Shown here piece after piece: positions 1-64,000 of a stretch of 64,000 bases of DNA. The stretch is taken from contig OZ116710.1 in the NCBI GenBank assembly GCA_964199315.1, positions 4,960,001 to 5,024,000 of the forward strand. The letters are read 5' to 3'. Position numbers and translations under genes: made by a program. The stretch is from Orbicella franksi (taxonomy: Eukaryota). Numbering within the stretch: the first letter of the stretch is position 1; the number at the start of each line of letters is the position of its first letter. The notes below the pieces were generated by a model. It searched no databases and had not been told where the DNA came from. It saw nothing but the letters and a program-made list of their open reading frames with translations.

Positions 1-1193
1 ATTGGCTGGCTACTCACCTCTACTCAGTTGATCAGCATTGTTAATCCAAGCATTTTTCGTATTACGTGTAATTCTATTAAGTTATAAGTAAACACGGACC
101 ACTGAAAACTCCGTGGACCAGTTCGAAAAAGCGAAAACAGCGAAGAACGAATGAAAATACATCTCGAAGAAACGAAAATTGGCCTCGCGGATGAAGCTAT
201 GGCTATCGTATCAAGCGGGCAAAAAGATCGAGTCAACAGAAGAGAAAGGTTCTGTAAAATTTTGGGAACTTGACAGCGATAACAGCGATTTTTACAGTGA
301 CTCTTCTTTTGAGTCCAATACCGATGAATATGAATCGTCGGACTCATTGAGATCCATTGGAATATTATCCATGCACATTTGCTCCGCCGCGCTTACTTTT
401 GTTTGTTTTCTTCGCCCAGCCACTCTAGCGTTCGTATCCTTCTTCGTCTTCACCATTTTGCCAGACCAGCTTCAAGAAAAACCGAGCTACAGAAAAATCA
501 TCTCTCCGCCTTGGGTGTTTTGGATATTCGCGCGTAAATTTCATCGCGGGAAAAAACTTTCCAAACGCTGATTGGCGCAGTGATCTGAGAACCCAGTTGA
601 AGGCGTTTGTGGGCGGAGTTTGTTTGCGAAGCAAGAGATTTTTCTTAGTGCTGTTTTCTCGAATAAATTTTTTCGCTCGAAGCAGACACTTGAGTTACAA
701 GTCAAAGGGAATTTCTTCGATTGCCCTTAAATTTGGACAGTAGCTAGATTAATATATAGTAAACAAAGACGTGTCTGCGAATTGTTTATTTCTAAATATT
801 TTTTCTGCGAGAGCGATTTTTGTACGATCACTTCATATTTTTTAGATCCTATTTCGAAAATGTTCTGTAACTTTTTACTGCAATTGAATATGGCAAAACG
901 CAGACACGCTTTTTTAACGCTTTTTGTCCTTAAACCAGAAAAAAAATAAATTGGCGAAAAACAAAATTCGCTTTGACTTGTAGCTTCCAAAAGGTGATTA
1001 GGGCGCTCGCATTTAGTGGTCCTGAAAAAATCGGCAATTCATTTCATTGCAAAATTCTTGGTATAGTTTGATAGCCAGCTCTATAAGCTTTAATTTGATA
1101 CAGGGGTTTAGGTATCTACCGCTTAAACCGGACGCGCTACATCGCTTGGACGCGAGACACCCCTGAGGTATACGGTAACCTTAATATAAATCT

Positions 1194-1427
1194 CAGGGCC
1201 CCGTTTCTCGAAAGCCCCGGAAACTTTTCGGGCCCGTAAAGCCATTTTTAGTTCATATGTATCTACAAACGGAGTAGTGTATACGCCTGAAACTTCTTGT
1301 ACGAAGGGAACCTCTGTTCATATTAAGAATATGGGAATAAAACAGCGCTGTAATCATAAGGTTCGAGATTTTGCTATGGCTTTCCGGGCCCGAAAAGTTT
1401 CCGGGGCTTTCGAGAAACGGGCCCCTG
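1194..1427. mobile_element. MITE with ~43-bp terminal inverted repeats
   Basis: CAGGGCCCCGTTTCTCGAAAGCCCCGGAAACTTTTCGGGCCCG pairs with CGGGCCCGAAAAGTTTCCGGGGCTTTCGAGAAACGGGCCCCTG, one mismatch. Confidence 0.85.
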
Positions 1428-2222
1428 GCCCGGACCGAATAAAGTCGTTGAGGGAAGGACCTAGCTAAACTACAAATTTCAAACACAGGGTTTCTTGACG
1501 TTGGATATCATTTTTAAAGTTGTGAAATTTGTATTCACTGTGGAACTCAGAAAACCGTGAATACCAGAAATATTCGAGGAATGTAATTGTGTAGCATGGA
1601 AAAACCAATTAAGCGCGAGAAAACTAAACCGCTAACACCAGGGCTGTTCCGGAAACGCGCAGTGCGGAGTGCGGAGTGTAAAAAAAAAAATAATAATAAT
1701 ACAAAGATTACAAAAAAATTAATAGAAAAATTAGAAATGATATAAAATTTAAAAGTGAATTGAGAGAATAACTAAATACATAAATCAACTAAGAATAGAA
1801 GTTTAAGAAATAATATGATAAAAACTCACACCGTCTGAAGTGGACCGTTCATATCGCGGTCATTTCATTTAGTCAAAATTGTATATTCAACTCACGAGCT
1901 CACGTTTAAGTTCATTTGCGTTCCAGGATCATTTGCGAGCCTGTGCAGAGATCATGACAAACGTGTCTGGAAAAGGGTAAAGTGAAACGCCATTTAGATA
2001 AAAAGAAAAAAAAAAACGTGGAAAAAAATTACAAAGCATTTTGAAGCTTCTCTTTTAAGCACGTGCTCCGCATGACAATACACTATTTGGGCCAATCATC
2101 TCTGATTGCTTGATTTGACAGGCATGCGCCTATAACTGGTTTAGGCGCCGCCTTATTTCCCTTACAAGTCATCCCGTCTGGGTTTTTGAAAACGGCAACC
2201 TTACAAATACCAGCGGAACAAA

Positions 2223-3371
2223 ATGGAGGAATCTTCTCTCGAGAAGCGGATGAATATAAGCTTAAGAAGGGAACGCAAACCTTCTTGTACCCTCTGTAAA
2301 AATCACGGAATGCGATCGAATCTCAAAGGACACAAACGGCACTGTCCTTTCTCGAACTGTGACTGCGAACCATGTGTCAAGGGAAGGCAAAGAAGAGTTG
2401 TGATGAGAGAGCAAGTTCGTCTTCGGAGAAAACAGATGAAAGATATCGAAAGTCGCTCTAACAGTGTTGCACCCGTCGAACCATTTCAAGGTAAGAAAGA
2501 AAAAGGGAAGCTGAAATGTAAGCTCAATGTTTGTTGTTTTTCGCCGCAAATGAATTCTTCTATTTGAAGTTCTTTTAGCTTGGGCTCGTAAAACATCCAG
2601 GTGAACTGTCTAGCTCAGTTTTGCAAAGTTTATGCTCAATATGTTTGTTTACATTTTAAAGGGATAGTTTGGTTTTCTCAGAAGTTGAAAAATGTTTACG
2701 CAGTTTTGGTAAACTTGTTTCAAGTTGTAAGTCTTTACTTGAAGTTTGCGTAAACATGAAAACGTTTCTTGTTAAACTTCGTAATTGTTTAATGCTTTGG
2801 GGAATCGTTCTAATGACTACTTTCTTAAATTTAATGGTTTTCCTTGCACTGCAGCATACTTCACTTACCTTACTGTTTTGATCAAATTGCAGTGAATTTT
2901 TCCCTCGCCGCGGTGAAAACTGAATTAAGCTTACCTCCCACCAACGAACACAGAAGCTTCGGGGACGAAAAAGAATTAGCCATCATGAAACACTGCGGAA
3001 GAAACGAAGGCTTGACCCACAGCGTGTCCAACATTTTGCATTCACAGTTCAGCGTTCCTAGGCAGCAGTCCTTCAACTGTAGCGCTTATATGCCAACTCC
3101 TTTCCAGCTTCGGTGGAATACTAGAGATGTATTCTCGGGCTTTCCTTCTTACAACAACTGGCGACCTGAACAACCCGTTTCTTCCTGCCCGATCGAGCCG
3201 CCAACCAGCTCTGGTTTCACGGTGTCCGATAACAGCGCTTTTGTGAAGTACTGTGGCTATTCTCCAAGGACGGAGAGCAACTCTTGTAGATTTGGTCATT
3301 CTTCATCCGCAGAGGCTGCTTCGCTACTGGCATCGTTTGGAGGTTCAGAACAGGGGACACCAAAACAATGA
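2223..3371 (+). CDS. DMRT: Doublesex/mab-3 related transcription factor (divergent DM domain), 2 exons, ~248 aa
   Basis: Exon 1 2223-2490 encodes RKPSCTLCKNHGMRSNLKGHKRHCPFSNCDCEPCVKGRQRRVVMREQVRLRRKQ, with the DM-domain Cys/His pattern. Phase-1 donor G|GTAAGA at 2491. Acceptor TTGCAG| at 2892. Exon 2 2893-3371 continues in frame to TGA. 268+479 nt = 249 codons. Confidence 0.92.
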
Positions 3372-4779
3372 AATAACTTATTGAAGTACTTTCCGACGGT
3401 ATCTTGCATTTTTCCCTTAATACTCCTTTAAGTTCGTGGTTAGGTTGTGTTAACGTTTTATAGAGTATACAGAAGAACGTTTGCACGAGGAATGAAAGTC
3501 TTTCATTACCTTACATTAAATTTTCATTTGTACTAGAACACTTCTACTTGTTTCCTCAATGTTTCCGTAAATAGATTTGTGTGAACATGTTTAGTACTTT
3601 TAACCAAACATACAACCCTATTGTTTAAGGTTGCTCAGCTAAGAGGTTCACCATGGTCACTTTTCCACAATGCTATGAAACAATAATTTGTTTCCCACGC
3701 TGGTTAAAATCTTCAGTAATGAGCTATCTAATAAACTTTTGAGTCAATTTGTGTGAAAAAGATTTTGCTTGTGGCTAGATCACGTTCGTTTGATAAAGCA
3801 GTCCTTATGTCTACTTGTGAAGCCGCTGTCAGACTTCCAGCTTGTCAAATCTCGATTGAAACGATGCTGGCTTGACAGAATGGCGCCTGCTTTCTACAGC
3901 AATTGTTTATGACCGCTTATACAGGGTTGCCACTGGTCAGAAAAAGTTTATTTTAAAGGGAAAAACTGAAATAATTTGACACGCCTGGTTTAATACCATT
4001 GAAGGCTGGAAGAAACATTTGGAGTCACTGTGATCTCAACGATATTTTTCCTTAATGAAGAAGACAAATTTATTTAAAACTTATCAGTCTCATGAACGAG
4101 TAGAAAGGAAAGCTGTAAGTTCATGCTAGAAGCCGCTACTAGATCTCAAATTTTGCACACATTTTGGTCCGAGAAATGCTATTTTTTATAAGGGATAAGT
4201 CGGGGAATTTTGAAAGGTGATGTTTGTGCAACAATGTTTTGAGATTTCAGGTAAAAATGTCACCATCAGAGAAAAGAGCAAAGAAATATATAGAGTTTCC
4301 CGTGTGTATATAAACAGAGGAATATACAACTAGGCTCTTGTGAAACCAGCATTTTATGTCTAACTCAATAAGACTAATCAGCCATCAATTTCTCTTTACA
4401 ACATCCATAGGCTATGCAGACAAATAAACATCAATCACTTCAACGAAAATTTTAAAGACTTGTAACTGAACAGTTCTGTCGGTAAAGATAATCGTGGATT
4501 AGTTTTTGTTTAGTAAGAGCTTTATTTTAATTCTGATAACACGGCGAGTCTGTGCTCCTTGGTTTTCTTAGGTCTTAAGTGAAAACAGTCCGAGTGTAGT
4601 TTGCCAAAAAGTAAAAGTAAAACAGAAGAAACAAAACAAAGCAAAACAACCTAAATAAACAATCATCGGGCGTTAATTGGGAGCAGGGCAGAGATAACAA
4701 ATTCAGCCCAATAAATGACTAAACAGTGCGTGTCTCACTGTTGGCAGGCGAGCGCGTAACCAGCTGCGTGACTTCTCGC

Positions 4780-5070
4780 TAAGGACGGACCATTATTTAA
4801 TGAGGTGGGGGGTGGAGTAATTTTCTGGGACATGAAATTTTTTTCTCACCGTTAGGTTGGTTGTGCATGATTTTTTCTCGTGGGGAGCAGCTTGTGCAAG
4901 AATTTTTTCCCACAGGACCCGGATAGTAGAAAGCACTTGCTCGATATTTTTTTTTCTCCAATGGCTCCCCAAGGCACGATTTTTTACATCCGTTTTTGTT
5001 GTGCAGAATTGTCTTTTTGAAATTGCCCAACCCTCCCTTGAGGGGAGAACCGTCCCTGGTCCGTCCCTAA
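4780..5070. mobile_element. MITE (TAAGGACGGACC...GGTCCGTCCCTA termini)
   Basis: Short terminal inverted repeats. Related sequences occur at about 7436-7755 and 60890-61085. Confidence 0.55.
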
Positions 5071-5330
5071 ATTCCCAAGTATTCGCTCCCCACCCGTTCC
5101 CTGACCCGGAATTAATGAGCTCGCGGGTGGAAAAGGACGCCCATTTTCCTCGCGGTTCCTCTTTACACGCAAATGACTATAATTTTTTGTTTTTTTAGCC
5201 TGCATTAAGGGGACCCCAGAAGACTGTTTTGGGGACGCTTTTTCTACGTATCGCAAAACGACATGTTGGACCTTTTGATAAACTATGGTACTTGAAGAAA
5301 GCGTTAATTGCATCTCTCTAAAATTTGCAG

Positions 5331-8300
5331 GATTGGTCGCCGCAGTTCTTGGTTTATGGAGACATGGGCCGAATCGGTGGGGCGCCCAGTCTTAAACGGC
5401 TTATTTCTGAGGCCAGGTCCGGACATAACACGGCCGTGTTGCATGTTGGGGACTTTGCGTATGACCTGAATACCCAAGGGGGACTGGTAAGCAAAGCTAC
5501 TATGATCTCCCGTGATCATGAGTTTAACATGGACAGAAAAACACCAATTTGATCTAGCAAAATTACGTGAAACCACCGTAAAATACTCCTCGTTCTCTGG
5601 AGTTTATCCATATAACTTTTAATTACGGAAGTTCGTCTTTGATCCAGTATGTAACATCTTTTTAATGCGATATGTTGCGGTGATTATCTAACAGCGAGTT
5701 CCTAAAAGACGCAATGGACTCAAAGCAGATACGCGAAACCGTCGCAAAGCGCGGGAAAAGCAACCCGCCTGAAACCCGCGTGGTAAAATAATACAACACT
5801 CGCCTCCTGATTGGTCGAGAAATGAGCGTGTTTGTTCTGATTGGCAAAAACAGAGTTCAGTAAACGTAACACCAGATGAAACAATAACTGCAAATAAAAA
5901 TACCAGTAAGTAAAGGTAGAGCTAATTTCACGAGTTTGAGTACACACAAGTGCACGAGAGAAAGTCCTGTACCCAAGAACATCGGTTTGACGTTTTGGTA
6001 AGTAAATATACAGCGAAAAATATGATGGCTGAGTTTTGTTTCTAAGACGAAGAAAGGAACCCATTCAAGTGAAACTTTCACACTGAGGCCTATTTTATAT
6101 GACAGAAATTTGGCACAAAATTTATCCGTGCTGTGCTGAACCATTTTTTGGTACGCGTGACATTATTGGAACCGTACCCAAAATTTCCTGTCATGTAAAT
6201 GGGTCTTCAGAATGTTCGTGAATAACGTTTGCTATCTGAACATGCTGAGAACAATTCTGTCGTAGTTTTGGATTGTCTGGAAATTCAACTGGTCGTGAGT
6301 AAAAATGTTTCTGACTGCCTTCCTTACGATTTGTTTCGTTATCTCTAAAAGGCTTTAGTGTGATATCAAGATCCTTCTCCTTATAACGATCAGGCACTGT
6401 AATCTCAATACTTATGATGCGGTAAGAGAAAATTCACACTGGTCACCACTGACTGTTTGTTTCCCGTAGAATGGCGACGCGTTTATGAACAGGATTGAGC
6501 CCATTGCAGCACGGATTCCTTACATGACGTGTGTTGGAAATCACGGTAACAACGAAACTAACCAGTCAGACGTTAGAACGAAAACTGAGGAGGATGCTTT
6601 CCATTCGGCACAACATTCCGGTTTGAATTTCCGGAAATTACTATTGACTAATGGAACAGCATTTTTCGGAATTTATGGGAAAAGAGGATAACCTCGCGAA
6701 GCATATCCAAATTTTTAGGAAACTTTTGCCGAGAATTTCCGTTCCATTTGATTTTCGTCCCAGAATTTCCGGAATTTTCGGTTGAACGGTTCGCTTTTCG
6801 GAAAGTCAAACTTTACCGTGAAATTTCGGTACCATTTGTCCTCATTACATAATTTTCGGCATTTTTGGTTCAATGGAAAGCACCCTTGGTTTTCTGGTTG
6901 GATTTGTTTGCCTATTAATTAATTTATAAGCAATTCCAATGTAGTCAAACTCGGAGAAAGTTTTTTTTTTCAGCTTCTGTTGATGCACACGTTCGATTTT
7001 TGTTATTTGTGCAGCTTCACTCCAATCGCAATTATCAACAGAGTATCAATGTTCTTCCCTTCATCCTCTCTTGCTATTATCCTGAATATGGTTAAAGTTG
7101 GTTTTTGTGCTACATACCGTTTGAATGTTGAACCTGTTCGAGGTTCAAGTTGAGTAACATTACACAAGAACGCTAAAAGGGGAAAAAAAAACTTTCAAAC
7201 GATTTTCGAAGAGACGCTTTTTAAGGAAAACGAATGGCTGGTGCTCAAAGCACACTTACAAGATCTATTTTTGTCCTCGTTCTTGTTGCAGAAATTCCCT
7301 TCAACTTCAGTCATTACCGGTACAGATTTTCCATGCCGCAGCTTGAGTGGCCTATGGCATTAAATAGAATGTGGTACAGCTTTGACATCGCCAGAGTGCA
7401 CTTTATTGGGTTAGTTGTTACACAAGATTACCATTAAGGGTGGTACTTTAGCCTTTTTTTGCGGGTGGGGGGGGGGGGGGGATGGTGGGGTGATTTAGTA
7501 CAGCCACGAACTTTATTTTTTAACCCCTTCATGCACTAGGAAATATTTTTCTCGGGACGTGTATATGCATGAAATGTGTTCTTCATATAACATGCTTTTT
7601 TTTGTCTCGCAGAACGTGCGTGAATTGTTTTTGGCAGTAGTCGTGTGCATGAAGTTTGTTTGGTAAAAGTATGCCTGCAGGATAACTTTTTCAAAATCAC
7701 CCCCCCCCCCCCCCACCACCACCACCTCCTGGAGAGTCAAATGGTCCACCGCTTACACCGTGTAATTACAATCTGAGCTGATATTTGTTAGAAGGGGAGA
7801 AAGAGAAGTTGTGTCTAGAATTGGGCTGTATGTAAACAACTGCTGTACACCTAAATAGGACATAATTTGTTCAAAATCTCAGCTGGAAGAGACAATCCAG
7901 TTAGCTACTTAGATCTGGATTGTTGATTTAGTGGAGTTTTGGTCTGGTACAGGAATTTAGCTTGGTACACGAACCATCACTGCAACAAATACCTCTTACC
8001 GACAGAGTTCGAGGTCCGCACTGTTAGTTACAAGTGTGAGGCGCTGTGGCCTCATGGTTAGTGCGCTCGTCTCCGGATCGAGCGTTCCGGGTTCGAGCCC
8101 TGGCCGGGGACATTGTGTTGTGTTCTTGGGCAAGACACTTTACTCTCACAGTGCCTCTCTCCACCTAGGTATATGAATGGGTACCGGCGAACTTAATGCT
8201 GGGGGTAACCCTACGATGGACTAGCATCCCATCCAGGGGGGAGTAGAAATACTCGTAGTCGCTTCACGCTACGGAAACCGGGATAAGCTCCGGCCTGGTG

Positions 8301-11300
8301 GGCCACTTGGCTCATATGCAGACTTTACGTTTTACTGTAAGTTACAGACCGAGTTTTTCCCCATCGATTTATGGCCCAAGCGCGAAGCGCGAGGGACATA
8401 AATCGAAGAGGAAAAACGAGGATCCGTAACTTACCGAACGGACCGAGAAAATGAGGTTAGTAAGATATTTATTATATCTCTACAGTGTGTCTGACGGGTT
8501 CGGAAACGATTTCTATTCACGCGGAACGGCTTCAAATTTCTGACGCACCTCGAAAGCTAAACGAGTCAATTTGAAATCGTTGTTTAAGTGCGTGTTAAGT
8601 CGTTAGTAGGTTTTAATAAACAATTCCAAAAGTAAAAGAAAGTTTTAGAGTTTTACTTGCTAAAAACGCTAAGAACACTTGGCGACAAATCACGAAAGCA
8701 CTGAACCCAGGGCCTCGTGAGTTGAAGGCTGATTTACCCCTAACGATTTGCAGTGGCCAGTTAGTATCAAGTATCAGGCGATTTAATAACGAACGAAATC
8801 GCAAGTAATCGTATCTATAACGAAATTCTCGATAGTGATTGGTTCTCCGCGCGCCTATTTGCCACGTAATCGGCGCGCGATCACGTGGGTGTCCAATTAC
8901 AGGTATCCAATTTTAATTGGACAGCTGTCATTGGATCCCACGTGATTCGCATGTCAATTGTGCGAGCTTTAATGGCTTTCTTCAAAGCTTATGAAACGCG
9001 CTACATACGTTTTCGCTCAAAAGAAGTTTTCAAAAGACATTTTTAATTCCAAAATTTGTTATAGACAGAATTAATTAGGAATTGGACCTCGTGTCGTACA
9101 ATTCAGGTAGTAATCGTGCTTGTGATTTCGAATCGGCCTCGCGCTTCGCGCTCGTCCGATGTTAAAATTACTCGCACGATTACTTCCTGAAATGTACTTC
9201 ACTTGGTCCAATTACTATTACTAATTGTTAATTACCAGTAATCGAAAGAGTTTCACTATCCATCTTTGCTGCTTTTCACATCATAACAGCTACTCTTCCG
9301 AAGTATACTTCACTAAAGGTCCGATCCAGGATCAGCTGGAATGGCTAACAAACGACCTCAAGGAGGCGAACAAGCCCGAGAACCGAGCCAAGCGACCATG
9401 GATCGTTGCGTTTGGTCACAGACCCATGTACTGCTCGAACATTGACAAAGATGATTGCACAACGCTCAAGTCTGTGGTCAGACACAGGTGAGGTGTTCAG
9501 TTACTTCTCTTGACGGAAGTGAATCCCTCTGCTAAAATGTTGTAAGCATAATTAAAACTTTTAACTTGCCGGAAGAGTTTGCCTTGAAGCGCTTTCTCCC
9601 AGTTTGAAGTTGCGCTAATTTTTCCATCGCCTCGTCTTCTAGTCCTACCTAACAGGCAACATGAAGTGCGCAATCAGTTGTCAAAGATCGTAAACTGTAG
9701 ATAGTCGAAGGTAGACGGGAGTCGAAGGTGTTAGGTCGGTTTTCGTGTGATGGCTGAAAGACCAAAACCAAAGCGACTACGACGCCGGCCAATCACAAGA
9801 ACTGAACACAAACGACATAATGAACCAATAAGAATACGAAGCAAATACATATAATCACCTCTAAGAGAGGGAAAACTTGTGTGACCAAGTCGCGTTTGAC
9901 TTTCACGGTTTGCTTCTAGTCGAGTAGCTTATGGGAAGTTGTAACGGAATACCTTTGTTACGCAAATCCCCTTATTATTTATATAGATAGCTGAGTGTCC
10001 ACCATGTGTGCACATCATGTAACCAGACTGAGAGACAAGCCCAATAAAGCATGAAACATAGGCAAGGGCGGGAAAACATGTTAAGGGAGGCAAGTAACGG
10101 GTGGCAAGAGCGGGAGAAAAATTTAAGGGGATTCCAGGACAGGAAAAACCATGTGACGGTCGAAAATCGCGGGAAAACATGGCCGGCCAGGAGACAAGGC
10201 TAGGACGCTAAATAAACATATATAATGGGAAACAAGCGCGAGAAAACATGTAATGGGAGGCCAGGACAGGAGAGAGGAGAAGGGGAGAAGCTTGTTTCTA
10301 GAGAAAATCGCGGGAAAGACGTAAAATAAGCATGTATCGAGACGTCAGCGCGGGAAAACGTCCAACGAAACGCAAGTGCGGAGGGGTGTGACCAAACTAC
10401 TCTGTTCTGTCTTCGCATTTTATTGGCTCGAAATCTTTTTTCTTATAGCCTGAAAACGTTGAACTAGTTGTTGAACTAATTGTTAAGCTGTACTGCAGTT
10501 GCGTTTAGCTAAATTGAACAGGTCATCGGTAATTTTGACTAGCCTTTCTGTTTTTGTCATCTCCAGCCTCGAACCGTTGTTTTTCCAGTACGGTGTGGAT
10601 TTGATCATTGAAGCGCATGAGCACTCGTATGAGCGCCTTTGGCCAGTCTTCAACGATACAGTGACGGCTCACAACTACACCAATCCCAAGGCTCCAGTCC
10701 ACCTGATATCCGGCGCGGCTGGCTGTAACGAGTTTTATGGAATATGTGTGAATCCAATGTTGGGACCAAGAGGTAGGCAATTTCGTTATAATGCAGCGGT
10801 TACACAAGGGAGTGTTCTTAGCTTACGACAGTTAAAAACACACCTAATTGGGTGGGGGGTGTGCTGCCGTAACGCTGGAACCGTACCCTATACTAGACCG
10901 CGATCAGTTTGATTTTGTAACCCTATTCTAGACAAGACACAAAACCCCATACACTATCCCAGACTAGGTTGTATGTCACACAGCCAAGAATGTCAATAGC
11001 AGCTACTGCAACTGAATGTAGAGTTGTTCATTTGGTGTAGCATATTGATAATCATCCAAGCAGCTCAGCAGAAAGATTTAAAATAGCTCTGATTTGCCTG
11101 GACACAGTCATGTTAAATTAACTACAGATATGTAAATAATAGTCTCCATTTGGCGCGAAAATATGCTCGGATATTTGTCCGCGGACATTATCTGTTCCTT
11201 AAAGCTCACAGTTTTCGAGAGCGTACATCTTGTTTATTATCCTTCAAAAATTTTTCGAAACACGCGCAGTTTTGAAAATTGGGGAATATCACTCGGATAT

Positions 11301-13566
11301 TCCCCAGTTTTAGCTGGAGCATATTCAGTCACGTGATGCGTTTAGACCAATCGCGCACGAGCGAAAATATTTGATGGATTATAAGCCTGTATATGCTTGC
11401 TTGGCACAACTCGTCTTTGTGACGCAGTTTTCTTCCACGGCACGGAAAGTGGCATCGATGCTCTGACTGGAGGATAGGATGGGATTTTAGTCTATCAGTT
11501 TCTGCTGATAAGTAACTTCAAAGGAGCCCAAAACATGGCAGAAAATTTAAACTGTCCTCGGATTTCGAGCGAAATGCGATCGGCTCAAGCGCACTTGATG
11601 TTTAAGTAAGCGCGGGAAAATTCAGTACAGAATAAAGAACTATCTCGACTTCTAATTCCCGCCTTGAAACTCGGTAATACTACAGGCCCATTGCAGTTTG
11701 AACAGGTTTTAGTTCCAGTGGGAATGTAAGAATAGTCCTGCATCTTTATTTCGACTAAAACGAAGCCAGACACCCTCGTGCTCTACCCTAGTTCACGGTC
11801 TTCACGGAGGTTTCGGAGTAGACAACCCGCAGATAGCATTTGCCAGTTTGCATTGGATGATACCTTGGAGTGAACAAAGACAACACAGCGTAGACAGTCC
11901 ACAGCGTAAGTATCTTGGCAACTGCACAACGCACCGCAGACAGACAATAGGCTCAACAATCGGGCGTCCTTGAAGAGACGAAGAACAGTGCAGCAGTGTT
12001 GAGTCGGATGCAAAAGATTCTGACATCGCTTACCATACCACGTCATACAGTGACCTTTCCATTAACTTCACAAAAGAAAAACTTAATCAAAAAACTGATC
12101 TATCAAAGGATGAAAGATCTAGTAATCGCACATGAATCAAAAAAATAAGGATGGCTCAGATAATTTTTAAAACAAACTTGCCTTGTCTATACGAAAACGT
12201 GTAATAAAATAATTTGCGGCAACCTTAAGATAAAATTGCCAGACTTTTCACTGACTCTGAACGGGGATTTAGAAACTCTCTGACGTGATGCAAAACTCCA
12301 GGACTTTTCCCTGACTTTGAATAAAATCTAATTTCCCCTGACTTTTCCCTTCCCGTGGCAACCCTGTTCTATATTATTTGTCCATGGACGCTGATTTGAC
12401 AGAGTAATAAGTTTCTTAGCAAACTCTTGGGTTCATCGGCGAGCATGCAAGTGGAACACTTGAGGTCGTTAAAGTAAATTAACCGCCTTACCAAGTTTGT
12501 CAAGCTTAAGTTTCGAGCGTAAGCCAAAACAACAACAACAACAACAAACAACAAACAACAACAACAACAAGAAGCAACAAATAACAACAACAACAACGGC
12601 AACAACGATCTTAAGGCCTCGTCCACACTACGCTGTGGGAATTTGAAAACACAGCCTTATTTCTACGGTTAAGCCTACTGTCCACATAGCCTGCATAGCT
12701 TGGCGGCTTTAAGCAATTTGAGTGCGCTAAGAAAGCGGCGAAGCCGCCGCGGTAACGAGCGCCAAAGAGCGGCGAAGCTGCGAGGAGCCTGGGAGAGAGC
12801 TCAAATTACTTAAACCGCCAAGCTACGCAGGCTGCCGTCCACACCAATCCGTCACGAAAATGGGACTTTTCGAAAACGCTCTTCAAACCGGAGGAATTTG
12901 AAAACGCCGGCTTTGCGTTTCGAAAACGGAGCTTTTGGAAAACGATGGCGTCACGATGATCATGTGATTTCTTTACCCGAGTTTTCCTCAAACACAAATC
13001 CCTAATGACCGGTGATTGCTGCGTTTTTCATTTCCTCCGGGGTAGTGTGGACGGGAAGCATTTGATGCGTTTTCAGAGTGAAACCTCGGTTTTCAAATTC
13101 CTCCGGCGAAGTGCACGGGGCCTAATTTCTGCTCTTTTTGATTTAGACATAGCAATTTTTTTCTTGGACAATTCCGCGATTCTGCCCTTCGTTGTTATTT
13201 CTTTTTCGTAATATTTTGCACCCTTTACCAATGCAGCAATTGCCCGCTGTATGTTTTCCCAACTGACGTTGAAAATAAATCATGGTGTAATCATTATTAC
13301 TTCAATCCGTGCATTCACCGCTCGTCCGCATAAAACCAGCTCAAAAATTCTGGAGTTGAAGTGTTTATCGTCATCTTACGCTAGGTCCTTGGTCCGCCTT
13401 CCGAGAGTGGTTCCCAGGCAACGCCGGCTATGGCAAGCTGCGGATAGTGAACTCGACCCATATCTACTGGGAACAAATCAAAACTTACGATGGTTCAGTG
13501 ACGGACAGTGTTTGGATTTCACAGGAACACCATGGACCGTTTAAACCTCTGGATGTGGAATATTAA
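5331..13566 (+). CDS. ACP7: Purple acid phosphatase, ACP7/PAPL-like metallophosphoesterase; 5'-partial, 6 exons, 311 aa seen
   Basis: Exons 5331-5486, 6470-6545, 7292-7409, 9290-9487, 10567-10772, 13385-13566, all GT-AG with consistent phases (0,1,2,2,1). Metal-ligand motifs GDMG, GDFAY, GNHE, GHRPMY, AHEHSYER are present, and the C-terminus reads ..QEHHGPFKPLDVEY*. Signal peptide and N-terminal domain exons were not found. Confidence 0.9.
6591..6886. mobile_element. MITE (AGG(G/A)TGCTTTCCATT TIR family)
   Basis: AGGATGCTTTCCATT pairs with AATGGAAAGCACCCT, and the interior has repeated TTTCCG/CGGAAA motifs. A related copy lies at about 38304-38525. Confidence 0.7.
8033..8333 (+). mobile_element. 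Full-length tRNA-derived SINE with CORE/Meta-like central domain
   Basis: A-box TGGCCTCATGGTT, B-box GGGTTCGAGCCC, central TGTGTTCTTGGGCAAGACACTT..ATGGGTACC. A 13-bp flanking duplication ACTGT(T/A)AGTTACA lies at 8020-8032 and 8334-8346. Confidence 0.8.
12527..12606. repeat. (AAC)n microsatellite, imperfect
   Basis: Directly visible. Confidence 0.95.
12615..13122. mobile_element. PIF/Harbinger-like MITE with TAA target duplication, carrying a nested MITE
   Basis: TAA|GGCCTCGTCCACACT ... AGTGCACGGGGCC|TAA. The superfamily is inferred from the TAA TSD. Confidence 0.7.
12687..12833. mobile_element. Nested MITE (TAGCCTGC..GCAGGCT family)
   Basis: TAGCCTGCATAGCTTGGCGG pairs with CCGCCAAGCTACGCAGGCT and interrupts the host GTCCACA motif. 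Related ends occur near 28385, 41620 and 51925. Confidence 0.75.
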
Positions 13567-16500
13567 ACGGCGAGAGCCTGAGAGACTCTAAAACGCTATG
13601 GCCCGTGATCTTAACAATTAAAAAAATTCGTCTTTTTTTTTTTCTTTATTGAAATATATTTGATCATTACAACAGCATCATAATGTATTAATTAAAATGT
13701 CTCTTAGTGCTGAACAGCTTGTGATGAACATTGAAATTCTGCCCACTAGTTTTCATGCATTTTTGAATTTTCTCTCGGGAGAAATTCATTTCCAGTCAGA
13801 TTCTGTATTCTTCTTAGCTATCTACCCGAAAAAATGTTTAGAGAAGATAGCATTTAACTACCATCACTCTCGAAAGTCTGCAAGGTCTACTAGAGAAGTT
13901 GATAAATTTGCGTATTTCTTAGCTTATAGGCCTGCTGAAAGGAAGTGTTTGTGAATGTTTTGCGTATCTGTATCCTTGCTTCGCATCTTCGCCGATTTGT
14001 ACAGAAATGAGGGAAGTTATGTTATAGGCGAGGAATTTCAGGTACAAGGTACATCGATAAGACTCGTGGCGAAAATCATACAGTAACAAAATTACCACAC
14101 TTCAATTTTTCTCCACTAATTATTAGTGTAATAAACATGATCACAAGTGAATTGTCTCTATTTTTTCATAACACGATTTACGACGTAATTCAAAGTATGA
14201 ATTAAGAACAGAACAGGTTGAACTATTTCAATTTGGACTTCCTGTCGTAGCTGTATTTTTGCTTTTTGTAGTAATGTTAGATAGTGGACCTAGAAGTAGT
14301 GTACAAGCGCTATTGTAATGTAGCATTAAGTATTAATTCAAAATGTTATGCACTTTTTTTCACAAATGCGTTTTTGGCAGAAAATAAATTAACACCAGCT
14401 TTTCTACTGAGTTGTTTCGTCACTTTGTTACTGAGTTTTTTTTAGTAATTTTTTATGATCTTTTTAGATCTTTCTATAATCTCTTTCGAGATCTCAAAAT
14501 ATTAGTTGACGTTTTTGAACGAAGTTAAGAGAATTTAGCAAGGTAATTTCGGTTTATCTGTCAAATGAATGGTAAATATTACTTATACACAAAAACGTGT
14601 ACGTTTAGGGGATTCAAGAACTGAGAATTAACCTTTGTAGTCCATTGGAAGTACTTGTAATCTTTCTTTTTTTTGCGGTTAATGAAGAAACTTAAAGACT
14701 GGCCTAACCCTGGAAATGTACAATGATGTTCGAGTAAAACAAGCGATTGCTGCGTTGGCGGTGTCCTCGACAGTTGTGGCGTGGAGCCTTCATATACAAA
14801 TAATAAGTCTACTGTTAGATTAACTGGCTGAATGTTATTTTACCACCTGGACTGCACAACTTTCCGTGCGATCTCTATTTAACTTAGGCCTTGTTTGTCC
14901 TTGCGACGGAAAACAGCGTTTTTTTATTTGATTAGACGCACAGTAAAACGAGCTTTAATAACTTTTTTAGCAATGTGTGTTTGCTTAAGTTGGTCCGAAG
15001 GCGACCTATTGTTCTCGTTTATTAAAGCTGTCAGAGTGTGCGATATGTAATTTATCTGCAAGTAAACCTATTCAGCGCGTTTTTGTTATGCGTTAAGTTC
15101 AAACAACGCGCTATTGTGACAAAGCTTGCGATTCAAAGGACCTCGTACGCGGTAACTGTACTCACAGTTGTTCTCGAAAGTAATTATCTAGGGCTCTTTG
15201 TTCACTTGTAAAGTGAGACGCGTATTGCTATTAAATAATAGAATCTCTTCGCGTGCGACGGCTGCCTGTATTAAAACCGTGTTTACCAAACTCCGCGCGC
15301 TTTCTGTCATAAGGAAATTATTTTTGATTTATCTGCAACGAAAACTGCTTATTAAAATTTACTCGTCTTTCTATCTCTTCGTAAAGAAACGCTACGATTT
15401 TATCTTCAACGGAAGGTGTAATAACAAATGTTGGCGTGAGCGCTCGTGAAGGTAATCTTCAGCCGAAAATTCTGTGCTAATGAAGTGTCGTTAACGCGAC
15501 AGATAACGAGCTGTTAAATATTGCAGTTTCTTCAACGTTTATGCCAACACCTAATTAAACAGTCGCGAATCGAGTTAATTAAAAGGAAGTATGAAGTGAT
15601 AAGAGTTACGCCAAGCGCAGGTCTTATAAGCTTTGCAATGATAAAATTATTTTAACTATCTGAGAGAGATTGCAATGTTTCCTTTATCAGCCCGGTGCTT
15701 GCAGTTCACTGCTGATTAACAAAAAACAACAAAATTAAAGGTGTCTTGTGTCCTTTATGAAAAGTTCAAGATAGACAAAGAAAGTACAACTTTTCTTTCG
15801 CGCTCTCGTACTTCGCTTTGTCTCCGAAGGCATTGTCCAAGCTGTTACATTTTTGAAAACAGATATTTCGCTCTAAGAGAATGAAGTGTTGTTATTGAGG
15901 CATTACCCAGTTTGGCCAGCTAAAGAACAACATTTGCACGGTTAGGCGAAAACCTTGTTCGCGATAAAGAAATGAAATCGAAATGGAGGTTGTTTGATCA
16001 CAATAACACGACTTGAGCCGCCTTCATTATCGAGCGAAACTTCTAGTATCAAAAGAAAATTCTTTGAAACACACCGTGTGCAACCACATGGCTAATAAAA
16101 ATAACAATACGTCCCAACATGCTCTCACTACAATGCGCTGTTTTCACATGTTGTAAGGTATTGTTTACGCTTTTCTTTGCGGTAACCGGTATTGTCAAGC
16201 TGCCTTTTGTTACAACTCCCCCATGATCCGCTAGTTTCTTTTTTATTCTGCGTTTACACCGTATTGTTACAACAAAACACGAAAAGCAAGGAAACTTAAT
16301 ATACATTCGAAATAATTTCTCTATGGCGCGCGCTTTAACGTTCATGACTTCATTCGATTTATTTTCGTCCCTCGATCAAGGCGTGAGATCAATTGCTTTA
16401 TGGCTGGTAAAACAAGCCAAATAAATAAGTTTCCGCCATGGAGTCATGAGCTAGGTGGGAGTTCTTGAACGCCCACGTTTCAAAACAAGAATGTTTTCAG

Positions 16501-19500
16501 TTCTGCGGTGATTAAAAAACTTGCGCAGGGTCAAAATATTTTTGCTTCTTGTTGATAACGCCAACAAAGTAAAAATTTGGGGGCTTAACTGTTTCCAGTG
16601 ACTAAAAATTAAATTCCCTGATGCGGGCGGACAAAATTTAAACTTGAACAATTTTGTGTTACCTATAAGCCGAAACGTCTTCTTGAGACTAGGGAGAGTT
16701 GTTCTTGTAGAGTCCAAAGGTTTGCATGGTAAAAAAAAGTAGTTTTGTTGTTATTGTTGATAAAGTGCATAGCAATTGAGATCTTCGCACTTTTTTTCAG
16801 TCAAGTATGAACAATACTATATTGTGATGATCCTCAGGCGTAAAGGGGTAAGCTGGGGTATTTCGATAAACAAAAACTACTTTGGAGTTAATTTGCTGGA
16901 ACCTGGTTAAAACTCTAACTAAACCACCAAACGAAACGATAAGACAAAAAAAGTTCGAACCTAAAACATTCCAATTCGAGACACATTTTAAAATTTAACG
17001 CGTGCTCTCCGTTTGCATAATTCTGTAGTATTTTTTACTGCTTTGAATTCGAACAAGAAATATTAAATGCAGTGAAATTTGCTTTTGACGGTGTTGAGTT
17101 TGAACAACTGTATAAAGTGCGACGTCATTGATTAACTGTCTCGCATGATTCTAGAATGATTTTTAACGCCTTCTCGAAGAGACGAAATGAATCTAAAATG
17201 AGAAGACCCGAGGCAATAGTTTCCATTTAAATGATTTTCACTTGGAGTTAAAGAGATCGCTGATCCTTTGGAAGCCTTTCCCCCCCTCGTTCATGCAGTT
17301 TATTTAAAATAAGTGGTACAATACCAACAATGTATACATCACGCTTTTATTTATTTTCATATTACACAGATAAGAATTATACATACTTCTTTTCAAATAT
17401 CAGCGTATTTCTGTTATGTAATAATTTGTTAGGTATTGAACAGAAAAAAATGAAACTTATACAAAAGGTTTTCCTATACAAACTTGAAATTTTACATCCT
17501 TGTCCAACAGTTTGTACCTAATAATATATAGGCTGTCCGAGTATTAGTACTATATATTTTCATTTCCCTAACAAAAGGCTGTAATTTTCCTCAAGGGATT
17601 GTCTTGAAATGACATATTTGTGGCACGTTTCTTTCTAAATAATAATCAAAAAAACGTTTATTCTTAGTTCAGTTTAGTCTGATTCTGGCAGATTTCAGAC
17701 AAGAATTAGTACAAAACTTAGTATAAGGCAAAAAAACTGATCATGTTGATATACATTAGTAGTCGAATGTCGAATATAGAACTAAGCGAAATTAATATGG
17801 GCGGGAAAACGCAGTTTACTCTTCATGGCAATCTGCAATGAAGAGAGGAAAAACTTTTAATTTGTCCGTCGTTAACGAACTTTACCTACATATTTTTACA
17901 GTACTTTTAAATACCGCGTATAGAAAAGAAAAGAAAGAGAACTGAAACAGCCTGTAGCTAACACAAGCATAAGATATCTTTCGAGAAATAAACTATGTTA
18001 ATTGCTCGGAAGTCGATGTTTTCTTCGAGAGAATTATGCTGGCTTTTCGACTAGTTCATCTTTTTCCCAAAGCTTTAATTCATTTTAAAGTTGTAAATTT
18101 TCGCGGTCACTATGTAAGTTATGTACAAGGTTGAGGTCTCTATTCGATCTCCGGTCAACAACACCTCAAAGAGCTCATTAATTTGTAAAGAGAATTTAGC
18201 AGAGTCAAGGCGACCCAATAAATCACTTTCAGTTTATACTGGGCTCTCTTGCACTGCATAACATGTGCCTTTGGTTAACTCGATAATCCTTCCTGTCAGA
18301 GTTACGGTCGTATTGATTCATCGCCAACCTCTAGTTTCGTTTTCTTCCTGCCTATCGAGGCTGGCATGCGAATCAATCGACAACTGAAGCATAAATTAAA
18401 TTGTCTTGCTCTGCCATGCGTTTGGCATGTGGGTTCGAATCTTTATAATTTACAATTTGACAAAACCTAAAGCGAGTATGGCAAGAAAGTGAAAGTGAAC
18501 TCTACTCGCTTGTTGCTAACTTAAGTATCTGAACACAAAAAACTTTGTAACCTTCCTAGGTTCTCGATCTTGATGAAATTAACTTAATGGAAGCTAGCTT
18601 ACTAGCAAACGACATAGAAGCGTTTGATCACACCGCGGTTATAAATATGCAAAAAGTGAAAAAAGAAATAAATATTTCAGGTGATCTTTCGCTTGTTTCG
18701 TACCCCGAGCGCGGGCTTGTACGTTGGGGAGAGAGGCGACGAACTTTATGTAAACACTAGTATCTACTCATTGATCACACTGAAAGAAAGTTGCACTGAG
18801 ATATTTAGAAATTGTTTTGTTCTTCGTCTTGACGTGGCCACTTGTTTTATCGCATTAAGTGAATTACAATCTTTGCATAACAATGAACTAAACAGAATGT
18901 TAGTTTGAGGCCCGAGATTAGAGTATTGTTCGAATATATAAGACGATGCAGTGGTGTCAACCTACACCCGGACCATCGACTCTATCATCACTGGCTCGCT
19001 CTGTAACTCTTTTCGAGAAAAAAAGGATTTGAGAATTGTGTTCTCGTTTCTTCGCAACATACGTATGCAGCCGTTAATGTGCATATATTAAACGAAAAAA
19101 AATTAGAATGGCGTTTTCGATTTCGCTTGAGCGATTTTAGAGCTTTCAGCCCGAGCTGCAACCTAAACCGTTACAGCAAATTGAGTGTTTGTAGCGAGGT
19201 TTATGTTGTTACTCTATATTAAGCGAGTTATTGTACCGTTTGTCAGAAAAACGTCATTATTCATTGTAAACTCGAAATTGTTCCTCATTAAACCGCATTT
19301 ATCACAAGCCCGCGTTCTTTGTACGAAACGGAAATTTGCTGCTAGGAATAATGCGAACTTCAACTAGCATAAACTGTAAAGGCGTTTAAAAGACACATTA
19401 TCACATGGTCCTAATGTACTCGTTGGCGCTAATAAACTTTACACCAACGTAAGAGGAAAAGAACTAACGAAAACATTCGAACAAATGTGATTTTCGCTCG

Positions 19501-19648
19501 CGATTAGAAAAATTCACTGAATAAAACTTGTTGCGTATGTTGACATGGCGTTTCATGGAGTCATTCGCATGATCAAGTCTCCAATTTTATACTACCACTC
19601 TATCGCTAACCCTTAAATTAAAAGGTGTGGCACAAATACATAAGAAAT

Positions 19649-20479
19649 TTAAAGCAATACCGGGACATAGGCAACTGGCCGGGACAAGTCCTGCTGGGGT
19701 TGCCAAACACGTTGTCCGTTCATTTCGGCCGTTGAAACTGTGTAGCCAGTTGACTTGGTCGGCGCGTCACTGCTTGAAGCAGTTGGACTCGATGATGAAC
19801 CACTGCTGATAGATGCGCCGCGTGTTTCGTCGACAGTGGAAATTCTCTGCTGCATTTGGGAAGGAAGTGCCGATTGGAAAGCCTGGCTGGTGTAGAGCGC
19901 TCGGTTATGGCTCATGACATCCGCGGCACGGAATGAATGCGTCGTGTCCAAGGAACTAGCGAATAGCTGGCGCGACGGTGGAGTGACTGAGTGATGACTG
20001 TTAACTGCGGTTACGTTGGGATAAATCACTGGATACCCCGGAGAAACGGAGTGATGAAACGCTGCTGCTCCGTTTATTTTGGAATACATTGGGTCCGCGG
20101 ACAAAGCCGTTGAATGAGCTATTGTTTGAGGCAATTGATTCGTTGAGAATTTATCAACCGCCATCATTGGGGCGCTGTATGGTGAAAACATCGGGGACGG
20201 CAGCTCTTTCTTCTGCAGTGATTTTGGTTTGCGTCTCTTCGGCTTGTACTTATAGTCGGGATGTTCTTGGATGTGGATTGCCTGCAGTCGTTTCGCCTCG
20301 GCCACGAACGGCTCCTTCTCCTCTTGCGAGAGCATTTTCCACTCGGCTCCGAGTCGCTTGCTGATTTCGGAGTTATGCATTCGCGGGTTTATCGCAGAGT
20401 ACTGCTTTCTCTTACCGCGACTCCACACCATAAACGCGTTCATGGGTCTCTTAATGTGTCCTTCATCTTGCTTACCCAT
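19649..20479 (-). CDS. SoxB2: SoxB-group HMG-box transcription factor (SoxB2-like; resembles cnidarian SoxB(2)/SoxBa), intronless, 276 aa
   Basis: HMG box [15 protein letters not shown]...[15 protein letters not shown]...[14 protein letters not shown] lies right after a short N-terminus, as in group B Sox proteins. Single ORF. Orthology to a specific cnidarian SoxB is from memory. Confidence 0.93.
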
Positions 20480-20699
20480 GTTCTCTATGGTCCTCTTGGT
20501 TGTTAATCGGAATAAAGCGGTTGTCTTGACAGTCGGTGGCGGAGAGCTGTGTTGTTCACGCGAGGCTGAGTTCGGTCAAACTGGTCTCAAAGGAGCAACC
20601 TCTTTCTGTTATTTGCCTGGTTGACCGGCTCAACAGCTACAACACCTCGCAGGCGTGATTATGGCTGATGGATATAATGACATAATAGGACAATGCTAA

Positions 20700-21100
20700 T
20701 ATTTCATTTCAATAATAATACAAGAAGTAAACAATAGGTGTTAATTATTTGCGCATGAATTATGTATATTTCCGCTCTGGGCCAATCATGACGCGGGAAG
20801 GTTCGGCGGTAATTCTTGTGCCATAACTCTGAAACACGTGCGCTAAAGCGACATGGCTTTCGGTTGGCAGCCGAGAGATGATATTTGGAGAGCCGCATGA
20901 GTGTGGTCCAAGTGGGAATACTTAGCGCTGGATTAAACCGCAATGATCTCGGAGTTATTGCAAGTTTTCGGTTCTATTTGCTTTCTCATTCAAACATTAT
21001 TCTAATGATAGCGCTGCGACACCTGCGCGAGACTCGCAGGTGCGCTTTTCAAACTATTTCAATATAGTAATGTTTTCCGCTCAATGCCTTCACCACATCT
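20700..21100 (-). promoter_or_regulatory. Putative SoxB proximal promoter region
   Basis: CpG-rich stretch upstream of the ATG at 20479. It has a CCAAT box near 20783, GTGGGAA at 20912-20918 and inverted E-boxes at 21020-21025 and 21037-21042. The TSS is not determinable. Confidence 0.4.
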
Positions 21101-24100
21101 GCGGCATTCGCTATTGTTCGCTGTGCACGTGTTTCATTAAGGGCTTACCTTGCCTTTCTGTGCGTCATTGTCGCTTTTTTAAAGAGATTTACAAACTTTT
21201 CAGCTTTTCTCTATTTAATGGACTCCAAGCAGCGATTTACATAATGGAAGCAGTATTGTGCGATCCGTCTCGCGAATAATCATAGCGAACTTCGCTTCTT
21301 CGAGGTCAATTGGTTTTTATTGAACGACACAATAAACGAAAAGAGAAAGAGCTTTTCAAACTGTGGCCTAGGGGTCTTGGTGTATTGTGCTGTGGATCAA
21401 AAAACTAAGAGGGCAAAACACCGTTGAATTCAGCGTTGATTTTGCGTGCATGGGTGAGTTTTGAAGTGCAAGCGCTCTCGATACTCGGTGATTGCATTAA
21501 CTCCGAGAGAACACTGACAAATTAGATTCAATCTGCTGATAGACTTTCATATTTGCAGAGTCATTAAGAACTTGGGTTACAGTCGATTTGCACCGCTAGA
21601 TAAATATTTCCGAATTGAGAATTGGCAAATTTTATTGTGGTCATTGTGCGCTCTATTGTCTAAGCCGAAACTCTAAACATGTACTTTTCTTTAGCGTGTG
21701 TGCGACGGGAATATTAACAGAAAGCACTTTTGAAATTTTATTCGGTTTGTTGTTGTTGTTTTTTTCAGTTTTTTTTTTTTTTTTACTCCAGCGAGACTCC
21801 TACAATGTGGTCGCTTATTATTCTTTGTTTGGGGCATTTCCGTAGGATTGCAGCAGTTTTCAATCACCTTGAGAACTCTAGTGCGAAACTGTGGGAGTTT
21901 GCGTTATTATGGCCCGAGATATTGAATTGTGTTTGGAGAGTCGCTATAGTCATCGTTTGTGTTTGTTCGGGTTGATTTCCTCTCTGTTTACACTGCTAAT
22001 CAAGGGACAAAAACTGGCTTTAATTATGTTATTTGCCGCGAACGACAGCTTCAATTGTAGTTGTCACAAGAATGTAAGGAAAGGGAATTTCGCTGCAAAC
22101 TATTTCCAATTAGACAAAGTTGAAAATTTAGCTCTCCCCCGCTGTTAGTTTACCACGAAAGGACGAAAGGCAGAAAATGAATACAGCACAAAAGAAATAA
22201 AGCTTACAAAAACATCGGTCTTTGTTCTATTTTTTATCTTTTCTTTCGAATGAATTATCGACGGCAGCAACTGTCGCTTGGAAAAGCTTGCAGGAAGAAA
22301 CTTTGCCCATCCGTGAAATATCTTTGATAATTAGAAAGCAAATAACTGATAGTGCTTTTCAGGAAAAAAAAAAGCCAAATGAATGTGGGTTAACACTTTC
22401 TAAACGCGCAACTTTTAATTGGCAAAGTTGTTTTCGCTCGGGGCTGATGTTACTCGCTCGTTCGTAAATTAACGTCCTTCGCAGAAATTTCGTTTATTGC
22501 TGTAATCCCAGCGTATCGTTATGATACGTTTCCCTGGATGTGTAAATAAACCTTAACCGGCAAATTAAACCAGCTAGTGAGACAAAGATCAATGTAAGGC
22601 GATCTCTTGAGAAAAATAAACATACTGTTGAAATATCGCTTGAGGCAGCTCAAGAGAGTAGTTAAAATTACTTTGCACCTGTCCTCGTCTCGAGAAAAAC
22701 CATTTAGATCTTAAAAGGAATTTTCAAGTTCAAGATCTTCAACGCGATATTACTTAGCGAGTCAGACAAAATTTGGAGAAATAGTCTTTTTTTTTATCTG
22801 GAAAAAGTGTTCACTTTAGAGTTGTCTTTTTTGTTTGTCGGGAAAAAAACAGTTTACGTAAATTGGGTTATCACCTAAGCGTACCGCTAAAGCACTTTTC
22901 TTTTAACTTAACTGAGATCTAAAAAAACACAGTAAAACAATCTTTATTTCTTACGCGATAACTGCGAGAGAAAAGAAACTAAGATAACATTTAGCAGCGA
23001 ATTTACACTCGCACTTTGTCCAACTACTAAACCAATTTATGACTGCAAAAAATTTCGAGCAATCTTTAAAAATTATCACCTATTCGCTTAGCGGGAGTCT
23101 AGAATTTCCCGTGACCGTGTAGCTGCCCCGTTGCGGCGAAATTCCCCCCGTCTGAAACAAACCTTTCTTTAATTTTCAAAACAACGCACAATGAAAAGCC
23201 GTTGAAATGGCTATAGAGAAAAGGGCAGAAAATAAATGTTTACCCTCCATAGAATAGCAGAATACAACGATTTGTTCGCTAATACGACCATAGTTTCGGC
23301 AATTTGCATTTCTAGCAAGTGAAATTTGCCGTCCGTACAAAAGAGATGCTAATAAGGGATGTGAAAAACAGTAGGTACAGATCGTGGTTTTCAAACTAAA
23401 TTGGTAGACTGGTTTGAATTGAATGGCTAAAAATTACTCGTGTGGAATCAGCTAGTCACCGAAGTAGAAATCGCGACGGGCTTGTCGAGTGTTTCGATGA
23501 AAGCGAGAAGTAAAAGCATTGCTTTATAAAACCAAGATCGACAAGATAGAGTGGAAAATGATTTATATCAAGTAAGTTGGAGGGCGTTAGAAACATTCGC
23601 AATTACGGAAAGATGGATATTTAGAATCAGTTTCCCTTTAACTTTGAAATGTCTTTTTTTTTTTTGCGTGCAAAATGAAGAAATGTACCACGCATTTGCA
23701 ACGAGCCGACACCTGTTCCGCTCTAAAAAAAAATAACGAAATTTTTGTGGGCCATTGGGATTGAAAATCTTTCCAATTTTGATCGTATCTACTATAGATT
23801 GTTTTATTTTCTCGTTGAAACTTACCTCAGAAGAATGCACTATCTGTTGGACAAATGGGAAAATCGAAATCTCTTGTCGAATTTGAAAACGGATTTTGCG
23901 AAGACAGCAGCGGTCAATTTGGTAGCGAATGAACAACAGAAACATAGTGTACGTTTTAAAAAAAAATAAATGTATTGGCTTCCGAGAAAAGATTATCTAA
24001 AATTTCATCTCATTTGATGTTAGGCTTGCATTTTAACAATGTAATTGCTGATTTTTATCGTAGATACGTCTCTCAGTAATGTATTTCATTTTTTTGATCA

Positions 24101-27100
24101 CTGAAAGGCAAGGCGGCTATGTTGTCGATTAGTAGTTCGCGCTATAAAATTATTTGCGGTACTAAAATGTAACGTTAGGACAAAGTATCCTTTCTTAATT
24201 TCACAAGTAAACTATCTTTTAACCCTCGCGAAATTTCTTCAGTGGTGGGGTTTTTGTAAGAAGCCCCATTCGAAGTGAACGAAATTATTCGGAGAATGCT
24301 ATCCCGCTGGGAAATGTCTAAAAATACGATTAAATTCATATCGTTACCAAGCACTTGTTTGTTAAAAGGTGCGGGGAGTTTAAAAAATGATTCTACGCAA
24401 CTCTACCTCTCTTTCCCGGTCTGTTAATTTCTGTCTTTGACGTACGATATTTTTCTCTTGGACATCTAAGATAACGTTTTACCTGTATACCTTGATTAAT
24501 TGAGACTTGCTTGTTTTAAACTCCAGCGGCCGCTATTCGGAATTTTGCTCTCCATGTATTAGTGTGATTATAACTTCAAGCCGAACCGCCTAGAGCCAAA
24601 AAAAGTTTCTTCCTTAAATTATTCAGCTGACCCGCTCTTCGGTGTTGTTATGGTTTAAGGGCCTTGAGCTTCGAAAAAAAGGGAAAGCACTTGCGGATTG
24701 TTATGACTCTTGGGGTTGGATTTTAATTACTAGCTGTGTGCTCTCTCCGCCTTCCACTTAGTGAGCTGTGGTTAATATTTGTTTTATCGGTTTTAGATAT
24801 CCATTGCCGTACAATCACAAAACTGTTAATTTGTATCCTGTTTATTTTATTTCCTGGTTTTAAGCTGATGTTGTTTTTAGAGGTAAACCCAGCCTGGTTG
24901 AGAAATATTTTTCCATGTCATGCTAAACCATTTAGTCTTGGCTTTGCCGCGCACACGAAATTTCACTAGTAAATTACTTTTTCAGTCGGCAATTGGTCTG
25001 TCGGATTTGTTTCTGATTTCAAGTACTTCAAGTGTCGTAGGAAAAAGTACAGCTTAATCAAAATGTTTTCCGCTGTTTGGGCAGTGGACAGGTAAATTAA
25101 ACTGTCAATTATAGTATCCAAACATTTGCGCGTTTATTCTGTTTTTCCCAGCGGCTATGAGTTCAGAATTTTCATAGGTTCTTTGTGACGAAAAGAAATA
25201 CACTTTTTCCTCTGACAAATTTTGCTGGCGGCGAATTCAAAGGTTAAAAATTTAAGCTCTCTTTTTCTCATTAGTGGGCTGAATGTAGAAAGCTCTAAAA
25301 GTCGTCCTAAAATATTACTACTGGGGTTTAAAAGAGTTTAACATAATGGCTTAGAAAATATAATGGAGTTCGGAAAACTATTTGTAGTTACTTTGATCTT
25401 TTTTCAGAAAAAACTGAAGCACAGAAATTTTCAAACAAAAAACTGAATTGTCTCTCATTTTTATTCTGAGTGGCAATTGCGTCTCCTTCTTGTGTGATTT
25501 TGAGCAGTTTTTGGTACCAGAATCAATTTTCCAACTGCCGAGAAATCGAACAGTGTTCAAACTGACGAAAGCAACGAAATATTCGTGCAGCGAAAAAGAA
25601 CGCGCTGGCTATAAAAGTACTTTGGCTCGGCGAAGAGTTCAAATGCGTTGTTTGATTAAAACAACCTTTAAAGTGAGAATAAACACAAAAAGACAATGGA
25701 GGCTCTTATTCATGAGAAAAAGAAAACTGCTTACATGATTGCCATGCACTTTAAGGAGTAATTAACGATACAGCGTTTGGACTAATAATTTACAGATTTA
25801 TGTATTTGTGGGTATATTTTTCAGTCAGTTCCCCAATAAAATGCTGGAACTCTACCTTCAAACTCTAAGTGAGAAGAGGAATAGACAGAAAACCTTTTTT
25901 TGAACGGTTTTGAAGGTACATTGTAAAGACAGATTGAGTGAATGCAACGAACTTAGCATGAGAAAATCAAGCAGCTATGTTTCATTTACTTTCTTAGGAT
26001 TCGGTGGAAGGTTGCTTTAGAGGTATGGTCGCCAAAAAATCAGACTTAATTTAGATGAGTTCTTTTCGTGTGTTGGATTTCCCTCGCGGAAAAGCTTTAT
26101 TACCTTGACAACGCGTGTCAATTTGAGTTCGTCCATTATATCTGTGGTCTATTTCAAGAGGCACTTTGTGTGCGGTAGCTATTAAGCCGGTGATTACCAC
26201 TTTTGTTTTTAGTTTTAGACGAAAGAGGAAGAAACACACAGACTACTATATATCGCTGTTTTTGCCTGGAGCGGAGAAAAGAAAATTGAAACCGAAACTT
26301 GTCCTTGTGAGATTTTTCTTAGTGTGGCGGTCGACGAAACATTCTTGACTTATCATGCACGAGAATCACCATAAAGCGAAATTGGATTCCGGTTTACGCT
26401 TTTTCTTAAGATCTATTCAAATCGGAAATTATTTGCATATAATGTAAAGAACTCTCGGAATAAGGTGTTTTACAGCTCTTGTTCGTGGAAACACAACCAA
26501 CTGTTCTTAGGCAAAAATAGTTTTATTCGAGAAATGTCAATGTGTTGTTTCCGCTCGTTTTCAACAACGTTTATGGCAAATAAAACCCCGATAAATTGCT
26601 TCTTTTTGTAAGTTTTGTCAATAGCCGGCTGAAAGTAGCGATTTTGAAAATGAAAATTATATCTGAGAAGATAAACTTCTTCAAAATAGTCTTCATTTTT
26701 TAAATTTTTTTTTATTTTACGTTTCCAGCTGTGATTTTCCAGGGATTCAGTGCGTGCTAACAGCTTTCTTTACGCGTGTGTCATTTGTAAAAGTTAAAAC
26801 AGCCAATTTCCGTCTTTTTTGCTTCAAAACTGATCAAGTTCTCTTTTTACTATATCCAACAGTGGCGACGAGGAAATTGCGACCAAACAAAAACTCACAC
26901 GAAACGGCAGAAGAAAATGTGAAACAAAGAGAATTGCACGCCATTTCAATAGCTACCAGTTTTGTCTTGTCCACGAAATCTCCGGTGCAAAGATTAAGCC
27001 CGTTTCGAAGAGACGAAGAGCTTTGTAACTCTGAAAAGATATAGAAAATAAACTTTTGAATAGATTCCATGGCTTTTTTCAGGGGAGGAAAAATTATCAA

Positions 27101-30100
27101 AGTAAACAATGAGTCAGTAATTTTCCTGCTTTCAGCCTGTTAAATTTCCACAGTGTTTAGGGTTCATTTAAGTTTTCCGATGGAAAATAATCCCAAAAAA
27201 TTTGCATCAGAAACAGAGTGTGCATAATACTGACCGTATAATATTCATTTTGAACAAACATTTACAGGAATTTTGGTTTTTTAAAAAATCTCGCGCCATT
27301 CTTATATTCTCTTTGGGCCATAAGATAGTCATTTCGAGCAAATTACTGAATGGCTAAACTGCTATCTGCCAATTAAAATATCTTTCTTATTGATATATAC
27401 ATTTAGGTATAAACTACGGTAATCAGTCTAGGACGGTAGTTAAAACTTTTGTTGTCGATAAACTAATTTCACTCATGGCGTATGAAATAACCAGTGTGCT
27501 GAGAGAAAACAGAAAGTGAAAACCATGTTGTTCGTTGTGACGTATGTCATCTTCCTACCACAAATTCACTTATGGAATCGAAACAAGTCAAAATTCAAAT
27601 TAACTGGTACCACTAAGGCAGTTAAATTGAAAGGATTAGAGTACAAAATAAGACACTGAGTACAAAATAACTAAAAATAAATTTGTAACTTGTACATGCA
27701 TTGCACAAGAATTAGAACTGTATGCAGCGCCATTTTACTTAAAGGTTATTTTCACGGTGGGAAATAAATTTCGTACTTAGCATTTGAAGGGAACTTGGTT
27801 TATCCGCAGCCTGAATTACTACCCTTTGTTTTCTGAGTTTTATGCGCGCCAAAGATTTTGTACATTTGCTTTTCAGTTTGAAATTCGCTGGATTTCATTC
27901 AGTTGAACTGTTTGTTTTCGATCGTGTTGATTTTCGGAGCACAAAGGAACTGAAAGTGAAACAGTCCCTCGTTTTTTCTCCGAACAACGCTCAGTCTACA
28001 TCTGCACAGAGGAAAAGAGTGTATAAGCAAAAGAGTGCTTCCAAAATTAACGCCATTATGTACAAGATATTTTGAAGCGCACAGAAAATTTGTTATATTA
28101 AATAAATTATTGATTGCTTTGTTGTTATTTGTTATTTCTGTCCGCGTAGAATACGATTTCGTATTTTCTTCAGTAACTTCCCTTTGTCGCAAAACATGAC
28201 TGATTCGACTGGAAAGAATAAGGAACGAGAGAATTGGTTCATTTGTCAACCAAGGATTTAGAAAAGGACAGCGTGCATGACAATTCTGAGACGTAAAAAG
28301 AATTCAAGAGAGAATGGTTGCTCGCGCTTCGTGCGCGCTCGTGTATCGCACTAGAGCCCGCTAATCCGCCTGTACTGCAGGCTAGGGTTGTTGATGCGCT
28401 TGGCGCAAATCTTACTCTCAGATATGCATGGATGTAAATTTAGGTCTTCCACATAGTAGAGCAAGTCTTATATATTAGTATTATATATTTCTTGGTAATT
28501 GGGTTCTTTTAGATTCTTGTCGATGTTACGTAAGACAGTTTAAAGCAGTGTTAGAATTTAAAAACAAAGCGACTGAAACTTGAGGACAATCTTTGGCTCC
28601 TTCATCGAGGCTGAAGCGGATAAATTTATCCCACACCAGGTAATTGCAGCTGTGCTGTTTGGATTGTTTCTAGGAAGTTATTTTTGTAAACAAGTCCAGA
28701 GCATATCCTTTCATTTATTTTGTATTTTAGTTTGTTTTTTTTCGTATCGATCGTAGGCAAGCTATGTCAGGTGGTAAAGATGGCCGGTAGTTTATGCTGT
28801 GTGTTGGCGTTCAGGTGTAGCAGATGAAGCGTGTTTAATACGAGATATATATTTCAGAACGCTGAGCTGTATACGTTTATACACACTAAATGGGTTTGTT
28901 TTCTATTTTAGGCTTTACCGTAAGGTTCTAGAATTTTGCACTGTTGTTCTGTTATCTCTCAGCTGGCAATCAAGGCCGGAATTAAAATTTGAATCCGTTT
29001 ACTGGCCGTGAGTGCGTGCTTAATGTAAGCCAACGCGCCTATGTATAGTTTGTGTGACACAGCTTACTGAAAGCTGCGAAGGCTTCTTCAATTGAAGACA
29101 ATATTACTGTTCAGTATCAGCTATCCTGAGTTCTGTATTGCTTCTTTATGAATCGAGTACAAGCTTGCCTATATTTTAGTTCATCCGACTGGTTTCTCCA
29201 CTGCGTAAATCGCTTAGCGGTCTTTGCTGCATATATGGGGGAGATGTGCAGATTCTTTCTCAGCGAGTATTGTTCTGATGCGAGTAAACATTCAAGAGGT
29301 ACCATTTTTCTATGCTTCGCCGCTCGTACAAATGCAGATTCTTTTGGCACGAGCTTGGATACGACGCCATGTAAATAAACTATCTCTAAAATCACGGTAT
29401 CTTTTAATTATGAAGAACTGTAAATGAACGAGTCTCCCCTCCAGAAAAAAAAAATTAAAAATAAAATATTCAGAATCGACTTTTGTCGAATCAATCACAG
29501 AAAACGTTGTCTGTGATAATTGAATGACATCAACTTGCAGAGTTTGGCCTCGTTCGTTTTTACGATGGAATCCGCTATGAAAACTTATAGAACTTGATAT
29601 TAAAAGGTTTTGGATGAAATAAATCGTGTTTAGTTTTCACACTTCGTTAAATAGCTACTATACAGTTGATTTAGTAACTCGCATCACATTGTAAAACAGT
29701 TGGCTGTTGTTTGGTTTTCAATGAGCTTCACCTTCTGCTCCTTTTACTTGGAGGTTGGGAGGAGGGCCAGTCATGTCTGTCCTCTTAAAGTAACGATTGA
29801 ATTACGGAATTTAAAACTATGATCATAGAGATTTAAGAAACTCGTGTACCATATCCGATATCAAATGTGAATTTTTGGAATCATTCTCAGTTATGTAATT
29901 TCTTGTTCTTTCTGCATTATTTTATGTTTTATTCCTATATTTATGTGACAAATGATAATATTTAGAACAGGACCTCTCTTTATATCACCGGTAGGTGAGA
30001 GAGTTTCCTGTGGTAAATATTATTGTTATTATACAAGTTTAGAAACCCTTTTTTAATTTTTCAGCTTTCAGAACACGTAAATAAATTGTTTACACACTTT

Positions 30101-33100
30101 TGTGATGGAGTCTATACACCCAGCGCCAGTTTAAAAGTCAAAATGGAAGAAGGCACTCGGCTAGAACGATAAATTTTAAATGCTATGAAATTGCTAGCTT
30201 AGAGGAATGGTAGATGTTTTTTATCCAAGTTTTTCAGGAAAGATGTCATTGAAAAGTTGGAATTGTAACAGGTTGAAGGCGGACTTATCAATGTGTTTGT
30301 CACTCCGCCTCATTTTGCCAATTCTTTGTAACTGTTCTGCGAAATACAATCATCAGAGCATACAGCGCAAAGAAATTCCTGGTGCTTTTGTTTTGTATTG
30401 TCTTCAGCTTTCTGTTCTAAGTACACAGTAAAAGTTAAGTTGTTCAAAAAAGCTATTGTATAAATCACTTGTGTGGTTTTTTTTAGCGTCTTTTGGCGGT
30501 GATGTTGTTGTCACAACCAGTTTGTTTTGTAACCGTAACTTTTCTAATACAACTACCACGTTAAAGATTCTGTTTACTTAACCACATTGTCCAGTAATTA
30601 TCACTTTATCTCGAGCTCCGTGGAAAGAGAATCCCCACGTGGAACAAAATTACCCTCATTATATTAATTATTGTCAAGCAAACAAACGGACGATTTTGAG
30701 GTTGTCGAGCAGAAGATCAAAAACCCATTTCAATTCATTTGTTGTGATAATAGGCAGGTGTCTGTTACGACACCTATCGAATAGTCGCGTGTTGTGCGAG
30801 CACGTGGCGTTTTCGCCGTTGCGATCACATCATGATCAGGATTTTAAAATAATCGTCAACATCTTTCGGCGGGAGGTCCTGATATCTGATGGAAGGGCTA
30901 AAAAGTTGATAAAGGTTTAAGGGATCCGCGCAAGTATTTTCGTTCTTCGAAAACGACGAAGAAATAGTTTTTTTTGTTCAAGAAAGAGGAATATTGGTAA
31001 ACTTTACTGATATTAATTCTAGCGTTGAGTTAGTGACCTAACACTTAAAGAAGTCAAGTTACTCAACATTGTAGCTTGATATTTGTTCATGGATGCCATG
31101 TGATTCTTTGGGTAAAAAATGTGCTAAACTAAGTAACAGATTTGCACAAAGGATATTACGGTCGTGTTCTTGATTCCCCGCGGTGTTGCAATTTCGTTAA
31201 GTGTCTGATAAACAGCGGTCTTGTTTGTAAATAACACCGTATGGGGCCTTAATTCTAGTCTCCAATGTTAAACTCCTATCATCTTTTCAGCTTTGATCAG
31301 TGGCAACCTTAAGTCTATTAAAACTTTAGGGACACTAACAGTCTTAAAAGAATCAGTTGACTGTATATAAGCTATATAATTAGGAAAAAAGGTGCGAAAT
31401 GCAACATAATCTGTAATCTGTCAGCTTGTTGGGAAATAATAGTATTTGGAGGTTTACAATCGATTTTAATTATCCCCGTTTCTAGCTGTCCTTGTTCTGT
31501 TATGGCTTGTTATCTCCTCTTTACTGTTTCTCTAGCCAGTGATCTATCATATCACTTGACGATTTTCCTTGATATAAAGAATCTCTCTTACATGATGTGA
31601 CTTAACTGGCTTCGAAGACTATCGCGCAATATCACTTCTTAGTAATTCAGCTATACTACGAGAGTTTGTAACCTCTTGTAACAGTTACAACAAGGTGTGC
31701 CTGTTGTTCATTCAAACTTTTTATTTCCTCTCGCCTCTGAAAAGAAAAAGCTTATTATACGAGCTGGGCTTGATTTATCTTGAATTCTTCGTCCTTTTTC
31801 AGTTGTGAATTTCTTCTATTGTTTTGAACTGTTTTTATAACTGTGTAAAAGAGCTATTTAGATTCTGTCAGTGAAAGTTCATTGGAATTGTTTTTATAAA
31901 ATTTTGACCATTATGCACTGGTCTTAATTAGCCATTCTTCGAGATTGAGAGGGAACGAACATACAGAAACTCAAGCAAAACAAATCTTGGATGGTCTTGA
32001 ATGAAAGATTACTATTTTCAACTTAACAAGCGACATTGCGCTCGAAATATTGTGAACAAACGATACGCACAAAGTAGTGAATAATGCTTTCATTTTACGT
32101 GACGTCCGCGCGAGAGAGACACGCTATAGTAAGCTGAGGGCACTCGACGACTTCTTATTTAAGCTACACAGAAGCAATTTGGTTTAAAGCTAACTGGGTT
32201 GATACGCTCTGTTTGTAGTTGAAATGAAACTGTTCGCGCGCGAAACAAAAGAGGGACGCGTGAAAGTGTCTCCGCTTTCAATACCAGTTAATTTCAAAGC
32301 CTGCCTTGTGCGAAAGCAAGGAAGTTCCTTCGAATGGGTGTTTATAAGTTCCGGTGTTGGTTTTCATTCGACATAAACGTGACTTCTGCGTGGAAAAAAT
32401 CGCGTGCCTACTGTGAAACATGATCTTTGGCAATTGACGGTCACCTTGGGGGGGAGCGTTTAATGTTGTGATTTAATTCTAATTTAAACGCAACAGGAAG
32501 TCCAGACACACCGGGAAGTTAAACAGCTCAATGTACAGCTGTCAGAACAAGGTATCACATACGGCTTGTTTAAACATTATAACCCGCGCAACGTGCAGTA
32601 AAAACATAACTTCCTTTGTTTCACGCTGTTGTGTCACTTAAACACTTAGTAGCGTAATGAGGCACGAAGTGGGAGGCATGAAGTCACGGAAAACATCATT
32701 CCTCGCTGCAGTATCTCTATGAGAATAAAGCTTACAACAAAGTGAGAAATTTACTCTCCCTTTCGCGCGAAAGTGCGCGTCACACGAGCGAACATCAGTT
32801 TCCTTGAATTCTTAATTTCATTAACCGGCGTTTTGGCCAAAAAATTGAAAGGTATGAAATGGGAGTTCTTTAATATGGACGTCTAAGTGGCAAACCAAAG
32901 GGACGTGTTTGTGTTATAGAAGCCGTATAGACTATATGAATTCAGAGTTCTTTGGGATTAAATGAACCGTTCGTAATCTCGATGGTCGGGTTCGTAAGGA
33001 GAGTTTCCACATGGCTACGCTTATTCTGAGGGTGCCTAGGACTGGGCACAGTGACTGCTTGTCAAAACAGAGTTATAAAGTGCCCTGATGCTGTCACTAT

Positions 33101-36100
33101 TTAATCTTGCAATAAACGCATGAAGTGAGAAGAGCTTGGCACTGTATGTTGTGTTTGCTCACCAAGTGTCAAGCAGCGTGTGTTACATATTCACTCTACT
33201 ATTTTGCCGATATAACTGAGTTAATTAGAACAAACGCTTTGGCGAATACACGAGCTTTTAAGCGAGTATCGATTTTTGAGAAGGTTAGAGGAGAAGGGAA
33301 ACATTCGAAAATCAAGGACGCCGTATAAAACCTAGGTAGACTTGAATTAATGTTTGTTCCTCCACTCTCCAACTAGCGAGGCTGTCGATGGATAGGCTGA
33401 AAGAATGAAGTAAACGATTTGCGATCGAACAACGAGGATGTGCTGTGACTACAACACTGTTAATCCAATGTAAGCTTTTTTTTTTTTGAAGTATAAACTT
33501 TATTCATCTCAATATGGCTTTTTATTTCCCAAATGTGTGAGAAATGTGCTTATATTTTAGTTAACAATGGATAATGAAAACGTCATTTAGATGTTTCTTT
33601 GTCACTGGAAAATGAAAATCGTGTCGGTGTTTAAAGAAAGCAGTAGTAACAGGGATTTTTACAATGTGGTCTTTTGTAAGTGTGCAAGCGATCCTTTGTT
33701 CGACCCTCTGTTATTTAGCCAAATGATTTAATTCACGGTCTTTCACTAAGGAACAAAAGAACACATGCGCTATATAGAGCGAAGAGAGAACAAGGAAACG
33801 AAACAACTCAGATACAATCATAATGATAATAGTAGTAATAATGATAATAAAAAGGTTCGTGTCCTTAATAACGAACTCCTCAGGACTATACAGTGTCTTT
33901 TTATAACTGAACGAAATTGCCTTCCAACAAAATTGCTTCCTCAAGAAGTCCGCCATAAGAGGCGTGCCGCCATTACGCGCCGTCTGTACGAGCTTCCCGC
34001 GTGGAGCTACCGCCGTGAGACGTTTACGGCACGCAATAGATCACACGGGTGAATTTCATGAATGTACGTGCTGTTACTAAAAACTGAGTGCAAAAGTTGG
34101 AGAGTGTAAAACATTAACCACAGCTGGACTTACGTGCCCAAAGTACGGCCATTACAACTTTAAGTTAGTTTTGAGTTTTTTGATTTATTAGAAATAAGCG
34201 CATTTTGTTGGTACGCGAGAAATAACATTTTGGCTTTATCTTGAATAAAGTACCATTCTTTTTGAGGTACGAGCAATTGTATACATCTGCAACTGCTCAT
34301 TCTATAAAGTCCCTAAAGCTACCGAAAGGATACTGATTTTCTTTGCATGTTTTTGATGTGATCGAGGTCATTGTCCGTGAAATTCTACCATGCATATCAA
34401 GAGGTTTTGTGAGCATTTTGGGGATGCCATGTCGCAAATTGGAGACATAAAGTTAAGGTTTATTAAGGATGCTCTTGAAAAGTTCATAACATCATAGAGT
34501 ATGCAACACAATTTTACTGAACTTCGTAAACTTCATAAACTTACTCGAGGAACCATTTTGTTGCATTGGATAAGTCGAGTTAAAAAGATTTGATGTACAG
34601 CCATCGGTTTATTTCCTTTTTTTTAAGGACTTTAAGTCGTGTTAATGTTTGCTTAATATTGTAAAATAAAGAGAAACAAAGTAACACTATACTTCTTGAA
34701 ATGCAAACTACATTTTGTACTCTGCATGATGGAACCTAACATTTTCTCGAGTTTATCCACAACCGACAATACTGTGTGTAAAAGTTCCTTGGCTGACAAT
34801 CGTCAAATTCGCGCCAGTTACTGAAATCGGTGACCTACAAAGGGCGAGCAGACTTAGCCATCTTCTGCCCAGAATCAGCTAAAGTACATTTCAAATGCAA
34901 AGTAAAATAATTGTCCAAAAAATTTAGCCCAATCTTTTAGGGTGAGAGAGAGAGAGCAAAAGACGAAAATTGGCCGCGCAAATACTGGAGACGAAGTAAA
35001 AGTGGGAAGTAAATCTGACAAGCTTATGAACGGCAGATCGACCTCCTCGGGAAAGAGACATCTTGAAGCTTTAGCTTGCGAAATCAGCTATCGTTTTAGT
35101 GGTCTTAAAATAATTTGCTACAGGAATTTTTTTGCAGGGTTATGCTTACAGAAAACAAGAGTGCAGATCAAATTTGTTTAACATTGGAAATCTTTCCAGC
35201 CACTGAAATTGGAGCTAAAGGGGTTTCTGGCAAAGCTTTTCATTTCCTCAGACTGACTAGGAGGAGTTCGTACTTCATTCAGATACTTGAGCGCCGACAA
35301 TTTGTTCAAGCAACTAAGAAACTGGTCATTTTTCTCCGTTCATGTTTTGCTCTTCTCCCTCGACTGCCCGTCGTATGTATCCCTATTGCTTGTTTATTGT
35401 TCTCGTTTACACGGGTGTTTCGTTTGTTAAATTGGCCGCAGAATCTGAGAACATCGGTCATTTTATGGAGCAAAGGTATTGATTTGCGTTGTTGAAGCCC
35501 ATGACAAAGCACTTATTGTTATGGCTTTTGGAACATTTGGGTCGCTTGGGTGAATTTCAAGAGGATGTTATTACGCAGAGGAACCGGCTTCCTGTGAAGT
35601 GTTTCGAGAAGGAATACTTGCCCTAAGGGTTCTTGTTAAGAACAAAAAGAACAACATCATGGTTACGTACAGAGCTAATTAATTTACCATCGATAGACAG
35701 CAAGTCTTTGTGGACACTTAAAACTGCTTGAGGTTAGCTTAATAGACCCGTGGTATTAAGGAAAATCTATTTTTAACGTTTCTATCCACTTGTTTGCCAC
35801 TGGAAATTGATATAATTATCTTTCAGTTTTCAAACTTTGACTCAAAGCGCATGGTTCGTAAACCATGCATTTACTACCCAACCAAAACATCAATTTTGTC
35901 GTTCTGATTGCCACATATTACTCTGCATTTGTGTCGAGACAATTTGTCGGTACATCACTTATTCAAGAGATTCAAGATTCTTTATTCTCCCGTCTGTCCT
36001 CTTGAGAATGTAACGATATTGAATAAAAGAGTTAAATTCTGGGGACCTTTCTCGAGATAAAGTAAAATTAGTCCATAAAGTTCTATTCATTACATTAACA

Positions 36101-37814
36101 TGCGATTGTCTGTTAAGGAGCTTGTTTTGATGTTACACTTTAAGTGCTTTTTCGATTTATTATTTTTTTTTTTTTTGTGAAAGGGGCCCCTTTTGTTAAC
36201 TAATGACCCGAAAAACCAACGGCGCCTGTCGTGAGGGATTCAGCGAAAGTCAAGGGTTTTTGTCGTCAACACTTTGAACATTCGTGGCAAAACACCACTA
36301 GGTTTAATCTTCAGCTTCCAATCAAGAGATTATTCGATTAGAACTCGTATTTTGTACAAACTACTTGGGCTAATGGCTTAAATTTTGAAAATTCCATGCT
36401 TATATACATTCCAAGTCACTTAGCATAAAGCGTTCTAGAAATGCGCAGAATGTATTGTTCTTCTCTACTGCCCTGAAAATTGATGTTCGTAATTTACGAT
36501 AGATATGATATCTTAAATCACAACCCGCTCATTGGAAAGAAGGAAAGCAGTGAATGCGATGGGGTTGGTAATTTACAGGAAGCGCGGGTTTGACCACTCC
36601 ATCGACACATTTTCCGCTTAGGAGGCTCTTAAAGCGGTAGAACAATATCGCATGGAACAACACGTTGTAAAAAAGATGTTGTACCCGCGTTTCCACCACA
36701 TGGTGGATATTTGGCCACTCTGTAATGGACACTGAAGGGCAAAGACGTCGGCTCCTATCCGGTCGTGTGCGCTTTGCCGAAAATACATTTCAACTGTGAA
36801 CTTTAAATTGCTATTCGTGTTTCAGTAGTGTTGCGAACGAAACGTCTAGAAAGGGAAGTTCTGGTTTCAGCACAAATTTAAAGGCTGAAAGAGTTGTTTT
36901 CGTAGACCATCTTATTGTTTTGGCTTCATAGATCACTTATAACCAAACATTCGCGATTTTACGAATCAATTTTGAAGTTCAACTTGTTACGAGCAAGATA
37001 ATAATAGCGTCAAATCAAGTTCTCCTCATCTCAACATGATTTCATTCAGGGTTTGAAGTTAAAGAGACTAAACATAGATGTATTTCATAATGTTACTGAG
37101 CACGTGCCTGGTGGAGAGTAAAAATATAATTCAAGAGACACTCGTGGGTCTTGCACAATCAGCTGTCACTCACATCCGTTGCAACCGACTTATATTTCGA
37201 TTATATTGGCTTTTGACTCAAACTGCGGCTTTGTAATTATGACACGGTAAATTTTATACCTTGCCGTTGGACAGCCTTGTTAGCAGTCAATATGTGAACC
37301 GTTCTTATGACTCGGTTTTCATACCATAAAAAATACGATTTCGCTCCACTGACGGACTGCTCTGGTCATGATCTTTTTGCTTTCTTCTGATTGCATAATT
37401 ACACTTTGACAGCCCTACAATAGTTGGGTTCTACCAATTTTCTTTAAAACAGTATAACTAGGATGGAAAAACTTAACAATTACCAAACTGTTACATTGTT
37501 TGAATGCTTTACTCCGTATTTGCGTTAAAGTACTCAATATTATTGCTTAGTAATAGCTTTTTATTTTCACCTAAGTGGTAGTCACACTTACCTTAACATT
37601 CCATGAATTCTTTAAATTTTGTGAAATTATGATCATTTGGTAATGTCTCCACACAAATGACCAGATTTACTTACAGAGATACTGTAAGAGATCTATTAAT
37701 TAAGCTCCTCGCATATAGTCCTGCCGTGAGTTCGCCATTCGCGCTAACTTCTTTATTACTCTTTCGGTAATCTGTAAGGTGGTTGCCATTTCAGTAGGGG
37801 AGAGGGCCTTTTCC

Positions 37815-38044
37815 CAGACTTGTACCCAGAAGCTATTCAATTTTTTTTAAAAATTGGATTGTTTTAAAGAGAAAGCGGTCTGGATCGAGTGGAACGCGCG
37901 GGACGTTATGGAAAGAGGCGGGTAAAATGAACTACTTTTCCTTCGACCCTTCTCATGACACCCCGTGCGCCTTAATCCACCCTAGTATCCAACTGTTTTC
38001 TCTCCCCCAAAACGACACGTGAATAGCAACAGGGTACGAGGCTG
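37815..38044. mobile_element. MITE (CAGCCTCGTACCC TIR family)
   Basis: CAGACTTGTACCC pairs with GGGTACGAGGCTG. Confidence 0.55.
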
Positions 38045-38303
38045 GCCTCTCCCCTCTAGTTTAAATGGCAACCATCTTGAAGATTGTAAGAAACGAGGTA
38101 ACTTTTCATGGGTAGCCTGTGGAAACGTAACCAATTGTGGCTAGCATAAAAGTTGTCTCTGTTAATGAGCGCGCGAAAATAATTTGTTTTTAGTAAAACT
38201 TCGTTTAAAAACAGGGTGCTTACCTTTTATCGCAGTTAACTTTTTGAGATAACCATTGAATAATGATAAGGAATTTTTATAATTCAGCAAACTAACAGAC
38301 CGA

Positions 38304-38525
38304 GGCTGCGCTTACCATTTGTAATTCGTTTTGTCGTTATTATGTTCCGTCGACGAGAGACTGGAAACTGGGGAATTCAGCAAATGGTGATGAAATTTCC
38401 ACCGTTCCATTCCGAACAAAAGAAGAGGTGATCCTCTGGAGGTAGTCTAGAATTTCCGAAAAATTACTGCCCCATTTGCTTTCCAACTCAAATCCTCGGA
38501 ATTTCTTGTTAAATGGTTAGCACCC
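38304..38525. mobile_element. MITE related to 6591-6886
   Basis: GCGCTTACCATTT ... AAATGGTTAGCACCC termini with a similar GGAA/TTCC-rich interior. Confidence 0.55.
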
Positions 38526-38759
38526 CGCCTCAGTGCAGTTAGCTGAACAAGACAAAACATAGAAAGCATTATACACACACACGCCAACTTGTCTTTTTGG
38601 TGGTGCTATCGAAGTGCTGTGGAAGCAGCCTAACGCCTATGCGACATTTGCGAGGACTAGCGGCGATTTTTTGTTAATTACAATTAATGATCCTCTTTCG
38701 AGGCTTCGTCTTAGCTTCCACTAACGATACTACATTTAGGAAATAATACACTGGCTGTG

Positions 38760-39095
38760 GGTAAAATTTGGGTGGTAGGGAAGGACGACTGGGGAGTAGG
38801 GGCCCAGGAAGGGGGCCCTACTGGGGGAGCACAGATCGGGTGGTACCGGGGGTAGCTACCCTGGAATAAAAGTTCCAGACCTGTCTCCAGGGGTGAGGCC
38901 CATATCCCACAGTCCCGGGGGACTGAGGGAACCAGGAGGGGGAGCCCCTCCTGGGGGGAGTACAGATCAGGTGGTACCGGGGGTAGCCACCTTGGAATAG
39001 GTAATTTCTCCGGACCTGTCTCCAGTGGGCTAGAGCCTTACTGTGGGGTAAAGTGCAGCTAATGGGTGCACTTCCCTGCCACCGTCCTTTAATAA
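38760..39095. repeat. GC-rich element with ~130-bp tandem duplication and serial hairpins
   Basis: Duplicated block at 38811-38890 and 38938-39025, many G4-G6 runs and several adjacent stem-loops. Confidence 0.7.
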
Positions 39096-39206
39096 CAAAC
39101 AACAGAAAGTAACCAAAATACAGTCTCTGTTCATTGCACCCTGAATGGTAAGGTCTAAGGCTTGCTAGGAGACAGATAACCCTAGCCTATAGCCATTAAT
39201 GGTATA

Positions 39207-39251
<45 letters not shown>
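39207..39251. repeat. (ATT)n microsatellite
   Basis: About 15 uninterrupted units, directly visible. Confidence 0.95.
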
Positions 39252-40603
39252 TTATACTAAGCAAATGATATCATAAGTATATATGGATAAATGTTTTTCT
39301 AAAAGTAGCGGAATAGTAATGTTCAGTATCTATACACGACATTCTGAATTGTAGTGTCAAAGCTTGCCCCCATTTTTTTTTTTTGGGGGGGGGGGAGACA
39401 GATTATTAGCCTTATTCATGGTGAACATTTCTATAGATCTAAATGATTTTGTTTATTCGCTTGAAGATGGTCCTAAAGCGTAGTATCAGGGGTTCAGATG
39501 TGTAGAGCAAGGGTCCCAGTCATGGGAGTGTGGGAGGGTAAAAGAAAAATCAGTGGCGAAGGATCGGCACAAACGAGAAGACTGAATACAACGAGGAGCG
39601 TGTACTTGACTAGAGGTCAGGGGCATGAGGTGGACATGTGAGAGACATGACTGGAACCATTGATACACTGTCTTTTACAGATGTAGATAACAGTGACTTT
39701 ACTTAGGAAATGAAAGGTTTGTTGTGATATCCAAAGGGGGTGATTGTTTTCAACTGGGAATCCCTGATGGACTTTGAGATCAGGAATTGGTGGCATGTTA
39801 CCTATGTTACTGGGATTTACTTATGCGCATGACACGAGGTTCATAGTGTTACATGTCTCTGAAATAAAGTGTTACAATGCAGAATGTGTGCCTGACTTTG
39901 AGATATTGTCTCTCAGGTCTCATTAACATCAGTTTATGGATGCTATAAACTTAAACTAGAAGTAAGAGGGAAAATATTAACATCGGAGACTCAAGGATGT
40001 CCAAAGCTGCTTTGAAGGATTATCTCTTTATTGTAGATGTTATCTTCAGTTTACTTCAGTTCAGTGTTATCAAAGATTGAATGAGTCATGTAAATATAAA
40101 AATAGCTAACACAGTAACTCCTGGATGTCTCTTGAAGATCGTCAGTAAAATGCTTTCAATTGTGAATAAGTGAATTGTGATGCCGAAGCTTCATCACGTT
40201 TCGTGTATGTAAATGCAAGTGTCTCGGAAATGGAAGAACACAACAAATATATAGACCTTTAGTCTGTAAAAAGGCATATCAATAAAAAGACATCAAAAGG
40301 TCGATATCCTGCATCCTGCATTGAACTGTGTACTCATAACTCTAACGGCTCTACAGTCGGGGGAAAAAGTTTCATTTTCGGTAAATCCGGCTTCGTTGCA
40401 GCACTCGAAATATTTCCGATTCTTAGTATCCAGTCACAAACTAGCACGAATACTGATGAGTACTTCAAAACCTGTCATGACAGCATGACGCAATGTTGCC
40501 TAACAACTTCGAGGACTGACCAAACTGAAGCGTGGGCTCAGTTTATGTCGTCATCAACTGGTACTTATCCCCCGACCGTGTCAGGTAAAACCTGCTGATT
40601 TCT

Positions 40604-40876
40604 AGTCTGCTGGCAGCCGGTTTTTTGCTTTAAGGGTCACTAGGATGAGTGTGCAGTCATAGCGAACGCAAAAGGGCGCTATGGCGGTGGCCGAGTAGGG
40701 ATGAAGGCGGGGCAACAGCGGTATGGCCGAGTACGGAAGAAGGCGAGACGAGAAAAAACCGTTTTTCTTCACGTGCGTGCCGCGTCCATGTCTCGTCCCA
40801 TTCCCCTTTAGCCAAAACGTCTCGCCTCAAAACTCCTACTGAATTTCGAGAGAAAAACAGACTGCCAGCAGTCTAG
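40604..40876. mobile_element. MITE (TAGACTGCTGGCAGTC TIR family)
   Basis: TAGTCTGCTGGCAGCCGGTTTTT pairs with AAAAACAGACTGCCAGCAGTCTA. Confidence 0.65.
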
Positions 40877-41366
40877 CTGATTTCAAACTAGGAAGACAAC
40901 TTTTCCATTTAAGCCAAGTTCGATGTTTTACAATTCAAACTAGGCTCTGAAGCTAAGGAAATACAACCTGGATACAATTTCTTCTGTTTTATTGCACCTA
41001 TGGTTGAAGCCAAGTTAGAATAAGTTTTAAAATTGCTAATAATGAAACATGGAGGTGTAAATCTTGTGGGTTGCGACATTTGTCTTGCACTTCGTCGTAG
41101 ATCAATCCAGAGGGCAGAATGCAAGCAATGCACAATTTTTGTATAACGTTTTGTACATGGCTTTATTAAGGATTAATTAAGTGTTTGTTTTTTACTGTAA
41201 GCCCCTGTGGATATGTACATATACGCGAAGAGTTTTCAATTCCAAACATTGTCGCATGAGCTTTCATGCGTGTGGACAGATCACACGGATTTCTATCCCG
41301 AGAGGAATATCGTGGATGACCTACTTTTTTCCCAGCTGATGGACAATGATAGCATCTTGGTAATGA

Positions 41367-44300
41367 TTATTTTTCATGTTGGATGAGTGCAAGATACTGC
41401 CTGACTTTACTGGCCAGCTCTGCTTTCTTGTCTTTAGTTTTCACAGCGACACCTCTCTTCTTGAGCCAGTCAGCTAACGTTACGCTGTTTACCTTGCTGA
41501 GCTGAATTAGATATAAAGTCTACGTTATCAAGGCACTGTGACTTCGCGCGAGTGGTCGCGTTCCGCGCTCGTGTATCGCGTTTCGCTTTCTGCCCTGCTA
41601 ATCCGCCTGTTCTGAAGGCTAACTTACAAATGCCTTGACCAAGAATACAACAACACTATGACCCCGCCCTGTCTTGACCAAGAACATAACAACACTAAGA
41701 CCCTGCACTGTCTTGACCAATGACACAACAACACACTGACCCTAGGGCTGCCCGTGAGGGCTGGAAACAGGTTCGCTCGATCCGGAGCCCACCGCCCAAC
41801 TCACAGTCGTACAAGTCAACAATTTAATTTAGCAGATCTAGAAAAAGGCAATGAATACTGATTTACCTGATCCTGTAGGGCCAACTCTCTTACATCAACG
41901 TTCTCTTGAAGCTTAGGCTTTGATCTGGGTTTTTTTGAAGGTGTGTCATCGTTTGGGAAGCCATTGATCTACAATAAGAACAATATAAAACGATTATCAG
42001 CATGAAGTAGCTAACTGAGAGTATTGCTACTTCCCCTTGGGAGGGATGCTAGTCCACGGCGCAAGGCTGTCATCTTACGATTACGCTTTCTGAGAGCCCT
42101 TGCTAAGAATTGTTTTTAAATTATAGCTCTGAGAATTTGGAGATGACAAACCTATGGCCTTATGTCCCAAGCGACAAGAACAGGATTAAGTGATTACCAC
42201 CAAACCACTATTGCTAGCTTTCTGTTTCGTGTCTTCTTGACAGTAATATGCCGATATTCTAAGGATAAATTAGATGTTAAAGGATTAAAAACAGAGCAAA
42301 TACGTATATAACAACGTACCTGTCTCTTTCTTGCTAAGTCAGGCCTTGATTGAATCAAAGTAGTTAAATCAAAAGGCTCAAACAACTGGTTGGGGATGTT
42401 CAACCCTCGGACGTGCTCCGTAGAACTTGCTAATGACTTGGGAAGTCTGTTCGTAAGGGTACCTTTCAGCAATGAATGATTTTCCTCCTGCTGACCCCGT
42501 TGCTCAATATTTGGACTGGCAGTGTCTCCCGGAAGCCCATGAGTTGCGTTGCCTGCTAACGAAGCTGAAGGATTGTGAATGATAGGCGCTTGCCGTCTTA
42601 TTATAAGTCCAGGCCTTGTCTGGGGTAAACACTTTGACACTTGCGTCGACGAACTAGGGCTCCGCGCTGAAGTTATGTCATGCTTGCTATATGATGGTTC
42701 ACTGAAGACTCTCGTAAGAGCCTTTTGCCCCTGACTTAAGGTTAATAAAGGAATTTCCCTCGTGTTTTGTGTTGTTTCTCTATTTATCCCTCGTCCCATC
42801 GTATTGCTTTCTTGTGTTTGGCAGCTTCTTTTTTCAGGTAGGGTATGGCCAAGCCGCACATTGTTCCTTTCAAATGCAGTTTCCATCTTTTCCCGATCTA
42901 CCGTTTGGGATGAGTTTAGGGTCAAAACTGGAGATGAAGCTTTTTGTGAGTGTACAGTGTTACGAACCCTAGGCTCTGTTGAGACAGACGTTGTCACTTT
43001 TGGTGCAACTCCTCTTGTGAGAGTTACCGTTTTTCCGCTGTTTTTATCTGTTACTGGTTGTCTGACATGACTCTGCTCTCGTTTCCTCGGGAGCATGGGT
43101 ATAATTTGCGCGTCAGAGACAGAAGAGCTAACTATGTTGCCAGATGCTGTTCGTTCAGGGCCATCGGAGCGAAAAACGCGGTTGCTGGTGAAACGAGGCA
43201 CAAAAGGTGTTGATGATCGGGGAAATAACGGTGTAGCAATGGGTGTAGTGCTTGGTTGATTAACAGCATTGCTATCCACTCTTGGGGATTGTATTTGAGA
43301 AGATGCTTGAGACAATTTCAGCTGGGACGCTGAAGGAGAAATTTCTCTCTGTCTTGTAGTGTCCTGCGAACGGTGAATGGCAAAGGGTCTACAGTGGCTG
43401 AATTTAGGAGGCGCGGTCCTGGTTAAGTTACTGTGGTTTGCATGGGTAGCCTGTTGAAGCATGCTTGTTGGGTAGAGTGGAGAAGAGGTGAAAGCCAGGG
43501 GTGTCCCGCATACAGCTGGCATGCGACACGATAGGTCTCTAAGAAACGAACTGAAAATTAGTTGATGATCACAGCGAGAAGACACCAGAACCTGACTGCT
43601 ACGAATACAGCTTGCGGGGTATCTGGATGGTTTTTGTTAAGATTTTGATCATGATTTTGGTCTTCATGTACTCCCTGGCAAAAGAGTATTTGCAGTAAAT
43701 AGTTATTGAGCACACGGTTTCTGTATCCAGAGACCAAGGGTAAGTTATTACTGGGTAAAAAAAGATAAGATTAAGGCGTTTTATTGTGAGCCGGAATTTT
43801 CACTCGTTGAATGCGAGATGAAAGAGGAACGGTGATGAAGAATTAGACGCAGCGTAATTATATATCTAAGTACTCTTTTACGCTGTGTAAATACTTAGCT
43901 ATACTTGGCCGGACTAAAGGATACGTAAATATTTTTCCCTTAATGTAGTAGAAATGCACGTTGTAGAAAACCTTTTCTTCGGATGGTAGTCTGTATCCGT
44001 ACTGTGGGGGCAAAGTGAAGTAAAAGCGTGAAAGTATTACATTCACAGTTAGGAAGACTTTCTCGAGCAAATCCTTCGCGGTTGCAGGTAGCCCCGTGCG
44101 AAGGTCGAGATAGCGCTCCTCTCTCCGCGTTCTTCACACTTAGTTTTTGATGACATTTTTTCTCTTTCTGAACTCGGATTTCGCTGCTGGACAAGTTTCT
44201 AAAAGTCAGACTAAGTCTAACTGCCAGGTGGCAATACTGATGTCGATATTGCGTCATTTTTTGATTACATGCAAAACATAAGTATTGTATCTAGATTTGT

Positions 44301-47300
44301 TGCATAACGTGGTTACGCTGGTTGTGTGGAGCAATGTTTTCTTGTACCCGTCACAACTTCAATTTTCCAACGAGTTCCCCGTCGAATTCACGGCATGAGA
44401 TAAATTAGATATAGTGAAGCCCCGCTCTATGGACACCCGCTAATAGCGGACACTTTTCCTTGTCCGACAACTAAAAAGCTATTATATATTTTCCCTTAAA
44501 TTAACCCGCTTAATACGCGGGCACAACTGGATAATGCGAACACTTTATCATGTCCCTTTGGTGTCCATATGAATGGGGTTCCACTGTACATTTCAATGCT
44601 CATCGCATTTATGTAATAAATTTTAGACGAGAACTGAAAAAAATCAACCTTCCTTGCATTTTTTTGTCCCATCATGTCTTACAAATTCTTGCCCTACGTA
44701 CCATTAGTTTCCAGTGTTTTCTTAGTTCTTCGTAACTTGCGAACGGACAGCCTTCTGGTAGTTGGTGAGTTATGCTAAATATTCTTCCCTTTTTCAAGCT
44801 GAAAAATTTGAAACAGTAATGTTGTGATGAAGTCCTGTGCGATCTCTTGGTTTAAAAGAATCTTAGGTACCAAAAAGATTACTTACCTCGGCAACACATA
44901 ACACAAATCGTCAACAATAGCGGCATCACTTATCAGAGCATCGCTGTTGCTTTTAAATTCGTCAAGTGCTCTTGTTGACGCAGTGAAATGCTCCGGCTGA
45001 AATCCAAAGAATATGTTTTTGTTTTCAGCCCTGTGCCTCTTACGGTGATTCCTTAGTATTGCATTGCGCATCCCTACTGCTCACGATTTCCGCGTCATTA
45101 GCGCGCGCACGTGAGCGCTTGCGCGTACAAAATGTAAGAGATTTCCCTCAAACTAAGCTGGATAGCGAAATAAATGCTCCTTTTCTCTTAAACGAGCGCG
45201 GTGACCCCCATTTTTATTTCATTATTTCAATGAGAACAATATCCTCAATAACTGACAAAAAAAATAGCAGAAATCTGTGGCTACTTTTTTGGCAAATGAA
45301 ATAAATACTTCAGAGGGAGATATAAAGGGCCCAATAGCGCATGTCCAAATTATGTTTCCTGTAAAGGATAAAAAAATGCAGGGTATTTGAAGACAGTTGT
45401 TCTAGAACGTAGATGAATAAACAATCAAAGAAAGTCAAACTCTATGCGATATAATACGCTGCATTGAAAAATAATCGAGCGTATTTGTTGCGCACGGAAA
45501 TTACCAAAAGTCACCTAAATAACCTTATTTGTCAGCAATGTGGCGTGAAAACAAGCATGGTGATCCCCTCTTTTTACTACGTTTTTAATATCTCCTTGTC
45601 TTGTAACAACAGCGTACCAAGTTACATCGGAAATCTATGGCGGGTTCTTTTACTAGGGAATCACCTTAAGGTATACTGAACATAGAAACAAGACTTAACC
45701 AAGTACAATCAACGCAACGAACCAACGAAAACTGGAAACAAAACCATGCAACTGATGGCATGCACGAGAAAAAGAGCAACTAGTGATGGGTTGAAAAACC
45801 AGTCTGTTTACTCTAAAAGTCTAATAAGATGGCTAAACAAATTTAAAAAGCAAATAGGTTGATAGCAATCACCGGTAAGACATGTTTACGCTAGCAACCA
45901 TGCACCCTTTTTACAATTAAATTTTCTACTTTTGATCGACTTTAACCTCGTCTGCATGGAGTATTTTAATTTCTTAACTGATTTGGTTACAGGATAGTAT
46001 CCGAAATCTTACCTTGCAAGGGATCGACTTCAATGAACGAGCTCGCAATCCAATGCATATCTTGTCAGTTATAGTGACTTCCAAAGCTGCAATTAGTTTT
46101 CAAACACAGAATCAATGATCTGATGCATATATCAGTCAATTGATTTGTAATAAGCCGTAGTGATGTGATGCGTATGACCACTTATAAGAATTATTTTATT
46201 AAAACATTACTGTAGACTTGTAGTGGAGTGTTACTTGCGATCTAACGTAGTACAAAAGTATTAACGATTCAAGGAGACTCACGAAGGAAACACCTTGCTC
46301 TTGGCATTATTTTCCGTACAGGAGATAATAATACTTGTACAGGAAAATGTGTTGAATAGCACTTAAAAGAACTTTTAAGTAATCAAAAAATTTCAAGTTA
46401 ACGTAACTCGTATATTACGCGTTATAGGTCCTAATCTTGTTAAAAGCCATTGATTCAGCCAACAGAACTTGGGCCGGACCACCTAGCTGTGAAAACAGGC
46501 TGAAAATTGAGTCTATCGCGCGTCTTATATTTTCCACTCCCCAATCTTCCCACACGCAGCTATATGTGCGCCAATGCCAAAAATCTCTGCGGAGGAGAGC
46601 AAGTCCCTGGTCCGACTTAATAGGCTCGCTAGTTCGAAACTTTTGGTGATGATTAAAGCATAGCTTGAAATCAGTGCAATACATACAATAACGAGAAGCA
46701 ATTTCCAGTAAAAAGTAGTGTAACTGATAGCTGTAACTGGCAAAAATACAGCAGGAAAATCAGTAAAAAAAACAAACAAGAAATTCAACATTTACCGTCT
46801 TGGTAATACTTACTGATTGCATTTAGCTTCGAATTTTCCAGCATGAATTCACGACCTACAGGTAGAATTAAGTAAAACTGGGTTTAGCATATTGATATGC
46901 TAATGAATGGTTCAGAACACTCAGGGAAAGAACCAGAACTGTACTGTTTCTATTATTTTATGATCTTTTTAGCTTACAAGCGAGGGTTCTTTGGAGGATA
47001 TTTCAGTTGCACCACTCAGCAAAACTAAACAGAACGAAACCTTTATTGACACCTTAGAAAGGTGGTCATAGCGTAACTTGCATAAAACAAACTGCTCAAC
47101 GACGGCCGTAGACATGATAATAAACGGCTTTGAAAAAGATGTGATCTTGTCGCATCAACTATGCTAACCTTCGTGCACATATTCCTGCAAACCTCTCTAC
47201 ACACACTTTGTAATTCTTTTTATAGAGATGACGCATGATAAATAGAGGCCTTGTTTCTCTCATAACCCCAATTTTTAAATGGACATTTACAATACCTTGT

Positions 47301-49419
47301 ACAAGAAACTCGCCCGCCTTGTTCCACAGAGGTGCAAGTTTCTGTTTCATCGTGAAAGAGAAGCAAAACTGGAACAGGCTCTTTGTTAGATCCACTTGCT
47401 CCGTGCTCTGTCAACATAAGAGAAGCACATCTGTTATACATCACTTGAAACTATAACGTCTCAAGCGTAGAAATGAAAGTTGCAAAGAAGCCAAGCTTGT
47501 TTAAAGACCAAGGATTACCCCGGGGAGAGTCCCATACAAAAAGCACGGGGGTGCTCGTCGGAAATTTTGAAAAGAACCTCTAACAGGTAAACGAGATCCT
47601 GCTTTGTGGGCGTGGCTTGAACTTTTTTTCACTCCTATGAGGTACCAATTCTAAACCAACAGGCTATCTTCGATCCTGTGAACCTTTTGAGGCTGAAGAC
47701 CCTGAGAGGTACCAAAATGGCTTTTTTAACCCCTAAAAGGTAAGACGAACAACCCTGTCCTTTTTATAAGGAAGTTCCCCCCCCCCCCCTGGGGGATTAG
47801 TTGCTACATAAAAGAAACGGGTGGATTTCTGCTGCGGAAACTGTAAAGTCTATTGAATGATCAATACTTTTCTGCCTCTTTGGAGCTAGAAAGTGTTTTT
47901 TCTGACTGTTCGTGACTCTGGTCACAAACGGAAAATAAAGAGAACTAACATTTGGGGAGACCTCGGACTGCCACTGGACAGCAATGCCATCATAAATTAA
48001 CCTGGCTCACTTGCAAACTGACAGGCAGTGCTGCTGTCTTGTTATAAAAGCAACACGGTTGTTTAATTTAACTTTGATGCAAGATAGTGGGCCATGATAA
48101 GATTTTGTTAAGGATGTCGTGGAAAAATTTAACTGGACTGATTATGAAATCATGTACAAGTAAACATTTAATTACTTACAACAACTCTTGCCACCTCATA
48201 GATCAATGGTAGAGCGATACATAGGCATCGAAAACGGGCATGGATTCGACTTGTCTTAGTAGGGTAAATTTCAGTCTTTCTATGTTTTGATACAATTACC
48301 TAGTAAAATATTACATACCATGAAACATGACAGTTAGGATTTCTTTTCGAGTGTAGCTAGGGGTCAAATCATAAATTCTTGGGTAGCTTTCTGACCACCA
48401 AGCCCTCCTCAAAAAATTCTTTTACGTTCCCCCCATAAATTGGAACATCCTTTTGCATTTTTAGTTAGCCGCACTGTGAAGATGCAATTCTACTCACTCG
48501 TCTAGAGTCGGGAATTTTAAAAGTAGTGGAAAATGCATGCGTTTATTAAAGTAAACATGAAGGAGCTAAGAGTTCATTTACCTGTATCTTGAGTCTTTCT
48601 AGTAGCTCTTGAAATTGTGAAGACTCATAAGTTACCTTCTGCAGAAGACACGAAAACTATACAGGAAACAGTCAGTCAAACAAAACCCTTAAAAGGGTTT
48701 TGTTTGACTGTCTGTTCCTGTATTGTTTCAGTTTTAAAAAACTGCATTATCAAATGAACTTCCCTTCAGTTTCTGAAACTGCAAGTGTATAAGCTTAAAT
48801 TTTCTGTAACTTATCATTATCGTGTTAAATACTGATAGCTAAATTTATTTTCTTTCCATGCAAGTAGGAAAATTTTTGTAGGAGGTAACCTTAATTGACA
48901 TGCCCTTGCTGATGATTTCCTAATTCTCATCACCCTTCCGCTTGACAATGTATCTACACAGTAAGGAGAAATTATATTTTGATATTTACTCTCGTGAATT
49001 TGGTCAAATCCACAAGTACAAGCTAAAATAACTTTCTCACGACGATAAAATTTGCGGCTTTAAATATATTGCTCAAGTTAAAATATTTCGTACATACCGG
49101 TGTTACGAGAAATAACTGGTTCCTTTCATCCAGAAACGGAGACACAAGAATTTTGGGTTCTGTGAAAATTAATTCTCTGCAAATGAAGTAGAATATTCAG
49201 CATACAAGATTCTAAAGTCTACAATATGTTTACCAGTGTGCTGTTCTCTTTCAAAGTAAAATCGGGCTTATTTGAAGAATATTACCTGCAACACATGGGC
49301 TGAATAGTGCTTATTTCATCGTCCTTATTCGTCTGTATGGTAGCTTTTGTAGCAACAAGTTCTTCGAGGTTTGGTAGGGAACCGAAAAACAGACCAGAAA
49401 TACCATCTCGGTTTCTCAT
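41367..49419 (-). CDS. C18orf63: C18orf63-like protein (DUF4708 family), 12 exons, ~773 aa, with C-terminal SAP/HeH-like motif
   Basis: Exons 5'->3': 49419-49286, 49176-49098, 48638-48582, 47407-47296, 46855-46814, 46086-46013, 44996-44887, 44798-44702, 44001-43925, 43622-42320, 41968-41867, 41501-41367. Total 2322 nt with all phases consistent. Peptides LFFGSLPNLEEL, LAPLWNKAGEFLVQGREF, LCYVLPSLKKG, CPFASYEELRKHWKLMYGYRLP and FTYPASCIRS match recalled human C18orf63. AATAAA on - strand at 41162-41167. Confidence 0.9.
41632..41810 (-). mobile_element. Degenerate SINE fragment with triplicated 39-bp core
   Basis: The reverse complement resembles the head and central domain of the 8033 SINE. 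Units start at 41632, 41671 and 41710. Confidence 0.6.
42000..42062 (-). mobile_element. SINE 3' fragment (same family as 8033-8333)
   Basis: The reverse complement reads TGGACTAGCATCCC..GGGGAAGTAGCAATACTC, like 8218-8260. Confidence 0.55.
43623..43924 (-). other. U12-type (minor spliceosome) GT-AG intron, intron 9 of C18orf63-like gene
   Basis: 5' splice site AC|GTATCCTTT. Branch-point-like ATCTTAAC at 43643-43636 lies just upstream of a CAG acceptor with no polypyrimidine tract. Splicing restores FTYPASCIRS. Confidence 0.88.
44412..44586. mobile_element. Tc1/mariner (pogo/Tigger)-type MITE in a C18orf63 intron
   Basis: TA|TAGTGAAGCCCC ... GGGGTTCCACTG|TA, with TA flanks and a CAGTG-type TIR. 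Confidence 0.65.
47518..47794. mobile_element. MITE (CCCCGGGG..CCCATA / TAT..CCCCC..GGGG termini)
   Basis: Imperfect GC-rich terminal inverted repeats inside a C18orf63 intron. Confidence 0.5.
48662..48720. repeat. 59-bp palindrome
   Basis: The inner 18 bp CAGTCAAACAAAACCCTT / AAGGGTTTTGTTTGACTG are perfect, around a 2-nt spacer. Confidence 0.85.
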
Positions 49420-49624
49420 TTCTTCGACCCTAGCAAGCCTTGTCAAAATATTCGCGCAGAAAAATTATATTGCTAGCCCTAACTGTGAATTACTTTTGGA
49501 AGGAGTGATAAAAACTAATTAATCAAGCGAACGAAAGTTGTTTTCGAACGAAGAAACAAATCGCTCCTCAGTTCTCACAGCTTTTGGCTCGCGATGATCT
49601 CAAGCGACGCTGACAGCTCGACAA

Positions 49625-49699
49625 TTTGGCGCGAAAATTTTCCCGCCTTTTTCATGCGGCATTGCCTCTGGGCTAATCTCAATCTCTCCTGCGCACGTG
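49625..49699. promoter_or_regulatory. Putative C18orf63 promoter: paired E2F-type sites plus an E-box
   Basis: TTTGGCGCGAAA at 49625-49636, TTTCCCGCC at 49639-49647 and CACGTG at 49694-49699, in a CpG-rich patch about 200-280 bp upstream of the ATG. Confidence 0.5.
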
Positions 49700-49860
49700 C
49701 ACGCCAAACTGTCATGTGGAAGGGGAAACAAATTTATGCAGTTTGTAGGGTATGGAACTCAGCTCAATATTGAATGAAACAAACAAACAAAAAAAAAACA
49801 GGAAAGCACCAAACAAACAACAAAAAAATAAAAATGAAACCAAACATGAAACACCTTTAA

Positions 49861-49959
49861 ACATCATGATAGTTGCGAATGCAGCCATAACACTACTGGA
49901 GAAAAGACCTGATTTTTTTTCCGGTAGTGCTATGGCTGCATTCGCATCTATCATCATGT
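49861..49959. repeat. 99-bp hairpin between GARRE1-like 3' end and C18orf63 promoter
   Basis: 45-bp arms with about 5 mismatches and a 9-nt loop. Confidence 0.8.
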
Positions 49960-50300
49960 CTACATTTAATTGCTACTGTTGGTTCGGCTCTAACAACCTT
50001 CAATTTTTACAAGTAATCCAAATAGTACATTGCCTCTCGACTGTCTTACAACAGGATGCTTGGCATGATAACCTCAGACACATGTTGAAATAGAACTAAC
50101 TTCGTTTTATTCACCATCTCTTTATACAGTCATCTTGCTTTTACAATAATCAGGGAACGAAATCAGAAACCAAAATTAAGGCAAAGGACAAGTCCTTCTA
50201 TCTAGTATTACAGCTACTACTTCATATAGAACTTCATATTAGTTACTTCGACCGATGTTGTTTAATGCGACCCGCATTCATCTGGGCTGTTACTTAGCGA

Positions 50301-53300
50301 TTATACGTTTGGTGACGAGGTGGAAATAGAACCCTGAGGTCCAATTCTCCCTTCATCAATTCCTACAAGACAGAAAGCCCACGAACACAATTAAGACAAA
50401 ATGATCTAGCAAGGTATGCAGTTCGACCAACAACCCTCCCGTCAGCGTTGAAATCCAAGATGGTGGACGACTCTGGAAAAACCTCAAGAACAACTTCGCT
50501 CACAACATAATTTTGCTTCAATATTACACTATCAAGTGGTATAACGATGAGGCCACTCTACTTGTAACTAATTCTTGTCTTTCACCTTTAAATAGAAGCG
50601 CCATATTTCCAAACGAAACCTGAATTTTTGTTCATTACGGAACCGTTTTGAACTCGTTCTTCTACAAATCAAGTTTCGAAAAGGTTTGAATTTTACTTAA
50701 TCTTAAGCACTCGTATTAAGTTTCACTTTAGTTTCAACTTATGCTTTAACGGTTTCAGATTTGGATTAACCCACCCTCCAAAAGCCGAGAACTCCAGGGC
50801 ACTGAACTGATATTTTCACATAAGCCGAAGTAACGTATATCAACAAAAATTTATCTTGTAAAATTTACTGACTCTTACTTTGGTTAAATAATGTCACCAT
50901 TGCCATAAAAGGATATTCTTATTAAACTTCAAACAGTATTGAAACTGCAAAAATTGTTTACAATCTATAATTTAAACAATGTTCTCTTAGATTTCAAAAT
51001 ACCACATAGAAGAAACTCATAAATTGAGCTGCTCAGCATCGACTGCACCCAAACAGAATTCAACAAAAGAATGCACATCCAAATATAACCCCAAGCCCTC
51101 GCCCACCCGCTTTTCGACCGTCCTCAAAGAACGTTGCACGAATGTTTTTCTTGCTCTAGTTTCTTCCAAGATAAATCTAACAACAGTACTTGCGTTACGC
51201 GTGACATCACTTGCTTCCGTCTTACAGGCCGATTGCATGACGAGAAAACTGCCTTTTCGTCATATCAGGTTGTCAGAATAGACCAAATTCGATATATTAA
51301 AATTCAGCCTAACACAATAGACCTCAGCACGAGGCTCTGGGGAATAAACCCCACAAACTCTGTATTTATTCCCTAGCGCCTCGTGCTGAGGTCTATTGTT
51401 TTTGGCTGAATTTTAATATATCGAAATTGGTCTATTGTTCAAACCCCCTTAACGGCAGCCTCCTATGCAGACGGTCTTTAGGCTCGTCACGCAATATTCC
51501 TCCCGTGACGAGCCCAAAGATTGTCTGCGTAGGAAGCTTCCTCAAGACGACCAATATCTCTATTTTTAACTACCTTAGAAAAACTCTAAGCAGTAAAGTA
51601 AGAGGCCTGAACTTTTCGTAAACATCACATACCAAAATTACATTAAATACACGAAAATAACAAAAAGTTCAACATGACATCGTATTCACGGTGCCAAAGC
51701 TTGTCTAAACTAAAAAAGGTGCAACGCGATGTCATGTTAGTACGGCTCAAAATATACAAAGGGAAGAATCTATTTCCGTTATAAAATTAAATAGAAGCAA
51801 GCAAACTAACCCGACGAACAGGCGGTTTTGACGGCAGGGTTTTTGGTGGAAAACGACAGACCCACGTCTTGCGCTGGTTTCGAACTCCACAAGACCCTTG
51901 CAAAACTGCCTGCTATGCAGGTTATAATCACAACAGAAAATCTTCTAAAAGCCACCGGTACCTGGCGCGCCCGCGTTCCAAGCAACTCTCTAAAAAGCAG
52001 CGGCTTTTGGCAGCCAAAATAGATATCAGTAAAAACCTATGAACATCAATTAACATTACTGAATTAAAGAACAAGAAAAATTCAAAATTACTCTGACGCT
52101 ATTCCCTGTTCAGTAAAATTTGTCAATCTCCTTAAATTTTGCTTATCCAGTTTTACCTTGTTTGTCCAGCGCAATCTTATTTATGCATTAGAACCTTGAT
52201 TACACAGTTAAAACTTTATATTTATCCAAAAATAATAAACTGTTCTTCAAATATTTACTTTACGCTAAGTACTCTTAAACAAACTAAATACTGTATTTTT
52301 CCTAAAAGCATGCACGTTGACAAATATGACTAAAAATAACGCATAATTCGTTTGTTTCACGCAGTTTTCAAAACTATGCCACTGAGAAACAACAAAGCTG
52401 ACCAACATAACGCTCTTTAACCGCTGTCAGCTATGTTCACAACGGTTGCGAGGTGAAGGCAAGGCAAGCAAAGGCTACGCTGTTTGTTGGCGTTTAACCT
52501 TTCAAGTTAGCGCAATTTTGAAAACCGCGTCAACTTTTCACTACTTACTTAATTTCTAGCTGTTTTCTGATGACTGTTGTAGCCTGGAAAACGTTATCAA
52601 AAGGCAAATCAACGGGCCCGAAAGCGCGGGAAAGCATGAAACCTTTGCCAAGCGCGGGAAAACATAGAATCCACGCTAAACGCGGGAAAATGTAGAACCC
52701 TTTGCAAAGCACGGTAAACAGTCCTAACCTGTGTCAGGCGCATGGCAACATGCAACCGGCGCCAAGTGCTGGAAACATAGAAACCATGCCAAGCGACGAA
52801 AGGTTTTGCTTTAATTTGCTTTAATCGTATCCGTACGGTTTCATACACCCATTGTTGGGCTCATCAAATATAAACCACGGGATTACTTTAACAGGCTACT
52901 TCAACAGGTACTGAAAACAGCTTCCAGAGAGAGAAAAAAACCAATCACATTTCGGTTTTCAAAACTACATCCTTGATTAATACCCGATAAAATTACACCA
53001 GCTACAATTCCTTTTTTAGGGTCTTCCCCGTTTCTGTAACTAAAAGCGGGGGTTCGAATTGTGATGCGACCCATGCCCCGCCGCGTAGTGAGAAGGTACC
53101 TGCAGATGAGCCTGCTGTCCTTGCTTACGAAAACCTGTTTGAACCGGTTTAAACGCCGACTGTGCGCCCATTGCCCCACGGCCCCTCTGCAAACTTCCCG
53201 ACATTCCGTATGGCATGTTGTCAAAAGCACGCTGCCGCTGAAGATTCGTATGACACCTTGCGTAGGAGGGGTGGTGATAACCCAAAGCGGCAGCACCCCT

Positions 53301-56300
53301 CCCCTGTGGCCACCAGTTCTCCCTCGGGAGGAAGGGGTCGCTGTAGTGCTGTGGTGGGAGAGGGGGTCGGTGGTGCGATGGCCTCAAAGTGTCTTCTGTT
53401 AATGACGTCGTCTTGGCCCACAACAGGGGTGGGGAAGATTCTCGGGTTGACCAAGGATTCTAAAAAAGAAAGCGCAAAGAACGATCAAGGATTGAAAACA
53501 AGAACGCTTCAAAAAAGCACAGCTCTGTACCTAGCACATCGCAGCAAACTAGCGTCTGAGATAGATGATCTAGGCGATTACGAAGATTTCGTTAAGTCAG
53601 CTTTATTTAAGACCACGTGACAAGTGACTATCAATTCCGTAGTCTTAAAGCGGTTTCTCTTGAGTGTCGAAAAGTAATTGATTATGCATTACTACGCCAC
53701 ACGATTGGCTCAAAAAAACTCGCGCCACTTTTTCATCCAATCAGAAGTAAAATCAAAACCAATTCTGACTCGCTCGCACACGTCTTCCCGCGCTTCGCGT
53801 CAGCTACCTGAATTCACTTCCAAAATTGATTGCTTCGCTGTATTTTCTGTGTCCTTTGTGATTGACCAGATTGATTGATTTGGTTCTTGTTTTACGACAT
53901 TCAATTGAAAACCGCTGTAAGTGACGTACTATTTATTATGCACATAGTTATATGCGCGCATAATTATTATAAACATATCGCATGACCCTCCCTTTATTGT
54001 TAACTCCTCTGATACTGTTAGCCCACAAGTAATCTCTTCCCTCTCTAATGAATCGTTGCCTTAGAATTGAAATCAAAAGAAAGAAAAACGACAGACAAAT
54101 GTGAAAACTGGCATTAGCACCAGTTCTCGTGCGGCCATTCCTATAAGGTTTTCGCTTCTCAGTTGATAATCAACTTGAGGGAAGAGACTTCTCCTAGCCC
54201 ATTACCTTCTGCGCCAAGTCCTCCGTACTCCAAGGCTTTCCGACATTTGGCATAAAGGAAACATTTTCACTGGGCATTACTTCACAACTAAGGATAAATC
54301 ACACAGAATGTCTTAGCAACTAACATAATCAGTCATAAAAAGTCGAGCTCTGAAAACCGTTCTCGGAACGAGAAAAATTGTCTACGAAAAATGTCAAAAT
54401 ACGAGTGCGAAGAGCATGAAAAAGAAGCGAAAGCACTAAGACTACCAACAAGCGACTACATACACTGTACTCTTCGGGTGTAATGGTGACAACCCTTGTT
54501 ACCCAAAATTAAAGGAGTTACGTCACGGTACCGCGTCCTGAAAAGTTTAGCCTAAATTTTTCAACTTCGTCATTTGTAATCCGTGTCAATCTTTTCCATC
54601 CTTAACCATCCTCGTTTCCTCATGGTTTATTATATTCTCTTTCGTGTTTTTCTGGGTTTTTTTTAACCGTTATTTTCAGGTTTCCTTCAATTTAAAGGTA
54701 ATTTTGTCCATGGCCAAAATAACTCAAAACGCCGTGACTGAGCATATTCTCAACTCCTGATTACCACTGTAAATTCTACTCCTTTGAGTTAAGCACTCCA
54801 AGAGTGTCTACATCAATTGCGTAGTATCAAAACATTTACATACACTTTATGCGTTGTTAGAAAAAGTACCTTCCTCCACGAGCGGCAGCCAGCAAGTCGG
54901 GTCCAGTAATTCCCAGCCCTAGAGAGAATACAGTCTTCCCTCGTCCTAACCTGTCCGTGCTCAGGGATTCCTGGGATTGATTCCAGTTGCTACCAGAAGC
55001 CTAACAAATGAGCAACCGATATCAAAATCAACGAGGTTTACTCTAGAAGCTATAACTCGCGTGAATTTCTTCGAGGCAAACAGCATGACACCACTGTACT
55101 CTCCTTGCTTGTTCAGTGGTTTCATCAACGTTTTCTGCAGAAGGGCAACTGGTTTTCACAGCTGGGCAAAGTTTTGAACTTCTTGACAAGAAAAACTTTC
55201 CTCTTGATGGTCAAACCAGGAGGGCAAAATCACCATCACAGCCGGCCAATTTGCCTGGTCCTGGCCCTCAATGAAACCCGTGTTGTCGAAGATACATGTA
55301 CAAGTACTCTATGCTACGAATTTGTTTCAGGTTAGAGCACTGGTAGAGAATTTTCTGTTGTGTTGCTGGACTGTAACAACACCCCTTACCATCCTCTAGT
55401 ATGACTGGGTTTAAAAAGAAATTGTTTATAGAGTCGGGTTCCTAAATCATATTTACTACAATAAACCCCTTTACTTAACCACCCTGATTTGGCTATATTT
55501 TTGTCTTTCCTAGAATCACAAACATTCAAAAATGTAAAAATAACTGCATATCGAACATTCTTACATTGGGAATGTTGGCCCAGACTGGGTTACCATGGAT
55601 ACTGCTTCCGTAACTTGACCACTTCAAACCGAGGTCCAGAAGACCTGGGCCTGAATTACTTGGTAGCAAACTCTCATTCAGACTCTTAGCATCTTCATTA
55701 CCATCATCACTCTTCTCCTTGCCGGGAAAATCCGACAGGGACCAGCAGCTGTGGTACAGAGTGTCCTGCGAGCCGTGCATGTCCTTCTTGCGAAGCGGTG
55801 AACCCTCAGGATTGGTGTTACCACTATCAGAGCCATCTGACGGAGGACTGGCTTTTTCCCATACACTCCTTTTGAAAAATAGTCATTTCGTTATTTTACG
55901 TAATTATTAAAACAGATGAGGAAAATTGTTGATTGCTAGCTTGAGAGAGTACACTAAGCTCCCAATCTAACAGCCTGGGTTCGAGTCCTGGCTGGGGTCA
56001 ATGTGTGGTGCTTGGCGAGATGTTTGACTTTCACAGTTCCTTTTTCTATCAACTTCAGCAAAGGGGTGGGGGATCTCTTTACTCAGGAGTATAGACGGGT
56101 ACCAGCAAGTCATTGTTACAGCCAACTAACAGGGTAGTAGAACAACACTCCATTAATTTGTTTCATTTAGACCACTACTATAGACTTTTTATGTACAGGT
56201 TAGCACTTTAACACCCTGACCACTTGGCTAAGGGATGACTTAGGCTTTTGACTGCAGTCCTACAGATACAACTACCACAAAGTAGGCTTACCTAAGGCTC

Positions 56301-59300
56301 TCACTGATGGACAATGTTTTATCGCCATCACACTCCTCTGAGCTGACCGTCACTAACACAGGACTGGGCGTGTTGCTTGCTTTAGTCTGTTCATCATTTG
56401 CCACACTCAACTTGGGTGAAGCAGCCTTGGATACACTGTTTGGACTAGAGACACTTGCATCAATAGCATTTTCCTTGGCTTGTGATGCAGGTGATGGTTG
56501 AGGAGTATCACTCTTGTCGTCGCCATCATCAGTAGTTTTAGGCCCACTTTTTGTTTTGCTGTCATTTTCTGGCAACACAGGGCTTTGAATCTTCTCATCA
56601 GCTCCTTCGCTGTTTGATGGTTGATTTTTCTGCTCATCACTGGCTGGTGAGGGAGGCCTGCATTGCTCCTTGTTGGCAGAATCTGCAGATTTCACTAACA
56701 ATACTGGACCCACTTCAGATGAAAGAGAGGTCTGTGTCTCTATGGTAACCATTCTTTTGGAAGGCTCTACACTCTTACACGAATCCACATCGGGAGTTTT
56801 AGCTCTTTCCTTGGTTTCTGATTGGCTACAAGATGCTGTTACCTCATCCAGAGATTCCTTGTTGTCCGTTTTTTCACCTGCACATGTTGGCGCAGTACTA
56901 GCCTGCGTAATGCTACTCAAGGCTGCACTGTATATGCTTCCCAAACCACTGTCGACAGGTGTCATGTGACTTTCTGCCATGCTGGGATTGGTGTCGTCTT
57001 CACTTAGTAGTCGAAGTTTGATTGGTGCACCCGAGAGAAAGTTGATGACTTCAGTGAGCTCCTCTTGAGAAGCCAATGACACTTCACTGTGAGAATCTAA
57101 ACAAAGATAGGTTTTCATAAATTAGACAAGTCTCTGACTCATCTTAGCCTTACATGATAAATGATGAAAAGTAAAATCAATTTTTTAAAACTAAAGACAG
57201 CAAAAACAAACACAATAAAAACAACAAAACCTTTGGATATGTGGCAGTGACTTACTTTGGATGGTAGGCTTAAAAGTCGGCAGTGGAAACTGTGGAACAG
57301 ATTTTGACCAATCGCTTGGTGACGAGGGATCATCAGGTTTGCTTTGCTCTTCAGTAAGCTTCGCTGAGCTACTTTCAGGGGCCATGGACTGTTCTTTAGC
57401 CCTCCTAGCCCAGTGCCGTGGGCGTGGTGGGGGTAGGGGTGTTGGGTCCTCAATGTCTGTGTCATGTTCATCGCCTGTATCGGTGCTAGATGCTACAGAT
57501 GTTCTATAACCTAGAAACAATAGAGATAGACCGTAACATATACTGTACATGTACATGTACATGTACTAGAAAGCACTTGCACACAAAGGTAGTCATTTCA
57601 TTTTGAGTGTAATTTGGAATATATGCATATAAGTAGCGTTGGACAGAAGGGTCACAAGTGTGACACCACTTATGGCTTCAGACAGCAAATACGCTTGACA
57701 GGACTTAATTGTTCCAGTTGATCTTGCCAGCTCTTGGCTACTTAAGGAGCAATGTATTTGTTACAGGCCAGACACTACAGCAACAGGAGAGTCAAAACTT
57801 TATGAACATTTCTGAATAATGTAAAAAATTGTTTTCAGGCTAAAAAGATGCAGTTGCATAAGGGTAGTGAAAAATCATTTGTAGTTGTTATGCTTTACCA
57901 ACCTGTAAGCTTCATGTAAGTACCTGAATAACACAACATAATACAATGCCAGTATAATGCACAAGCCTTGAACCTTTTTATGCTCTTTCCAGTCTTAAAC
58001 GTTAAGCTATTGCATTAGCTTTGATTTTGCAATAAAGGCCAGGTGATGGTCAGCTTGACATGGCTACCAGTGGTGTGTGAGAAATAATATTGTATTATTT
58101 GTAGCTTCTAAATAGGTACTACAGTAAAAGCATTACATGTACCTGCTGATTCCTGTCTGGTGCCTGCACCAGGAACAGCATTCAGATTGGTTGCATCAGC
58201 TACCATATTTGCGCTACTGGCAGCCTTGGTTGCCACAGACTTCCGTGAGAATATCTTGGATGTGGCTTTGGTGAAGGTTTTCCTAAAACTTTTGTGCTTG
58301 TGACTTGGTGATGCATCAAGTTTAGTCAGCAAGGGTGGAGACTTGGAAAGGTTGCGACGTTTTATGTGAATTGCAGGCAGAGGTCTTTCTCTGAAATGTT
58401 ATGAAGAATATTATTAATATACATTATTTGCCAACTGGGAGGTCAAAGAGGAGAAAATCTCTGCCAGAGGTCTTGGGCAGAGTCCAAGGTCATAAGTTTG
58501 GGATAGCCCAAAACAGTACTCAAACCATGCTAATTAAAAATACAGTAGTTGGTAGTTCTTTACTTTCTATTTCAGTGGTCTAGAGATGGATTTCTGCTAT
58601 CACAAAATTTTGCGTGTCCATAAGAAAAAGAAACTGAACAACTTGGTGGTAAAAGGGTGTTTAAAGTGATTTTTGGCTTGCCAAAACAGCTCCAAATTTT
58701 GCATGCAGGTTTGTTTAGGTGTGTTAAACAATGTCCCGTCTTTTTCTTTTATTGTATATTAAGCATGTGATTCTGACATGCCCAGCCATTCATGCAAATT
58801 CCCTATGTGCAATTACAGTAGAAATCAAGATGGCTGGATTGGTCTTCGTCTTGGTCCATAAACATGCAAAAGAGACCTTGGCCAATATTTGACCTCACAC
58901 TTGGTCAATAACCCATATATAGTAATACCTGCTACCGCATTACACAACAGACAGTTTATCCAATCTCTCTTAGCTTGGAGGAGCCCTACTCTTACAGAGC
59001 AAATAATCACTTACAAGTAAATGTACATAAGGAGGACTTGCTCAACCTTGACATTTAACTACCTGAAATAAGTTACTCACTTATCCTCCAGATAGTCCAT
59101 CAAACTAAACTTGGATGTATAAACAGCATCAATGGTACCCAAAGGAGATGGAGAGTCCAGGTCTTTTAACAGACAAGCAAATGTGGTAGCATCTTCTGTA
59201 ATGACCCTACATGAAAAAAAAAAATTGAGAAAAGAATAAATGTCTTTTGATAAATTACGCTTTTCAGCTATAGTACATACATGTACATTGCAAAGTGCAG

Positions 59301-60731
59301 TAAACTACTCAGGGCTGTCATTAAGGACTGTAACCTGTAGCACCTGTTGCGGCTGAGTATGCTTGATTTTCCCTTGATGCTACGGGTGAAATTGCCTGTT
59401 GTTGATAGAATTCACCCATAATGTAACAAATTTGGTACGGGTGTAGAGAATAAGGCTACAGGTGACTAAAACCTTAATGACAGCCCTGATATTTCTGTCA
59501 AATGCTGATGTACACATGTAGCTTAATTAAATAATAAGAACTTCACACGGAATTGACTATCAAAGGACATACCATGTGGTGGAGACCTCAACATGAATGG
59601 ATGTTCCCTTGACATACACTTGGGCCAGCCGAGTGTTTTTCTCTTTACTTGGCTTTGCTGTAACCTAATTAAAATGACAAAAAGTAACATTTGACCTGTC
59701 ATCATCTGTTCACTTTTCACTTTTGTCCATATAATCTCCCTTCTAGCAAACCATGGTTTCCATGTGTGTCAAAAAATGTTTGAATGCATGTAGCTTTGGT
59801 TTTGTTTTACATACAGTGTACATGTATAACGTGATTTAACTGCTTTAAAAGCAAATATTATTTCTGAATTGGTCATACAGGTGTGTTCTCCTGGGCACAC
59901 TTGAAACCACCCTACAGGTGTATGGGGGATTTGGTATTTACCTGAGTTCTCATTGGTTCCTGTGTTGCAGTGATTTGATAAAAAGGTTGTGATAACAATT
60001 GACTGAAAATTGCTATCAATGGTAGCCAAAAGAATGTTTACTCACCAGGTGAGCTCTGCCAAATACAAGCTGCACAGCAGTCTTTGCAGCAGAGCTGGGC
60101 ACTGGAGAACAGGCCTCATACAACACCATCAGCACAAACATATCCAGGGTCTCACGGTTAAGGGGGATGTCATTCTGCTTGGCAACAGAGCTAACAAGGT
60201 CTCTGATACAGTGCTATTCAGGGAAAAAAGAAAGAGTTGAAAGAGTAGTTCATTGAAATATCTGTCTTAATCACATTAACAGTCATTAATCTCTTCAACA
60301 TTATTGATTTTCAAACTTCCATATACTATTTTGCAACACAATAAATTTAACACAGGCAAAAGAAAGACCTTGCATCAGTTAATGCACATTTAAATAAATG
60401 TTGACTGAAAAAGACTCCAGACAGGTGTCAAGTAACATAACACATAATGTGAAGTTTATATGAAATAACGGGATTCGAACCCGTGACCTCCATGATACCG
60501 GTGCAATGCTCTACCAACTGAGCTATGAAGCCACACATTGGGAGCGAGGCCACTTAACTGAGTTCATATCTTCCTGTGAGGAGTGAAATTATGTTCATAT
60601 ATGAATTATTTCATATAAACTTCACATCATTTCACTCCTCATGGGAAGATATGAACTCAATTAAGTGGCCTCGTTCCCAATGTGTGGCTTCATAGCTCAG
60701 TTGGTAGAGCATCGCACTGGTATCGTGGAGG

Positions 60732-60762
<31 letters not shown>

Positions 60763-60802
60763 TTTTTTTTCAGGCCTCTTCTTTCCAATTGCTTAAATTG
60801 GA

Positions 60803-60833
<31 letters not shown>

Positions 60834-62672
60834 ATAACACATAATGGCATTACGTGTACTTTACGCAACCTTTGTGCAGCTACAAGGAGCATTTCTATTC
60901 CCCTGGGATGGGATACTTGTCAATTTTTTTCTCTGGGTAACATGCTTTTTTCCACCTCCTTGGAATTATTTTCTGGCAATGGTCATGTGCATGAATTATT
61001 TTGTGGTACAAGTATGCTTGCAATAAATGTTTTTCAAAATCACTCACCCACACATCCTACCCAAAAGTCATATGGTCCACCCCCCCCCCCCCCCACAACA
61101 TCAAAATATTTACCAGTTTAGACTTGTAGTTGTCATTGGCTTTACTTGGGGAAGAGCACACTTCAGTCAGGACATAACCTAAAAGCAAGAAAGTAATTTG
61201 TTATCCCCTCAATTCTCACAATAGAATCAGGATTAAAGTTGTACCATCCTGGGGAGCAGGGATGATGAATGATGATGAAGTGGTGGGAGCCCTCGCCTAC
61301 CACAAATGTGGCCCAGCTTCGATTCCAGCCCAATGCCATACAGGTGTATGTGGGTTGAGTTTGTTGTTGGTTCTTGCCTTGTTCCAAGCGTTTTTCTCCG
61401 GGTTCTCTGGTTTTCCTCCCTCCACAAAAAACCAACAAACCAAATGAATTCCAGTACGACCAGGATAGAGGGTCACCCATATGAAAACCAGGTTAAGCTG
61501 ATGTGGCTTCCTCTCTAGATATTGTAATTTACTATTTTAAATTTACAATATCTGCCATGCCAAATTTGCAGAACTTTCATTTGATTACAATTATAGGTAC
61601 AAATAGATACATTAACTAATCCCAAGGGAACTTGAACCAAGTGCACTTGTAAGGTAAATGATTGTATGATGAAAATAACCAAAATAGTGGTCTCACCAAT
61701 TCTTAATTGTAATTTAGGAATTTGCTTTAGGATCTGTTGTTCCATTTCTTGAATGGTGACAGCTTCTGTGACACCTCCAGCAGCCACAGCTTCTAACTCA
61801 CTACAGCATCCCTGTTAAAACCAAACATTGATTCTGGGTTGTCAGTACTACATGTATTTCATGATCTCAGCCAGCTATTCTGCTGAGCTATTTTTCAGAT
61901 TCTTTAGAAAACCATGGCAAAATCACCTGCCTGCTCCAACAATAAAGCTTCCTACTTCAAAGCTATGTGATATCCCTGCATATTATTTTATTAATTCAAG
62001 AATCACAAAAGGTATGGAAAACATGACTGACACTAGTGTTGTATTTATCCCTGGCACCCATAACATGAAGAAACTTGAAGTATCACTTTTCTGCCTGAGT
62101 GGGATGCTAATCAATTCAACCAATCAAACTTTTAAAGAGGGTAGTGCTCACATAATACATGTAGTTTGTAAAACTAATGAACTTGTGGTCACCTAAATAA
62201 AAAACAATTGAAAACTTGTAGAAAGCCTAATTATTTAAAAACCCAATTAAATATTGAAACATAAATATGAGACTAAGGTAACTTCTCACAGGTAAACCCT
62301 CCCCTCCCCAAAAGGAAAAATTTTGTCTGGTTGCCCCAGCAATTAGCTTGTATTGACAAATATGCTTGAAGATGGAGGAGTATTGTGAGAGGAAAGTGTC
62401 GTTAAGACATTTCAATTGATGGTCAAATGACTTTGAAAAGATGCTTGTTATACATGTAGATGGTTATTCATCAATCTCTGGCAAACTCCTGAAGCACATC
62501 AAAAGCTTGCATCGATAAATGCTTGCATGCTCCAAAGGAAAGGCTACAAGTTTAAATATTTCACAGTGAAACATACCTTTAGAGCCAGCTCTATTCCTCT
62601 GGGATTCTTGTGAAAGCCAGCAGGTATGTCTGCTTCTGGTGTTGGTGCTCGATCAAACACTTTCTTGTAATT
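50301..62672 (-). CDS. GARRE1: GARRE1/KIAA0355-like protein (granule-associated Rac and RhoG effector), 5'-partial
   Basis: Exons 62672-62577, 61811-61697, 61178-61114, 60213-60046, 59664-59573, 59206-59081, 58390-58143, 57510-57256, 57096-56292, 55868-55565, 55000-54870, 54287-54206, 53459-53100 are phase-consistent (949 codons). Tentative last exons are 51989-51962 and 50362-50301. Peptides AGFHKNPRGIELALKGCCSE, AKTAVQLVFG, STTWVITED, EELTEVINFLSG, GPDLLAA and SPPLL match recalled human KIAA0355 motifs. I found no upstream exon in the window. Confidence 0.85.
51277..51436. repeat. Near-perfect 160-bp hairpin (fold-back MITE)
   Basis: Arms of about 70 bp: AATAGACCAAATTCGATATATTAAAATTCAGCC... 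and ...GGCTGAATTTTAATATATCGAAATTGGTCTATT. Confidence 0.85.
51457..51538. repeat. 82-bp hairpin mini-MITE
   Basis: AGCCTCCTATGCAGAC..GGCTCGTCACG pairs with CGTGACGAGCC..GTCTGCGTAGGAAGCT. Confidence 0.7.
52615..52800. repeat. Degenerate ~30-bp minisatellite (AAGCGCGGGAAAACAT unit)
   Basis: About 6 imperfect units. A more degenerate array of the same motif lies at about 10040-10380. Confidence 0.65.
53646..53919. mobile_element. MITE (TA(G/A)AGCGGTTT...AAACCGCT(C/G)TA termini)
   Basis: TIR-like ends with internal inverted GATTGG/CCAATC motifs. A related fragment lies at about 9765-9910. Confidence 0.6.
55935..56170 (+). mobile_element. Degenerate tRNA-derived SINE (family of 8033-8333)
   Basis: GGGTTCGAGTCCTGGCTGGGGTCAATGTGTGGTGCTTGGCGAGA...GGGTACCAGC parallels the 8033 copy. 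Confidence 0.55.
59310..59488. mobile_element. MITE with perfect 17-bp TIR
   Basis: CAGGGCTGTCATTAAGG pairs with CCTTAATGACAGCCCTG. No matching 8-bp TSD seen. Confidence 0.75.
60436..60846. mobile_element. tRNA-derived element with internal inverted duplication and 14-bp direct flanking repeat
   Basis: CATAACACATAATG occurs at 60436-60449 and 60833-60846. Inverted arms about 123 bp long lie at 60467-60589 and 60629-60751, and each contains a tRNA-like sequence. Confidence 0.8.
60686..60758 (+). pseudogene. tRNA-like sequence, anticodon GGT (Thr), probably a repeat-borne pseudo-tRNA
   Basis: Perfect acceptor stem GGCTTCA/TGAAGCC, D arm GCTC-AGTTGGTA-GAGC, TTCGAAT T-loop and a downstream T9 run. 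The anticodon stem has wobbles and a mismatch. A truncated inverted copy lies at 60467-60532. Confidence 0.65.
61252..61530 (+). mobile_element. tRNA-derived SINE with V-domain-like centre
   Basis: Degenerate tRNA head (..CTTCGATTCC), then GTGGGTTGAGTTTGTTGTTGGTTC..TTTCTCCGGGTTCTCTGGTTTTCCTCCCTCCAC and an AT-rich tail. Confidence 0.65.
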
Positions 62673-63093
62673 CTAAGGACAAAAATGCATCAGTAAATAC
62701 CTTGCAAAATTATGTAACGCAACTCCAAGAAATTAAGGGGAAAATGTCACTTAGCATAAAGAAAACTGTTTTTTGGTACCCAAAACGACATTTTTAACAA
62801 TTCGAAAACAACAGACATTAAATTTCTCATATCACAAAAGTTCAAGGTGACAATTCTCTTCAGAAAATCAAAGGGGATTAAAGGCCTTCCAAACAGATAA
62901 TTTATCGAAACGATCTGTTGGGTGCCCCTGTGTAAAGTACATGAGTCTTCCAACAAACTAAAATTAAAAAAAGAGGTGTGTACTTAAACTAAAAACCAGA
63001 GGTGGAGAGTAATATTAATTTAAAAAATAATAATAATAATAATAAAAAATAACGAAAACTGTGCTTTTTCTCATTGATTAAATAGTACATGTA

Positions 63094-63490
63094 CCATAAA
63101 TCCTCAAATTAGCACCCTAAAATTTAGGAGAAGATAGGGGCGCTTATTTGAGGGGGGCATTTAATTGAGGGAGGGGGGGCGCTCGTTTAATTTTTCCCAA
63201 ATCATGGTCTGACATGATCATTTTTAATACAACATCTGCACGTAGACAACAGCATAAGCTGTTTATCGACATAAAAAGCTGATTCTTAAGTTTAAATCCC
63301 ATTGTTCACAAAGTGAAACAATGTATAAATCCAATACTACACGACAAAAACTATACATTCCTTGTTGTACTTGTCCACAAAATGGGGGAAGGGGAGGGGG
63401 GGTGCTAATTTTAAATTTTGGCTGATAGGAAGGGCACTTATTCGAAGGGTGCGTTTTTTGGAGGGGATGCAATAATCCAAGGATTTACGG
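63094..63490. mobile_element. Tc1/mariner-type MITE
   Basis: TA|CCATAAATCCT ... AGGATTTACGG|TA. Confidence 0.6.
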
Positions 63491-64000
63491 TATATTAAAC
63501 CACTGCATTAGCACAACTCACTTTAATCAAATATTAATAACTAACATATTAGTGCCTTATTACGTTAGGGCTTTAGCAGACAGCAGCCCCCAACACCATC
63601 ACAATAGTGCACTCTGCCAAAACGTTATCACTCACAATGTCTCAAAACAATACTATTTTACACCAAACTTTTTTCTGATTAAAATATCTCTTTGGTGAAT
63701 GTTTTCGAGTGAGTCTCGCTTCTGCACTCAAAATATAGCAATGTACAGCTCCAGAAAGTATCTCGACATTGTACTTCCCCCACAGAAGGGATTGGAATTT
63801 CCTGGGGGTGGGGTTTCTGTGAGGCCAAAAGATTTAAAGAAATGTATGAAGCTTAATCGGAATTTCCAGAAAAAATCCCTTCTGTGGGGAGGTATGGCAA
63901 TTTTCTGAAATTACACAATAATGATTAATGCATGCAACATACAGTGAGCAAATCATGGATTGTAAAAAAGATGCTTTGTATCATTAGATTTTACAGGGTT

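Follow-up and report, generated by a model that had tools for sequence, protein, structure and literature searches.

A predicted MED13-like half-Argonaute lobe joined to a SAP/HeH-like domain in the coral orthologue of C18orf63

Can the N-terminal lobe of an Argonaute-like protein exist in an animal gene in which no MID or PIWI domain follows it? This question is raised by a gene on the minus strand of the window, the 64,000-nucleotide stretch of Orbicella franksi DNA analyzed here. A first-pass annotation assigned the gene to C18orf63/DUF4708, a family that extends from sponges and corals to humans and was previously without an assigned fold or function, and described its N-terminal half as a stand-alone Argonaute N-L1-PAZ module.

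Gene model and family

The gene model was derived from a reading of the minus strand and a tblastn alignment of coral orthologues (P0021 and P0027). It runs from 49419 to 41367 and has 12 exons, with a coding sequence of 2,322 nt in frame and a product of 773 aa (Table 1), and all introns are GT..AG. The peptide that had been spliced by eye was recovered, as the product holds ..LVQGREF.., TLEVTITDKICIGLRARSLK and IVDDLCYVLPSLKKGRIF...KIFTYPASCI. The interval given in the first-pass annotation, 43540-49419, takes in exons 1 to 9 and the start of exon 10, but the gene continues to 41367. Intron 9 has no pyrimidine tract, and its junction restores the conserved FTYP, which is divided between FT and YP. 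P0021, from a related coral, is a collinear 718-aa orthologue on a 2,953-nt contig that was assembled from a sequencing run and is too short for the introns. Public RNA runs over 43500-49450 did not join the exons at any of the predicted junctions; they yielded just unspliced contigs at low depth and two intronic repeats of very high abundance, and therefore neither support nor speak against expression of the window copy.

Table 1. Exons and one intron of the C18orf63 orthologue, in window coordinates
Feature	Position	Strand	Remarks
Exon 1, ATG start (aa 1-45)	49286..49419	-	Start of Argonaute-N-like domain; DUF4708 profile positions 3-39
Exon 2 (aa 45-71)	49098..49176	-	tblastn to P0021/P0027; AG/GT borders
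Exon 3 (aa 72-90)	48582..48638	-	tblastn; spliced model
Exon 4 (aa 91-128)	47296..47407	-	L1-like linker; LAPxWNKAG..QG motif, nearly invariant
Exon 5 (aa 128-142)	46814..46855	-	GREF... strand, L1-like region
Exon 6 (aa 142-166)	46013..46086	-	Beta hairpin, L1-like
Exon 7 (aa 167-203)	44887..44996	-	PAZ-like domain: two capping helices and strand 1
Exon 8 (aa 203-235)	44702..44798	-	PAZ-like: SLKKGR strand, PF loop, aromatic helix SYEELRKHWKLM
Exon 9 (aa 236-261)	43925..44001	-	YGYRLP, final PAZ-like strands
Intron 9, U12-type by signals	43623..43924	-	Donor GTATCCTTT; TCTTAAC 13 nt before AG
Exon 10 (aa 261-695)	42320..43622	-	PAZ-like end (YPASC), L2-like helix to ~aa 308, basic S/T/P/Q/R-rich region
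Exon 11 (aa 696-729)	41867..41968	-	NLS-like KKPRSKPK (41912-41935); first conserved part of C-terminal domain
Exon 12 and stop codon (aa 730-773)	41367..41501	-	SAP/HeH-like helix-extension-helix domain

The window exons matched Pfam DUF4708 at successive profile positions, three of them exceeding the 27-bit cut-off alone, and the collinear full-length coral orthologues P0021 and P0027 matched it with E values of 7e-75 and 2e-77. These matches bear out the family assignment: the coral gene is orthologous to C18orf63 (DUF4708, PF15813), a pan-metazoan single-copy protein, and it is single-copy in the coral genome as well. Residues 1-306 of human C18orf63 (Q68DL7) superposed on the coral model with a TM score of 0.94 (rmsd 2.0 Å, 31% identity, E 7.5e-36), and the ESM Atlas C18orf63 cluster did so with a TM score of 0.95. 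A word-limited search for homologues of the N domain reached no further than corals, echinoderms and a single EukProt entry, and the taxonomic range was taken from cluster look-ups; conservation from cnidarians to humans holds by this route and reaches a sponge too. In vertebrates the orthologues show germ-cell enrichment (PMC9570461, PMC12081002), namely in oocytes and, on the male side, in spermatogenic cells at about the time of entry into meiosis. In the literature searched, C18orf63 was not mentioned together with Argonaute, and DUF4708 not at all.

Predicted fold and sequence-level kinship

The first ~305 residues very probably have the architecture and fold of a half Argonaute, judging from the predicted model, with an N domain, L1, a PAZ-like domain and the start of L2. 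These parts are predicted to follow one another in the order seen in Argonaute and PIWI proteins and to pack as a single lobe. The PAZ-like domain has the predicted topology of PAZ, a barrel with a helix/hairpin appendage, and its top structural matches were, in a wide search, the PAZ domains of PIWI, AGO and Dicer; Foldseek with the isolated PAZ-like model gave no match at E<=1e-3. When the whole lobe was searched, MED13 scored 3 to 4 Z units above all other solved structures, and in the AFDB lists it came first after the C18orf63 family and three unannotated entries (A0A0K9NX59, K4AJK4 and A5K3E4). Identity was 12-14% to MED13 versus 8-11% to PIWI and AGO. As modeled, the N-terminal half thus has its nearest structural counterpart in the MED13 N-terminal lobe. 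The N-L1-PAZ module put forward in the first-pass annotation is borne out as to predicted fold and domain order, and its interpretation is partly supported: MED13 is closer than AGO or PIWI, and sequence support is weak. Look-alike models were also found in one green-algal and one archaeal Atlas cluster.

The closest known counterpart is accordingly the N lobe of MED13/MED13L in the CDK8 kinase module (8TQC chain D, 7KPV chain D). In MED13, L2, MID and PIWI follow an intrinsically disordered region (IDR), and the protein binds MED12 and cyclin C, whereas C18orf63 ends in a SAP/HeH domain, lacks MID and PIWI and gives no Med13_N Pfam signal. MED13 is also ubiquitous, in contrast to the germline-enriched vertebrate C18orf63. 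No RNA binding is known for MED13. Against the N-L1-PAZ-L2 half of Argonaute and PIWI proteins (MILI 9IJ5, Siwi 5GUH, TtAgo 3F73 and hAgo2 4W5Q), C18orf63 keeps the residues of the 3'-end pocket only partly in a low-confidence alignment; having no MID/PIWI lobe, it would lack both a slicer and a pocket for the guide 5' end. Dicer PAZ domains (DCL3 7VG3, DCL4 9KBY, Giardia 2FFL and human 4NGB) resemble the PAZ-like domain at a level below Pfam detection, and C18orf63 lacks a platform, a connector helix and an RNase III domain.

At the level of sequence, local hhalign of DUF4708 against a Dicer PAZ profile gave a sub-threshold score of 27.7 (probability 29%), the maximum in 120 shuffles being 23.9; global mode produced a meaningless 6-column alignment. 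The local alignment fell in the register that had been drawn by eye, with the family PF, HW, Y and TYP..C opposite PAZ F, YF, Y/H and YLP..C and MKKG opposite MKRKY. In this low-confidence alignment, window residues F222, H231/W232, Y236 and Y262 face PAZ F, YF, Y/H and YL, and KK faces KRK, but no aromatic residue stands opposite the His of ..ITH or the Tyr of KYRV, two further pocket positions. The assignment of aligned positions to the 3'-end pocket is putative and follows PAZ-RNA structures.

Other sequence searches were negative. Profile HMMs against PDB sequences gave no match at E<=10 for the whole domain and two chance matches only (E 0.34) for the PAZ-like part. Pfam PAZ had no match at E<=10 in 69 family members nor at E<=1 in 83 others, and ArgoN, ArgoL1 and Med13 were found in none of these 152; the only recurring families in the scans were DUF4708 and those of the SAP/HeH clan. 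More than 170 DUF4708 proteins were searched with local HMMs built from the PAZ domains of coral Dicer and Argonaute, with no significant match. According to the Atlas, 25% of one cluster of C18orf63-like arthropod proteins carry PAZ, an annotation that could not be reproduced. A Med13_N search of the coral's own genome matched nowhere, its controls included, and is therefore uninformative. Kinship with the coral Argonaute PAZ was also tried by hhalign with a thin four-sequence profile and was not significant (15.8 versus 13.4 for the reversed control). AGO, PIWI and Dicer genes are richly represented in the coral genome, and those for AGO and PIWI are split into small exons.

Linker and C-terminal domain

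As had been claimed, MID and PIWI are missing: neither Pfam domain was detected in full-length P0021 and P0027 or in 83 further full-length members, and in the window protein residues 309-715 are low-complexity and basic. The ~400-aa S/T/P/Q/R-rich exon that had been noted is exon 10, of 1,303 nt (13% S, 11% T, 9% P, 9% R and 7% Q, pI 11), and from its composition the region after the L2-like helix is probably disordered. The linker carries a recurrent conserved motif, [IVL][IV]PxF[KR]xK, of which the window copy is IIPMLPRKR (43079-43105).

The small C-terminal domain that had been noted is present and conserved, and at family level it was placed computationally in the SAP/HeH clan, a DNA-binding type of domain, the window copy itself lying below the Pfam cut-offs for Ish1 (E 3e-4, 21.4 of 26.6 bits) and HeH/LEM (E 0.027, 14.7 of 28.9 bits). 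Among 39 family members, Ish1 was matched in 28 (best 5e-6), HeH in 26 (best 7e-8), Slx4 in 10 and SAP in 7 (best 1.4e-6), and one family member has a precomputed PF12949 match. The last 35 to 40 aa fit the pattern L..L..WLK.RG....K.KK..L..KV shared with SAP (PF02037), HeH (PF12949), Ish1 (PF10281) and Slx4 (PF09494), but C18orf63 has K/D in place of the usual glycine of the SAP loop.

Candidate ligands and roles

The reading that best explains the protein as a whole, to which we give a probability of about 0.6, is that of a C18orf63 orthologue in which a MED13-like half Argonaute is followed by a basic linker and a SAP/HeH domain. That it serves as a nuclear, chromatin-tethered adaptor in germ cells entering meiosis is proposed more tentatively, as somewhat less likely than not, and the mechanism is one that we infer: the SAP/HeH domain and the basic linker would hold DNA or chromatin, and the PAZ-like lobe would capture a ligand through an aromatic/basic cluster (K205/K206, F222, H231, W232, Y236, R239 and Y262 in the window protein) that is nearly invariant in the family. 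The ligand might be the 3' end of a single-stranded nucleic acid, which is what a canonical PAZ captures, or else a stretch of peptide, as with the L2 that occupies the MED13 pocket. Binding of a nucleic-acid 3' end by the PAZ-like pocket is conceivable but unlikely.

It is also possible, though we favor it less than the reading above, that C18orf63 is a paralogue or truncated derivative of the MED13 N lobe that makes protein-protein contacts only, its pocket being filled in cis by an L2-like helix or a linker motif so that nucleic acid is not bound. The rank of MED13 in the structure searches and its higher identity are consistent with such a scaffold, as are the recurring linear motif of the linker and the long IDR that directly follows PAZ in both proteins, and the nucleic-acid interface of MED13 is diverged and blocked (PMC12477606, bioRxiv 2024.07.01.601608). 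However, the Pfam scans gave no Med13_N signal, the insertions through which MED13 contacts MED12 belong in part to MID/PIWI, domains absent from C18orf63 (PMC7810384), and nucleic-acid binding would account equally well for the strongly conserved basic/aromatic cluster and for the SAP domain.

A stand-alone N-L1-PAZ protein that binds small-RNA 3' ends (2-nt overhangs or 2'-O-methylated piRNA) as a germline adaptor or decoy, which was the original suggestion, is improbable. The PAZ-like topology with PIWI, AGO and Dicer PAZ as best matches, the hhalign register, the germ-cell enrichment of vertebrate orthologues and the coral's AGO/PIWI/Dicer repertoire would all suit it, but the closest structures are those of MED13, in which L2 of the same protein occupies the PAZ pocket and RNA was not seen (PMC7810384). 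DNA or chromatin is suggested instead by the SAP/HeH domain and the NLS-like patch, the low-confidence alignment leaves two pocket positions without an aromatic partner, and none of the 152 members matched Pfam PAZ. Least probable of all is that a ferredoxin-like domain, a beta linker and an SH3-like barrel pack in an Argonaute-like way by chance, with no homology to Argonaute, MED13 or PAZ.

A bolder reading, which we consider very unlikely, would make C18orf63 the free-standing N lobe of an Argonaute-like machine that is split in eukaryotes, with the SAP/HeH domain as its tether to meiotic chromatin. On chromatin the lobe would either catch the 3' ends of small RNAs or nascent transcripts (or ssDNA ends), or else complement a MID-PIWI-type partner in trans, as APAZ does for prokaryotic short Argonautes (compared here: SiAgo Aga1, 9LGW/8ZNJ; SPARTA, SPARDA and SPARHA). 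APAZ proteins are not known to contain a PAZ barrel; they come as fusions with TIR, SIR2 or nuclease effectors and work in trans with a short pAgo from the neighboring gene, and we know of no eukaryotic MID-PIWI-only partner for C18orf63. If true, this would be a fourth Argonaute-related lineage in animals, beside AGO, PIWI and MED13, and the look-alike models in the green-algal and archaeal clusters, with the three unannotated AlphaFold entries, hint that it may predate animals.

To our knowledge, an Argonaute N lobe apart from MID-PIWI is otherwise found only in prokaryotic short-Argonaute systems, and C18orf63, as modeled, would be a eukaryotic case. This raises the question of the kinship of MED13 and the C18orf63 family. 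With the recognition of a MED13-like half Argonaute and a SAP/HeH domain, an orphan gene gains its first testable structural hypothesis, and it can now be asked whether the PAZ-like pocket binds a ligand, whether the protein is tethered to chromatin and whether it acts in germ cells.

Gene model, family identity and neighboring loci

The locus lies on contig C13 of the source coral assembly, a 497-Mb scleractinian assembly, and the C18orf63 gene model was built from a reading of the minus strand together with tblastn of coral orthologues onto the window. The model contains 12 exons, with GT..AG at all introns and an unbroken frame of 2322 nt that encodes 773 aa. The interval outlined in the first-pass annotation (43540-49419) covers exons 1 to 9 and the start of exon 10, with two further small exons downstream. 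Its by-eye splicing was correct, including the junction between FT and YP, since the product holds every quoted peptide string in the same order. Intron 9 has, as read from sequence, signals of the U12 type: its donor is GTATCCTTT, a box resembling a branch site (TCTTAAC) lies 13 nt upstream of the AG, and a pyrimidine tract is lacking.

No spliced reads over the window's C18orf63 copy were present in public RNA runs; the strongest transcript evidence is P0021, a collinear 718-aa orthologue found on a 2953-nt assembled contig in a sequencing run from a related coral. In four RNA libraries, contigs whose depths add up to thousands matched stretches of introns 6 and 3 at 90 to 95% identity and with many internal joints; both stretches resemble copies of transcribed repeat families that are very abundant. 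More than 10 consecutive G occur near 47790. Elsewhere in the window, a 276-aa open reading frame with an N-terminal HMG box (PF00505, E 1.5e-23) is probably a Sox/HMG-type transcription factor gene; a second open reading frame, also of 276 aa, showed no Pfam match and no similarity to the first.

Coordinates of features in the window
Feature	Position	Strand	Remark
C18orf63 gene	49419-41367	minus	DUF4708 (PF15813)
Intron 9	43623-43924	minus	U12-type signals; splits the conserved FTYP motif between FT and YP
Linker motif copy IIPMLPRKR	43079-43105 (aa 434-442)	minus	L in place of F
Intron 6 stretch	about 45050-45690		repeat-like
Intron 3 stretch	about 47480-47880		repeat-like
HMG-box open reading frame	19649-20479	minus	probable Sox/HMG-type gene
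Second open reading frame	56288-57118	minus	

The exon translations match Pfam DUF4708 at consecutive profile positions, and full-length coral orthologues match it at E values of about 1e-75. The family is single copy in the coral genome, and at E<=1e-3 an exhaustive profile search recovered 423 cluster representatives. Members with a named source represent corals, echinoderms, amphioxus, coelacanth and teleosts and, among other invertebrates, snail, tick, Hemiptera, thrips, Hymenoptera and the sponge Oscarella, and human C18orf63 (Q68DL7) matches the structure model with a TM score of 0.94. Because of this taxon spread and the human match, the proposed conservation from cnidarians to humans is right, if somewhat conservative.

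Fold of the N-terminal half and its PAZ-like domain

The structural evidence consists entirely of predicted models of the P0021 orthologue; this protein and the window protein share 77% identity, and their alignment contains one 3-residue indel. AlphaFold2, given a family alignment of 69 sequences, modeled P0021 residues 1 to 300 with a pLDDT of 95.8 and a pTM of 0.90. Foldseek returned 88 PDB matches at E<=1e-3; the best 50 of these were all MED13 or Argonaute/PIWI proteins, from all domains of life, with the whole query aligned (MED13 among the matches listed: 8TQC_D, 4.7e-8; 7KPV_D, 1e-7). In the AlphaFold database, the family itself (together with three unannotated entries in the cluster library) was followed by MED13/MED13L N-termini (about residues 11 to 330, E 1e-10 to 1e-7) and then by PIWI and AGO. 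A language-model feature search, which does not use the model, listed clusters of which about nine in ten carried PAZ, ArgoL1 or ArgoN and the others no family. These searches support the by-eye proposal that the N-terminal half resembles an Argonaute N-L1-PAZ module.

The N-lobe fold was also seen in three unannotated AlphaFold entries (A0A0K9NX59, TM 0.73; K4AJK4; A5K3E4) and in two ESM Atlas clusters, one from green algae with similar protein length (TM 0.75, 290 aa aligned) and one from Nitrososphaerota (TM 0.62). The DUF4708 family may be older than animals.

At the sequence level, family profiles matched no PDB sequence, none of 152 family members matched the Pfam PAZ, ArgoN, ArgoL1 or Med13 models, and local PAZ HMMs found no match. 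The sole positive test was hhalign of DUF4708 against a PAZ profile derived from Dicer genes of the coral itself plus relatives of these genes (score 27.7, P 5.8e-4, probability 29%), compared with 11.0 for the reversed profile and 13.0+/-2.7 (maximum 23.9) for 120 column-shuffled profiles. In this alignment the MKKG-strand faces the PAZ strand, the PF loop faces the F loop, the SY..L..HWK..YGY helix faces the PAZ aromatic helix, and FTYP..C faces (Y/I)xPxxC; this is the register drawn by eye in the first-pass annotation. A thin coral Argonaute PAZ profile of four sequences gave the same register with a score that was not significant. PAZ is annotated in a quarter of one arthropod C18orf63-like Atlas cluster, an annotation not reproduced here.

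Two Dicer-type genes of the coral, L003 (C4:32.55 Mb) and L004 (C1:6.47 Mb), each encode PAZ plus both RNase III domains within one open frame (710 and 642 aa, respectively), in exons unusually large for this genome; L003 also has a platform domain. Tandem exon sets matching PAZ and Piwi on contig C8 (L007-L018, about 24.62 to 24.87 Mb) apparently hold at least eight AGO-type genes of two sequence types, VEITH/KYRV and IRIQTTH/KYTV, with stop codons inside several matches, and PIWI-clade-like PAZ exons occur on contigs C10 and C12.

P0021 residues 158 to 270 (window 161 to 273) were also folded separately (pLDDT 94). Foldseek matches of this model were weak (E 0.06 to 0.7, TM<=0.49) and consisted mostly of PAZ domains, with Tudor-type barrels among them. 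In an unbiased VIA search of 48,161 chains, the top 23 were, apart from MED13, the PAZ/Tudor region of Xrn1 and one baseplate protein of a phage, PAZ domains, including those of Drosophila Piwi, hAgo1, the plant proteins DCL3 and DCL4, and Dicer from Giardia, fly and human. The top matches aligned 80 to 90 of 113 residues, compared with only about 50 for generic SH3-like barrels. Because the absolute scores are modest, the modeled domain is termed PAZ-like and not a proven PAZ.

Linker, C-terminal domain and comparison with MED13

Pfam scans of full-length family members found neither MID nor PIWI after the N-lobe. Residues of about 309 to 715 are S/T/P/Q/R rich, basic (pI 10 to 11) and poorly conserved and are predicted from their sequence to be disordered, and the C-terminal 60 or so residues are well conserved, so that the remainder of the layout also stands as the first-pass annotation described it: no second Argonaute half, a stretch of that composition and a small C-terminal domain. 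From corals to coelacanth, most members of DUF4708 carry one to three copies of a linker motif, [IVL][IV]PxF[KR]xK, which matched no known docking motif. Among 39 family members, the C-terminal domain matched Ish1 in 28, HeH/LEM in 26 (best 7e-8), Slx4 in 10 and SAP in 7 (best 1.4e-6), each of them a helix-extension-helix family within the SAP/LEM-like clan; the window's own copy falls under the curated Pfam cutoffs, and the SAP/HeH assignment applies at the family level. SAP and HeH domains are mainly DNA- or chromatin-binding modules. A KKPRSKPK patch lies upstream of the domain. This architecture, the absence of MID and PIWI and the family-level SAP/HeH membership are direct results of the computations.

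In yeast and human MED13, a 500- to 700-aa disordered region directly follows PAZ (residues 313 to 814 and 350 to 1069) (PMC7810384; bioRxiv 2024.07.01.601608). C18orf63 likewise has N-L1-PAZ and then a long region predicted to be disordered, whereas it ends in SAP/HeH and MED13 ends in L2-MID-PIWI. Because this layout is common to both and because of the gap in scores, MED13 is, on the predicted models, the closest known relative in shape. DUF4708 and MED13 may share a specific ancestor.

Putative germline function

C18orf63 is oocyte enriched in chicken and human, beside synaptonemal-complex and DSB genes (PMC9570461), is upregulated around meiosis in human fetal ovary (PMC12055976) and marks preleptotene spermatocytes (PMC12081002). 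In the literature searched, vertebrate C18orf63 appears in gene lists only, no paper mentions it together with Argonaute and none mentions DUF4708. The proposal that it is a small-RNA 3'-end adaptor or decoy draws on the PAZ-like fold and seems unlikely. In MED13, the protein's own L2 occupies both the PAZ pocket and the central channel, and nucleic acid was not seen (PMC7810384; bioRxiv 2024.07.01.601608), and a later analysis concluded that the nucleic-acid interface is too diverged for Argonaute-like binding (PMC12477606). The best reading is that C18orf63 would act as a nuclear, chromatin-tethered germ-cell adaptor; the ligand captured by its PAZ-like lobe would be a nucleic-acid 3' end or, alternatively, a peptide segment. 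C18orf63 is, on the predicted models, a free-standing MED13-like Argonaute N-lobe; it is joined to a putatively disordered region and a SAP/HeH domain and is encoded by a conserved germline orphan gene.
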